Assembly (NCBI GenBank): GCA_964016885.1
Contig: OZ024740.1
Span: 338,582,001-338,646,000 of the forward strand
Source of the DNA: Eledone cirrhosa
Lineage: Eukaryota
Direction of reading: 5' to 3'
Length of the DNA stretch: 64,000 nt
The stretch's first letter is position 1, and each line of letters begins with the position of its first letter. A model generated the notes under the pieces. That model was not told the origin of the DNA and did not search any database. It worked only from the letters and a program-made list of their open reading frames with translations. The position numbers were made by a program, and so were the translations under genes. This document shows positions 1 through 64,000 of the stretch, in pieces.

Positions 1-12
1 ATATATATATAT

Positions 13-98
<86 letters not shown>

Positions 99-138
99 AG
101 GAAGTTATAGTTCACTTGAAGCATTGTGTAATGAGGTA

Positions 139-490
139 TAAACGTTTCTATATGTATAATAAAACCAAAACAGTGCAGGTATGGACATAGAATAAAGAAT
201 GCAAATGCAAAAGATATTGTTGACAATTAGTCTTTTACCTTAGATTTATTTAAATGTCCTTAATTTTCGAGATAATATCTCTTCTTCAGCATGACTTGGC
301 AAGCTATTTAGAACACTGGTTTAACCGCTTTACTTCCCCCCGAAAAAGAGATATCTCGAAAATTAAGGATATTTAAATAAATCTAAGGTAAAAGACTAAT
401 TGTCAACAATATCTTTTGCATTTGCATTCTTTATTCTATGTCCATACCTGCATTGTTTTGGCTTTAGTATACATATACAAACATTTATAT
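139..490. repeat. Long inverted repeat between (TA)n tracts; probable Penelope-type pseudo-LTR pair with degenerate hammerhead core
   Basis: Arms ~139-289 and ~339-490 are reverse complements. Minus strand 289-261 reads CTGAAGA-a-GAGAT-att-ATCTC-GAAA-at-TA; stem I is poor. Confidence 0.7.
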
Positions 491-523
491 ATATATAAAT
501 ACCATATTTATTTTTTGATACCC

Positions 524-688
<165 letters not shown>

Positions 689-771
689 TGAAAAATAACC
701 GAGGTGTCCTACACGAGTGAAAGTATAAAGAAAAAAGGATGAAATCGAAAATGCAACTGGGGTCTTATTTA

Positions 772-808
<37 letters not shown>

Positions 809-903
809 TTGGTTCATTTACCGGTTTCGCAGTTCTTCTGCTTTTCAAAAGTCGAGTTGAGATGGAGGGTCTGTGGTTTTTCTCACATATTTTTTTCTTT
901 ATA

Positions 904-943
<40 letters not shown>

Positions 944-1277
944 AAAGTTCTATTTAAATTGTTGGGATACAACAAGCAAATATTTTTATAACTGATATAA
1001 AGCACTCGACAAATATTTGGAGTAGATATATGATATTAATAAATGGAAACTATATTTATAAAACCATATTTATTTCATTATATATATTTCAAGGATACCA
1101 AGTTAAATTATGGTATGCCTTCAAAATACAATATATAACAAGTAAGTATGTTTTGAAACAGTGAGCGAGTTTGAAATTAGAAAATATATAGCTTTCACCG
1201 TATTTTTTTTTAACTAAAGGAATTTTAGCTTGATAACGGGGTTTAGAACCCTCAGATAAATGGAAAAATATGAGTAT

Positions 1278-1348
1278 TGACGTACATGGGAGTCGAACCC
1301 ACATCGGTGGTTATCGCGACCACTGTGCTACCATTACACCAACACATC
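1278..1348 (-). tRNA. tRNA-like cloverleaf, non-canonical anticodon loop (pseudo-tRNA or Pol III cassette), copy 1
   Basis: Reverse complement of 1524-1594; anticodon stem GTGGT/ACCAC fully paired; A box and B box intact; followed by T5. Confidence 0.65.
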
Positions 1349-1523
1349 ACCCGTCTCTTTCCATTCAAATTAGAAACAAGCTAAAATTCCTTTAGTTAAA
1401 AAAAAATACGGTGAAAGCTATATATTTTCTAATTTCAAACTCGCTCACTGTTTCAAAACATACTTACTTGCCATTTAAACTCGCTAAGAATGTAGTTTCT
1501 AATTTGAATGGAAAGAGACGAGT

Positions 1524-1594
1524 GATGTGTTGGTGTAATGGTAGCACAGTGGTCGCGATAACCATAGATGTGGGTTCGACTCCCATGTACGTCA
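1524..1594 (+). tRNA. tRNA-like cloverleaf, non-canonical anticodon loop CGCGATA, copy 2
   Basis: GATGTGT TG GTGT AATGGTA GCAC A GTGGT CGCGATA ACCAT AGAT GTGGG TTCGACT CCCAT GTACGTC A; TTTTT at 1604-1608; lacks U33. Confidence 0.65.
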
Positions 1595-1794
1595 ATACTC
1601 ACCTTTTTCCATTTATCTGAGGGTTCTAAACCCCGTTATCAAGCTAAAATATATAACAGTTTTATAAATAGACATTGACGTACCCTTTTAAAAAGTGACC
1701 GTTGCTTTTGGAGACCATCGGGATGGCCTCCAAAAGCAACGGTCACTTTTTAAAAGGGTACGTCAATGTCTATTTATAAAATTGTTATATATTG

Positions 1795-1859
1795 TATTTT
1801 GTCTGATGAAGGCATACCATAATTTAACTTGGTATCCTTGAAATATATATAATGAAATA
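1795..1859 (+). ncRNA. Minimal type I hammerhead ribozyme with palindromic helix III
   Basis: TATTTTGT-CTGATGA-[AGG..ATACCA/TGGTAT..CCT]-GAAA-TATATA-TA-ATGAAATA; stem I 8 bp including G-U pairs. Confidence 0.8.
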
Positions 1860-1898
1860 AATATGGTTTTATAAATATAGTTTCCATTTATTAATATC

Positions 1899-1934
<36 letters not shown>

Positions 1935-1939
<5 letters not shown>

Positions 1940-2040
1940 TAAATCTGTTATTTTAATAAATATTTGCTCTAGGGTTCTTATATATTTGATATATATTTAT
2001 CCTTATCGAGCCCTCTTTGGGTTGTAGTCTTCACATTTAT
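1935..2040 (+). mobile_element. 3' tail fragment of the Penelope-like family seen at 30.7-32.6 kb
   Basis: Aligns by eye to 32476-32585 (aatctgttat..aataaatatttgc..tatatatttatcct.atcgagcc). Confidence 0.7.
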
Positions 2041-2056
2041 TATTATGACTATTATT

Positions 2057-2660
2057 GCTCTTTGAGTCTCAGTCATTGATATTATTTTACTGGAAAGTTT
2101 GTTGAAATGCATATCAAGCCACTACCTGCAGCCTCAGGCATTCAGACGTATCGGAGGGTTCTTGCTGTTCCCAGCAAGCATGCCTTTTGAAATGTTCCAA
2201 AAAGCGGGGCTGGACTAATCTTCTTTAACCATCCTTGGAAATTCTTGGAGATAGTACCTAGTGCGCCTATGACAATCGGGACGACCTTGATTTCATGGCA
2301 GTTCCAAATCCTTTTTAATTCCCACTTTAAATTCTGGTATCGGTTAATTTTCTCCCTCTCCTTTTCTTGCACTCTCGTTTCAAATGGGCAGGCTACATCT
2401 ACAATTAGGCACGATCTTTTTTTCCTTGTCCAAAAGCCCTATTGTGTTCTAATTTCTTGTCCGTCTGTATCCTAAAATCCCGTAGCACCTTCATCTGATC
2501 GTTTTCTATCACCGACTCTGGCTTATGCTCATACAACTTCTCAGAGTGTGGTAAATTGTTTAGTTTGCATAGATGCCAGTGGATCACTCTGCCTATCACA
2601 TCATGTCTCCAGCCTTTATAGGCTAGGTGTTTACACTCGGATACACTGTGAGCCACAATC
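2057..2660 (-). mobile_element. R4/Dong-type non-LTR retrotransposon family A, 3' fragment
   Basis: RLE C-terminus (RHD, EKINRYQ, VVPIVIGALG); 3' end abuts ATT repeats. Confidence 0.9.
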
Positions 2661-3505
2661 GAAGAAGATCAGCTGTTTGCTCTCTTCCGGAGAACTTTCA
2701 GCCCAGGGCCTACGGATAACTTCCAAAAATCCCTGGCTTGTCAGTGCTACCGGGGAGCGCTGCCGGTTCGAGATAAGCTCTACAGGCACAGAGGTGCCGT
2801 CAGCCGAGCCTGTCCGAGATGCGCGCAGAGCAACGAAACCGTCGTGAACCCACTCGTTCAGTGCCCGAGCATTGCTGACTTGTGGAGCTATGTTGAACAG
2901 TTTCTGTCGCGTGTAGGACTGATTCGGTTATCGACTGAGTCCATTGTGCAGATGGTCTCGCCGTCTTCCTTCGAGGAGGAAGGGCAGGCGGTTTTCATCT
3001 GCCTGGTGGCCATGGCGAAAGAGATTGTGTGTTGGACAAGGTTGAAAGGGTTAAAGACAGACACTTTCCTCTTCGGCGAATCCCTAATTAACTTTTTTCA
3101 AGTTTCACTTGAAGAGGAAAATCAGGGTGGAGAGGCAAGTGCTGCCTTCTAGCAAGTTTGTTGAAAGGTGGGTGAATGTAGCGAGAATGGTCCGAGTGAA
3201 CATACGTCTGTAGTTTGAGAAATGGAAAAATTGAGAGGGGGCGCTTGCCCTGGTGGTCAGGGTGGCCGTGGTCTTTTGTGTGGTTTTCGCCACGAGTAAC
3301 CCTCGGAGGCTTCCCCCTATTGGGGAATTTTTCATTATTTCAATTTTCATTTTTATTGTTTATATATGTTTCTATGTCTTTTTTTCTTTTCTTATATAAA
3401 TAACAAAAATATTTACACCCACAAAACCCACATCGTACCGTCCTGTACCGTCCAGTGCCGTCTGTAATGTTTTTCTTGATGTCAGCCCTTGTGGTCAATA
3501 AAGAA
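2659..3505 (+). mobile_element. Tx1/L1-type LINE, 5'-truncated 3' fragment
   Basis: Homologous to 15312-16129 (C-terminal zinc-finger region, 3' UTR); ends CCCTTGTGGTCAATAAAGAAA then (ATT)n. Confidence 0.88.
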
Positions 3506-3530
3506 ATTATTATTATTATTATTATTATTA

Positions 3531-4810
3531 TATTTATCTTGCTTTATGTTCATACGAGTTATCACCAAGTCACAACCAGTGACCTCAAGAGACAACAAGG
3601 TCCGCCATGTTCAAGAAATAACATACATGCACACACATGCATCTTTAGGTGTTTAGACTTGTGATGTACTTATATTGACAGAATCTTCCTTAGTATATGG
3701 GCAGTTCCCATTAGTACTATCTTATGTATTTCTCCTATACGCGGGTTTCCTGGGATTTGCGATAATTAATCATTAGACCCTTAGGTATCATTCCTAGAGC
3801 TCCTACAACCACTGGTATTGTTATAGTTCTCAATTACCACATTTTTCCAATTTCTATCTCCAGGTCCTTATACTTGCTCAATTTTTCAAATGTTTTTATA
3901 GATACATTCTTGTCTATTGGAACGGACATATCAATTAGCAGGCATACCCTCTTTTTAAAGTCCTTCAGTATTATATCAGGTCTATTTGCATCTATTTTTC
4001 GGTCTGTTAGGATGATAAAGTTCCACAAGATTGAGATGTGATCTTTTTCAAGTATGGGAGGTGGTTGATGCTCCCACCAATTCTTTTGATGGGGCAGGTC
4101 AAAATGCTTACACATTATCCAATGTATGTATTGTGCAGCTCTGTCATGCCTGTTTAGGTATTCGGTTGGAGCTATAGGACTGCACATTGAAATTATATGA
4201 TCAATGGTCTCTGGTTGTTTTTTACACACACGGCATAATGGGCTGCATCCATTTTTTATTATGTTGCTTGGTAATTTTTTGTTGGCAGACACTGATCTTG
4301 TGCTGATATAATCAGTCCTTCAGTCTCCGATTTCAGTCCAGAGGATGCCAGCCACTGATGGGTTAAAGTTTTGTCAACAACAGGATTGTTAATTCTTTCT
4401 GGGTATTTTTCATACAGAGGCTTTTCTTGCCATTTCTTAGCCAGTTTCTGTAGCAGTTCTTTCTTTGCAGTTACTTTTATCTGCTTTGCTTTTTCTGTGT
4501 TTTCCATTTCAGCAGTAAATGGGACTTCTGAAATGTGTAGTCCATTACTGTATCTTTGTGCATCTTTTGTAATGGAGTATGATCTTTTGATGCTTTCGTG
4601 TTTCAAAACGAGTTTGATCATCCAATCATGTGATACCCTTAGATATGTAGATAATCCAATTATTGCAGTTTTCAACGCAATATCTAACTGGATTAACCCA
4701 CGTCCTCCTTCTTTCCTAGGGAGATATATTCTATCTGTATCTGCCTTAGGGTGATGCATTCTGTGCATGGATAAGAATTTTCTAATTTTTGTATCGAGCC
4801 TACGGATCAC
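3531..4810 (-). mobile_element. R4/Dong-type family B, 3' fragment
   Basis: CRVC..HIISMC, RHD and NRPD motifs; near copy of 19658-20930; (ATT)n on both sides. Confidence 0.9.
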
Positions 4811-4875
<65 letters not shown>

Positions 4876-7800
4876 GTTCTTTGAGTGTCAGTCATTGATA
4901 TTAGTTAAGTGGAAAGTTTGTTGAAATGAATATCAAGCTACTACCTGCAGCCTCAGATATTCAGGACGTATCGAAGGGTTCTTGCTGTCCCCAGCATGCA
5001 TGCCTTTAGAAGCGTTCCAAAAAGCGTGGCGGAGCCAATTTTCTTTAACCATCCCTGGAAACTTTTTTGAGATAGTACCTAGTGCGCCTATGACAATCGG
5101 GACCACTTTGACTTCATGGCAGTTCGAAATCCTTTTTACCTCCCACTTTAAGTCCTGGTATCGGTTAATTTTCTCCCTCTCCTTCTCTTGCACTCTCGTG
5201 TCGAATGGGCAGGCCACATCTACAATCAGGCACGATCTTTTTTCCTTGTCCAAAACCACCAGCTCAGGTCTATTGTGTTCCAGTTTCTTGTCCGTCTGTA
5301 TCCTAAAATTCCACAGCACCTTCACCTGATCGTTTTCTATCACCGACTCTGGCTCATGCTCATACCACTTCTCAGAATGTGGTAAATTGTTTACTTTGCA
5401 TAGGTGCCAGTGGATCACCCTGCCCATCACATCATGTCTCCAGCCTTTATAGTGAGCCTGGGCTACACGCGGATACAATTGGTCTATTGTTCTCTCCTTC
5501 AGTACAATTCTGAACATTGTCTCCCTACTGTCGGTCACGTATTTGTGCAGGTTGTTTTTCTCCATCTGAACACATTCCTCTATGCTGATAAGACCTCTTC
5601 CACCTTCAGATCTCTTTAAGTAGAGTCTATCGACATCACTCCTCTTGTGGAACATGTAGATAGTCAATAGCTTCCTAGTCTTCCTATCCATTTGTTTTTG
5701 TTCAGCAACATTACATTTCAGAATTCCCGCACTGTACCTAATAATAGACACAGCTCCGGAATTCACTGCGCTTATGACATTCCTACTATTTAGACGTGAT
5801 TTTAATACGCTCCTTACTCTCCTAATGTACTCAGATCTTATCAATTCCTTCATTTTTTTGTTCTTGATGTCATCTGCCTCCAGAACACCTAAATATTTGT
5901 ATCCTTCTTCAGTGTCAATTTCCAATCTCACCTGTTGGTACCTGGATTCCGTTGCTTCTGCTCAATTTACCCCTCTTCATCACAAGGACTCCACACTTAC
6001 TAATACCAAATTGCATACATATATCATTACTGAAAATACGGACAGTGTCAACAAGCACATCCAATTCCTTCTCACTCTTCCCGAAGAGCTTCAGATCGTC
6101 CATGAAGAGGAGGTGATTGATGGTAAGCTCTCCCTTTCCCAACTTGTATCCTGCTCTCACTTTTCGCAGTATAATGGTCAGGGGTATCAGGGCAAGGACA
6201 AACAACAGAGGGGACAGACTATCTCCCTGGAAGATACTTCTCTTGATCTTCACGCCTCCCAAGGATTCTCCAGCTGATGTTAACTCTGTTTTCCAGGACT
6301 TCATACTTTTGCTCAACAAATGTCTGATGTTATCTGCCACCTTGAAGATCTCTAGGCTTTTGGTGATCCAAGAATGAGGTACCATGTCGAATGCCTTTTT
6401 GTAGTCTATCCATCCCATGGGAAGACTAGTGCGTCTCCTCTTGCAATTCCTCATTACCATCTTATCAATAAGTAACTGGCTCTTTGTACCACGGGACTTC
6501 TTTCGGCATCCTTTCTGTTCGTCCGGTAACAAGTTGTTTATGTGGAGGTGATGGTAGATTTCCTCAGACACAATGCTTGTTAACAGTTTCCACATTACGG
6601 ACAGACATGTGATAGGTCTATAGTTGGTAACGTCATTACCCTTGATTCGGTCTTTCATTACCAGAACTGTGGTACCTTTTGTCAACCACTCTGGCACCTC
6701 ACCTGACATCAAGCAGTCATTGAACATGGTTGTCAGTTTCGGGTGGAGGGATGTTATATTTTTAATCCAATACCCTTGCACATCATCTGGGCCTGGTGAT
6801 TTCCAGTTGGTTAGTTTTTTGGCCTGCCCCTTAAGAGTTTCAACTGTGATACACAAATCAGGTTGTTGGTGTGCCTGTTCACTAATCTCCTTTTGTACTG
6901 TCTCAATCCACACTGCCTAATCATTATGTTTAACATCCTACTCCCATATTCCTCTCCAGAATGTCTTAGTTTGTTCCGCCTCAGGGATCAAGTCGTTGCT
7001 CTTTCTTTCCCTTCAAGCTGTCCAAACAACATCTTCTGGTTGTTGTCAAACATGCGGTTCTGTCTGTACTGACTGGCTCTGCTCTCGTATCGCCTAATCT
7101 TTGCACTCTTTGCTACAATGCGTTGCTTCAGTTCCTCTATGATAATATTTAGCTTTTTCTTCCTAGTTTTGTACTTTATTTCCAGTCTATCTTTAGTGTC
7201 TATGTTTTTTAGTGTTCCATTCAGTAGGGACTCAAGCTTTCCAATGTCATTTCTCATTTCCCTGATTTGACCATTCAGTCGTTTCTTCCACCAAGGTTCT
7301 GATCTTTCTTGTTTGTTGTTTCCTCTCGCTTTTATGCCAAGTAATTTCCTCACCGCATTTGCTGTTGCTTTGAGGATATTGTTGCACTGGTGAAGGCTCC
7401 TCGCCTGAAGGTATGGGATGACTTTGTTTACCTTAGCTGTTGTTTCTTTTAACTTTTTCCTGTCTAGAAATCTTATGTTCATAGGTTTCCCACTATCATT
7501 TTTCATTTCATCTACCACTAAGTTTAGGATATCAACCAAATCTTGTCCTAGCCCGTCAGCATTCATTTCCTCAATGGCCATATCTTTGTTCCAGGTATTA
7601 TTTATTTCAGCATTCAGATCATTGTCTGCTTCGGATGTTTCCTCTGTTCTCTCAACCTCTTCGCCTTAATTTCCCACTGGCTCGTTTGCCTGGCATACTC
7701 CACTCTCCATTTCCAACCTAGTCTCTCTGCTCAGTTCCTCCGGTTCCAGCTCGCTTATTCATCCATTAATTCTTATTACCCGAACCTGCCCGTCCAATTT

Positions 7801-8200
7801 TTGTTCATCTAATTTAAATAGACCAATCTCGTTCCAGATGTTATGCATCCGTTTCCTATAGCCTTTTCCCTTGGGGTTACTCTTCAGGTAACATTACATA
7901 ACAGTTCTATTCAATTCTTTCGTCCAGTTGGTTCTGGTCCCTTTCCTTCTTCCTCCTCCCACACCAGCAGTATTTGGATGACAGCCAGGTCCCTGCTGCT
8001 GGGCCAGGGAGCACAAGCTGGGTGAGAGTCTGTCACATGACATTCCAGTCTCCACTTCACCGTTATTCGAACTGTTTAGGTTCGACATTTAAACACTCAT
8101 ATCGAGGATTAGTGAATGTATGGTTACATAACTACCGGTGATTTCATCACCACCAGTGATTTCATCACCCCCGGTGATTTTAGCGTGGCATTATCACGCT
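4876..8200 (-). mobile_element. R4/Dong-type family A, near full-length, frameshifted pseudo-ORF (start about 8088)
   Basis: N-terminal W..M.CY..S.P..GYRKRM region, RT (QGDSLSPLLF, FMDDLKLF), RLE; internal deletion near 5470; 5' boundary approximate. Confidence 0.9.
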
Positions 8201-8483
8201 GTAGACGAACATAAATAAATAAACAAATAAATAGATAAAAACTTAAAAAAACAAAAATAAACATAAGTTTCATTGTAATGTTTGAATGACTGACTTTTTC
8301 GTTTTTCGTTTTACAAGGCCAGTAATATCGGTTACTAGTGTTGTTGTTGCTGCTGCTGCTAAGGGAAGTAGGGGGTGTTGTGTTCAAAACTTTTGAAATG
8401 TGTGTTTGTTGTTGCGTTTGCTTCTGTCTGTGTTCTGTTCTATAATTTTTCGACTTGTTGCTTATCATTATTTTTGTTTTTTT

Positions 8484-8567
8484 TCCTTTCATCCCTACGG
8501 GGCCGACACAACAAAGCACCTGCAACACACCGGGACAATTGCTGGCCCCGTGCCAAAAGCAGAAACA
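8484..8567 (+). mobile_element. Meta-core SINE 3' fragment, T>C hypermutated
   Basis: Aligns to 55397-55479 with 12 T>C changes among about 16 differences. Confidence 0.8.
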
Positions 8568-8594
8568 ATTATTATTATTATATTATAGTTTAGA

Positions 8595-8786
8595 CAAAGG
8601 GCGTCAATTGGCAGTATCGGTAGAGGGTTGGACGCCATGCTTTGACACATAGAGTTACGGCCTTTGCCATTCTGAGTTCAAATCCCGCCGAGGTTAACTT
8701 TGTCTTTCATCCTAACGGGCGTCGATAAAATAAAGTACCAGTAATACACTGATATAATTGCTAGCCTTGTGCCTATTGTAGAAACA
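8595..8786 (+). mobile_element. tRNA-derived SINE (Meta/MESC-type core), full length
   Basis: A box TGGCAGTATCGG, B box GAGTTCAAATCC, core CTTTCATCCT..GTCGATAAAATAAAGTACCAG; 18-bp TSD ATTATATTATAGTTTAGA (8577-8594/8787-8804). Confidence 0.9.
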
Positions 8787-8863
8787 ATTATATTATAGTT
8801 TAGATTTGACATCGTTTAAACTAAATATTTTGAAAGAGTTTAGAGATACAACATCATTATTTT

Positions 8864-9046
8864 CGGTGGATTGGCAGTATCGGTAGAGGGTCGGACGCCA
8901 TGCTTTCCAGCATAGTTACGTCCCTTTACGATCTGAGTTCAAATCCCGCCGAGGTTGACTTTGCCTTTCATCCTTACAGGGTCGATAAAATAAAGTACCA
9001 GTAATACACTAGGTAATTGCTGGCCTTGTGCCTAAAGTAGAAACAA
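8864..9046 (+). mobile_element. tRNA-derived SINE, same family
   Basis: Same head, core and tail; imperfect TSD ATTATTTT(C)GGTG. Confidence 0.9.
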
Positions 9047-9563
9047 TTATTTTGGTGTTGTTGTTGTTGTTGTTGTTAGCTGTTTGACCGAGTCACTAAC
9101 CCAGTCTATTTATATCTTTTGATATCTTCTTCGCTTCTTTTCATGTGTAGTGGCACCACCACCCCTCTCTTAAGTAGTGAGGGAATAGTGGCGGTAGCGA
9201 TGATGCAGTGGTGGCGGTGGTGAGGGACAGCAGTACTCTAGGGATGGTGCTGGTTTGTATTTGGCTAGATTTTTGTGGTAGTGGTGATGGTGATGGTGGC
9301 GGTGGCGGCGCCGGCGGTGGTGGTGCTGGTGGTGAAGTTATTTGGCTGTTATTTTCTAACCATTTTCTTTTCTGACTATAAAATTTCTGGTACAAAATTA
9401 AATATTAAATTAAATATTAAATATTGGAGCCCTATGCCGTAATGTGATGTGTTGCCACTTCCTGAGAGTTAGACTGATATCTTACGTTTCATTTGTAATA
9501 AGAATTATTCTATCACAATTGTTTTAAATATGTAAAAAAAAAAAAAAAAAATTACATTATTAT

Positions 9564-9964
9564 TGTTCTTCGAGTCTCAGACATTGATGTGATTTAACTG
9601 GAAAGTTTGTTGAAATGAATATCAAGCTGCTACCTGCAGCCTCAGATATTCAGGACGTATCGAAGGGTTCTTGCTGTCCCCAGCATGCATGCCTTTAGAA
9701 GCGTTCCAAAAAGCGGGGCTGGACTAATCTTCTTTAACCATCCCCGGAAACTCCTTGAGATAGTACCTAGTGCGCCTATGACAATCGGGACCACTTTGAC
9801 TTCATGGCAGTTCCAAATCCCTTTTACCTCCCACTTTAAGTCTTGGTATCGGTTAATTTTCTCCCTCTCCTTCTCTTGTACTCTCGTGTCGAATGGGCAG
9901 GCCACATCCACAATCAGGCACGATCTTTTTTCCTTGTCCAAAACCACCAGGTCAGGTCTATTGT

Positions 9965-9968
<4 letters not shown>
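9564..9968 (-). mobile_element. Dong family A 3' fragment (about 400 bp)
   Basis: HNRPDLVVLDK...LRYVLNI; flanked by ATT repeats. Confidence 0.9.
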
Positions 9969-9995
<27 letters not shown>

Positions 9996-9997
<2 letters not shown>

Positions 9998-10390
9998 CTT
10001 GAATCTCAGTCATTGATGTTGGTTAACTGGAAAGTCCGTTGGAATGAATATCAAGCCACTACCTGCAGCCTCAGATATTCAGGACGTATCGGAGGGTTCT
10101 TGCTGTTCCCAGCAAGCATGCCTTTTGAAGCGTTCCAAAAAGCGTGAAGGGGCCGATTTTCTTTAACCATCCCTGGAAACTTTTGGAGATAGTCCCCAGT
10201 GCACCTATGACAATCGGGATCACTTTGACTTCATGGCATTTCCAAATCCTTTTGACCTCCCACTTTAAGTCCTGGTATCGGTTAATTTTCTCCCTCTCCT
10301 CTTGCACTCTCGTGTCGAATGGGCAGGCCACATCCACAATCAGACACGATCTTTTTTCTTTGTCCACAACCACCAGCTCAGGTCTATTGT
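9996..10390 (-). mobile_element. Dong family A 3' fragment (subfamily like 17.2 kb copy)
   Basis: HNRPELVVVDK...IGPFTLFGTLQKACLLG; nearly identical to 17172-17568. Confidence 0.9.
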
Positions 10391-10392
10391 GA

Positions 10393-10442
10393 TTACAGTA
10401 ATGCACTGGGTAATTGCTGGCCTTGTGCCTAAAGTAGAAACA
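10393..10442 (+). mobile_element. SINE 3' fragment fused head-to-head to Dong fragment
   Basis: CAGTAATGCACTGGGTAATTGCTGGCCTTGTGCCTAAAGTAGAAAC then (ATT)n. Confidence 0.85.
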
Positions 10443-10499
<57 letters not shown>

Positions 10500-10713
10500 G
10501 GCGACCTACGTAGTAAATCGTATTATCGTGAGCTCCGCAAAGGTTTGTTATTTTCAGTTGTTTAAAATTGCCATTTATGGAAAATTTTTATTGTTAACTG
10601 TATATAAGTGCATATACATTGTTTTCTGAAAAGGACACTCAAAAAATTGGGGCCTTGAGCCCCAAATTTAAACTTTTATAATTATCAAACAAAAATTTTC
10701 CTTGAAAACAATC

Positions 10714-12650
10714 ATGGACGACTCAGAGTCACACCTTCCTCACAAACTAACACCTCACACCGACACCACCATTGTAAATATTACTACGTTTGCCAACACT
10801 AAAAATATAAGCAGTAGCAATATTTTAAATTTGTCTCATGCAGACATTCATTTGCCGCCATTACCAATGACTGCAGGTGTTGAAGCCGCCACCCCCACCA
10901 CCACCACAGCGACAACAGAAACAAAAGAAAGAAAGAAATTATCTCGTGACATCGAAATGGATTCACCCAAAATGAACTCTTCCACACCGAACACCACTGA
11001 CGCCACCACCACCACAACTGAAACTAAAATTAACAATAACAAAAATAACGATAACAACAACAGCAACAACAACAATGAGAATAAGAAAAGCACCCTGTCA
11101 TTTGCCAGAGTAGCAAAAAAGTGCGAAGCAATCCAGGTAACTCAGGAGGAATTAGAAGAAGCCAAAAGAATGGTAAAGAAAGATGGGTGCAGGGTCAGCC
11201 TCACCCCCCCCCCACCCCCACACACACCTAATAAAATGTAGCATCGGCGCCTATGCACCGTGTCTTATCGGACGATTAACATAAAATCGCGCCGAGTGGA
11301 ACGGGCATCCGAGTCCCAAATCCAAAACGCTTTGGGACATGTGTGGGCAAAAAAACCCACAATAGACGTGAGCAGAAATATGGAACCGTGGACGTGTTCT
11401 TTGGAACACCACAGGAGGCCAGAGAACACTCCATGGCCCCATTAAGAAGTGACGACTTCACACTCGTCCCAAGCTATTGTGGCCAGAGACTCGTGAAGAT
11501 CAGGGTGACCCACGTTCCACCGGCCACCGAAATTCCCTGGCTAATGGCTGCCGTCCTCTCCGGCATCTAGACCAACACCAAGATAATCGAAATAGCGAAA
11601 GAAAAGCAGGAGAACTGGTCCGGATCTGGGATGGAGCTCCTGATCCAAGCGGATCAAAAAAGCATTGAGGAGATCCCAGAGGTAATAGACCTCACTGACG
11701 GCAGCCACCTCACCGTAATCGTCGAGGGCAGAAGGCCTAGGTGTGTCGTTTGTGGTGAAGGAACCCACCTAAGGGTTTTCTGCCCTCAGGCTAAAAGGTT
11801 GAGGCCACCTCTCTTACCCACCCCAGTGACTCAACCATCAACACCACCAGCAGCAGAAATGGCAGCAACAACTGTAGCAGCAACAACAGAAGCAACTGTA
11901 ACAGCAACAACCCCAGCAACGGTAGCAAAACCAACACCACCACCACCCAACGCGCCAGAACTAGCACCAGCGCCTACACCATCCACCACGCCACAACCAA
12001 AACCAACGCCTGTGGAGTATTTTCCACTCCCCGACCTATCGCAATTGGAGACAGATTGTGACGACGAGGAGTGGGAAACGGTGTCAGGAAAAAAGAAAAA
12101 AGAAAAAGAAACCAAAATAGAAAAAAATTCTCATCCTTCCCCCTCCAAAAACAAAATACAGAGGGAAACAAATAAACTATCAAACAAAAAAGTTAGGACA
12201 GCTATGCCACCATCCACGCCAGATTCACCAACCCCATCTCCACAAACACCAACACCATCACCATCATTAACCCCAACACCACCTTCACCAACACCACAAA
12301 AGTCACCAAAAAGCGAAACAGAAACAAACCCACAACAAACGCAAACAAAACAAAACCACCAAAACGATACATACTACACAGCAATAAATTTGAACAACAA
12401 CCAATTATTACACTACATCCAACACAAAAAGACTACACAACAACCCAAAAGTTCACACCACCTCCACACATACAAATCACTCGCATCACACAGAAAACGT
12501 ATACGACACTAAAACAAAAATTCCCCAAAGACATCGGAGAATTCCGACAAGCACTCTCCAGGAGGATTTATAAGGACATCCTTCCGGAGGAGGCCAGAAG
12601 CAGTGAAGAGGATGGAGAAAACATCCTTCCTCTACGAGAAGTAAGGTAAG
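10714..12650 (+). pseudogene. Tx1 ORF1 (gag-like), frameshifted
   Basis: CCHC knuckle CVVCGEGTHLRVFC; Pro/Thr-rich linker; SFARVAK motif shared with 16371 ORF; end approximate. Confidence 0.75.
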
Positions 12651-12683
12651 TGGTCTTTCCCATCTTTTCCACTCCATTTCAAC

Positions 12684-15600
12684 ATGACCTCACTCAGAAT
12701 AGGCACCATAAATGCGCGTGGCTTGGGGTCGTCATGGAAGCAGGGCCACCTGATCAACGACCTCAGATCACTAAACATAGATGTAGTGGCCATCAGCGAG
12801 ACCAGAATCTCCGAAGCACGGGCCTTCGCACCGATCTTCGGTGGCTACGATGTGTACGCATCTCCCAGCCGTCCTGGATCGGGCGAAGGAGTTACTATGC
12901 TTTTTCGGAGAGGTTTGAATCTCGCCATACGGGCCATCTTCCTGGACCCAGAAGGTAAGTTGGTGGTGCTGGACGTGACCAGCGGAGAAGGGCAAGCTTT
13001 CAGGCTAGTGGACGTCTATGCCCCGACAGGAGCAGGGCGGCCTGATTTCTTCCAGCGTCTGGAGACCTTTCTAGAAACGTCCCGCTCTTTAGTGTTAGTG
13101 GGCGACTGGAATGGGATCTTAGATGCACACTGGGACTGTGTGGGATTAGCGGATAGGGGAGGAGGGTGCAAGAGCCTCACCAACCTGCTCAGGCGTTTTG
13201 AACTGTCTGACAGGTACCGATTGGATTTCCCGAATGTGCCAATGTGGACTTGGAAAAATCGTATCGGGTCATCCAGAGTATTTTGTAGGGAAATAGATAG
13301 GTCTAGCATAAGCTGTCCACAATTCAAGATAGTCAGCTACACAGACCACAAATTCGTGATCTGTGTGCTTGACTTAGATAGGCTTCATAGACGAGGATCC
13401 GGCTACTGGAAGCTAAACGCGTCCTTACCAGCGAACAAGGCCTACAGAGACCGGATTAGCGAACTAGTTAAGCGAGCGTTGACGGGGGCCATCGTCAACA
13501 ACAAGTGGTGGTTTGCTCTTAAAAGAGCGATTAGAATAGAGTCCATTAGGTTTAGTAAGTCTTTAGCTATAGAGAAAAATAGAGCAGAGGGAGAACTAGT
13601 TAGAAAATTAGACGAGGCGCTTAGAAAAGGCATGGCGACCGACGTACTTGCGGCGAAATTGGCCCTTGAACAATTCTTCAATGCAAAGAACGAAGGCTGC
13701 GTTGTCAGAGCTAGGGTGCGTGCTCTCAGACACGAGGGGACGAAAGCCGTCCAATGGGCCCGAGTGGCGGAGGCGCGTCGTGGCAACAAAGCCACGATCC
13801 GGTCTTTGGTGGACTACTACGGGCGAATGCTACTCGATCCCGGGCAAATGTGTGAAGCTTTTCAGCGACACTTCGCTCAACTGTTCGGGGGCATCGGTGG
13901 GCCGGATCGAGGGATGGACTTTAGTGTCTACCTCGACGGACTGCCGCGGCTCTCGGCCACTGAGGCGGAGTGTTGCGAAAAGCCGATAAGAGCCGCTGAA
14001 GTACGGGAGGCAATGACTGGCTGCACAAGGGGTAAATCGTCTGGTTTGGATGGTCTGCCCTATGAACTTTACGTACAAATGCCAGACTTGTTCGGGGGCC
14101 TCTTGGCGGACGTCTACTGCAGCTGGCAACAGAACGGGAGAATTCCCAGCTCTGTGAGCCGAGGAGCGGTGGCGCTGCTGAGAAAGGATCCGAACAAGGG
14201 GGATAACATAGATAATTTCAGGCCCATAACTCTGCTAAACACAGAGTTCAAGATGTTGGCCAAGGTGTTAGCAAAGAGGTTGGCGCTTGTCGCTGGTGGT
14301 CTGGTGGGAGAGGCGCAGACATGCGCCATTCCCGACAGATCCATCCACGACAACCTCCACCTCATGCGATACATCGAAGTGCGGGTAGCTAGGGAACCTG
14401 GCACGGGTGGGTTCTTGATCAACTTAGATCAGTCAAAGCTTTCGATAGGGTCGACCATCGTTACTTAGCGGCAGTCCCGCGCGAACTAGGATGCGGAAGA
14501 TCCGTGTAAGCATATGCGGACGATGTCACTGTAGTGGTGTCGAACGCCAAACACATCGAGGCGATCGGCACTACACTAAGAGAATACGAAGCGGTGACAG
14601 GAGCAATGATCAACCAGGAAAAGTCAGTGGGCCTGCAGCTCGGCACCTGGAGAGGCAGGTCTATGCCGTCCAACAGCATCGTCGGACGCTGGACGGACGG
14701 ACCGGTTAAATTGCTAGGGGTCTGTCTCGGTCCGGACCTCCAGACGGACAAAAACTGGGACGAGGTGACGAGCAGGGTGGCTTCTCTCACCAAGAAATGG
14801 GCGGAGAGGAAGCTATTCCTGAAAGGTCGAGCGGAGGTGGCTAACGTGTACATCGCGTCTGTCATCGGCTACCGCCTGACCGTCGTACCTTGTCCTAAGC
14901 CCCGCCTGACTGCGCTGGAGCGTTTGCTCTTTCGCTTTTTGTGGAAGGGACGCGCTCCGATGGTCAGGCTGTCCATCTGTTGTCAACACCCGCTACGTGG
15001 AGGGCTGGGCATGCCGTGGCTGATGATGCGCAGACACGCGCTCAGGCTTGACACCTCCACCTCTTCCTCGACGGTGATCAGGTGTGGTCGCCGCTTGCTA
15101 GACACGTCTTTCCCCAGCTCGTCTCCTTGACAGAGCTTCAGTCCTGGGTCAAGCGAAGACCGAGAGGGAGCGCTTGGAGACTGGAATGTCTTCAGGTGCT
15201 CACAGCCCTCGACCAATCGGGCAATGTGATCGGTGGAAACTCCACCTCAGCATTCTATAGAGGATTAGTGGAGGGGAAGAGCGACGACGTACTTGGGGAT
15301 ACTCTAGGCGTCGACGAAAATCAACTAGCCAATCTCTTCTGAAGAACTTTCGGGCCGGGGCCTATGGACAACTTCCAGAAATCTCTGACCTGGCAGTGCT
15401 ACTGAGGAGCCTTGCCAGTTCGGGATAAACTCTACAATGCATGGAGGTGCCGTCAGCCGGGCATGTCCGAGATGCGCGCAGGGCGACGAAACCGTCCTGC
15501 ACGCACTCGTCCAGTGTCCGAGAATTGCTGACTTGTGGGTTTATGTCGAACACCTGCTGTCGCGTGTAGGACGGATCTGGCTATCAGCTGAGTCCATCGT

Positions 15601-15879
15601 GAGGATTTCCCCACCCTCTTCCTTTAGCCGGGAAGGGCAGGCAGTTTTTATCTGTCTGGTGGCCATGGCGAAAGAGATAGTATGGTGGACATTTTGAAAG
15701 GGCTGAAGACGAGCACTTACCCCTTCGGTGATGCCCTGATTGACTTTTTCAAATATCATTTGAAAAGGAAAATCAGGGTAGAGAGGGAAGTGCTCTTTTC
15801 CCAGCATTTTGTTGAAAGATGGGTGAGAGAAGCAAGTAAGGCCCGAGTGAATGGGCCTAATCTGACTATGTGTCTGTAA
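12684..15879 (+). pseudogene. Tx1 ORF2 (APE endonuclease + RT + C-terminal zinc finger), disrupted
   Basis: TINARGL, ISETR, VGDWN, TDH, GYWKLN, FRPITLLN, AYADDV and CPRC motifs. The QG-LSP RT segment is deleted near 14477; frameshifts and stops present. Confidence 0.9.
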
Positions 15880-16155
15880 ATTAAAGGTGGAAAACTGGGA
15901 GAGGGCACTTGCCCTGGTGGTCAGGGTCACCGTGGCCTTTTAATGGGCTTTCTCCACAAATGTCCCTCCGAGGTCTCCCCTCTATTGTGGAATTTTTCAT
16001 TGTTATTTTTTTTGTTACATCCCCTGTTTTTGTTTTTTACACGCAGAAATGCCCATTAGTACCGCCCTGTATTGTCCTGCACTGTCCTTAATGTCTACTT
16101 TATGTAAACCCTTGTGGTTAATAAAGAAATCATTATTATTATTATTATTATTATT

Positions 16156-17127
16156 GAATGCCATGGTTGACGGAGGCTCGGCTCTGTAAGGTATAGTAAT
16201 TTTTAACCGTTAAAACAATTGTAAATTGTTTAAAACTTGAACCAAATTGTTGATAAAGACACCCTCCTCCTCGTGAGAGGGGTCTTTCTGTCCGTTATTT
16301 GGCCCTTCGGGGTTAAATAACCAGTTATTGGGGTTTTGTACCCAAAATTTCATTTTAAACAAAAAACAACATGGCTACGAAAAAGAAATTTCATACGTCA
16401 CTCCCACTCATTCCGTCTTCTTCTTCCTCAATCATCACTACAGCAGAGAGAAGATTGTCTCTCTCCCTCCCTTCTTTAAATGTCTCTCTCTCCCTCCCTT
16501 CTCTTTCGCAAGTGAGGAAAGAAAAGAAAAGTCTCGTGCAAAGCGTGCAAGGTTTCTCCACGACGACGACGACAGCGACGAAACAGGTGTGCGGGAAATA
16601 CGAAAACCCAGTTCATTCGTCTGACGTCAGGAATAATAGCAGTAGCAGCCGTAATAACAACAGCAACAGTGACAATGAAAACAACAGTAGCAGCCGCAAC
16701 AGCATCACCAGCAGCATAAACAACAACAGCATTAGCAGCAGCAACACCAACAACAACCACAGCAACAGCGGCGGAGGCAGTAGTCGTAGTACCTGCAGCA
16801 ACAACAAAAGTACCAGCAGCTCTGACGACAACAACAACAGCAGAGAAAAACCAATCTCATTTGCAGGTATTGCGAAAAACTTGGAAACAATCCTCATAAC
16901 AAATGAGGAATTAGAGGAAGCGAAGAAGATGGTGACAAAGAACGGACACCGAGCAATCTGCAAGGCAGCGGAAAAATTTTTCGAAACCCAAGAGCACTGT
17001 ACGGTCACGTACCGTACAGTAAGTACAAAATCCCGTAGGGTGGAAAGAGCCACAGAGGCCCAAATACAAAAGTCCTGCACTGTCCTTAATGTCTACTTTA
17101 TGTAAACCCTTGTGGTTAATAAAGAAA
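16156..17127 (+). mobile_element. Tx1-related internally deleted or chimeric element
   Basis: 5' UTR plus ORF1 N-terminus (ISFAGIAK..EELEEAKKMV..SRRVERA) joined at 17072 to a 56-nt 3' end identical to 16074-16129. Confidence 0.8.
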
Positions 17128-17159
<32 letters not shown>

Positions 17160-17171
17160 GTTATTGTTATT

Positions 17172-19615
17172 CCTTGAATCTCAGTCATTGATGTTGGTTA
17201 ACTGGAAAGTCCGTTGGATTGAATATCAAGCCACTACCTGCAGCCTCAGATATTCAGGACGTATCGGAGGGTTCTTGCTGTTCCAAGCAAGCATGCCTTT
17301 TGAAGCGTTCCAAAAAGCGTGAAGGGGCCGATTTTCTTTAACCATCCCTGGAAACTTTTGGAGATAGTCCCCAGTGCGCCTATGACAATCGGGATCACTT
17401 TGACTTCATGGCAGTTCCAAATCCTTTTCACCTCCCACTTTAGGTCCTGGTATCGGTTAATTTTCTCCCTCTCCTTCTCTTGCACTCTCGTGTCGAACGG
17501 GCAGGCCACATCCACAATCAGGCACGATCTTTTTTCTTTGTCCACAACCACCAGGTCAGGTCTATTGTGTTCCAGTTTTTTGTCCGTCTGTATCCTAAAA
17601 TCCCACAGCACCTTCACCTGATTGTTCTCCATCACCGCCTCTGGCCTATGCTCATACCATTTCTCAGAATGTGGTAGATTGTTTACTTTGCACAGGTGCC
17701 AGTGGATCACCCTGCCCATCACATCGTGTCTCCAGCCCTTATAGTGGGTCTGGGCTAGGTGTTTACACTCGGACACAATGTGAGCCACAGTCTCCTCTCT
17801 CTCTCCACAGATCCTGCACAGTGGGCTAGCCTCCTCCTTGTAGATATGGTGCTTCAACCACTTCGTTTTGAGGGCCTGCTCCTGCGCAGCCATTAGCATT
17901 CCTTCTGTAGCCTTTTTGAGGTCTCCTCTTCTCAACCAGTTCCATGTCTGTGGATCTCTAAATTCAGTTTTCTCAAAGAAGGTACTATGAAGGGATTTTC
18001 TCTTAAGGCTGCTCTTCCTCCTTGATGTTATTTCCTCCTTGGACATCCCCTGGCCTACTGTCCCCTCCTTCAGTACAGTTCTGAGCATTGGCTCCTTACT
18101 ATAGATCACGTATTTGTATAGGTTGTTTTTCTCCATCTGAACACAGTCCTCTATGCTGATAAGACCTCTTCCACCCTCAGATCTCCTTAGGTAGAGTCTA
18201 TCGACATCACTCCTCTTGTGGAACATGTTGTAGATAGTCAATAGCTTCCTAGTCTTCCTATCCATTTCTTTTTGTTCAGCAACATTCCATCTCAGAATTC
18301 CCGCACTGTACCTAATAATAGACACAGCTCGGGAATTTACTGCGCTTATGGCATTTCTGCTGTTCAGATGTGACTTCAATACGCTCCTTACTCTCCGAAT
18401 GTATTCAGTTCTTAACAATTCCTTCATTTTTTTGTTCTTTATGCCATCAGCCTCCAGGAAGCCCAAATACTTGTATCCTTCCTCAGAGTCAATTTCCTTT
18501 ATCATCTCACCTGTTGGTATCTGGATCCCGTTACTTCTGCTCAACCTACCCCTCTTCATCACAATGACTCCACATTTACCAATACCAAACTGCATACATA
18601 TATCACTGCTGAAAATACGGACAGTGTCAACAAGCACATCCAACTCCTTCTCACTTTTCCCGAAGAGCTTCAGATCGTCCATGAAGAGGAGGTGATTGAT
18701 GGTAAGCTCTCCCCTTCCCAACTTGTATCCTGCTCTCACTTTTCGCAGCATAATGGTCAAGGGCATCAGGGCAAGGACAAACAACAGAGGGGACAGGCTA
18801 TCTCCCTGGAAGATACCTCTCTTGATCTTCACGCTTCCCAAGGATACTCCAGTTGATGTCAACTCTGCCTCCCAGGACCCCTTACTCCTGCCTAGCAACT
18901 GTCTGATGTTATCTGCCACCCTGAAGATCTCCATGCTTTTGGTGATCCAGGAATGAGGCACCATGTCAAATGCCTTTCTGTAGTCTATCCATCCCATGGC
19001 AAGATCAATGTGTCTCCTCCTGCAATTCCCCATTACCATCTTATCAATAAGCAACTGGTCCTTTGTACCACGTGACTTCTTTCGGCATCCTTTCTGTTCG
19101 TCCGGTAACAAGTTGTTTGTGTGGAGGTGATGGTAGATTTCCTCAGACACAATGCTCAACAGTTTCCACATTACGGGCAGACATGTGATAGGTCTATAGT
19201 TGGTAACATCATTACCCTTGATTCGGTCTTTCATTATCAGAACTGTGGTACCTTTTGTCAACCACTCTGGCACCTCACCCGACACCAAGCAGTCATTGAA
19301 CATGGCCGTCAGCTTCGGGTGGAGGGATGTTAAATGTTTAATCCAATACCCCTGCACACCATCTGGGCCTGGTGATTTCCAGTTGGTTAGTTTTTTGGCT
19401 TGCCCCTTAAGAGTTTCAACTGTGATACTCAAATCAGTCTGTTGTTGTGCCTGCTCACCGATCTCCCTCTGTACTGTCTCAATCCACCCTGCCTGGGCAT
19501 TGTGTCTAACATCCTGCTCCCATATTCCTCTCCAGAATGTTTTAGTTTGTTCCGCCCCAGGGATCAAGTCGTTGCCTCTTTCTTTCCCCTCAAGCTGTCC
19601 AAACAGCATCTTCTG

Positions 19616-19618
<3 letters not shown>
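17172..19618 (-). mobile_element. Dong family A, 5'-truncated, with uninterrupted RT-CCHC-RLE frame (about 790 aa)
   Basis: Open frame 19617-17246: YRPITCL, QGDSLSPLLF, FMDDLKLF, CRICGEREETVAHIVSEC, RHD, NRPD..D..EK; flanked by (ATT)n. Confidence 0.95.
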
Positions 19619-19657
<39 letters not shown>

Positions 19658-19659
<2 letters not shown>

Positions 19660-22330
19660 AGTTGCATTTATCTTGCTTTATTTTCATACGAGTTATCACC
19701 AAGTCACAACCAGTGACCTCAAGAGACAACAAGGTCCGCCATGTTCAAGAAAGAACATACATACTCACACATGCATCTTTAGTGTTTAGACTTGTGATGT
19801 ACTTACATTGACAGAATCTTCCTTAGTATATGGGCAGTTCCCATTAGTACTATCTTTTGTATTTCTCCTATACGCGGGTTTCCTGGGATTTGCGATAAGT
19901 AATCATTAGACCCCTTAGGTATCATTCCCAGAGCGCCTACAACCACTGGTATTATATTAGTTCTCAATTTCCACATTTTTCCAATTTCTATCTCCAGGTC
20001 CTTATACTTGCTCAATTTTTCAAATGTTTTTATAGATACATTCTTCTCTATTGGAACGGACATATCAATTAGCAGGCATACCCTCTTTTTAAAGTCCTTC
20101 AATATTATATCAGGTCTATTTGCATCTATTTTTCGGTCTGTTTGGATGCTAAATTTCCACAACATTGAGATGTGATCTTCTTCAAGTATGGGAGGTGGTT
20201 GATGCTCCCACCAATTCTTTTGATGGGGCAGGTCAAAATGCTTACACATTATCCAATGTATGTATTGTGCAGCTCTGTCATGCCTGTTTAGGTATTCGAT
20301 TGGAGCTATAGGACTGCACATTGAAATTATATGGTCAATGGTCTCTGGTTGTTTTTTACATACACGGCATAATGGGCTGCATCCATTTTTTATTATGTTG
20401 CTTGGTAATTTTTTGTTGGCAGACAATTATCTTGTGGTGATATAATCACTCCTTCAGTCTCCGATTTCAGTCCAGATGATGCCAACCACTGATGGGTTAA
20501 AGTTTTGTCAACATCAGGATTGTTAGCTCGTTCTGGGTATTTTCCATACAGAGGCTTTTCTTGCCATTTCTTAGCCAGTTTCTGTTACAGTTCTTTCTTT
20601 GCAGTTACTTTTACCTGCTTTGCTTTTTCTGTGTTTTCCATTTCAGCAGTAAATGGGACTTCTGAAATGTGTAGTCCATTACTGTATCTTTGTGCATCTT
20701 TTGTAATGGATGCTTTCGTGTTTCAAAACGAGTTTGATCATCCAATCATGTGATTCCCTTAGATATGTAGAAAATCCAATTGTTGCAGTTTTCAACGCAA
20801 TATCTAACTGGATTAACCCACGTCCTCCTTCTTTCCTAGGGAGATATATTCTATCTATATCTGCCTTAGGGTGATGCATTCTGTGCATGGTTAAGCATTT
20901 TCGAATTTTTGTATCGAGCCTACGGATCTCTGTGCTTGACCAGTTGATGACATTGTAACTGTAGGTTACTACTGGTATGGCAAGCGTGTTTATGGCATCG
21001 ATCTTATTCCTTGCATTCAATTCCGTTCTTAAGATTGCTCTTACTCTGCGGTAACATTCCTTCCTTATCCTTTCCCTCATTGTCGAGTGCTTGGTTCCGT
21101 CTCCTTCACAAACACCTAGATATTTGTAAGTTTTTTCTTGATCAAGTTCTCTTATCACGTTCCTCCGATCAAGATTAATGTCTGAACTCTTCAGCAGCTT
21201 TCCTCTGGTGAACGTTGCTTTGGCGCATTTATCTAGTCCAAACTCCATTTTAATGTCATCACTGAACTGCTCCACAGTGGATAATAGCCCTTGCCATTGT
21301 TCATCATTTTTTGCAAATAGTTTCAGGTCATCCATGTAGAACAAGTGATTAATGGTTTTGTCATAGACTTTATATCTATGTTTTGTTTAATTGAGCATTT
21401 TACTTAATGGTATAAGTGCGATGCAGAATAAAAGCGGTGATAAAGAGTCACCCTGAAAAATTCCACAATTAATATTTACTTCTCCAGCTTCCAGTGATTT
21501 TGTTTCACTATTCAAAAGGAGTGTCGTTTTCCATGTCTTCATACTGAATGACAAAAACCTCCTGACAACGGGGATATTTTGAAAATCTCTAAACATTTTT
21601 CAATCCAACTGTGTGGCAAACTATCGAATGCTTTTTTATAATCTATCCAAGCAATTGATAGATTTTTGTGTCTATTATGGCAATCTTCCAGTATCTTTTT
21701 GTTAACCAAAAGCTGATCCTTACAGCCATATGAGCCTCGTTTACACCCTTTCTGCTCAATGGGAAATAGGTAATTTGTTATCAGGTGGTCATATGTATAT
21801 TCAGTTAGGACTGATGTTAAAATGTTATACATTGTGGTCAAGCAAGTTATCGGTCTGTAATTTTTGGGATTGTTTGTCTCATCATTCTTCGGAAGCAGGA
21901 ATGTAATGCCGTTAACTAGCCATGATGGTATCTTTTCTGGCTCCTTAACTATTTCATTGTAAAGTTGGGCTAACAGCTCATGAGACTGTGAAGGCATTTA
22001 TCCAAAAATTTTGTATTTTGTCTTTTCCTGAGGATTTCCATTTGCTGGTTTTTCTTAGAGCCAAGCGCAACTGTTCAACTGTTATATTTTCCCATATTTG
22101 TTCTTCAAGGTGAGCTGTATCTTTCATTTGTCTGTCCGTCCATGGGGCATGTATGTTATGAACTCTTTCTTCGGCCCAGATCTTTTCCCAGAATTCTTGC
22201 ACTTCCTCCTTGGGTGGTATTGATTTAGCAGTTATTGTTGACTTACCAATTTTTCTGTAGAAGTTTCATTGGTTGTTTTTGAACATATTATTGTCCTTAT
22301 AGAATCTAGATCGTTTTTCAAAGCCAGATA
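19658..22330 (-). mobile_element. Dong family B, 5'-truncated, frameshifted
   Basis: NYRPITCL, QGDSLSPLLF, YMDDLKLF, CRVC, NRPD; C-terminus LRKILSM. Confidence 0.92.
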
Positions 22331-22499
22331 ACGGCAATTTCACCACCACCACCACCAATCCCAGCACCATAATAATAATTACTATTGTTATTGTCTCAAG
22401 TTTTAACAAAATGTTTAATTCCAATATTAAGGGAATATGTCAACACATATATTAAACATACGCGACACAAACGCATAGATACTACAGATCAGACAAAAC

Positions 22500-22533
<34 letters not shown>

Positions 22534-22545
22534 GTTGTTGTTGTT

Positions 22546-23045
22546 GTTCTTTGAATCTCAGTCATTGATGTTATTTAACTGGAAAGTTTGTTGAAATGAA
22601 TATTAAGCCGCTACCTGCAGCCTCAGACATTCAGGACGTATCGGAGTTTTTCTTGCTGTTCCCAGCAAGCATGCCTGTTTGAAGTGTTCCAAAATGCGGG
22701 GCTGGACTAATCTTCTTTAACCATCCTTGGAAAATCTTTGAGATAGTATCTAGTGCGCCTATGACAATCTGGACGACCTTGATTTCATGGCAGTTCCAAA
22801 ACCTTTTTAACTCCCACTTTAAATCCTGGTATCGGTTAATTTTCTCCCTCTCCTTTTCTTGCACTCTCGTTTCAAATGGGCAGGCTACATCTACAATCAG
22901 GCACTATCTTTTTTTCTTGTCCCAAACCACCAGGTGAGGCCTATTGTGTTCTAATTTCTTGTCCGTACATAATAGGCCTGCCCTGGAGGTTTTGGACAAG
23001 AAAAAAAAGATCATGCCTGATTTTAGATGTAGCCTGCCCATTTGA
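22546..23045 (-). mobile_element. Dong family A 3' fragment with inverted duplication at its 5' end
   Basis: 22967-23045 is the reverse complement of about 22872-22948. Confidence 0.85.
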
Positions 23046-23059
23046 CAATTATTATTATT

Positions 23060-23159
<100 letters not shown>

Positions 23160-23485
23160 AAGCGCTCTTTGCCTGAGGTGTTCCCTTGAAAAGCTGGCTT
23201 ACCTCACAACAGTGTAGCATCTCTATGACATAAGATTGTTGCCTACTGACCAGCGAAATTGTACAGTCGGGACATTGAAGAAAAAATAGGTATATATCTG
23301 TGTCTATTATTTCTTCTTACTTTATAATTTGTTATATATATATAAAAAACCAATCATACACAAAACGCCAGCACCAACAGTTTTGCAAAAAATGTTAACA
23401 TGAATGAACCTGTTATTTTTATCTAAAGACATTTTTTCAAATTCCATCCCGCCCGTCCCCTCAATCTATTTTATTTCTCATTCCT

Positions 23486-23521
23486 TCTTCTGATGAAGTA
23501 CTAGCGTCCGAAACGTTAAGG
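23486..23521 (+). ncRNA. Minimal hammerhead motif (family 3)
   Basis: tctt-CTGATGA-agtactagcgtcc-GAAA-CG-TT-aagg; palindromic AACGTT helix III. Confidence 0.6.
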
Positions 23522-23607
23522 CCCTCTCCCTGCTATATCAAGCGTTAACCTAATATATACCTTCCATATATTGTACCGATTGTGTTATTTCTGTTTACCT
23601 TTTACAT

Positions 23608-23689
<82 letters not shown>

Positions 23690-23692
<3 letters not shown>

Positions 23693-24825
23693 TAAAAGTA
23701 AACAGGGAACAAAAACAGAAAAACGAAGAGGCAGTACAAATGATATTATTATTAGGTTCACGCTTGAGAGGGGTGGGTGGAGGACGACGTTTCGGGCATA
23801 AGCCCTTCATCAGGAGAAAAGTGGGTAGGAAGAGAGTTCCGAGGGTGTGTGGGAGAGTGGTGGAAAGACATTTAAAAAAAGAGGAGGAGTGGGGAGGGCT
23901 GAAGGTGGTGTTTGTGTATGTGTGTAGGTGTACGTGTGTGTGTGTGTGAATGTGAGAGTTGGGGAAGAACGAGGTTCTATGTTCAGGTAAAAGGGAAACC
24001 GGTGTGTACATGGGGTGTAAGTCGGTGTGTGCGTGCGTGTGGATGGGGAGGGATCAGAGGGGTGGGGGAGAGGGGGCGTGTGGAGTCCGGAGGCTGACTG
24101 TGTATATGTGAGGATACGCGCGTGTCTGTTTGTGTTTATATATGGTGTGGATGTAGGTGGCGTGGTTCAAAAATAATGTGTTTGTTGGTGTGTATGTTCC
24201 TAAGGTATTTCCACGGAGTGTGAGACAAGATGTTGGAGATTCCACGTGTCGTAGGATGGATATATGGAACGATGACCGGTGGTGTGAAATCCTGGTGTGG
24301 TCGTGAGGAAGTGAAGAGATGTGGGGTGCGCGCGCAACAGGAAGTGGTCAGAGGGTCAAGGCAGGGTGAAAAGATAGAGGAGGATGACAGGTAAAGAAAG
24401 GGTCTGTATATGGTGTGGACTGTGTGTGTGAGGGGGTGTAGGTGAAGCATGGAGAGGGAGAGAAAAGGTGTTGGGGACGGAGGAGGGAGTGTAGTGTATT
24501 GGTGTGTGTGTGTGCGTGTGCGTGTTTGGATATGAGTGTGTGTGTGTGTGTGTGTGGTAGAGAGAGTGTTAGTATTACTGGTGGTGGGGAAGGGGTTGAA
24601 TTCGGGTGGATGAGTGGGGGTTAGTGGTTGTTGTGTGTGTGTGGAGTGGGTGGTGTATCGGTGTGTACGTAGGTGTGGGTGTATGTATGTATGATGGTGT
24701 GTGTTCGTCTGTGTGGGTGAGGGGGAAATGGGGTTGGGGGATGTTAGTAATATTAGTTGTGGGGTGGTCAGATGTGGATGTGTGGGTGGGGGTTAGTGGT
24801 GGTAGTAGGGTGTGTGTATAGTGTG
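23690..24825 (-). mobile_element. Degenerate Penelope-like 3' region (family 4) with hammerhead core at 23785-23815
   Basis: CTGATGA-a-GGGC ttat GCCC-GAAA-CG-TC (weak stem I); 3' part shared with 40145-40345; VIVPYIHPTTRGISNIL resembles a PLE linker. Confidence 0.6.
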
Positions 24826-24925
24826 ATATAAGTTTTCCCTAGAAAATTATATTTTATATATTTCTCCCTAAAAAATCCTACCGTATTAACAAATATTGTT
24901 TAATCTTCCCGCAAACATTTCCCTT

Positions 24926-24997
<72 letters not shown>

Positions 24998-24999
24998 GG

Positions 25000-25540
25000 G
25001 GGGGATAGTTGATAACGATGCTCTTGTCCTCAATGACGCTGAAAAGAAAGCAGCATGGAATTGCCTTTATCAGAGACTGATGAATGAGGTGAATGCATGG
25101 GAGGGGGGTCGTTGTTTCTACGTTTGGTAAAAGCCAGCAAATACCCCAATGTATTACTGGTACTTTATTTAATCGACCCCGTAAGGATGAAAGGCAAAGT
25201 TAACCTCGGCGCGATTTGAACTCAGATCGTAAAGGGACTGTAACTCTATGCTATGGCCTCCGACCCTCTACCGAGCCGATACTGCCAATCCAGCGACCCA
25301 AGTGGACCCAACAGAGGAACTAACTGTGCAAGTCAGTTGCAGCGTAGTAATTAAGGAAATGAGGACAGACAAAGCAGCTGGGCCATCGGGAATAGTTGCT
25401 GAGACACTGAAAGCATTTAAGATGGTAGGACATATCACATATCATACACTAAGTAATACAAAATTGTGTAATACCCAGTGACAAACGTAGCAGCATCACC
25501 GTCAACAAAGGAAAAGGAGGTGTTCTAAACAGAGGAAACC
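25000..25540 (+). mobile_element. RTE-type LINE fragment interrupted by a minus-strand SINE (about 25113-25295)
   Basis: EKKAAW..YQRLMNE and IKEMRTDKAAGPSGIVAE motifs; SINE core reverse complement GGATGAAAGGCAAAGTT. Confidence 0.65.
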
Positions 25541-25989
25541 AAACCAGAAGCAATTCTGTATGAGCAGACATGAACACCACTTGTCTAGTCAATGGTAGCG
25601 TGAAAAATAGACGTTAAACAGTGAAGATGATAGTGATAGCACTGTTTAACGTTTATTTTCCAAGCTACCATATATGTATATAATAGTATTCGGATTTAGC
25701 TTCGAGCATACAGATATGTTTTGGCATTTCGTATTTCTAAAAAATACAGTATGTTTATAAATAAACATTTAGAAAGCCGTAGCTATGCAAAAACACCAGC
25801 GGCTATCACCATCTGGCGGTGTCCAGCTGAAGCAAGGGGGACAATCGTCGATGCGAATTTCGAACTAAACTGATCCTTGTCAGGATGATCCCTCCCGCTT
25901 TGCAGCTGCTGGACTATAGTTTTCCTAGATATGGTGACGTAGTTTTTTCTCTCAGAAATGTATTTTTCATTTCTGTCACTGCCCCCATC

Positions 25990-26163
25990 TCGTCTATCTT
26001 TCTATTTCGTCTTTAATTCCTCATTCTATTTTCTGATGAAGGACTAGTATCCGAAACATTAAGACATTTTTCCTATTATATCAAACGTAAAACTAATAAT
26101 ATATTTCTGTATTGTTCTGTGTCATTTCCTTTGTTATTTCTGTTTGTCTTTTGCACACATGCA

Positions 26164-26211
<48 letters not shown>

Positions 26212-26280
26212 CCGATATATATATGTGTGTGTATGTGTGTGTGTGTGTCTGTCTGTGTCTGTGTCTGTGTGCGTGTGTGT

Positions 26281-26331
<51 letters not shown>

Positions 26332-26490
26332 TATGAAACAGGTAAACAGAAATAACAAATAAACGACACAGTAGAATGAAGAAATATATTAGTTTAACTC
26401 GTGAAATAATAGGAAAAGGGTCTTAACGTTTTGAACACTAGTCCTTCATCAGAAGATAGAATAAGGAATTAAAGATGAAATAGAAAGATA
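25990..26490. mobile_element. Tail-to-tail pair of family 3 hammerhead elements around a CA/TA/GT microsatellite
   Basis: Hammerhead on + at 26029-26064 (GGA/TCC stem II) and on - at 26421-26456 (GAAA mutated to AAAA); diverged inverted arms. Confidence 0.75.
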
Positions 26491-27353
26491 AAGAGTGAAA
26501 AGAGAAAGGAAAGGAAAAAATGAGAAAAAAAAGCACTTGTGCATATTCAGTCAGTCATATACTTTTTATGTGTTGGGTACAGTTCATTTTATAGCATATA
26601 GTTGCATAGTTTCATATTGTAAGAGTATCTTTCGGGTAATCATCAGATGAGAATGCAGCCACAAAACTGTCGACCTCCTCCTACACACGAATTATATACT
26701 CGTTCTCTCTCTCAATTTTTCATTAAAGTCATCAGCATCACACCAACACTAATACTAGACTGACTCCGAATTACTTAGCATGACAGACACCTTACATTAA
26801 ATATCTATCTATCTATCTATCCACCCATCTAGCTATCTATCTATCCACCCATCCGTCTATCTATCTAATATCTTTGTATCTCTCTTTCTATCTATCTATC
26901 TATATTTCTATCTATCAGTCTTTCTTTTATATTATTTTGCCTGTCTATAGAAATTGCTACACACAGAGAAGACCTACATTTATAATCTATGTTATTTATG
27001 CCCATGCAAACACACACATACATACACAAACACACGTATGTACAGTGCATAGTAACTTTTCACAAGAAAAACCAATGGCATTCTTTAAACAGAATATGTC
27101 TTCATTAAGAACATTTTGCTAGTATATGTAGATATGTGTATGTATGTACGTGCATGTTTTATTGTGTATAGCTAACATGGTAACATGGCTGAGCTGTATG
27201 TTAGTACTAAAGTTCTACATTTAAAGAGTGGTTTAGATGTTAGATAACAGCACGCGGTTCACTCGAATAAACATAATCCTACTCTACCCCACACAATGTA
27301 TTGAGTTCTTTATTGTTCTTCACAAACAATACATATGAGTATGGATCCCTGTG

Positions 27354-27402
<49 letters not shown>

Positions 27403-28364
27403 TCATCTTCATTATCTGTTTTATGGTCATATTAACATGTTTTGTTCAAATCTTTTCCAAACACCCACCCTCCACATGTGGCATTCTTTTATCATCTCTG
27501 TGAGACTCAGCATTTTGAGATCCACTTTCACTACTTCTACCCAGATTTTCCTTGGCATTCTTCTACCTCAGCTTCCTTCTACTGGGAGCTCTTGGTACTT
27601 CTTCATCTGACAATCATCTTTCATGTATATCACTAGTGCAGTTTTCACTCTAGCATACTACATTTGATTCCTCTTATACTCAGTTTCTTTCTCAGCTCAT
27701 CTATGCTTTGCCATTCAGACACATCAACATCCCACATTCATCAAAGGATGCTCATTTCATTTCCATACAACATTGCACTTTGCATGCAGACATCATACAG
27801 CCTGCCTTTTGTTTATCAACAAAGGTAGTTGCTCCCTGAACTTTTTCCAGCCTATTCTTATTCTAGCTATTATGCTTTCAGAGCAACCACCTCTACTGCT
27901 AATTGGGTCACCTAGATAGCAAAAGCAATCAACCACTTTTATTGATCATTCCCAGGCTGGGAAAAACCTTATTTCACTATTCTTTTGCAGTTTCCACATA
28001 CAAAGTCTACCTTTTCTGTTGGTCTGCCTACAATCCCACTGCACCTCCTGAGTATCCAAATATTATGTTGTGTACATCATGTAGAGTTCCAACCTACCCC
28101 TTATCTACATATTGAACAGGATCACTTCCCTGGTGGAACTAGTCTTGTTTTTTTCCTACTTACTAAAACTCTGGAGATTTTATTTTAAATTCTGTTTCCA
28201 CAGTATGAATTTCTTTTCTAGCTTGTGACATATAAGTGGTTGAACATTTCATAAACACGTGTACCCTTAACATAATACTTAAGGAAATACAGTGTGACAT
28301 AGTGTGGGTGGACACAGCTGACCCTTCCAATTACAGGTACAGTCAATCTGACAGGCTTCCAAAT

Positions 28365-28506
28365 AGTTTCTGTCTATCCAGTTTTACTCACAAGGCTTAG
28401 GTCAACCCAAGATATAGTAAAGAACATTTCCCAAAGATGCCACACAGTAGGATCAAACCTGAAACCTAATGATTGTGTTGTAAACTTCTAAACCATTCAG
28501 CCATGT
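28365..28506 (-). mobile_element. Old tRNA-derived SINE of a second family
   Basis: Minus strand TGGCTGAATGG..GGTTTGATCC head followed by GCCTTGTGAGT core-like segment. Confidence 0.5.
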
Positions 28507-29278
28507 TGCATCCACATTTATGTATACACTTACACCTACACACACATACAGATACACACACACAAACACACACACACAAACACACACATTATATTAGCAA
28601 TCTTCTGACTATAATAATTTATTCAACATTTATTGGGGATTACTTAATAATAATTTACTTTACATTTAATATAATTGATAAAATTCTCTGGCATCACATG
28701 TTGAATATAAAAAAAGGATGATCAAGTATTGAAATAAATTTACCCAAAGATAAATTGGTTTAAACACCAAACATTATCAAAATTCTTCTGATCAATTTGG
28801 AAAAACAGTCAGCTATCTTCTAAAAATAAATGACAGAATTTCATTATATTGTTGTATATTGATACCAAAGCTGGTGAAATGGCAGAGTTATTAGTGTATT
28901 AGATTTAAAATGCTCAGGCTAACTGCACTCTAAGTTCAAATCCTGATATGATTAATTTAGTCTCACGTCCTTCGAGTACCAGTCAAGTAATGGAGATTGT
29001 TCTTTCTCTCTCTTCTACCTTTCTTTTTTTTTCTTTCTGTGAAAGAAATTGGCAGTGTTCTGAACTAGAGAAGGATGGCCCCTGCCCGGGTTAAACTTGC
29101 AGCTACGACTCCACCTTTACTCTATTATATCTTATACCATGTATAAGGTTTCCATCCACTGAGAAGATAGTGTCACCTAAGTTAATGAAATATTTATTGA
29201 ATAACAACATCATAAATTGAATTCACAGCTGTAATAGAGAATAAATATATATATATGTATCTATGTATAGCCACTCTC

Positions 29279-29358
<80 letters not shown>

Positions 29359-29775
29359 CCCCCTCTCTCTCTCTCTCTCTTGCTCTCTCTCTTGCTCTCT
29401 CTCTTGCTCTCTCTCTTTATCTCTTGCTCTCTCCCTCCCCCCCCCCTCTCTCTCTCTCTCTCTCTTCCTCTCCCTCTCACAAAAGACAAGAATGATATTT
29501 CTCATATAAAAACACTATTATATTTCTTATATAAAAACACTATTATATTTCGTATTACACACACATATATAAAATATATAATACATATAGAAGCATGTAT
29601 GTGTGTGTGTGTGTGTTTATTTTGTGATATAAAATATAATACTGTGTTTATATACAATATGTTATTGACTTATTGACCATAGTTTCTTATATCTTGGATA
29701 TAAGAAACTATGGTTGTAAGGTGTGATTTGAGGAATAAAATACCTTGTAGAATTTGTTCTAGTTCTCTCTGCTCC

Positions 29776-30069
29776 GAGTTCAGATACCACCAAGGTATCA
29801 CTAACTCTCTGTGATCTGAGATCAGATACCACCAAGGTATAACTAGCTCTCAGTGTATCAGAGTTCAGATACCACCAAGATATCACTAGCTCTCTGTGAT
29901 CTGAGTTCAGGTACCACCAAGGTATGATCAACTCCCTGTGATCTGAGATCAGATACCACCGAGGTATGACTAACTCTCTGTGATCTGAGTTCAGGTACCA
30001 CCAAGGTATCACTAGCTCTCAGTGATCTGAATTCAGATACCACCAAGGTATAACTTACTCTCTGTGATA
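29776..30069. repeat. 42-bp minisatellite, 7 copies
   Basis: Unit TCAGATACCACCAAGGTATCACTAACTCTCTGTGATCTGAG(A/T) starting at 29780, 29822, 29865, 29907, 29949, 29991 and 30033. Confidence 0.95.
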
Positions 30070-30647
30070 TCTTTCAGCTAGTCAGGTTTGATAAAATAAT
30101 GTACCAGTCCAGGGTGGTTGATTGGTAGAACCATTTGCTTTAGACATAGTGCCTGGTGCTATTTCTTCCTTCTCTTTGGCTTTGGAGTTCTTCAGTAGTA
30201 GAGTTAATCTGTTGTCTGGTTTAACACAATTACTTGATCCTTCCTTCCACCAAACAGTCTCACAGGCCATGAAAAAATAAATGGTCAAGGGTGTTGCTTT
30301 TCTCTCCTTGATTAAATGGTAAGAACGATATGGGTTTTGGAGTAGGTGAGGCATGGTAAAGAGAACAAGAAAAAATGAAGTGGGTGTATTGGATCATCTA
30401 GGATAAAGAGACAGAGTGTAGCTATAGGGGAATGAGAGAACAGTTAATCTCAGATGGCATTTAGAAGGAAGTGAATATTACTTTCGTTATGTCGTATGAT
30501 TTTCGCGGGGGTTGTGGCAAACCTTAAACAAATACTTCCTATTGCATTGTACACAGTATGTGAATTCAGAAGAGATGGGAATTATATAGCTATGTGGTAG
30601 AATTTACAGTGGAGGGACACAGCAAGCCAATGCACTAATAGTTGTAG

Positions 30648-30721
<74 letters not shown>

Positions 30722-32590
30722 GGTAAGAAACGTTTCTTGGAGGCTTTCCCGTCTATCTACAAACGTGCATATTTTCACCGACCATTCCACATATTGCAAT
30801 GAAGCTCTTGCTCGGAGTGGATTTGTCGATAAGGTAGCATATACAGAGTATGAGAATAGACCTAGGAAAAATAGATCCCGACACATTATATGGTATAACC
30901 CACCATATAATATGGAGGTGGCCACACCATTATCTAAGATCTTTCTCTACCTTATTATGAACCATTTTTCCCCCTACACATATATATAGTAAAACTTTTA
31001 ATAGAAATACCATTAAAATGTTTTACTCTACGACTCCTAACCGTGCACATAACATCACAGCTTCAAATTTTGCTAAATTACCTAGCCGTAGGAACACGTG
31101 CAACCCTGTAGCTAGTACTAACTGTAATTGTAGGAATCGGGTTGACTGCCCCCTATCCGGGAAATGCCTCTCTAGTAACATTGTCTACAAATGTAAGATT
31201 GAAACACCTACGTCCCGTAGAGCCTACATAGGGTTAACCGGCAATAGATTCAAGCAGCGTCTTTACATGCATACCCATTCTTTTCTTAGCCCTTTAAGAA
31301 GGAATATGACGTCACATTCAGCTTATATCTGGAGTCTAAAAGACAACCACACCCAATATAAGTTACACTGGGAGATCCTAGCTAGGACTAGATCGTATAA
31401 TGGAAATAAAGACCATATGACCTCTACGCCGCTGAAACCCTGGAAATACTCTACGCCAAAGACCACATCTTAAACAAAAAATCTGATGCAATTTCGGCTT
31501 GTAAACATAAATTGCACAAAACTTTCCTGTATTACAGCCCACATTATACCCTAACGGATAGTACGAACTATACGCGGATATTTTACGTCTTGATGTGGTA
31601 GCTAAGTATATGTTATTTTTATACTATTACTTATATATATCACCTGTATGTTTTGTGAAGGTACGTATACTTTCTCGTACGTATATTTGCTTGTATATGT
31701 TATAGGCGTATATATTATATTATATATACTGGTACATGTGCATATGGTTATGTGTATACGTGAGTTTTGCATCTGTATGCGGGTTCGTACGTATGTAGGG
31801 TGTGTGTATATGTGTACTTTGTGTTTTGGTTGACGTATGTTTAGCGAACATATGTGTATTTACATGTAGGTATGTGCGTGCGCGTTATATACGTATTTGT
31901 GTGTGTGTTTATTTATATACGTTTATATAATTATATGTATACACGCACACACACATATATATATATTTTTGTTTATATATATTTTATATGTATTTATTGT
32001 ATACGTTCGTATGTGTGCGGGTACAGGCGTTGCGTGGGTTCTGTATGTGCGTGCGTATTTTTTGGTGTACGTGCTTGTATTTCCATACCCATGGCGGGTG
32101 TTTTCGCGTATGCATGTGTATGTACGTATATGGATACGTGTATGTATATATTTAATTATAGTTGATTTCAATAAATTCTGTAATTTATTTACATTATTCT
32201 TAACTCTGGAGCCGAGAATCATTCGGTTTCCTAAATAGAATTTTAGAATCGTGGTTTTGTCTTTGCGCGTAATTGTTCTCACTGCTCCAAATAACGAGGC
32301 ATTATATTCGCTTTTTTTTCGTTCATTGCTAGGGAACGTCTCCACGAACCAAAGGATCGTCTTCCTGTTTTCCTTCGGTTGCAACGTTTTTCGCAATATT
32401 TGCTTCTGCGTTCACAGATTGATTTTTTTTGTTTCAAAAGATCCCGTTAAGGGTGAAAGCAGCGATTCTTTGCTTAAACTTTAATCTGTTATCTTAATAA
32501 ATATTTGCACTACGGTTCTTATATGTTTGATATATATTTATCCTCATCGAGCCATCTTAGGATTTTAGTCTTCAAATTTATTTATTATTA
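30722..32590 (+). mobile_element. Penelope-like element, 5'-truncated (RT thumb, linker, GIY-YIG, TG-rich 3' UTR/pLTR)
   Basis: NEALARSGF, IIWYNPPY, CNCRNRVDCPLSGKCL, IVYKC..AYIGLT..FKQRLYMHTHSF; between (CA)n and (TA)n. Confidence 0.9.
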
Positions 32591-32681
32591 CTATATATAT
32601 ATATATTTATATATATAAAAAGCGTGGAAGATGGACGCTAAATGATGATGATGAGGGTGATGATGTTGAGGATGATGATGT

Positions 32682-32781
<100 letters not shown>

Positions 32782-32799
32782 ATATATAAATATATATTT

Positions 32800-32864
<65 letters not shown>

Positions 32865-33975
32865 GGATTAATTAGTCCCTAATACTTAAAAGATACACAA
32901 AAATCATTTTTTTAATTAACTTCGCTCATATATAGATCTCCCTACCTTGGTTTTTTGTACAGGGAAGAATTATTGGAACCACAAATAATTGAAGAATCTG
33001 CCACACTCTTCGGGGGATTATAAGTCTTCAAGTCTAAGAGAAATGGAACAATATATATACATAATGTTTCCTTAGCCAAGGCTGCATGGTGGAATAAAAA
33101 AGCACGCAGTGTTATGTTCTCAAATCTCAAATCTCTACGAGTACTTTCTTTATCAACATATTCACCCCACATACAAATATCCCAAACCCCATCTAATGTA
33201 AAGTTTTTTGACTGATATTACACTAACCATATTTCTACTGTAACTATCTCTATACTTTCTGAAATTACCTTTTATCACGTACTTAGGAACCAACCTCAAT
33301 ATAGCTGTTTGATCAGCTATAAATAACCGTCTTCTCATTAGACAAAACAAGAAAGGAAAATGAAAGTGCATTCTGAGGTACACAATATCTGATAATATGA
33401 AGCTATAAGATGGAATAGTCTTGGATAGAATACATTTCTCAGAGGTTTGCTTTATGAGGGTGGATGTTGGACTTAACAGCAACAACAACCTCCAAACGCT
33501 CAACATTTCTCCTACATACCTGTAGTTAAGCACCAATAACAATAAACCAGTTTAAACACCCAACTCTTGTCATTATCCAGGAAGAAATGTACATGGGCAC
33601 TCAAATACACACAAATACATATATTGGGCTTCACGCTTCTAGGCATCATAAAAATATTTCTATTGCTTTATAATATCTAAGGGGTTACTTTTGTCTAGGA
33701 TCTTTTCCTTCATCACATGTATATCTTCTTCTGCAACCACACACATGTAACAGTTCAAGTGAATTAATAATTGAATTGGTGGTTCTGCTCAGATATCACT
33801 ATATATGCAGAAAATGAATACATTAATATGATATCAATATATGCACACAATATTGTTACATGCACCTGTTATTCCTACATGAACATGATATCACTACATA
33901 CACATGATACCAAAAATATGAACATGATAGCACTATGTATACATTATATCAATATACAGCAAATATATCAATATA

Positions 33976-34017
<42 letters not shown>

Positions 34018-34140
34018 GGAGGTGAGTTTTATTGTAGTACAATAAAGCAATACAGATATCGGATGAGAAGCACTCTACAGTTTGTAGGACTGGAGTATAA
34101 ATAATATATAAGGTCAAAAGATGGTTAAAAGAGTTCCATG

Positions 34141-34211
34141 TATTTTATTATGCGCATTTCAAAAACAAACATCATCATGCAATAACATTTGCGTTTTCGT
34201 CAGATAAAATA
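34141..34211 (-). ncRNA. Minimal type I hammerhead ribozyme
   Basis: Reverse complement copy of 35600-35670. Confidence 0.85.
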
Positions 34212-35599
34212 GGGAGACATGATATGAAGGTTAAAACACACTTGTGAATAGTGCAGTCTTAAATCAACATATGAAAAATAGTTTTAGATTGATGTGTGAT
34301 ATTGGGAAAACATTTTTTTTGAGGTGGGGGGTTGAAAAGGATGAAAAAGAGGAGGAGATGAGAGTAAAAAGTGGAGGGGGAGGAGTATAATGAGGAAGGA
34401 TGAGATAGGAGGAGAGATGGGTGATAGAGAGAGAGAGAGATAGCTTTTATAACTGAGAAAAATATATTGTTTTACATAAGGAGGTTGAAAAACCGTTGGA
34501 AGATAATATATAAATTAAAAGAATTTGAAAATTAACGAAGAGAAAAATTTAGAATAATGTTAAGCTAAGGTTTGTATATTTAAGGGTTTAATAATATGAG
34601 CGATGAAAAGAAATTGTTAATATGTATTAAGAATAATATTTAAGGGTTTAATAATATGTGCGATGGAAAGAAATTGTTGGTATGTATTATTAAAAAAATA
34701 TAAAAATATAGCAATAGTAATGTAAGTAAGGATATATTGTGAAAGAAGTAGAAGAGAGGATGAATAAGTGTAATATGTATAAGTGAGATGAGCATGAAAG
34801 GGAGAAAAAAATAATGAATTGAGGATGAATAATCTAACGTCAAAAAAATGTTTATGTTTACGAAGGATTTTTTCAAGGTGATATACAGTAAGAATATATT
34901 GTGCTGTGTAATAATTGTTTCTACGTTAGGCACAATGATAATTGAGAAGTGTCTAGGAAGAAAAGGTACAGATTTTCTTTTAATTTCTAACCCCTAATCT
35001 GTACCTTTTCTTCCTAGATACTTCTCAATTATCATTGTGCCTAACGTAGAAACAATTATTACACAGCACAATATATTCTTACTTTATATCACCTTGAAAA
35101 AATCTTTCGTAAACATAAACATTTTTTTGACGTTTCTTTCCATCGCACATATTATTAAACCCTTAAATATTATTCTTAATACATATTAACAATTTCTTTT
35201 CATCGCACATATTATTAAACCCTTCAATATACAAACCTTAACTTAAGATTATTCTAAATTTTTCTCTTCGTTAATTTTCAAATTCTTTTAATTTATATAT
35301 TATCTTCCAACGCTTTTTCAACCTCTCTATGTAAAACAATATATTTTTCTCAGTTATAAAAGCTATCTCTCTCTCTCTATCACCCATCTCTCCTCCTATC
35401 TCATCCTTCCTCATTATACTCCTCCGCCTCCACTTTTTACTCTCATCTCCTCCTCTTTTTCATCCTTTTCACCCCCCCCCCACACACACCTCAACATTTT
35501 TTTTTCCCAATATTTTCATCAATCTAAAACTATTTTTCATATGTTGATTTAAGACTGCACTATTCACAAGTGTGGTTTAACCTTCATATCATGTCTCCC

Positions 35600-35670
35600 T
35601 ATTTTATCTGACGAAAACACAAATGTTATTGCATGATGATGTTTGTTTTTGAAATGCGCATAATAAAATA
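35600..35670 (+). ncRNA. Minimal type I hammerhead ribozyme
   Basis: TATTTTAT-CTGACGA-long stem II (about 15 bp)-GAAA-TGCGCA-TA-ATAAAATA; perfect 8-bp stem I, palindromic helix III. Confidence 0.88.
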
Positions 35671-35700
35671 CATGGAACTCTTTCAACCATCTTTTGATCT

Positions 35701-35791
<91 letters not shown>

Positions 35792-36039
35792 ATCACTCTA
35801 TACACGTGATATCACTATATGTGAATATCAATATAGAAACATAATCTCAATATATGCACATGATATCACTATATGAGCATTATATAAATATACAAATGTT
35901 GTACCATTACATGTATATATATCAATATATAAATGATATCAAGATATGTACATGATATCAATATATCCACATGAGCCCATGACATAATTCTACAAACATC
36001 ATATGATTATATCTCTAATATCACTATCAGTAGATGATA

Positions 36040-36277
36040 TTTGGGCTGGAGGAGACCCCATGGAAGGCTCCCATACCAGATGGCTGGATGTGATTAAAGA
36101 GGGTCTCCAGAGGTTTGATGTCACCTTGGAGGATGCAGAGGGACTAGCACAGGACTGCCAACAATGGAAGGCACTGGTGGACCTGGTTGGCTCTATGCAC
36201 AATTGCAGCTCTGGGATCACTGAACTAGGATGACCCTAGTCACATGAAACAAGAAGAAGCAGAAGAAGAAGAAGAAG
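36040..36277 (+). mobile_element. RTE-like LINE 3' fragment with (GAA)n tail
   Basis: HTRWLDVIKEGL..AQDCQQWKALV resembles the RTE C-terminus. Confidence 0.65.
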
Positions 36278-36968
36278 TACATGATTTCACCAAATACTAT
36301 CATTTTTGCTTATTATATCAATATATACAAATGATATCAGTATATGCAGATGATATCAATATACAAACATATCCCTACATACACATATTGTCAATAAGCA
36401 AATGTTATCCCTAAATGAATATGATATCATTATGTGCCCATGATATACCTATATATATAAGATATCAATATATTCTCATGATACACAAACATGATATCAA
36501 TAAACACACATCATATCAATTGATATCACTATATGAACTTGATATTACTCAATGAACATTATAACATTTAGTACATATTATATCATTATATGTATCTGAC
36601 ACCAGTGTATTCACAATATATGCACATGATATTAATACATGCACATGATATTCTTACATGCGAATGATACCAATAAACAAACATGATATGAATATATGCA
36701 CAAAATATCAATATGCAAACATGATGTCAATTTATGCCCATTATATCACTGTATGTTCATGATATTACCACATAGACCTGACTGTTTTATACCAAGAGCA
36801 ATTTATGCATGACATCATTACATGCTTCATTTCACTATATGTACATGATTTCACCATATGTGCACACATGATATCATTGCATGCATGTGATATCATAATA
36901 CAAATATATAGAATTGTTATAAATAATAAAAGTAAATACAATAAAGAATATACACACACATCTCTCTC

Positions 36969-37055
<87 letters not shown>

Positions 37056-37592
37056 ATCATCATCACATTTTAACGTCCATTTTCAACGCTTGCATGATAT
37101 ATATTTACATATATATATAGGAAATAAATGTTAAGGCAAATGTTGTATAATCGTATTTATTGGATTTTACAAATTTGAGTAACACCAGTGCGGAGCTGTT
37201 ATGCAATCATTACAACAGCAAACACTACCAGTGGTGTGACATCATCAGATGTTAATACAAATATGTTACAGGCAATCAATTCCATGTTTGTTAAAGTACA
37301 ATGAACATATCACTTGGGCTAGTCTAATAAATACATTTATGTAAAATGTATCGTAAAGAAACTTAATTGCATTTGATCGCAACCTTTATGCTGGATAGAT
37401 ACGACTGACATGGAGAGCTCTTACCTGTTTACACCTGATTACCAATGAGATGTCAAACTACACATTTATGGATAAACAACACAGTCGGTGCTTTGAGAAA
37501 ACAACACCAAATCTCAGCATATAGAAAATCGAAATAACAGAAGTAAACTTTATTTCTTCATTATTTTTTTCTGTTTTTCTGTTCAAATTCTA

Positions 37593-37651
37593 GCTGTCTG
37601 ATGAGGTAATAGCTGTTACATAATTGATATCACCGAAATATATATAACAAC
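37593..37651 (+). ncRNA. Minimal hammerhead motif (same family as 57148)
   Basis: gcTGT-CTGATGA-GGT..ACC-GAAA-TATATA-TA-ACAac. Confidence 0.7.
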
Positions 37652-37706
37652 GACTATAAATAAACGAAGTTAATTTTAACCTATTGACTTACAATTCTTG
37701 TTGTCT

Positions 37707-37775
<69 letters not shown>

Positions 37776-38336
37776 ACACACACACACACACATATTTATA
37801 TATATATATATATATATATATTACTTTTAACGAGTTAGACAAATAAATTTCGTCCAAGATCGCTGTTTGCCACTCCATGATTTTACAAAAGTCGTATGTT
37901 GTAAATACGAGTTTGCATATCAGAGGGAACACAATACATTACATAGTGGAACAAACGAGGTTGTGTCGGAACACAATAATAGATGCACCGGACCCCGAGG
38001 GTTCAACATTGCGCCTTGTGAGTAGGGAATGCATTTGCATGACACCACGCACAGAAACTACGTGTTATTTCCGAAAAGTTTGTAAATACATATATCAACA
38101 TTATCATCATCATCATCGTTTTTAAGTTCGTTTTTCCACGCTTGTCTGAGTTAGACGGGACCTTCTCAGCACAGCATATCTCCACTCTCCGCGTTCCTTC
38201 GCCATCTGCTCTGTGATTTGAGGTCAGCTCTCACAACCTCTGCTCATGTCTCTCTTGATCTACCACTACTGCTAACTATATCATAATATCAAGACTCCTC
38301 AGAATTATATAAGATGTAGTTGTCTTAAATATGACA

Positions 38337-38753
38337 TTATGAACAAAAAATATAGAACATATCGGTGTGGTAAACAAAACCGCATCGGAACGTTATATAT
38401 ACGAATGCTGTTTCTCCATCGTTTCCTATAAATGATGAAAAAAAATCTACTTCAGAAAGATACCCAGCTTGATGTTTCCAAGTCCACTGTTTCCAATTCA
38501 GTTTGTGGAAAATGGTATTCCTAGCTAGGAGATTGTGTTGATGTGGAAACTCTTCAAGAAATATGTTGTTTCTGTTAGAACACTGGTTGTATGAAAATTT
38601 GCCTCTAATTTGCGCGTTGAAGTCTCCTCCAATAATTACTATGGCATGAGGGGGTACTTCAGAGTCAATAGCACTCAGTTGATGGTAAAAATGTTCTGCT
38701 TCGTCTTTCGTTTGGGTGATTGCCCTTGAATACTGCTGTGAAAATCCGGTCAC
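38337..38753 (-). pseudogene. APE endonuclease fragment of an RTE-like LINE
   Basis: VIIGGDFNAQI, NTIFHK..QWTW, SEVDF motifs. Confidence 0.75.
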
Positions 38754-38961
38754 TGACCTGAGTTACTTTTGTAAGAAAAGGAAAGAAATCTGTTTCTACT
38801 GTCAAACTAATTCCTCCAATTGCAGCAACGATGTTATTTATTATGCTGATACAGTAAACAGAGTGCTCTTGCTGATGTTATGGTCGATTAAGTAAATGAA
38901 TATAGATAATAATCATCATCGTTTAATGTCCATTTTCACTGTAAGTCACTGTAAGCATGGA

Positions 38962-39004
<43 letters not shown>

Positions 39005-39075
39005 CACACACATATATATATATATACACACACATATATATATATATACACACACACATATATATATATATATAT

Positions 39076-39119
<44 letters not shown>

Positions 39120-39132
39120 ATGTATGTATATA

Positions 39133-39470
39133 CCAAACAGAAAATTATTTGTCGCTGATATACAGAAAATTTCAATAAATGAAAGCTAAAAATATCACTT
39201 AGAGAATTATGTAAACATATATAGAATAACTTATACAAAGTTAGCTATAGGCAGACTCCTAGTATACTTTCCTAAAACAAGCTTGCTCCACCAACAATCT
39301 CACCATTGCTGCAGTTTCCACTGAGAAGAGAATATTGGCCATAAAATGAAATGAAGAAACATAGACGAGTAGTTATTCTATATATGTTTACACAATTCTC
39401 TAAGTGATATTTTTAGTTATCATTTAATGACATTTTCTGAATATCGGTGACAAATAATTTTCTGTTTGAT
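39133..39470. repeat. Inverted repeat next to (TA)n
   Basis: Arms ~39133-39232 and ~39371-39470. Confidence 0.8.
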
Positions 39471-39954
39471 ATTTGCTACTCCTTTATTGTGGAGTTCATA
39501 GGCCTGATATATATAGCTGCTATAACTAGCGGCTATATCTAGCGGCATTTATACTCGTCACTATCCTGTTCTACAAATACTTACTTGGTTGCTTAATCTA
39601 CGCATACGTAAAAACGTACACCATGCTGGTAAATAAAACAACAATTTTTGTAAAAATATGCATATCAAACAGTGTGGTTAATCCGTATGGTGAACAAATG
39701 GGGTCCCACTTGCTGGAGCAGTTAATATTCTCCGTTGACTAACAGGTAAATACTAATTTATACTTTCAAAGAATGTCATCAGACGAAGCTGAGTTCTTCA
39801 ATGTTCATTCATTTGATTTTATGTAATGGAATTGTCAATATTGTCTTATCAGCGGAAACTACAGCAATGCGAGATTGTTGGTGGATCACATTTGTTTTAG
39901 GTCACCTACTAGGAGTTTGCCTGTAGTTAACTTTCTATAAGTTACTCTATATAT

Positions 39955-40049
<95 letters not shown>

Positions 40050-40144
40050 TATGTGTGTATGTGTGCGCGCGTGCGTATGTGTGTGTGCGTATGTGTGTTT
40101 GTGAGACAGTGAGAGTGTGTAAGTATGTGTATATATATATATAG

Positions 40145-40345
40145 TTAAAATTTAGACGGGAACAAAAACAGAGAGGCAGTACAAATAAGAGTTTATTAGG
40201 TTCACGCTTTTCAGAGTGGGGAACGACGTTTCGGGCATAAGCCCTTCATCAGGAGAAAAGTGGGTAGGAAGAGAGTTCCGAGGGTGTGTGGGGGAGTGGT
40301 GGAAAGACATTTAGAAAAAAAGAGGGAAGAGAAAAGGGAGGAAAT
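40145..40345 (-). mobile_element. Family 4 hammerhead-core element between TA tracts
   Basis: Nearly identical to 23700-23890; core at 40224-40255. Confidence 0.75.
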
Positions 40346-40633
40346 ATATATATATATATATATAAACATGTCACTACCATGGAGTTTCCCGTAAGTATAA
40401 TTTTGTTTCATTTATCAGTCCCTTCTGCATTCTGTAGTGTGGTCTTTCATCTCAATTCTCATCCTTTAATACACCCCAGGACAGTGTTTAACTATCGTGT
40501 TAGAGACATTGTTATCCAAACTGGACCAGCAGTACTGTTGGCAGGAGTTGAAACAGCTTAAGACCATTTCAACAACTGTTGACCATACAATTGTTTATCC
40601 TGTCCATCCATGTTACCATCTCTGTCTTGTCTA

Positions 40634-41926
40634 CGAGAGAGCTTCAAAAAGTTTGTGGAAAAAGGACAGTTAGGAAAACAGTTTAAGTTATGATGTTTAT
40701 TTTTCAACTTATGCTCCATCTAGGTCAATACACTTCTGCAAGCATTGATACCAGCCTTTAAGCCCTTGTGTAAAACTGACGGCAATGCAATTTAAACCAC
40801 GTCAAAGCAGCTTTTTTTACATTTCCAATTGATGGAAAATGGGTCCCTTTCAATGAAATTTTCAGGTTTAGAAAAAAAACTAAGTCGGATGGGGTTAAAT
40901 AGGGACTGTAAGCTGGGCATCAGATGATTGCCTATCGAAATTCGCGTAACGCAGCTCGTGTCTGCCGAGCGCCGTGAGAGGGGGCATTGTAGTGGTGGAA
41001 ATGGACGCGCTGATGTAGCTTCCCCTGGCATTTTCCCGTGATTTTCTTCGCCAATTTTCTCAAAACGCCTTCATAATATGCAGCTTTAATTTTTCTCTTG
41101 TTCTCGAGGAAGTCAACCAAAAAACTCCCCTCTACATCCCAGAATGCAGTGGGCATGACTGTCTTGAACGCTCCAATTTTGCCTTGACTGGCCCACTTCC
41201 ACACCTGGGCAGCCAATGCTTCGATTGAGTTTTCTCCTCAGGATCTTAATGGCCGACCCACCTTTCATCCCGGTAACAAATCTCTTCAGAAAAGCTTCAG
41301 GGTCTTCATCCCAATTGTTCAAAATTTCCATCGAAAAATCTGCCCTTGTTTGCTACTGATCTGGGCGCGACGGCTTTGGGACCCATTGAGCGGGGAAAGC
41401 TTGCTCAGCCCTAAACTTTCCACCAGAATTGCGTGTGCAGAAGTCACAGAGATGTTGAGCGTGTCGGCTACTGATTCAGTAGTTATTCACGTATCCTTTT
41501 CAATTAGGTCGCGAACAGCATCGATGTTTTCCACATAAACTGACGTGGATGACCTGCGACTATGGAGATCATATTCAACCTCATCTCTTTCACTTCTAAA
41601 ACGACTTAACCATTTATAGGTTGTTGATTTCTTTGGGGCATTGTCCCCACAAACTTGCTCTAGAATGTCAATGATTTGGTTGCTCTTCCACCCTAGCTTC
41701 AACATGAATTTCATGTTTGTCCTTGCCTCAATTTTGATGAGAACGATGTTACTCGAGTGGGTGCTGACTTCTGACTGGCGGCGCCGCGTTGCAACATGGA
41801 TTTAAGGGTTCATGATACATGTTATGACACGTTAGTACGAGAATGTACTGGTGCAATTGAGATCAAAATCCCTCCATATGACTTTTAGTTATGTATTTTT
41901 CCACGAACGTTTTGAACAGCCCCTCG
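40634..41926 (-). mobile_element. mariner DNA transposon, full length, dead transposase
   Basis: ~30-bp TIRs (CGAGRG..TTCAAAA.GTT.GTGGAAAAA), TA TSD, HTH region (KSTTYKWLSRFRS), FVTG, AFWD, HYNAPSH motifs. Confidence 0.92.
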
Positions 41927-42016
41927 TATATGCCAGCTCTGTCTGTTATTCATCCTTTCCTGTACTTCTGTCAGCGTTTCACTGCATCCACTGCCAATTT
42001 TGTTATATATATATAA

Positions 42017-42121
<105 letters not shown>

Positions 42122-42245
42122 GGAAAAATTGAACAGGGACAAAACAGAGAGGCAGTACAACAAATGTTTATTAATTTCACGCTCTGATATATATATATAT
42201 ATTTGTTTTGCGAGGTTTTTGTTATGAAATCGTGTGTCGAAACAA

Positions 42246-42467
42246 ATATTGTTATACTTGGGGAGGGTCATATTGTTGTAATAATATTGCCAGAAATAAT
42301 AACAGAACACATTCACTGGTTGGTCGGTTTTCGCTTCTGTATCTTTTATATCTCCACAGTTAATTAAAAGATACAGAAGCGAAAACCAAGCAAACAGTGA
42401 GTGTGTTCTGTTATTATTTCTGACAATATTATTACAACAATATGACCCTCCCCAAGTATAACAATAT
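42246..42467. repeat. Inverted repeat between TA tracts
   Basis: Arms ~42246-42347 and ~42366-42467; terminus ATGACCCTCCCAAGTATAACAATA recurs at 48382-48406. Confidence 0.85.
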
Positions 42468-42532
42468 ATGCATATATATATATATGTATGTGTATGTGTA
42501 TATATGTATGTATATATGTATATATATATATA

Positions 42533-42771
42533 TATAACTGAACAAAAAAGAAAAACGAACACAGACATATACATATGTGTTCAAATCGTAATGTACCAGA
42601 TTCGCTAAGGTGAAAAGAATACTAACTATAGACAATGGGGTCTGCCAGACTCAATTTAAGAATAAATCAAGAAAAATAAATACAAACTAGAATTGGGTAA
42701 CTACCAATCATCCGATTTTGAACACATATATGTATATGTCTGTGTTCATTTTTCTTTTTTGTTCAGTTATA
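42533..42771. repeat. Inverted repeat next to TA tract
   Basis: Arms 42533-42588 and 42713-42771. Confidence 0.85.
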
Positions 42772-42876
42772 TTAAACGGCTCGGAAAAACCTCTTTCCTA
42801 GAGCTAATTTTATTGTAAGGGACTATTTTGAGTTTCTAACTCAATACATGTCTTTGATACATATATATACATACAT

Positions 42877-42965
42877 CTTTGCCTTTCATCCTTACGGGGT
42901 CAATAAAATAAAGTACCAGTAATGTACTGGGTAATTGCTGGCCTTGTGCCTAAAATAGAAACAAT
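42877..42965 (+). mobile_element. SINE 3' fragment
   Basis: CTTTGCCTTTCATCCTTACGGGGTC...GAAACAATTATT. Confidence 0.85.
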
Positions 42966-43291
42966 TATTATACTTTTACTGACATAAAACGATGATCATG
43001 ATATGCTGCACACAAAAATGTACATATGCAGACACACACATATTTCCTTGGTTAGTTTAATTTTCTTCTTCTCCTTGTATCTTTGCTGCTGAGATTTAAA
43101 TATAGAAATTTTAGATCGTGGAGTTCAGTAGCAGCATTTCAAGGTTGAAATAAAGATTAATAAAGAAACATAAGTACATTAGCTAAGCTTATTAAGACCA
43201 ATTTCACAGAATTTAACCACAGGTCAAAATTATGACATCCGCATAATGATGTACACACACATATATATGTATGTATATATATGTGTGTGTG

Positions 43292-43370
<79 letters not shown>

Positions 43371-43631
43371 ATATATGTGTGTGTGTATATATATGTATAT
43401 AAATGTATATATATATAAGTATATATATAAATGTTTGTGTATATATATATATGTTTGTGCATATATATATATATATGTATGTATATATATATGTATGTAT
43501 GTGTATATATATGTATATATATATATGCATATATATGTATAAATTTATATATATATATGTATACACATACACACACATGTACATATACATATATATATAT
43601 ATATATATATATGTATACACATGCACACACA

Positions 43632-43712
<81 letters not shown>

Positions 43713-45252
43713 ATATATATATATATCATCATCGTTTTGACGTCCGCTTTCCCTGCTAGTAAGGGATATATATGTGTGTGTGTGTGTGTGTGTATGCATG
43801 TTTATATCCCTACGTTGTTCATTTCATATTTGTTAATTTATATTTCATACTTTACTTTATGTGTATGTTTGTGTCTGTTTTATAGCTGAATGCAGATAGG
43901 TTTGTCAACGATAACATGCTTCATTTTCAAATTTTCCTTCGTATTGTATTCTACATTTACAGAGCTTCATTGTCTTGGCCACCACTTCTACTAAGGCAGG
44001 CCAACTAGGTTGAAAACTTCAGAAAGCCACATTATTGAACCTTAACAAATGTGTATGATTAACTTACTTATATAATCATTTCCTGCAATCAATCATTCAT
44101 TCGTGACTGTTTACTTTATGACTTCAAATCTGGTTGAAGTGCAGCACCATTAAGTCATTACATTAACGATGCATTTTGGTCGTACACCATGTCTGAATGC
44201 AGTTCCAGGGGCTGGTTCACATGCCTCCATGTGGTGATTACAACCTTGAAAACAAGCTCACACAGGACGTCCATCTAACTTCAATGTAAATATCTTTGCC
44301 ATGTAACAGCATTGTGGAAATGTTCAATGAGGAGATGTTTGTATCATGTTATGGCCTATCACATGATTTAGAATGAGTGAGTCCCAAATATTTAGTAGAA
44401 AATGCAGGCTTTGTATCTTTCTTTGTGTGGCCAGAGTCAAAATCTAGGTTTGTTAACTAGCCAGACTGAGTTGAAATTATTTTATTTGGCATAAATGCTA
44501 TTTTATGTATGTTGTATTTATATATAAGTGTAAGCCAAGGCTGGATCTAGACCTTGGGGAACCTGGGATACTTCAGGTTTGAATGCACAGCACCCCCCCC
44601 CCCCAATTTTACATATCAAAGTTAAACACATTTTGGTACCTCCAATATTTGTGATGGGAAGACAGAATGTATCCACAAACCAGAGTCCTGATACAAATGC
44701 TTGCAACAGAGTGAACTTTACAAAAGTCACCCAAAGACCAGATGGTGGTGTTAAACCAGACAGCAGATTATGTCTATACTCAAATATGATTTGATTTCAG
44801 AAACGTAAGATGCTAAACAACTTATACAAGGCAACTTGTCCTGCATGCCATCAATTCTGATAACCCACTCACCTGAACAGGTGTGTGCTTTATTGCCTCT
44901 TAAAGGATAAAGGGGGAAGTTAATGCTGGTAGGATTTGAACAGAGAAAATAAAGCAAGAAAAAATACCACAAGGCATTTTTTCTTGCATTCTAACTACTC
45001 TGCTGATTCAGCACCTATTCTGATTCTCTTTTTCAAGATCTTATATTTGGATAGTTTCTCCATTTTTTTCAAATATATATTGCTGCCTTTTGGAATTATT
45101 ATGGTTATTAGAAAATATTTTATGGTTTTTAGCAATGGTGACATTTTTAAGGTATTTAAGAATGATGTCTTGAGGATAGACTTTTATATCCTGATCTGTG
45201 AATTGTCATGTCTGCCTGTGGCCCATTCTTGAGTTTGTGTATTAATACCATT

Positions 45253-45452
45253 CTAGGTTGACTGAAAAATGCATAGGCTAACTATGAAGGATTAATGCTA
45301 GAGCTATGAAATCTTGCATGCATTAATTTCAACTCTTTTTATTACTAACTGCATTGTTTCTTTTCAGAGACCATGTTGAAAAATAAACTTCATTCGGTCA
45401 TTCTATGAGAGGATCTTCATCAGCCTATTAACTTTTCAGCCGACCCTTGTAT
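45253..45452. mobile_element. Tc1/mariner-type MITE
   Basis: Imperfect TIRs GGTTGACTGAAAAATGCATAGGCT / AGCCTATTAACTTTTCAGCCGACC, ending at TA. Confidence 0.6.
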
Positions 45453-45471
45453 ACACACACACACAGACAGA

Positions 45472-45608
<137 letters not shown>

Positions 45609-48400
45609 ATATATATATTGTATTGCTTGATAAACAAGCAAGCAGACTTGGTTTTAAAACCAAATGTCTAAAGTTTAATAACTTTTTTACTTCTACAGCA
45701 ACAGTATGTAAGGACACTTTTCCATCTGGTCTAGAAATTCCTTCTCTAAAATTTTCAAAGATGGTTTTACTATCTATGTTATATTTCTTTGCAATAAAAC
45801 TTTATCAGGTTTTTAATATGTTTGCAATACTCAAATTAACGCAACCAGTCTTCTTTTCCACATATTTATTATATCATTAATGTTTTGTATCTAAATCTTT
45901 AAAAGTGATTGTTAGCACTAGTTAACATAATGGTATTAAAGTTATTTTTATAGCTTTGTTTCTTCCTGTCATCTTTAAGGCTTCGTGAGCGTTTTCAACT
46001 AATTCTTTCCCCAAAACGTAATGAGGTTTAGAAATATATTCTAAATAATTCTGTAGGAAATGACCTTGCACTCTCAAATAGCAGCGTGCTGGCTTTTAAA
46101 AATTTCTTTAAAGGTTTCAGATTTTGTAAGAAGTTCAAGATAACTGCTGAAAATGTATTCGATAATTTTCTTTCAACTTTCATTATCTGATAAGCCAGAA
46201 AACATTTAGCATTTTCTTGGTGAAATAAGAAATTCTCAGATAAAGATATTTTAAAACAAATGACTTCTAATCTGTTTATTCAGATTATATCTTTCCTTGG
46301 AGTAGTTGGATTAATAGCCATTACAGTTTTTAGAAATTTATTTTCAAATATTCAAACCATCATCACAGGCATGTTCCTTCATAACCCTTACACAACCAAT
46401 GTCCATAACAGTTGCAGCTGCAATACAGAAGATTATGTAAAGTACATTGCCAAAAGCACCTAGAAAAACTCAACCATTTTCAGCATCTAAGTGGTATTTA
46501 TCCACCACCTAATCTACTGTAAATATTCTTTGTAAGTCTCACATGTAAGCTTCCTTCTGGTCCCATACAAAGAGGGTTTTCAAGGAATCCTTCTATCCAC
46601 GACTACTTAGTCATGATAGCACTATAAACATTACTCTCAAGAAGGAGCCTGCATATGTGCTTCCTAATTTGCATCTTACTCCACAATACAAACACCCAAA
46701 AAACTGTTTCCCCAATCCACTCATGTCACTGTCATGTACACAAATACTTCAACTTTATTCAGATTAACATACTAAACTCTTCAATCTTTTTTTCTATTTA
46801 CAGCAGTGATCGAAACAGTTGTTAACACTCACCTTCACCAAAAGTTTCAGCCTCTCTCTTTCCTCAGTATGAATTCCATAGAGCTAGAGTTATTGGAGAC
46901 TTAGTCTCCTTTATATCATATCAGTAGTTCCATGTCCCTAAGGATTTTGACAACAGGTTTTAAAAAGGAAGGCTACATGAGATATCGTGGTCTAAATTAC
47001 ATTGTATCCGAAAAGAAAAAAAAAATTGATGGTGACAGCTGGAACATCTTTCATCATAGATATCTATATGGGAAGTTACCTGGTGAACAATGGCAACAAA
47101 TACATTCACCCATATGGAAAATGATGCTACTCGTCATTCCCCCTAACATTTTGATAACACACTGCATTTAAATGTTGTTTATATAATCTATACACCACAC
47201 CACAAATCTGCACTACCAGATTCCTTAAAATCATCTCCCACTGGATCATGATAATTTTGTTTCTTTCAGCACAAAGGCAAAATCACTGTACATATTATAC
47301 GCCAATCTCTTTAAACTGGGACAACATGTAATTAAACCCTCAAAGTTCTTTGAATTATTAAAGCTCACAATCATTGAGGATATTTCCTGGCTATCGCATA
47401 TTTATAGCATAGTTAAATCTACAGTTCAATCATAAATATTTCATATGTTAGAAAATGCTTTAGCTCTAATTAACTGCTGACTTTCTAGAAAATTTAAAGT
47501 AATGCCCACATCTATAACCATAATATTGATATGCACGCAAACATCCTCAGCTGCAACTAAAAGTAATAGATAGTGTAAGCAATGTATACTTCTGGAAGTC
47601 AGTGGTACATTAATTTTATTGAAATGCTATTTCTTTTTACTTAATACAGGTTATGTATTGCTAATGTTTGCCATAATCCCCAATTAGCCCTCACCTGTAC
47701 TCACACTAAAATGACATTTAGAATCAACACAAATAAAGAATACAAATAAAAATCTTACCAGTTGGCTAAAAATTAATAAAGGAGTGCATATTTTCAATCT
47801 GAGGTATAAAAACTACCAACGTTATACTCTGAAAAATATGCATTACAGGAAAAAAATAATGAAGCCTCTGTTTTTACGTTCAATCTGCTAACAATAGTAG
47901 CTACATCTTCCTCAAATCCCACCCTACCACCTTTATAATGCAATGCGTGCATTAGATCTTGTCCTGCTAGAATCCTTTAGAAATACCAGATGGTTAGAGC
48001 TGGAATGACTTTAATCATAGAATGGCTTGATCAGTGTTGAACACGAGCTAAACAGCAACAACAACACCATTTTGTTACCTGATAAAAAGGATTATTTAAA
48101 GACATGGGTTAAATAAAGTTTTACAATTTCAGGCAAGAAAATAGAAAAGTTATAAATGTACATGAAAGGAATAAATTTCCACAGTACATGCACAGTTTAC
48201 AGCTACAATCTCACCTAGTGGCTCTCAGCCTTTCTTTTTACCGATGGATCCCTTTGGTTCCTATTTTACACAGATAGGCACCACTAGCTATCAGAGTTTT
48301 AACCAATCGTATTATTTTCCTTTTGTTAAATTTGAACTATATATATACTGGGCTAAAACAAGACTATATATATATTGGCAACATGACCCTCCCAAAGTAT

Positions 48401-48448
<48 letters not shown>

Positions 48449-49329
48449 TGGCTGCCAACTCGTTTTCGAGTACGGCCACTACTTTATATCCATGTAGGAG
48501 AACGCCTACCGATGCGCTGACGAGTGTGACTTTTTCGTCCAGCCAGCGACTTGAAAACTCTGGTACAAACACTACAGTTGTGACAATTATTGACACAGTG
48601 CTGGGCCCATGGTACCATGTGACGACAAGTGCAGAGAGATCTCCAGATATAAAGCAATGCCTGTGCCGTGAAGCTTTTATAGTGAGCAAAGGCACTGCAC
48701 AAAGCCAGTCCCACTCTCTTAACCAAGATGATATTTACCAAAAAGAAGAACAAGTCAACATCATTGGATACCATCAGGGCTGCAGGTGTTATATCAGAGT
48801 TTTCCTTCTCCTAGAATTCTGCCTTGACAAAGGCTAAGGGGTAAGCTCTCCCGGTGATTTTGGATGGCCATTGACTCTTAAGAGCTCCTTTGCCCTTTGA
48901 CAGGTTTTGTTTTTAGTCCTGCAGAATATCCAAAGTCACCCACCTCACCAAGGTTTCTTGGTGGGGTTGCCAGTTTAGTCGCCAACGACCCGACCATGGG
49001 ACAGGTTGTACTGGAATACATGTTACAGTAGTACCAAGTGGTGACCTGACATATATATATATAGATAGATATACATAGTCACATTTTAGTCCAGTATCAA
49101 TCAGAATCATGTCCCCCAGTTTAATTTTCCTGGGGACTTTGGCTAGCATTGTTTTGTATAGGACAAACTGACAACTAATTAGCCATTAACACACCACCAA
49201 TGCCAATATACTCCATCTGGTTTTCTTTTTACGCCTTTTTATGTCTCTTTTTACGTTTCTTCCTAGATTTCTCTTTCTTCCTAATGTCACCTGATTTTGT
49301 TACCTGGAGATTTACCCATCTGCATTGTA

Positions 49330-50110
49330 GAAGCTTCAAAACGAGCATTTCCCATATTCCACAATGTTTCAAGAAAACATAAACACTCTCTTTAAGTTAT
49401 TGCGGGTTCAATCGGGAGTAACCACAGTAAGTAAGGTACTCAATACATAGCAGAGAATAAATGTTTTAATATAGAAAAAGCTTCTACAGGACTAGAACTG
49501 TTTCATTCGTGAGAAATCATCAGGAAGCTGACTGTCCAAGTAAATGTGGTGGTATTTATATATTTTCTGGTGGTAGTAGAGGGTGGGGGTTGGGATGGGT
49601 GGGGGTCATTGGTTGATGGATTTAAAGGAGAGGGAGTTCATTAAAAGCTAATTCTTTAAAGGCAGAAAGAATAGTGTAAACAAATTCAAATTGGAATACC
49701 AATCCTAGTTTATCTCTTAAATTAACAATGCCTGTAAGTCAGGTGTCTACAGGGGGGGGGGGGGGGGTCGTTGGTTTAAAGAAAAGGGAAATTCTTTAGA
49801 AGCTAATTCTTTAGGGCTGAAATAATGGTGACAAAGGCAGAAAGGGTTCTATAAACAGGTTCAAGTGTTGGGGTGGTTCCACTTATTGTGAAGTTTCTCT
49901 TAATTTATATTCCAAGTGTCAACAAGCACATTCACACGCGCACCCACTTACACACGTACACACACATGCACACACACACACAACACACATACATATAAAT
50001 ACATACACACACACCACACACACACACACATATATATACCTATATATATATACATATACACATATATATATATATACATACATACATATACATATATATA
50101 TATATATATA
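49330..50110 (-). mobile_element. Penelope pLTR (family 1) with hammerhead at 49479-49529
   Basis: Reverse complement homolog of 54900-55962; AGCTTC-CTGATGA..GAAACAG..CTGTA-GAAGCT. Confidence 0.85.
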
Positions 50111-50730
50111 TCTGTTAGACACGCAGTGACTAACAACAGAATGTTTTAAGTCTGCGTGTCTGACATATGTGCGTAGCTTGTGAATAAACAATTCAAGGGG
50201 TGTCGCTGGCCGTAGTGATCACTGCCAAAAATGTTTTGTAATGTATCGTCTTATTGACTATTTTCATCGTCTTATTGGCTAATCAACCAACGAGAGTAAT
50301 TGTTGCTCAAAAGCATCGGCCATTTTGTTTGCACGTTTATTTATCGTTTCGCTTTCGAATCTTTCTCCTGTATTTCGTCGTTTTATCATCAAAATATTTT
50401 TCTCGTTTTGGTAAGTTATATTGTTGATTTGTATATGATTTTTTAAATTTATATTAACTATTTTTTTTTTAGTTCATTATAACATACTGATAATATTGGT
50501 TGTATCATATTTACTTGTATATGTGTCCATATTATTGTTCGTTTTATGTTTTAGATTATTTTTTTATTATTATGTTAGACTATGTGTATGTAATATTTAA
50601 TTTTTATTAATTCAACTATAACAATTATTATGTAAAATATATTTATTTAATATTGATTGTTTTTTGTAGTTGTTTATATTAAAAGTCTGAAAATATTTTT
50701 ATACATCTTACAATATTATTTATAAGATCA

Positions 50731-50916
50731 AAGGCGGTGGATTGGCAGTATCGGTAGAGGGTCGGACGCCATGCTTTCCAGCATAGTTACGTCCTTTTAC
50801 GATCTGAGTTCAAATCCCGCCGAGGTTGACTTTGCCTTTCATCGTTACGGGGTCGATAAAATAAAGTACCAGTAATGCACTGGTTGATTGCTGGCCTTGT
50901 ACCTAAAGTAGAAACA
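50731..50916 (+). mobile_element. SINE, full length
   Basis: 16-bp TSD ATTATTTATAAGATCA (50715-50730/50917-50932). Confidence 0.92.
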
Positions 50917-51041
50917 ATTATTTATAAGATCATTTATAAAATAACAATTATATAATCTAATTACATTACAACGATAATTTATTATTAATATATATCATTT
51001 TTAACTAGAGTTATTACAAGCGTTGCCTTAAAAAATATTAA

Positions 51042-51487
51042 ACTAGACCAGAAAAATGCGCAAGCTCAAAAGAGTCACAGAATGTTATAATAAACCTTCA
51101 AAATTGTGGGACTAGAGTTGTTGCTCAAAAATATTGTAATCATTATCTATCGTACACACTGTGGCATCCTTTTATTAGAAAGAGACTCATAACGAACTCA
51201 AGACGACACGGTAATTATTTAAGTGAATTTATAGTATAGAATTCGGTTTAAGTGCATTTCGTATTAATCATTACAAAACATCTAATATGAGATATTGAAC
51301 ATTAGTTTAAATAATAATTGTGTCGTCTTGAATTCGTTATGAGTCTCGTTTTTATAAAAGGATGCCACAGAGTGTACGATAGATAATGATTACAATAATT
51401 TTGAGCAACAATTCTAGTCCCACACTTTTGAAGGTTTATTATAACATTCTGTGGCTCTTTTGAGCTTGCGCATTTTTCAGGTCTAGT
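51042..51487. repeat. Inverted repeat next to (TA)n
   Basis: Arms ~51042-51221 and ~51307-51487. Confidence 0.85.
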
Positions 51488-51490
51488 ACA

Positions 51491-51546
<56 letters not shown>

Positions 51547-51750
51547 AGTGTATGTGTGTATATATATATATATACATACACACATACATACACTTACATA
51601 CACATATGTATACATATATATACACAAATATATATATATACACATATATACACATATATATACATACACACACACATATATATATGTATTTATACACACA
51701 CATATATATACATATATACACATATACACACATACACACACACACACACA

Positions 51751-51800
<50 letters not shown>

Positions 51801-51989
51801 TACACGTACATACATACATATACATACGTACAGATAGACATATACACAAATATAAACACACACACACATATAGTATATATACGTACATATATATATACAC
51901 ACACACACATATGTACACATATACATACATATATACACACACATATATATATATATAATATACATAAACATATACACAAATATAAACAT

Positions 51990-52048
<59 letters not shown>

Positions 52049-52499
52049 TACGTACATATATATATATACACATAAATACATACGTACACATATACATATA
52101 TACACGCATACACATATATATATATACATACATACATATACACACATATATAAATACATATATACATATATATATATACATATATACATATATACATATA
52201 TATATATACATATACATATATATATATATATACACACACATACATACATATACACATACATATATACACACAAACATACACATAAATACATACACCCACT
52301 CATAGAAATACGTACATACATACACTCATAAATATGCACATATACACACACATACATGTATAAAAAGGAAGTACGCTCTACATGTGGAAAAAGCAGATTT
52401 GTAAGAGGTACTTACATAACCATAGTGCCGTTTTTCGGGTCGAGAGGGGCTAGGGGTAGTGTGGGAAGGGGTGGAGGGGCAATTTTGTCGAGTGGGGTT

Positions 52500-54030
52500 T
52501 TTTTAAAAAAAAGAAAATCTCTTTTAGCCATCTGGCATCAACACTGGCTTAAGGTATTTGAAAGTTGCAAAGATTTTGTGCATGCAATTCGGGCAGTGTT
52601 CAGAGAGTTTATTCAGTAGCGGGCTCTTGGCAAATAATATTTCGTAGCTCTCTGAAATACAAAGATCGCAGCACTTGTGTCCTCCCTTGTATGAGCGCGT
52701 TTTCTGGAGTATTTTCCATTTAAGCGTAAGGGGCAGGGGTCCTTTTGAGGTCCCAGATATAGGAGGCAAGTGTTGTCTGATTGGATTTGTCCGGTCTTCT
52801 GAAAGAGTGGGTATGGGCATACCAACGGGTCTTAAAATTATTGGAAGTCATGCCTATGTAAGTCTTTTTGTTGTCGTCATCGGTGCCTGAGATTACATCA
52901 CATTTGTATACCATGTCATTTGTCAGGCATTTGTTTTCAAGTGGGCAGGTTCCTTATTTAGGCAGTTGCACAAGGCTTATGTCCGGGGATTGGGTTCAGA
53001 GGTAGTAGACTTATTTACATTTTTAGAGTTGAGGTTGGCTATATTCGTAGCTAGGTTAGGTGTAGGAGAGTCTTATTGTGTTCTTATTGAAGATGGCGTA
53101 GTACCTATGTTGTATGGGGAAGTGTGTGTTCAGCAAAATGAAGAAAATCCCAGCTATAGGTGTAGAGACCTCTCTATTGAAGAGAGCGCTGTACCAACTA
53201 ATCTGCCTATGCCTATTACTCCTAGGTATTCTTGGGGTCGTTTCTAGTTAAGTGATCTTTTCTTTAAATCCGCTGCGGGCGAGGGCGTCATTGTAGTAGG
53301 AGGCGAAGGCGTTAAATATATCTTCATTGGCCGAGAGGCCGGAGATTTTAATTGAGACGCTTTTTACTAAGTCATCAGTGTTGTTTTTCGGGTGGTTAGA
53401 TTTAACATTAATATATCTAAGGGACTCGTTAGGTTTGTGGTACGGGTAATAGAGGGAAGTATCTAGGTTGAGAGTGACATCTAAAAAGTTGGCCCTAGTC
53501 ATATTAGATTCTATTGTTATACTGAATCCTCCTAGATTACGGAAGAACGAGCTTAAGTTTCTCCGAAACCCATCAGTGGTTCTGGGGTTAACCTTGTGCA
53601 AGGCGAAGAGACTGTCGTCTCGGTATAATCCTCCGGTGAGGCCAGTGAAGAGGTACTTCAGGTGATGTAAAATGTGCAGGCCCACGAGGTCGCTTCTTTC
53701 AGGCAAATCACTCACTTCCATGCTGATGTCAAAAAGGTCTGAGACAACTTGTTGATCCAGTAAGATCCCTCGTGGTGTAGAAAGGTCTTACGGGCGTGGA
53801 GAATTACATCTTGCTCAGCGTATGTGATGGTGGTAAAATTCCTGGCAAAAGCAAGTGCGTCCTTCAGGAGGGGCTCTGAGATAGAAGCATAGTAGTCTTC
53901 TATGTCGAGTTGCAGAAAGCGAGTGTGGCGTTTGTCTGGCAATTTTTGGAACCAAAAGATTGCCTCGGATGTTCTGCTCCAGAGTGGGAGTGGTGAGGCA
54001 GCCCGCTATGATGGTAGAACTCTATCGATG
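52500..54030 (-). pseudogene. Penelope-like RT + GIY-YIG ORF, 5'-truncated and frameshifted
   Basis: FLQLDIEDYYASI, GGLYRDDSL, NFLDVTLNL, YINVKSNHP, VYKC..TYIGMTSNNFKTRWYAHTHSF, CDLCISE. Confidence 0.92.
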
Positions 54031-54103
54031 TATTATGTATATGTTTGTGTGTATGTGCGTATATATGTATGTGTATATGTATGTATATGCGTATATATGT
54101 ATA

Positions 54104-54154
<51 letters not shown>

Positions 54155-54313
54155 GTATATAGATATATGACCAAAGATTAGTATGGTTCGTTGATTACTC
54201 AATGAATACAATTTTACAATAGATTAGAAGCACTCAACTGGAAAAAGGTTTTCCTGGAGTTTTTAATATTATTTAAAATATTAACAAATGAAAAATATTC
54301 TCATAGTCAAAAT

Positions 54314-54384
54314 ATATACTTTATTATATATATTTCAAAGGTACTGTGTTTTTTTTCAGTACGTCCTCATCAGACAAAATATAT
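54314..54384 (-). ncRNA. Minimal type I hammerhead ribozyme (element 54165-54405)
   Basis: ATATATTTTGT-CTGATGA-GGAc GTACTG..CAGTAC cTTT-GAAA-TATATA-TA-ATAAAGTATAT; 11-bp stem I. Confidence 0.85.
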
Positions 54385-54400
54385 TTTCTCTGATGAGGAC

Positions 54401-54429
<29 letters not shown>

Positions 54430-54434
<5 letters not shown>

Positions 54435-54667
54435 TGTATGTATATATGTATTTATGTATGTGTATGTGTGTATATGTATGTATATATATATGTGTGTATG
54501 TGTGTATATATGTATGTATATGTGTACGTATGTATGTGTGTGTGTGTGTATATATGTATGTAAATATGTGTATAAATATATATATATATATATGTATACA
54601 TTTGTGTGTGTATGTTTATATTTGTATCTATGTCTATGTGTACGTATGTATATGTATGTATGTACGT

Positions 54668-54715
<48 letters not shown>

Positions 54716-55958
54716 ATATGTGTATATATGTATATGTGTGTGTATGTATATATATTTATATATATGTGTGTGTATGTATATATGTTTATATATATATTTG
54801 TGTATATATATGTATATATGTGTATGTATGTGTATGTATGTGTGTATGTGTATATATATATATATGTATATATATATGTGTATATATATATGTATATGTA
54901 TGTGTATATATATATGTATGTGTGTATGTATTTATATGTATGTTTGTTGTGCGTTTGCCTGTATGTGTGTGTAAGTGGGGCCCGTGTATATGTGATTGTT
55001 GACACCTGGAATATAAATTAAGGGAAACTTCACAATATGGGGAAGCACCCCAACACTTGAACCTGTTTATAGAACCCTTTCTGCCTTTGTCACCCTTATT
55101 TCAGCCTCAAAGAATTAGCTTCTAAAGAATTTCCCTTTTCTTTAAACCAACGAATCCAACCATCCGGTAGACTTACAGGCTTGCGGGGTTAGCTTTGCCT
55201 TTCATCCTTACGGTGTCGATAAAATAAAGTACCAGTCACGCACTGGGTAATTGCTGGCCTTGTGCCAAAAGTAGAAACATTTATTAGTTATCGGAAGGTG
55301 GATTGGCAGTATCGGTAGAGGATCGGACGCCATGCTTTGACGCATTGAGTTACGGCCCTTGCCATTCTCAGTTCAAATCCCGCCGGGGTTAACTTTGCCT
55401 TTCATCCTTACGGGGTCGATAAAATAAAGTACCAGTAATGCACTGGGTAATTGCTGGCCTTGTGCCAAAAGTAGAAACAATTATTAGTTTAAGAGATAGG
55501 GCGGTGGATTGGCAATATCGGTAGAGGGTCGGACGCTATGCTTTGCAGCATAGTTACGTCCCTTTACAGACTGAGTTCAAATCCCGCCGAGGTTAACTTT
55601 GCCTTTCATCCTTATGGGGTCGATAAAATAACGTACCAGTAATGCACTGGGTATTTTCTGGCCTTGTGCCAAAAGCAAAAATAATTATTAGTTTAAGAGA
55701 TAAATAAGGATTGGTATTCCAATTCGAATTTGTTTACAGTATTCTTTCAGCCTTTGTTAATATTATAGCTTCAAAGAATTAGCTTTTAATGAACTCCCTC
55801 TCCTTTAAATTCATCAACCAATGACCCCCATCCATCCCAACCCCCACCTTCTACCACTAGAAAAGATATAAATACCACCACATTTACTTGGACAGTCAGC
55901 TTCCTGATGATTTCTCATGAATGAAACAGTTCTAGTCCTGTAGAAGCTTTTCTATATT

Positions 55959-55962
<4 letters not shown>
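54430..55962 (+). mobile_element. Penelope pLTR/3' UTR copy (family 1), inverted relative to the ORF, hammerhead at 55898-55948, interrupted by three SINEs
   Basis: TG-rich part matches the reverse complement of 51550-51880; unique part matches the reverse complement of 49465-49960. Confidence 0.82.
55181..55682 (+). mobile_element. Three tandem SINE copies (55181-55279, 55295-55479, 55499-55682)
   Basis: 20-bp TSD AATTATTAGTTTAAGAGATA (55479-55498/55683-55702); empty site in paralogous arm at about 49705-49740. Confidence 0.92.
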
Positions 55963-56013
<51 letters not shown>

Positions 56014-56019
<6 letters not shown>

Positions 56020-56960
56020 GTTTACATATACATAAAGTTATAGATATATATGTTGCAACTGGTCACGTTGTAGCTCTATGAAGAATTAATAAATTAAATA
56101 ATCAGAGCAATATATCATAAATCATGTCCTTAGAATTATTAGATAAAATATATACCATTTCCTCTCCCAATTAGCATAATTAACCATATAAAAAATCAAT
56201 TAGACCAAGCTATAAGAATAAAGGCTCTTATGAAGAAATTTCCGACAAATAACTGAAAGCGGCCTCTTCGCGGTGGCCCCAATAGAGTATTTATCCAACA
56301 TTTCAACAGCATGTAGAAACTGACTAAATATACCATCAACCATACTCAATTAGATGCAAATTCAAACTTAGAAGAAATGTGTACATACCGTAATTATATC
56401 TCTACCATGGTTTCATCTGTATTTTTAGACATCCAATTAATAGGATATGTCCGGAGTATCGGATTCATCAGGAGACAAACTCAAAATTAGACATTTAGTT
56501 TTCCAAAGTGATCGCGCCAAAAATAGATTCAAAAATGGCTAAGAATCGTGACGTGGCAGTGGTCAAGTTAGAAAGAATGTGATTAGTTGCTTACGGCGGG
56601 TAGGCTTGTTGCTAGAAAGCGCAGCCAAATATCGCCCAATTGTATCTCAACCTAACGGAAGATTATTAAATATAAAGGTTTACATATACATAAAGTTATA
56701 GATATATATGTTGCAACAGGTCACGTTGTAGCTCTATGAAGAATTAATAAATTAAATAATCAGAACAATATATCATAAATCATGTCCTTAGAATTATTAG
56801 ATAAAATATATACCATTTCCTCTCCCAATTAGCATAATTAACCATATAAAAAACAATTAGACCAAGCTTGGTCTAATTGATTTTTTATATGGTTACTTAT
56901 GTGCTAATTGGGAGAGGAAATGGTATATATTTTATCTAATAATTCTAAGGACATGATTTA

Positions 56961-56968
<8 letters not shown>
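56014..56968. repeat. Partial tandem plus terminal fold-back element between TA tracts
   Basis: Direct repeat 56014-56211/56672-56868; hairpin centred on CCAAGCTTGG (56862-56871); decayed CTGATGA on minus strand near 56465. Confidence 0.85.
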
Positions 56969-56998
<30 letters not shown>

Positions 56999-57147
56999 AG
57001 AAGTGTATTTCAACAGGTTAAAATTAACTTCGTTTATTCATATTCGCTGCAATATATATTTCTGAATCTGGGCATATGAACGAATTAACAATGAATTAAC
57101 TCTATTCCACCATTATGTGTCCCTGTTTTTTTTCTGTTCAAGTACTA

Positions 57148-57206
57148 GCTGCCTGATGAGGTCATAATTATTGAATTATGGTTATCACCGAAATATATAT
57201 TGTAGC
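57148..57206 (+). ncRNA. Minimal type I hammerhead ribozyme within inverted repeat 56997-57256
   Basis: GCTGC-CTGATGA-GGT CATAATT..AATTATG..ACC-GAAA-TATATA-TT-GTAGC; the inverted arm retains GCAGC. Confidence 0.82.
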
Positions 57207-57384
57207 GAATATGTATAAACAAAGTTAATTTTAACCTGTTCACTAACACTTCTTGCTTTAAATTACTCTGGAGGAAACACTCACCTGTACACTTCATTGA
57301 GTGCTCTAACCTGCATACTGAGGTGTCAGTAAGCAACCAACACAAACTCAAATTTTTATATATATATATGTGTGTGCGTTTGTT

Positions 57385-57576
57385 TGTGAGTCCCGGATTC
57401 AATTGGGGGTAACCACAGTAAGTAAGGTACTCAACATAGAGTATATTCAAGATTTAATATAGAAATGGCTTCTACAGGACTAAAACTGTTCCATTCAAAG
57501 GAAATCACCAGAAAGTGCTTTCCTTGTGATTTCCTTTGAATGAAACATTTCTAGTCCTGTAAAAGTCATTTCTATG

Positions 57577-57641
<65 letters not shown>

Positions 57642-57760
57642 AGAGTATTGAAGTTTGCTTGAAGCATTGTGGAATAATAAGGTATATTTCTTTAGGTCGT
57701 TTTGGAAGCCTCAACAATGCAGAAGGGTAAATCTCCGGGTAAGAAGATCCGGTGGTGGAG
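57385..57760. mobile_element. Decayed family 1 pLTR pieces forming a short inverted pair
   Basis: 57460-57575 holds two mutated copies of the 49479 hammerhead; 57640-57745 matches the reverse complement of 49295-49395. Confidence 0.7.
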
Positions 57761-58084
57761 AGAGAGCTGTAAGTGAATGTAGGTTGAGATGTGTAGCGTG
57801 TAGAAGAATGTAGGAAAGAGCGTAAAGGATAAAATTAATAACACGAGATAGAGTTACCTTGGGAGAGAGTTAATTGTCCCTATATATTTCGGACTCACAT
57901 CCATCAACTGGGTTTTTTTTCTCCATATATAGGGTTTAAGATGGTAATATGGACGAAACAAGAGAAGGGCCCTTTCATCAGCTGTAAACTACAGATCATA
58001 GATGTTTCGGCGCTTAAAATAGGACATCAAAAGCAATCAGCAGTAACCACACAGCTCACTTTGTTTCTTGTAATTTTGTATATT

Positions 58085-58119
<35 letters not shown>

Positions 58120-58120
58120 C

Positions 58121-58403
58121 TTCAAAATATTAATAGATATAGACATTCATGTGATCAAATATATTTTATTATACATATTTCAGGGGTGCTGAACAATTTC
58201 ATCAGTACGTCCTCATCAGATAGCTCAGATAGCTCAGAACCTCTGAAATATGTATAATAAAATATATTTGATCACATGAATGTCTATATTTATTAATATT
58301 TTGAATTAATATTAATAACTCCAGAAAACCTCACTGTCGAGTGCTTCTAATCTATTGTAAAACTTTATTCATTGATTAATCAATGAACCTTGTTAAACTT
58401 TTG

Positions 58404-58410
<7 letters not shown>
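58121..58410. mobile_element. Inverted-repeat element with minus-strand hammerhead (58165-58222), same family as 54165-54405
   Basis: Arms 58121-58186 and 58241-58305; CTGATGA-GGACGTACTGA..TCAGCACCCCT-GAAA-TATGTA-TA. Confidence 0.78.
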
Positions 58411-58442
<32 letters not shown>

Positions 58443-58559
58443 AAAAGTAAAAAAAAATGCAACAGAAAATGCTAGACGGATTTTTTCAGTATAACATAAC
58501 ATTTATTTATAAAGTAGGGATTTCCACATTTAATCATGTACCGGTTTCAGCTTTATATG

Positions 58560-58611
<52 letters not shown>

Positions 58612-58619
58612 GAGGATAT

Positions 58620-60004
58620 CAGGAAAAACTAGACATTTATTTAAGTTCACGGAAGCATTTATTTTTACAATAGAGTCTCAAACACGTGTTTCAATATAGT
58701 TATATAATCGCCTATGAAATCTGAATTATTACGCAAACCACTTAAGTGTATAAGTTGGAGTAGTTGTAATCAAACCTAAACATAGCCAATAGACTGTGTT
58801 AGTGGGTGATTAGAGGAACCGGGAGTGGCAATAAGTACAGAAGTATAGTTTATAATTAGTCAGTCACTAGGAATGTTGGCCTGTTGAAATAGATGGGGGA
58901 GAGAACGTATTTAGGAAGAGGCGAAAGTAGGTGCTCTAGGTATATTAAATTTATGGGAAAATAAAGGTTTTGAAGTAAAGGAAGAGAAGGAAGGATAAAG
59001 ACAGATAGTAGAAACATAATCTAGATCATATCAATATTGTAGACAGAACGGTGGCGCCATACGAGATGAGGAAAAAGTAGATTATTGGCACGTTGAAATA
59101 ATGAGATATATGACTGTAATAAAAGTGAATTAATATGAATGCGTATGGCTACTGGAATTATCCTAAAACTACATGCAAGGATCTGGGTTCGAATCTTATA
59201 TAGCTGTGATAGTTGGTGGTGTGTGTGTTGTAGATTTTATTTGTTTTTGTTGAGGATACCTGTTTTAGGTTAATATGCGGGTGCGTTTATTATCTAAAGT
59301 GTACTGTAGTATAAGTGTACTAAAGTCAGTTGTGGTTTGGGTGTGTATGAAAGTGAGATGTGTATATTACCTAAGCTAGTGTTATAGAACATATATAATG
59401 GTTAATCTGTTGTATAGATGTAAAGTTGTCTACATAGAGAGTAGGAGAATTTAGAAGATTGTGTTAGTATCGATGCTATTTTGAAAAGATAGTCTGAGTT
59501 TTGTGTTGGCAATTAAAACTTCAGTCGTGGCTTGAGTTTAATAGATCTCCTCCAGGCATAATCTCTAATATTTACAAGAAGAGAAGTTCGCAATCTCACC
59601 TTTCCTTCTGACGTGGTCTGGCACATATTAAAATCGACCATGATAACTAATAAACCATATTAGTCGGTTTCAGATCCTAGATTTTCTTTGCTTTGCGAGC
59701 GCTGTTGCTTTCTGCAGCTCCGGGCTTTTTAATGAGTAGGTGTGTACATATAGTGTTGTTTTCTTGAATTAGAGATTCATTTTAATTTCACATTAATAAA
59801 AGATATTTTTAAACATCAAAGGGTATTTATTGAGTTGCTTAAAATTGCTGTTTCTCCGTGTTTGTCAATTGGGGTTTGTTTCCGGTCGGTTATTTGAGAT
59901 GGTAGTGGAGTTGTAAGTAAGCTGAGCAAGATTTAACTCATTTGTTTATCAAGTTACCAATTATGTGTGGTGTTATTTAGTTAAGTAGGCTGAGTAGAGA
60001 TTTT

Positions 60005-60005
<1 letters not shown>
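58620..60005 (-). mobile_element. Highly decayed Penelope-like 3' region
   Basis: Minus strand near 59500-59625 translates to ARP....CEL...LEIM....LLN.....NCQHK, like the GIY-YIG C-terminus; boundaries approximate. Confidence 0.5.
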
Positions 60006-60034
<29 letters not shown>

Positions 60035-60040
<6 letters not shown>

Positions 60041-61152
60041 TAACAGATTAAAATTTAAGCAAAGAATCGCTGCTTTCACCCTTAACAGGATCTTATGAAA
60101 CTAACAAAGTCAATCTGTGAACGCAGAAGTGAATATTTCAAAAAACGTTGCAACCGTAGGAAGACAGGGAGACGATACTTTGGTTCGTGGAAACGTTCCC
60201 TGGCAAAGAACAGGAAAAAACGAATATAATACGTCATTATTTGGAGCGGTGAAAAACAATTACACGAAAAGACAAAACCACGTTTATGGTATAAAAGAAG
60301 TCGTAGACTAATATTCTCTTAGGTAGTTCATAGAGATGTTCTCTGGCAATGAACGGAAAAAACGAATATAATACGTCATATGTGGAGCATGGAGAACAAT
60401 TGCACGCAAAGACAAAAACCACGTAAATGGTATAACTGAAGTCGTAGACTAAAATTCTAACTAGGAAACCGAATGATTCTCGGCTTCAGAGTTAAGAATA
60501 AAGTAAATAAAATACAGAGGTAATTGAAATTAAATAAATACATACACGCATCCATATACGTACATACACAAGCATACGGGAAAACACTCGCCATAGGTAT
60601 ACAAATACACGCACATATAAATATGTGTGCGTGTGTGTGTGTGTATACAAATAATTAAATAAACGTATATAAATAAATTACGTATATAACAAGCGCACAC
60701 ACATACCAAAGCACGAAGTACACATATACACACACCCTACATACGTACGAACCCGCATACTCACACAAACGCAAAACTCACGTATACACATAACCAAAAG
60801 CATGTGTACCAGAATATATAAAATATACGCCATAACATATACAATCAAATATACGTACGAGAAAGTATACGTACCTTCACAAAACATACAGGTAATATAT
60901 ACTTACCTATGCAAATAAGTAATGGTATAAACATAACATATACTGAGCTACCACATCAAGACGTAAAATATCCGCGTATAGATCGTACTATCCGTTAGGG
61001 TATAATGTGGGGCTGTAATACAGGAAAGTTGTGTGCAATTTATGTTTACAAGCCGAAATTGCCTCAGATTTTTTGTTTAAGATGTGGTCTGTGGCGTAGA
61101 GTATTTCCAGGGCCTCAGCGGCGCAGAAGTCACACGGTCTTTTATTTCCGTT
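60035..61152 (-). mobile_element. Second copy of the 30.7-kb Penelope family (GIY-YIG end + 3' UTR)
   Basis: Reverse complement aligns to 31400-32497; extra internal tandem 60213-60317/60356-60459. Confidence 0.9.
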
Positions 61153-61693
61153 AAAATTAGAGTCCTACAGATTAGAATGTAGACTTAAACGTTAATCAGT
61201 GAGGAATACAACTTCGTGGGGGTAGGAAATTTGAGATACTCGAACCGGTGCATTAGTTTCTGCAATTCCAATCTGCCGGCGGTGGCCCTAATGTACCGAA
61301 ACTAGGTAATGTTAGCGTACACTACGTAATTTGGCAGGAACCGCTTCGTGTGTGGGGGTTCGCCTCCTTGGACATGGAATGTTCCGTATTGCTATCTAGT
61401 ACACCAGGTTGGTGGAAACAAATGATGTAGTAGTAAACCTCAAACTTTCTGTGACGTAAGACGTTACATCAAAGGGGAGGTAAGCCAAGCCTGACCAGTT
61501 AACAGGGAACATATGCTGGCGTTGATACAAATTTTAAAAGGTGATCATGCCAGAAGCATCTACTAGGATGTTATCGTAGAGAAAACGAAGACAGAATAGC
61601 AAACAATAAATATCATAAATTGAATTAGGATAAACAAAGTGAGAAAGTTCAACTAACAATTCAAAGGCAGGTTAGTCCCTGGGAGTAAGAGAT

Positions 61694-61776
<83 letters not shown>

Positions 61777-62339
61777 ATAGGTTGGTAAAGATACCTAAGG
61801 TATAGAGCAACTCAGGTGCATAGGATGAGACTCCTTCATCAAATGGAAGATACTAGGAAATCTCGACCATATATAAATGGGCACAAAGCCTGCCAATTAT
61901 GCAATGCCAAAAAATGGTGGATATTGAATGATCTTCACAACAATAACAAACCACTTAACACATGAACAGAGTTCTTCTCACGATGTTCTCAGGTTTTTAA
62001 GTACCTTTTACAGAATTTACCTCCTTAATATTGATTTATGTGTTGCCACAAAAAAAAATCCTTCTTAATTTATCAATTTCTTTTTTACCCCCCTCATCCA
62101 TATCAATTTTTTCATAGACTCCTAGAGTACTACTGTGGACCCCCAATTTACTATTGTTTTATGTGGACCAAAAATATTCTTATATGGACTGTGGTTGAAA
62201 ACCATTGATCTAACCCAACAATGGACTACCAAAGCATATACATATACTATCTGAAGCTGAAATAACTCAGATATATGAGTAAAGTAACATTGGATCTCAA
62301 TAAACCAGTTAATGTAAGAAAATACATTCTCAAAGTCAA

Positions 62340-63520
62340 AAATGCATCATACATAGAAATACAACTTTTAAAATGTATATAATGGAAATACAAACAAGAA
62401 ACAAGAAACTAACAAGAAAATATGCAAACAATGAGTCATTAATATTAAGGTTCAAAATATTGAGAACACAAATGACAAAAATATACTTAACACATGCAGA
62501 CAAACAGAAATATGGAAAACAAACAAAATATAAAACAAAAAAGAACAAAAACATCATACCTACAATTTACTGACCATTGACAAATAATTTGATGTAAGGG
62601 AAATAACTCTAAAATCTAGCTTAGGACAGCTGTGATTGGCATATAGCTCTCCAGTTAAAAATAATAGAAAAGGACAGAAGAAGAATTGAGGCCATTGTTT
62701 TGGCTGCCTTTTCTGATTCTATGCAATAATTATTAGTTTGTTCACAGCGTGCTTATGACATTCTTCAATTATATTCAATCCATGTCAATTGAGTGCAGTT
62801 TACTAAATGAATGCATTAAAAATCTGCACAAATAAAAATATGAAATGCAAGTGAATAGGAGAAAGATTTAGAAGCAGGTAATTAAAAAAATGGAAATTCT
62901 GAATACGACAAAAATCTAAAGGCGGAAATGGTTAAATAATTAAAATCAATAGAATATCTTCAAATGGACCAACAAGTCATAAAATCTAACCACAAAATGG
63001 CAACAAAAAATTAGAATTATGTAAACCTGGGCATTATATACTGAATGAATAGATGGGAACATCAATATCATGAACATAAAGCAAATAATCTTAACAACAG
63101 CAGCAATAGTCTCAAAGAAAACTGCTCATATAAAATATCAAAACTCATAAAACAAATATACAGAGAAAGCTACTACAGAGTAAAAGTAAATATCTTTTAA
63201 ACTCTAACGAAATCAACAATAAAAAAAAGCAACTGAGAAAATAAAATAAGGAAATGAACGCTACAAAAATATAACATAAAAATAAGTATCCAAAATCAAA
63301 GATGAGATATTCGCTAAATCGCAAAAAATCTGTTTTTAAGTAACAAAAAAAAAAGACGATTTTTTGAAAAGAAAATGCTCGTCTCAAATCCGAAATGATT
63401 TTATCAAGTACTGTGTAACACTAATAGAGAAATCACTGCAGCTCCAACGGCAAGAGAAGTTGAAGAATTTTGGGGAAAGAGTCTAAACAGCAGATGGATT
63501 GCTTCTGACAAGAATGTTCA
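62340..63520 (+). mobile_element. Old decayed Dong-like N-terminal fragment
   Basis: 63297-63478 translates to IKDEIFAKSQKI..FFEKKMLVSNPK.FYQ..PTAREVEEFWG, matching the pre-RT region of the Dong copies; 5' boundary uncertain. Confidence 0.55.
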
Positions 63521-64000
63521 AAACAATCATCTTCCTAAAATCTGCTATCAGGATAGAGTTGACCACACACAATAATGAGCCCCATATGTTGGAAAAGCTC
63601 TTTCAGTGCATTTCCTTTGCTATCCTCTGAAATAATGCCTTTTCAATTCTGTATATTGGCACTATGAGGAGACATCTGTCTAATGTTTCGTCTGATGTTT
63701 CAATGAAAATATGAGACAACCTTTCATTGGTCGGTTTGTGATGTTACCATTGGCCACTACATAGGCACTTTTGTAATTACATGTATACATACATACATAC
63801 ACACTTATGTACACATATGCACACCTACACACACACATACATACACATATATATACACACACATATGCACACATACATACACATACATACACACATGCAC
63901 ACACGCATACATACACACTCACATACATACATGTAGTAATTATTATTGCAACACTAGGTTAGTTCAATTGACTACATTGTTCCTCTACATTGGTTGATAT

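Follow-up and report, generated by a model that had tools for sequence, protein, structure and literature searches.

The partners of tRNA-derived SINEs are, in the available part of a review, LINEs (PMC3747384), and the small elements described as dependent on Penelope-like elements (PLEs) are, in the available reports, derivatives of pLTRs, with or without hammerhead ribozymes. PLE insertions are described as containing partial tandems and an inverted 5'-truncated copy, with a tail of 30-40 bp at one end, and the Naiads among them use (TA)n targets and are without hammerheads (PMC8557442). Minimal hammerheads with a palindromic helix III are known from PLE pLTRs (PMC4209133). A PLE protein has been reported to cut and extend both strands at AT-rich DNA, starting at two internal sites of the RNA that set the tail, with no requirement for hammerhead cleavage (PMC11167929). 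The accessible text of one study leaves undecided whether the template of head-to-head PLE palindromes is antisense RNA, copied by self-priming, or sense RNA (PMC3846280), and the origin of tandem and inverted PLE structures is listed as unresolved in another (PMC8557442). Elements that join a tRNA head to a hammerhead are a known kind as well, represented by Sm-alpha of schistosomes, a tRNA-Gln-derived SINE with a hammerhead (PMC2770079).

The locus described here lies in a stretch of 64,000 nucleotides of Eledone cirrhosa DNA (the window), in which all coordinates are given unless stated otherwise. It is a nested insertion, in which a tRNA-like family, T, sits within a hammerhead-bearing Penelope-like element, H. 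The window locus itself is an ordinary example of nesting. T is likely a Penelope-dependent tRNA-derived element, and we consider it probable that the locus is nested as described and that T derives from a tRNA, is non-autonomous and has its copies made in trans by an enzyme of the Penelope type. An element of tRNA origin with the anatomy of a PLE would amount to a SINE that depends on Penelope. We found no tRNA-derived, PLE-mobilised element in the literature, although subscription journals, Repbase/Dfam and bioRxiv supplements may hold one; an octopus repeat annotation, in its available part, reports many unclassified SINEs and mentions no T-like element (PMC13282606).

Two independent families at one locus

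An earlier note on this DNA described a four-fold nested inversion with the layout A' B C' B' x C D' D A, and repeat searches of the window uphold that geometry. Four inverted pairs, 1222-1377 with 1495-1650 (156 nt, 97%), 1023-1157 with 1773-1907 (89% ungapped), 1132-1232 with 1377-1477 (97%) and 1640-1719 with 1722-1801 (94%), are flanked by two (TA)n tracts, one at 901-940 on the left of the outer H insertion and one at 1899-1934 on its right. The note also placed a 71-nt cloverleaf with A box, B box and T5 run in segment C, which is borne out by Rfam RF00005, ARAGORN and the sequence itself, and a minimal hammerhead with palindromic TATATA helix III in segment A, where it can be read directly.

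The proposal that these parts form a single SINE/retrozyme hybrid fared less well. We searched the source genome of 3.0 Gb with the tRNA segment and, independently, with the hammerhead segment (40 candidates scored and 30 loci kept for each), and mapped all window segments on the kept loci. Elsewhere, segment C is always accompanied by B and x as a 259-bp unit, which is family T, and segment A is accompanied by D and L, which together represent family H. Among 161 distinct T clusters, a count that includes two near-identical segmental-duplicate pairs, a single one abuts H, and it is the window's own; 5 lie 16-120 bp from H across a (TA)n tract, 12 are farther off, and for 143 the fetched locus contains no H at all. 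Conversely, T was found in none of 29 other H loci (two of which are one locus) and in none of 20 longer H loci. The outer layout of the window, with a head-to-head H junction of the same form, recurs without T at three H loci (L033, L036 and L044).

The T insert comprises 507 bp (1141-1647) and lies in the left arm of H. Ten empty-site H copies are uninterrupted where T is inserted in the window, and 11 bp of their sequence stand on both sides of the insert. The motif ATATATAACA, previously taken for a junction microhomology, is instead this 11-bp target-site duplication, with its left copy at 1130-1140 (+), which includes the junction microhomologies, and its right copy at 1648-1658 (+). The second supposed microhomology, CAAGCTAAAAT, is the T unit running on from segment C into segment B. 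Given the empty-site H copies, the 11-bp duplication and the independence of the two families, the locus is a nested insertion. The T copy would have landed on ATATA within H through a preference for TA-rich targets common to both families.

Since only 1 of 161 T clusters abuts H and H copies without T share the outer layout, we favor two elements over a hybrid in which, as in Sm-alpha, a tRNA cassette drives the hammerhead. Such a hybrid could draw on the right tRNA-like copy, which lies about 200 nt upstream of the intact hammerhead on the plus strand, so that a chance read-through transcript is possible at the window locus only. Against it stand the target-site duplication and the membership of H in a coding PLE family, and the hammerhead core CTGANGA is absent from both strands of the window T insert and of a 6-kb sample of a T array (below). 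Nor did Rfam detect a ribozyme in T within the window. We therefore reject the hybrid as a family and regard it as exceedingly improbable: the window differs from Sm-alpha (PMC2770079, in its available part) in that tRNA part and hammerhead belong to separate families. The earlier description of a non-coding, Penelope-moved element fits the tRNA-like family by its insertion anatomy, and fails for a joint tRNA/hammerhead element.

On sequence grounds, H is a canonical PLE with a C-terminal endonuclease (EN), and the window holds its 3' ends. The left arm (1031-1140, minus strand) carries the inverted hammerhead segment, from which 7 core nucleotides are missing between 1122 and 1123, and continues into a long 3' end with a tail of about 90 bp (941-1030, minus strand) that is confined to this arm and follows segment A in other H copies. 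The head-to-head junction occupies 1648-1793, with D in the minus arm, D' in the plus arm, a centre at about 1720 and 3 differences in 73 nt. The right arm (1782-1898, plus strand) has a short 3' end 47 nt past the predicted cut, and includes a minimal type I hammerhead that is intact and of the kind known from PLE pLTRs, with palindromic helix III (1795-1859, plus strand; PMC4209133). It is formed by helix I (1795-1802/1852-1859), the core CTGATGA at 1803, helix II (1810-1839), GAAA at 1840 and TATATA, with cleavage predicted from these letters after position 1851; an Rfam scan of the window reported no hammerhead family at E<=1. As the earlier note had observed, the left copy has lost its core, which is kept in 41 of 42 H copies read at other loci. 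The 7-nt deletion lies about 7 bp from the target-site duplication, and could have arisen as a side effect when T was inserted or the insertion was repaired.

Walking upstream from H ends, we encountered an AT-rich UTR of about 1.8 kb and then a coding frame. At the most informative locus, L103, the order is inverted pLTR, a 466-aa RT/EN frame, the ~1.8-kb UTR and pLTR. The motifs LYRDD and VY..YVG and a Cys cluster occur in the frame, which shares 35-46% identity with comparable frames elsewhere in the genome and has as its nearest Atlas clusters ones that bear RVT_1, HTH_animal and GIY-YIG (0.93-0.95). Scans of Pfam, PDB and NCBIfam did not recognize the H ORF, and no full-length intact H ORF was present among the loci retrieved. 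A single ORF with RT and C-terminal GIY-YIG is thus found at L103 and related loci, which ties the hammerhead segment to a PLE pLTR end, as had been proposed. H further shows an inverted 5'-truncated arm and a one-sided tail, and by a rough pattern count a long end is paired with a short one at 16 of 29 H loci. In the organization of the ORF, the minimal type I hammerhead with palindromic helix III, and the inverted 5'-truncated arm with a one-sided tail at an AT-rich target, H resembles the canonical EN+ PLEs as far as these are described in the available text of PMC4209133, PMC3846280 and PMC11167929. Unlike those, it has a tail of about 90 bp rather than 30-40, and the window copy consists of two 3' ends only, the left with a dead hammerhead. 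Family H is otherwise ordinary, minimal hammerheads with palindromic helix III in pLTRs being already known.

An assembly artefact as the source of the nested inversion has a slight opening in that no read or contig examined spans the whole composite. However, the paired arms differ from one another (5/156, 3/73 and the 7-nt deletion), the target-site duplication is clean, and the same architectures occur at many loci. The head-to-head T junction is also present in short reads (joint 1275-1585 in X1; 1265-1587 in X10, one read start). We give this explanation almost no credence.

Sequence and insertion anatomy of the tRNA-like family

The repeat unit of family T is 259-290 bp long and has a tRNA-like cloverleaf but no hammerhead. 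We number it from the first cloverleaf base of the right window copy, so that t1 is position 1524 and canonical A58 is t56. The right cloverleaf (1524-1594, plus strand, t1-t71) scores 44.3 bits and the left (1278-1348, minus strand) 42.4 bits against RF00005, both above the gathering score of 29, and both are called by ARAGORN. The right copy has its A box at 1531-1542, its B box at 1574-1584 and A58 at 1579. Its leader (1507-1523, plus strand) is able to pair with 1597-1613, lengthening the acceptor stem by 17 bp (15 of the 17 pairs are possible in this copy), and within this longer stem lies the terminator-like T5 run (1604-1608, plus strand; t81-85), 10 nt past the cloverleaf. The left T arm (1139-1377, minus strand) begins 29 nt before the tRNA-like part and has a long 3' end at t206. 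The right arm (1378-1650, plus strand) is a partial tandem that starts at about t118 of one unit and continues across the following one as far as t127, an atypically early 3' end at an AAT microhomology that falls outside both 3' clusters described below.

The cloverleaf has a short variable loop and a non-standard anticodon loop. A tRNA-Gly(TCC) gene from this genome matches it in the A and B boxes as well as in the D arm and T loop; the acceptor and anticodon arms differ from that gene yet are still able to pair. The cloverleaf of the window copy folds at -31.4 kcal/mol versus -34.5 for the lowest-energy fold, and in a T unit at another locus (L009) the cloverleaf is itself the lowest-energy fold. 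The ARAGORN label tRNA-Ser(CGA) was dropped, in view of the two loops and of older subfamilies in which the anticodon loop differs. Rfam matches to miRNAs were also set aside, since they score below gathering and reflect the palindromes.

T is abundant. Exact motif matches number at least 1,000 in the genome overall; counted motif by motif, there are 252 for a 29-mer of the young cloverleaf, 752 for an older loop variant and 947 for a 21-mer of the 3' part, with none for any reversed control. Copies differ from the commonest letter of each column by about 1.5%, subfamily-diagnostic columns excluded. Older subfamilies, with 77-95% similarity to the young one, retain the cloverleaf, the leader/trailer stem and the architecture. 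T is also present in a sequencing run bearing another species label (X5).

To characterize the insertions, we took genome-ordered loci from a 3' motif (70 of the first 100 matches listed), which left 61 loci after removal of 9 overlapping duplicates. The arms are head-to-head at 42 loci, single at 18 and tail-to-tail at one. Nearly all 3' ends (99 of 104 arms) fall within t155-176 or t195-215, mostly at t161, t169, t206 and t213. In 36 of the 42 two-arm loci a short 3' end is paired with one about 40 nt longer, which amounts to 36 of 37 loci where both ends could be classed (p=3e-10). Longer arms cross unit boundaries as partial tandems, and (TA)n lies directly at 239 of 278 outer ends in a larger set of loci. 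At subfamily columns the arms of one insertion agree in 792 of 853 cases, and agreement falls to 54% when arms of different loci are compared. Both arms often derive from one source, given that rare alleles are common to the arms of one insertion in 39 of 467 cases (8.4%) compared with 772 of 149,862 (0.5%) between loci; gene conversion could contribute to this likeness. The arm arrangement, the short and long ends, the partial tandems and the (TA)n targets match the PLE traits set out in the accessible parts of PMC8557442 and PMC3846280, and the two-strand, two-start-site biochemistry in that of PMC11167929.

The pattern is not that of LINE-type insertion in a single orientation with a fixed 3' terminus at these 61 loci. 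Twin priming inverts the 5' part of an insertion and leaves its 3' end unduplicated, which counts against a LINE-mobilised T. We nonetheless weighed the reading of T as an ordinary LINE-mobilised tRNA SINE, its inversions made by twin priming and (TA)n serving as its tail, because it would explain the tRNA head with A and B boxes and the 5' ends close to the tRNA start, and because many LINE copies lie within the window. It does not account for outward-facing arms that carry the same 3' sequence, one about 40 nt longer, or for partial tandems that continue beyond the unit boundary, and the fetched flanks contain no common 3' end. We hold it to be very unlikely. A MITE or foldback DNA transposon inserting at TA would likewise explain why most T copies are palindromic and lie in (TA)n. 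Yet the two arms differ in their outer ends, which change independently of each other even where loci have a centre in common; 18 of the 61 loci have a single arm, the centres are variable, tandems occur, and the duplication at the window copy is 11 bp, not 2 bp, making this origin hardly credible.

At least 10 different hammerhead-bearing PLE-like ends lie near (TA)n tracts in the fetched loci, and T copies often stand directly after such ends (for example at L129, L208 and L238). The (TA)n tracts are thus insertion hot spots that these elements have in common. Two pairs of near-identical T insertions about 0.5 Mb apart (L149/L150 and L151/L152; C1, ~211.7-213.1 Mb) suggest segmental duplication.

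Compared with described systems, as far as the available text of each report goes, T combines traits that have been found apart. Like non-LTR retrozymes (PMC7229834; bioRxiv 10.64898/2026.07.22.740005), it consists of non-coding units, here of 259-290 bp, that occur as monomers, partial tandems and a long array, with dependence on PLEs, likely in the case of T; it differs in having a tRNA-like cloverleaf in place of a hammerhead core. Non-autonomous PLEs such as MRC1 of Chlamydomonas, the Naiad elements (PMC8557442) and short non-autonomous Heliconius Penelopes (PMC6685494) share with it the tandem and inverted insertions, the 30-40-bp tail, the preference for (TA)n and the lack of a canonical hammerhead, but their descriptions speak of a 3' region similar to that of an autonomous partner and of no head derived from a tRNA. 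With tRNA SINEs that have LINE partners (PMC3747384), T has in common a tRNA-related part that contains A and B boxes, 5' ends close to where the tRNA begins and more than 1,000 copies in subfamilies. Unlike such SINEs, it has two internal 3'-end clusters, head-to-head duplication and circularly permuted tandems, and no LINE-like 3' end was found.

5' ends and a proposed route of copying

Among T arms that reach t70, 60 of 76 have their 5' stop at t56-66, just 3' of tRNA A58. Junctions between arms fall on the palindromes t61-64, t64-67 and t66-69, and where an arm joins (TA)n the junction is on the AT at t62-63. The stop is seen in both haplotypes (47 and 11 arms) and in single arms too. Loci that have the same centre differ in their outer ends, so the stop represents a recurring event and not one founder. 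N1-methylation of A58 (m1A58) blocks reverse transcriptases, and the pile-up at t56-66 is likely the stall point of the copying enzyme.

A second cluster of 5' ends, at t-12 to t+8, accounts for 26 of 86 A-box anchors at loci chosen by the cloverleaf motif, after 5 calls were removed as mere internal mismatches. Pol III would be expected to start a few bases upstream of the cloverleaf, and RNase P to cut at the tRNA 5' end; the cluster is compatible with a Pol III start just upstream of the cloverleaf or with an RNase P cut. The earlier suggestion of a built-in Pol III promoter is therefore compatible with T, to judge by these ends, though not as part of a hybrid with the hammerhead. The T5 run would halt most Pol III transcripts before the start sites for copying, which counts against simple Pol III transcription; read-through of T5 is required, because the short and long 3' ends both lie beyond it.

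It is conceivable, though unlikely in our judgment, that T is PLE-mobilised and that the pile-up is due to something other than m1A58, either a structural stall in the T arm or an RNA 5' end left by cleavage in the T loop. Copies that read through show no excess of mismatches at t56 of the kind misreading of m1A would leave (A is kept in 109 of 113), and most junctions are at t61-64, within the T stem, with just two arms, the furthest of the cluster, reaching t56-57. On the other hand, the longer 17-bp and acceptor stems are passed with little loss (0-0.12 per 11 nt outside t56-66, in a table that leaves out loci duplicated under other ids), and the ends seen are at those microhomologies that lie closest to A58 on its 3' side, with the furthest arms of the cluster ending at A58 itself.

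A stall at m1A58 would fit into the following series of steps. A T RNA with the polarity of the tRNA would be transcribed, likely by Pol III acting from the A and B boxes and reading through T5, or by read-through from tandem copies. A PLE protein would cut (TA)n on both strands, and reverse transcription would start at two internal sites, t161-169 and t206-213, generating two outward-facing arms with a tail of about 40 nt on one. Because the T RNA would fold, and would likely be methylated in the manner of a tRNA, most cDNAs would stop at m1A58 (t56). Two cDNA ends would then be joined at the nearest 4-nt palindrome (t61-64, t64-67 or t66-69), or a single arm would be joined to (TA)n at the AT of t62-63. 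Those cDNAs that passed the block would continue as far as the 5' end of the RNA, close to where the tRNA begins, or into the previous unit. T is likely copied by a PLE enzyme from sense RNA. The pile-up of junctions just 3' of A58, in a cloverleaf on the sense strand, favors a model in which sense RNA is copied starting from each of the two cut strands and the cDNA ends meet at short palindromes. An RNA of about 260 nt makes the template question directly testable in the in vitro PLE system described in the available part of PMC11167929.

A more specific version, which we consider doubtful, casts T as a ribozyme-free counterpart of retrozymes. Here the cloverleaf would promote Pol III transcription, RNase P would replace the hammerhead in cutting multimers to monomers, A58 would be methylated, the 17-bp stem would hold the ends for a template jump or ligation, and a Penelope enzyme would copy the product. 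If true, thousands of T junctions in the genome would record the template strand and the stall site of Penelope reverse transcription in vivo.

The case for PLE mobilisation of T is one of anatomy, because no autonomous partner was found in a search that sampled a small part of the genome's PLEs, for which a first look gives 37,135 candidates. No 3' end common to T and any PLE was seen in the fetched loci, and their flanks share only other repeats at (TA)n hot spots and no partner element. A genome pattern search for a hammerhead-bearing relative of T returned only 4 matches, all unrelated-looking. Five T motifs had no match in the Naiad supplement (PMC8557442), a weak test, as the long sequences in the accessible copy are incomplete and its lines broken.

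A T satellite and other elements

A strand bias among matches to the older loop variant pointed to a tandem array of T on C28, from 19,440,624 to ~19,716,500 (L314-L321 and L340), spanning about 276 kb in one orientation. The units are 290 bp long and belong to an older subfamily; division gives about 950 of them, and the sampled stretches are gap-free. The array begins after (TA)n at t9, and may represent one old T copy that grew into a satellite. It is unlikely to be the source of the dispersed old copies, since t67 is T in array units and C in dispersed ones. One compensatory change, G-C to C-G in the D stem, is present in 46 of 191 sampled units. We did not count covariation in the array as support for the cloverleaf, because several stem changes are uncompensated, including G.G at 47-63 (64 of 191 units) and G.A at 28-40 (39 of 191). 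SINE-derived satellites of squamates, in the available description (PMC10702118), are similar in that a dispersed tRNA-type repeat also occurs in tandem; T differs in the whole-unit array and in dispersed copies with PLE anatomy.

Several other elements were observed along the way. At L103, positions ~300-4130 of the minus strand hold seven tandem units of about 630 bp, each with a hammerhead-like CTGATGA...GAAA core, and by its sequence this looks like a non-LTR retrozyme array. The window contains a further hammerhead-type PLE end at 54266-54381, 73% identical to segment A, beside a broken PLE RT/EN frame (52759-54029, minus strand) from a family with many long open frames in the genome, and a GIY-YIG-type fragment of another PLE family lies at 30720-31473 (plus strand). 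A cluster of non-LTR retrotransposon copies occupies ~2100-22800, with an endonuclease-RT frame at 12645-14468 (plus strand) and an 832-aa RT frame at 17246-19744 (minus strand) that has a zf-RVT-like stretch and that we take to be R4/Dong-like. Close to the nested locus, at 270-480, another inverted repeat (~177-260 versus 381-470) appears by eye to be of the head-to-head-end type.

Follow-up and report, generated by a model that had tools for sequence, protein, structure and literature searches.

Dense A>G hypermutation of reverse-transcribing elements is described for avian retroviruses, with nearly 50% of the adenines changed in Rous-associated virus (RAV) and avian leukosis virus (ALV) (PMC12925331). 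The locus described here is comparable in its dense A>G changes (about 70% of the sites) in a reverse-transcribing element. In contrast to these viruses, it is a SINE fragment changed on the antisense strand, found at an assembly locus among non-LTR elements and with no adjacent inverted repeat. A second comparable group are the 'DNA editing' fossils of APOBEC, for which a single copy also carries a strand-specific cluster of one mismatch type fixed at insertion (PMC4866542, PMC2873906). These are G>A changes by cytidine deamination of cDNA. Vertebrate LTR elements were reported to carry them commonly, and invertebrates served as the negative control (PMC4866542). That screen focused on LTRs and reported only noise in 19 invertebrates.

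For cephalopods, an exceptionally high hyper-editing rate with depletion of the upstream G was reported for Octopus bimaculoides (PMC5625713). This rate bears on the present fragment if its host is a coleoid, an assignment based on the SINE. Hyper-edited clusters and the present fragment both show many A>G changes over a short, repeat-derived stretch. The former are differences between RNA and genome, whereas here the changes are in the DNA and an avoidance of 5' G is not significant (1/3 adenines after G changed). Octopus transcripts often embed SINE fragments, and the LINE Dong was reported in Octopus bimaculoides (PMC9115989). One neighbour of our fragment, putatively of the same clade, resembles this R4-clade element as an RT-encoding LINE flanked by TAA repeats (PMC3774820, PMC9115989); unlike the described Dong, this decayed copy gave no HDV-like ribozyme match. 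A precedent for an ADAR-type scar is known from retroviral proviruses. The literature covered, mostly titles and abstract openings and with few subscription journals, described no SINE or other non-LTR element that had been edited by ADAR and then become fixed in the germline.

In the window, i.e. the whole analysed stretch of 64,000 nucleotides, non-LTR elements are nested into one another at runs of (TAA)n. The SINE at 55297-55485, presumably of the Nin-DC/Deu-domain type, was used as BLASTN query and ten copies in the window were long enough to be aligned; the short or weak matches at 34910-34935, 35035-35060 and 44903-44947 were omitted. One truncated copy (Table 1) matched with 8481-8573 to positions 98-189 of the query (81.7% in BLASTN). 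Compared with the reference span 55394-55485, it carries twelve T>C changes (8495, 8503, 8507, 8512, 8517, 8523, 8526, 8531, 8536, 8548, 8549 and 8560), only four other substitutions within 8484-8567 (8484 G>T, 8509 A>C, 8521 A>T and 8527 G>A) and one additional A at 8535. On the plus strand no A>G was detected, with 26 A in the reference span. The nine other copies were each scored against a leave-one-out majority. T>C accounted for 6 of their 118 substitutions and for 12 of the 16 in the fragment (Fisher p=6.6e-10 by share of substitutions, p=1.6e-13 per T site). The significance holds after correction for about 120 choices of copy and substitution type. The original prediction of twelve T>C among about 16 differences is thus borne out.

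The cluster is confined to the SINE body. Between the first and the last change (66 bases) 12 of 17 majority T's became C, among them eight consecutive ones at 8503-8536. Ten of the twelve C's are absent from every other copy in the window, and those at 8526 and 8560 each occur in one other copy. The A at 8527 is common to the fragment and three other copies. The T>C cluster is present in the sequence and is neither chance nor a common subfamily.

Table 1. Coordinates of the features at and around the changed SINE fragment and of related features in the window
Positions	Strand	Feature	Evidence
4870..8200	-	Decayed Dong/R4-like LINE, candidate carrier; ORF start ~8090-8100; 3' end at (TTA)n 4811-4875; 5' limit may extend to 8484	RT profile match, motifs, depth
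8363..8484	-	Left flank: low-copy repeat in organism D; LINE 5' UTR or ORF1 remnant	Depth 1,400-4,700
8485..8567	+	5'-truncated SINE (3' half), carries the cluster	BLASTN against the 55297 copy and alignment
8495..8560	-	Cluster of 12 changes at 12/17 sites, A>G when read on the minus and T>C on the plus strand	Alignment, Fisher tests
8568..8576	+	(ATT)n tail of the 8485-8567 fragment, unaltered; candidate junction	Sequence, alignment
8597..8783	+	Full-length SINE, later insertion beside the fragment tail; 18-base target duplication 8577-8594 / 8787-8804; 0 T>C of 54 T sites	Alignment, duplication search
8865..9044	+	Full-length SINE; target duplication of 8 bases; no T>C at its 55 T sites	Alignment, duplication search
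9052..9550	-	Tx1-like LINE, decayed, 5' end with ORF1 start; second candidate carrier/promoter	Short collinear matches
17170..19620	-	Second Dong/R4-like copy; A>G in excess on the sense strand, with the highest density at 18860-18940 (11/32 A); supporting, not firm	Self-BLAST, alignment, polarised changes
25112..25296	-	SINE body in inverted orientation, the only such copy of the window; 16.5 kb from the fragment	BLASTN

Two features of the fragment were considered and not used. No target duplication was found around 8485-8567, and this was dropped as evidence because the truncated copies at 42877 and 55184 have none either; the truncation point of the 42877 copy is nearly the same as that of the fragment. 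A minus-strand poly(A) tail at 8466-8484 is not diagnostic, with an inverted match at 8245-8267 (21/23), and T-rich left flanks, common for this SINE, also count against it. Both full-length SINEs to the right are separate insertions, as indicated by their exact 18- and 8-base target duplications and the lack of T>C. Target duplications of this SINE in general are 8-18 bases long and begin at an ATTAT-like motif. Head-to-tail arrays at 55184-55702 and 8485-8783 show insertion next to the tails of earlier copies.

A self-BLAST scan of the window flagged one-type clusters outside simple repeats only in this fragment and in the second Dong-like copy (18856-18935); all other one-type windows were located in simple repeats. 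The A/C-rich region 11000-12500 was considered as a larger T-depleted tract and rejected, being the low-complexity ORF1 of a plus-strand Tx1-like LINE. A long inverted repeat (34096-34673 / 35133-35715; 586 bases, 94%) with a short SINE-tail match at each inner end is a potential ADAR substrate, and no cluster was flagged there. Two tRNA-Ser(CGA) calls, 1277-1349 (-) and 1523-1595 (+), lie 170 bases apart in opposite orientation.

To the left of the fragment, the minus-strand LINE gave RVT_1 and weak zf-RVT profile matches and none for Exo_endo_phos (apurinic endonuclease). CCHC and PD..D (endonuclease-like) motifs were spotted by eye; their identity and the Dong/R4 label are our assumption. 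Insertion of Dong-like elements in (TAA)n was found with (TTA)n at 4811-4875, 17130-17171 and 19617-19658. Rfam over 7900-9300 gave one chance miRNA match (E 0.82) and no HDV-like ribozyme; the LINE copy is decayed. The depth of this LINE in organism D (see below) was 65,000-297,000 at 7700-8158 and about 11,000 at 8159-8209, in an alignment that skipped 8203-8365. The high-copy depth falls away at about 8200, some 280 bases short of the fragment. Directly upstream of the Dong-like ORF, 8134-8198 contains GC-richer short hairpins and an 18-base tandem repeat; this zone coincides with the drop of the family read depth and has no Rfam match. Within 7700-8484, only scattered T>C was seen in the rows shown of the depth alignment, as expected if just the duplex-forming part of the SINE was edited.

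To the right, 9515-9527, 9352-9397 and 9124-9137 are collinear with the element at 16160-17070, each match being weak (E 0.016-0.055). The latter is a second, 5'-only Tx1-like element, capped by an exact 82-base duplicate of a Tx1-like 3' end (16074-16155 / 17072-17153). The fragment is thus flanked left and right by LINE pieces on the minus strand. In an RNA transcribed from one of them, the SINE would be in antisense, which is the A>G strand. The original prediction named the Dong element as possible carrier. As a minus-strand neighbour it stays a candidate, but its high-copy depth falls away about 280 bases from the fragment and the right flank belongs to a separate Tx1-like LINE, a carrier candidate of equal standing. 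For R2 elements, co-transcription is described, and upstream sequence can be brought into their 5' junctions (PMC3774820). The silkmoth Dong, in contrast, has a self-cleavage site at its 5' end that separates it from the RNA upstream (PMC3774820). This speaks against 5' carry-over as a routine in Dong elements, and Dong carriage is thus not the default.

The sequence context of the changes had also been put forward in favour of ADAR. The counts were reproduced: on the minus strand the changed adenines follow U six times, C three times, A twice and G once. The support drawn from them was not, as only three adenines follow G, one of them changed (p=0.55), and the ratio of 6/7 changed adenines after U to 6/14 is not significant (p=0.16). 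The context is compatible with ADAR and is not evidence for it. Within the window, no inverted SINE copy was found within 2 kb of the fragment and the nearest is 16.5 kb away; a partner may have been present in trans or at a donor locus. The duplex energies of -123.6 and -150.7 kcal/mol show only that the changed strand would still pair.

For the question of a subfamily, contigs of one sample (X4-X6) and RAD reads (X7) of organism D were aligned to 7700-9200 at 88% likeness. These are four of nine runs listed for 7000-9200, none of them recorded as RNA; X1-X3 (shares 0.08-0.15), X8 and X9 do not enter the evidence. This organism may be a relative of the source of the window; the listed long pieces differ from the window by 6-18 letters. 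At 8465-8515 the depth was 570-699 for the contigs and 27 for the reads, compared with 10.8-12.3 million and 85,600 over the SINE core. At 8548 and 8549, T made up 87-91% of the contig depth and 181 and 186 of 214 reads; this majority indicates that T is the family state. Among the matches listed, whose rows leave out 8495-8536, no piece was about 100% identical to the locus and none had the C string. In X7, the read depth left of the 8484 junction (8414-8464) was nearly equal to that right of it (8465-8515), about 27 in each case, and these reads could be from the donor, from an orthologue or from two unrelated read sets. A degenerate pattern of the SINE core gave no match in metagenome, genome and viral contigs. 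The original prediction had raised the point that the changes might define a subfamily. No high-copy subfamily was found, with ten of the twelve C's in no other copy of the window and a depth over the cluster relative to the core of <=6e-5 (contigs) and <=3e-4 (reads) in organism D. A large C-bearing subfamily is excluded in this organism, and a low-copy one is compatible with the depth. A low-copy family from one edited ancestor would still require an editing event.

The second Dong-like copy (17170-19620) was examined for a similar signal. Compared with the 4870-7100 copy, its sense strand shows 74 A/G, 27 G/A, 31 T/C and 13 C/T differences, a modest excess of A/G over T/C (p=0.017). Amino-acid changes were polarised with the best 120 of 1,993 homologues, nearly all of which carry no element name. 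At 40% conservation, 11 of the 17 bases derived in this copy were A>G and none T>C (p=0.004); A>G made up 13/19 at 30% and 7/11 at 50% conservation. The contrast with the other Dong-like copy, based on the same best 120 of 1,993, was weak (p=0.04-0.13). Over all sites, adenines after U or A were changed more frequently (54/351) than adenines after G (15/213; p=0.003). In contrast, at codon positions 1 and 2 the 5' G was not avoided (13/165 vs 19/230; p=1.0) and A/G did not exceed T/C per site (p=0.16); the A/G differences were three times denser at third positions. The A>G excess of this copy is suggestive, and evolution of the lineage could account for it as well. When the private changes of six Dong-like copies were compared over the 3' 400 bases, A>G was not in clear excess, and 4/13 changes common to the 9997 and 17170 copies were A>G. 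A pair from a second LINE family (3532-4810 and 19660-20931) showed no biased spectrum. The Dong-like 3' fragments 9556-9966 and 9997-10395 (-) belong to different subfamilies, stand in tandem and are 5'-truncated at nearly the same base. A 53-base 3' piece of the SINE follows directly after the latter.

The cluster is probably the trace of an ADAR hyper-edited RNA that was written back by LINE reverse transcription. According to this model, the fragment would first have inserted in the ordinary way, either in opposite orientation to a LINE or immediately upstream of a LINE. A minus-strand transcript, of the LINE or a read-through RNA, would then have run through it, and the antisense stretch may have paired with sense SINE RNA or with an inverted copy. 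ADAR would have converted about 70% of the adenines of this stretch to inosine. During target-primed reverse transcription inosine would be read as G, and the changes would enter germline DNA. The neighbouring SINEs would have come later or been outside the copied piece. The original prediction of a reverse-transcribed, edited antisense RNA retains the dense, strand-pure cluster and the failure of the subfamily explanation in its favour; it loses the neighbour argument, and Dong is one candidate carrier only. Against a two-step origin it can be said that the fragment resembles an ordinary truncated sense insertion and that two mobilisation steps are required.

The main alternative, a one-step origin during the SINE's own insertion from sense RNA, needs neither a carrier nor a duplex partner. 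It fits the shape of the fragment, which is built like a normal truncated sense insertion, ends in an (ATT)n tail and has changes within the body only. In this case, ADAR would have acted on DNA and deaminated the cDNA adenines within the RNA:cDNA hybrid, or G would have been placed opposite U along the tract by the reverse transcriptase. We consider this origin fairly unlikely. Nothing similar was found in the nine other copies, and a change of 70% of the sites far exceeds known polymerase error rates. ADARs edit the DNA of DNA:RNA hybrids in vitro, but this activity was located at dA-C mismatches and in base-flipping mutants, and editing of retroviral cDNA is called unknown in the same source (PMC12925331). 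That ADAR deaminated the new cDNA strand of the SINE RNA:DNA hybrid in target-primed reverse transcription, i.e. in vivo DNA editing of a retroelement, appears quite improbable. It would leave sense-strand T>C clusters in free-standing SINEs. If true, ADAR editing of cDNA would be an invertebrate counterpart of the restriction by APOBEC.

The C's could also be an artefact, introduced either by polishing of the assembly with edited RNA reads or by a systematic error in base calling. The C string has no independent read among the matches listed for organism D, with the rows for 8495-8536 left out, and clusters of sequencing errors of one mismatch type have entered reference genomes (PMC2873906). 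The known error, in contrast, is G-to-A in capillary traces at an AGA-type motif (PMC2873906). Furthermore, the clean flanks and neighbouring SINEs, the exact 18- and 8-base duplications and the lack of any N in the window speak against an artefact, which we regard as unlikely.

A DNA-level mutation tract after insertion is very improbable. It would be ascribed to an error-prone repair polymerase of the Pol eta/iota type, with W-A as the context of Pol eta, or to TpA-directed hypermutation. The change of six of the seven adenines after U/T is in agreement with such a tract, but half of the changes are outside TpA, no plus-strand A>G is present, both ends of the tract lie within the SINE and its density is above known polymerase error rates. 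Least probable of all is that the fragment belongs to an ordinary subfamily of the SINE or is an old, diverged copy with differences that happen to be T>C. The two C's each common to one other copy and the non-T share at 8548 and 8549 (9-13% of the contig depth, 33 and 28 of 214 reads) are in favour of this. They are opposed by the ten C's without counterpart, by the low depth at 8465-8515 and by the small number of other substitutions, which excludes a general divergence of the copy.

No function is evident for the fragment itself, and the weight of a single locus is modest. In work on cephalopod editing, edits are regarded as not directly inherited, and the text of this source does not contain 'reverse transcri' or 'retro' (PMC7703385). 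If the proposed write-back of edited RNA is true, there is a direct route from A-to-I editing into inherited DNA, by which temporary RNA edits become heritable. The strand is the informative feature here, as the passenger model can be told apart from editing of a DNA strand when a SINE is edited in antisense. Fossils like this would show ADAR acting on germline retroelement RNA. They would record past editing levels and sequence preference and would give a rate for the write-back of RNA to DNA.
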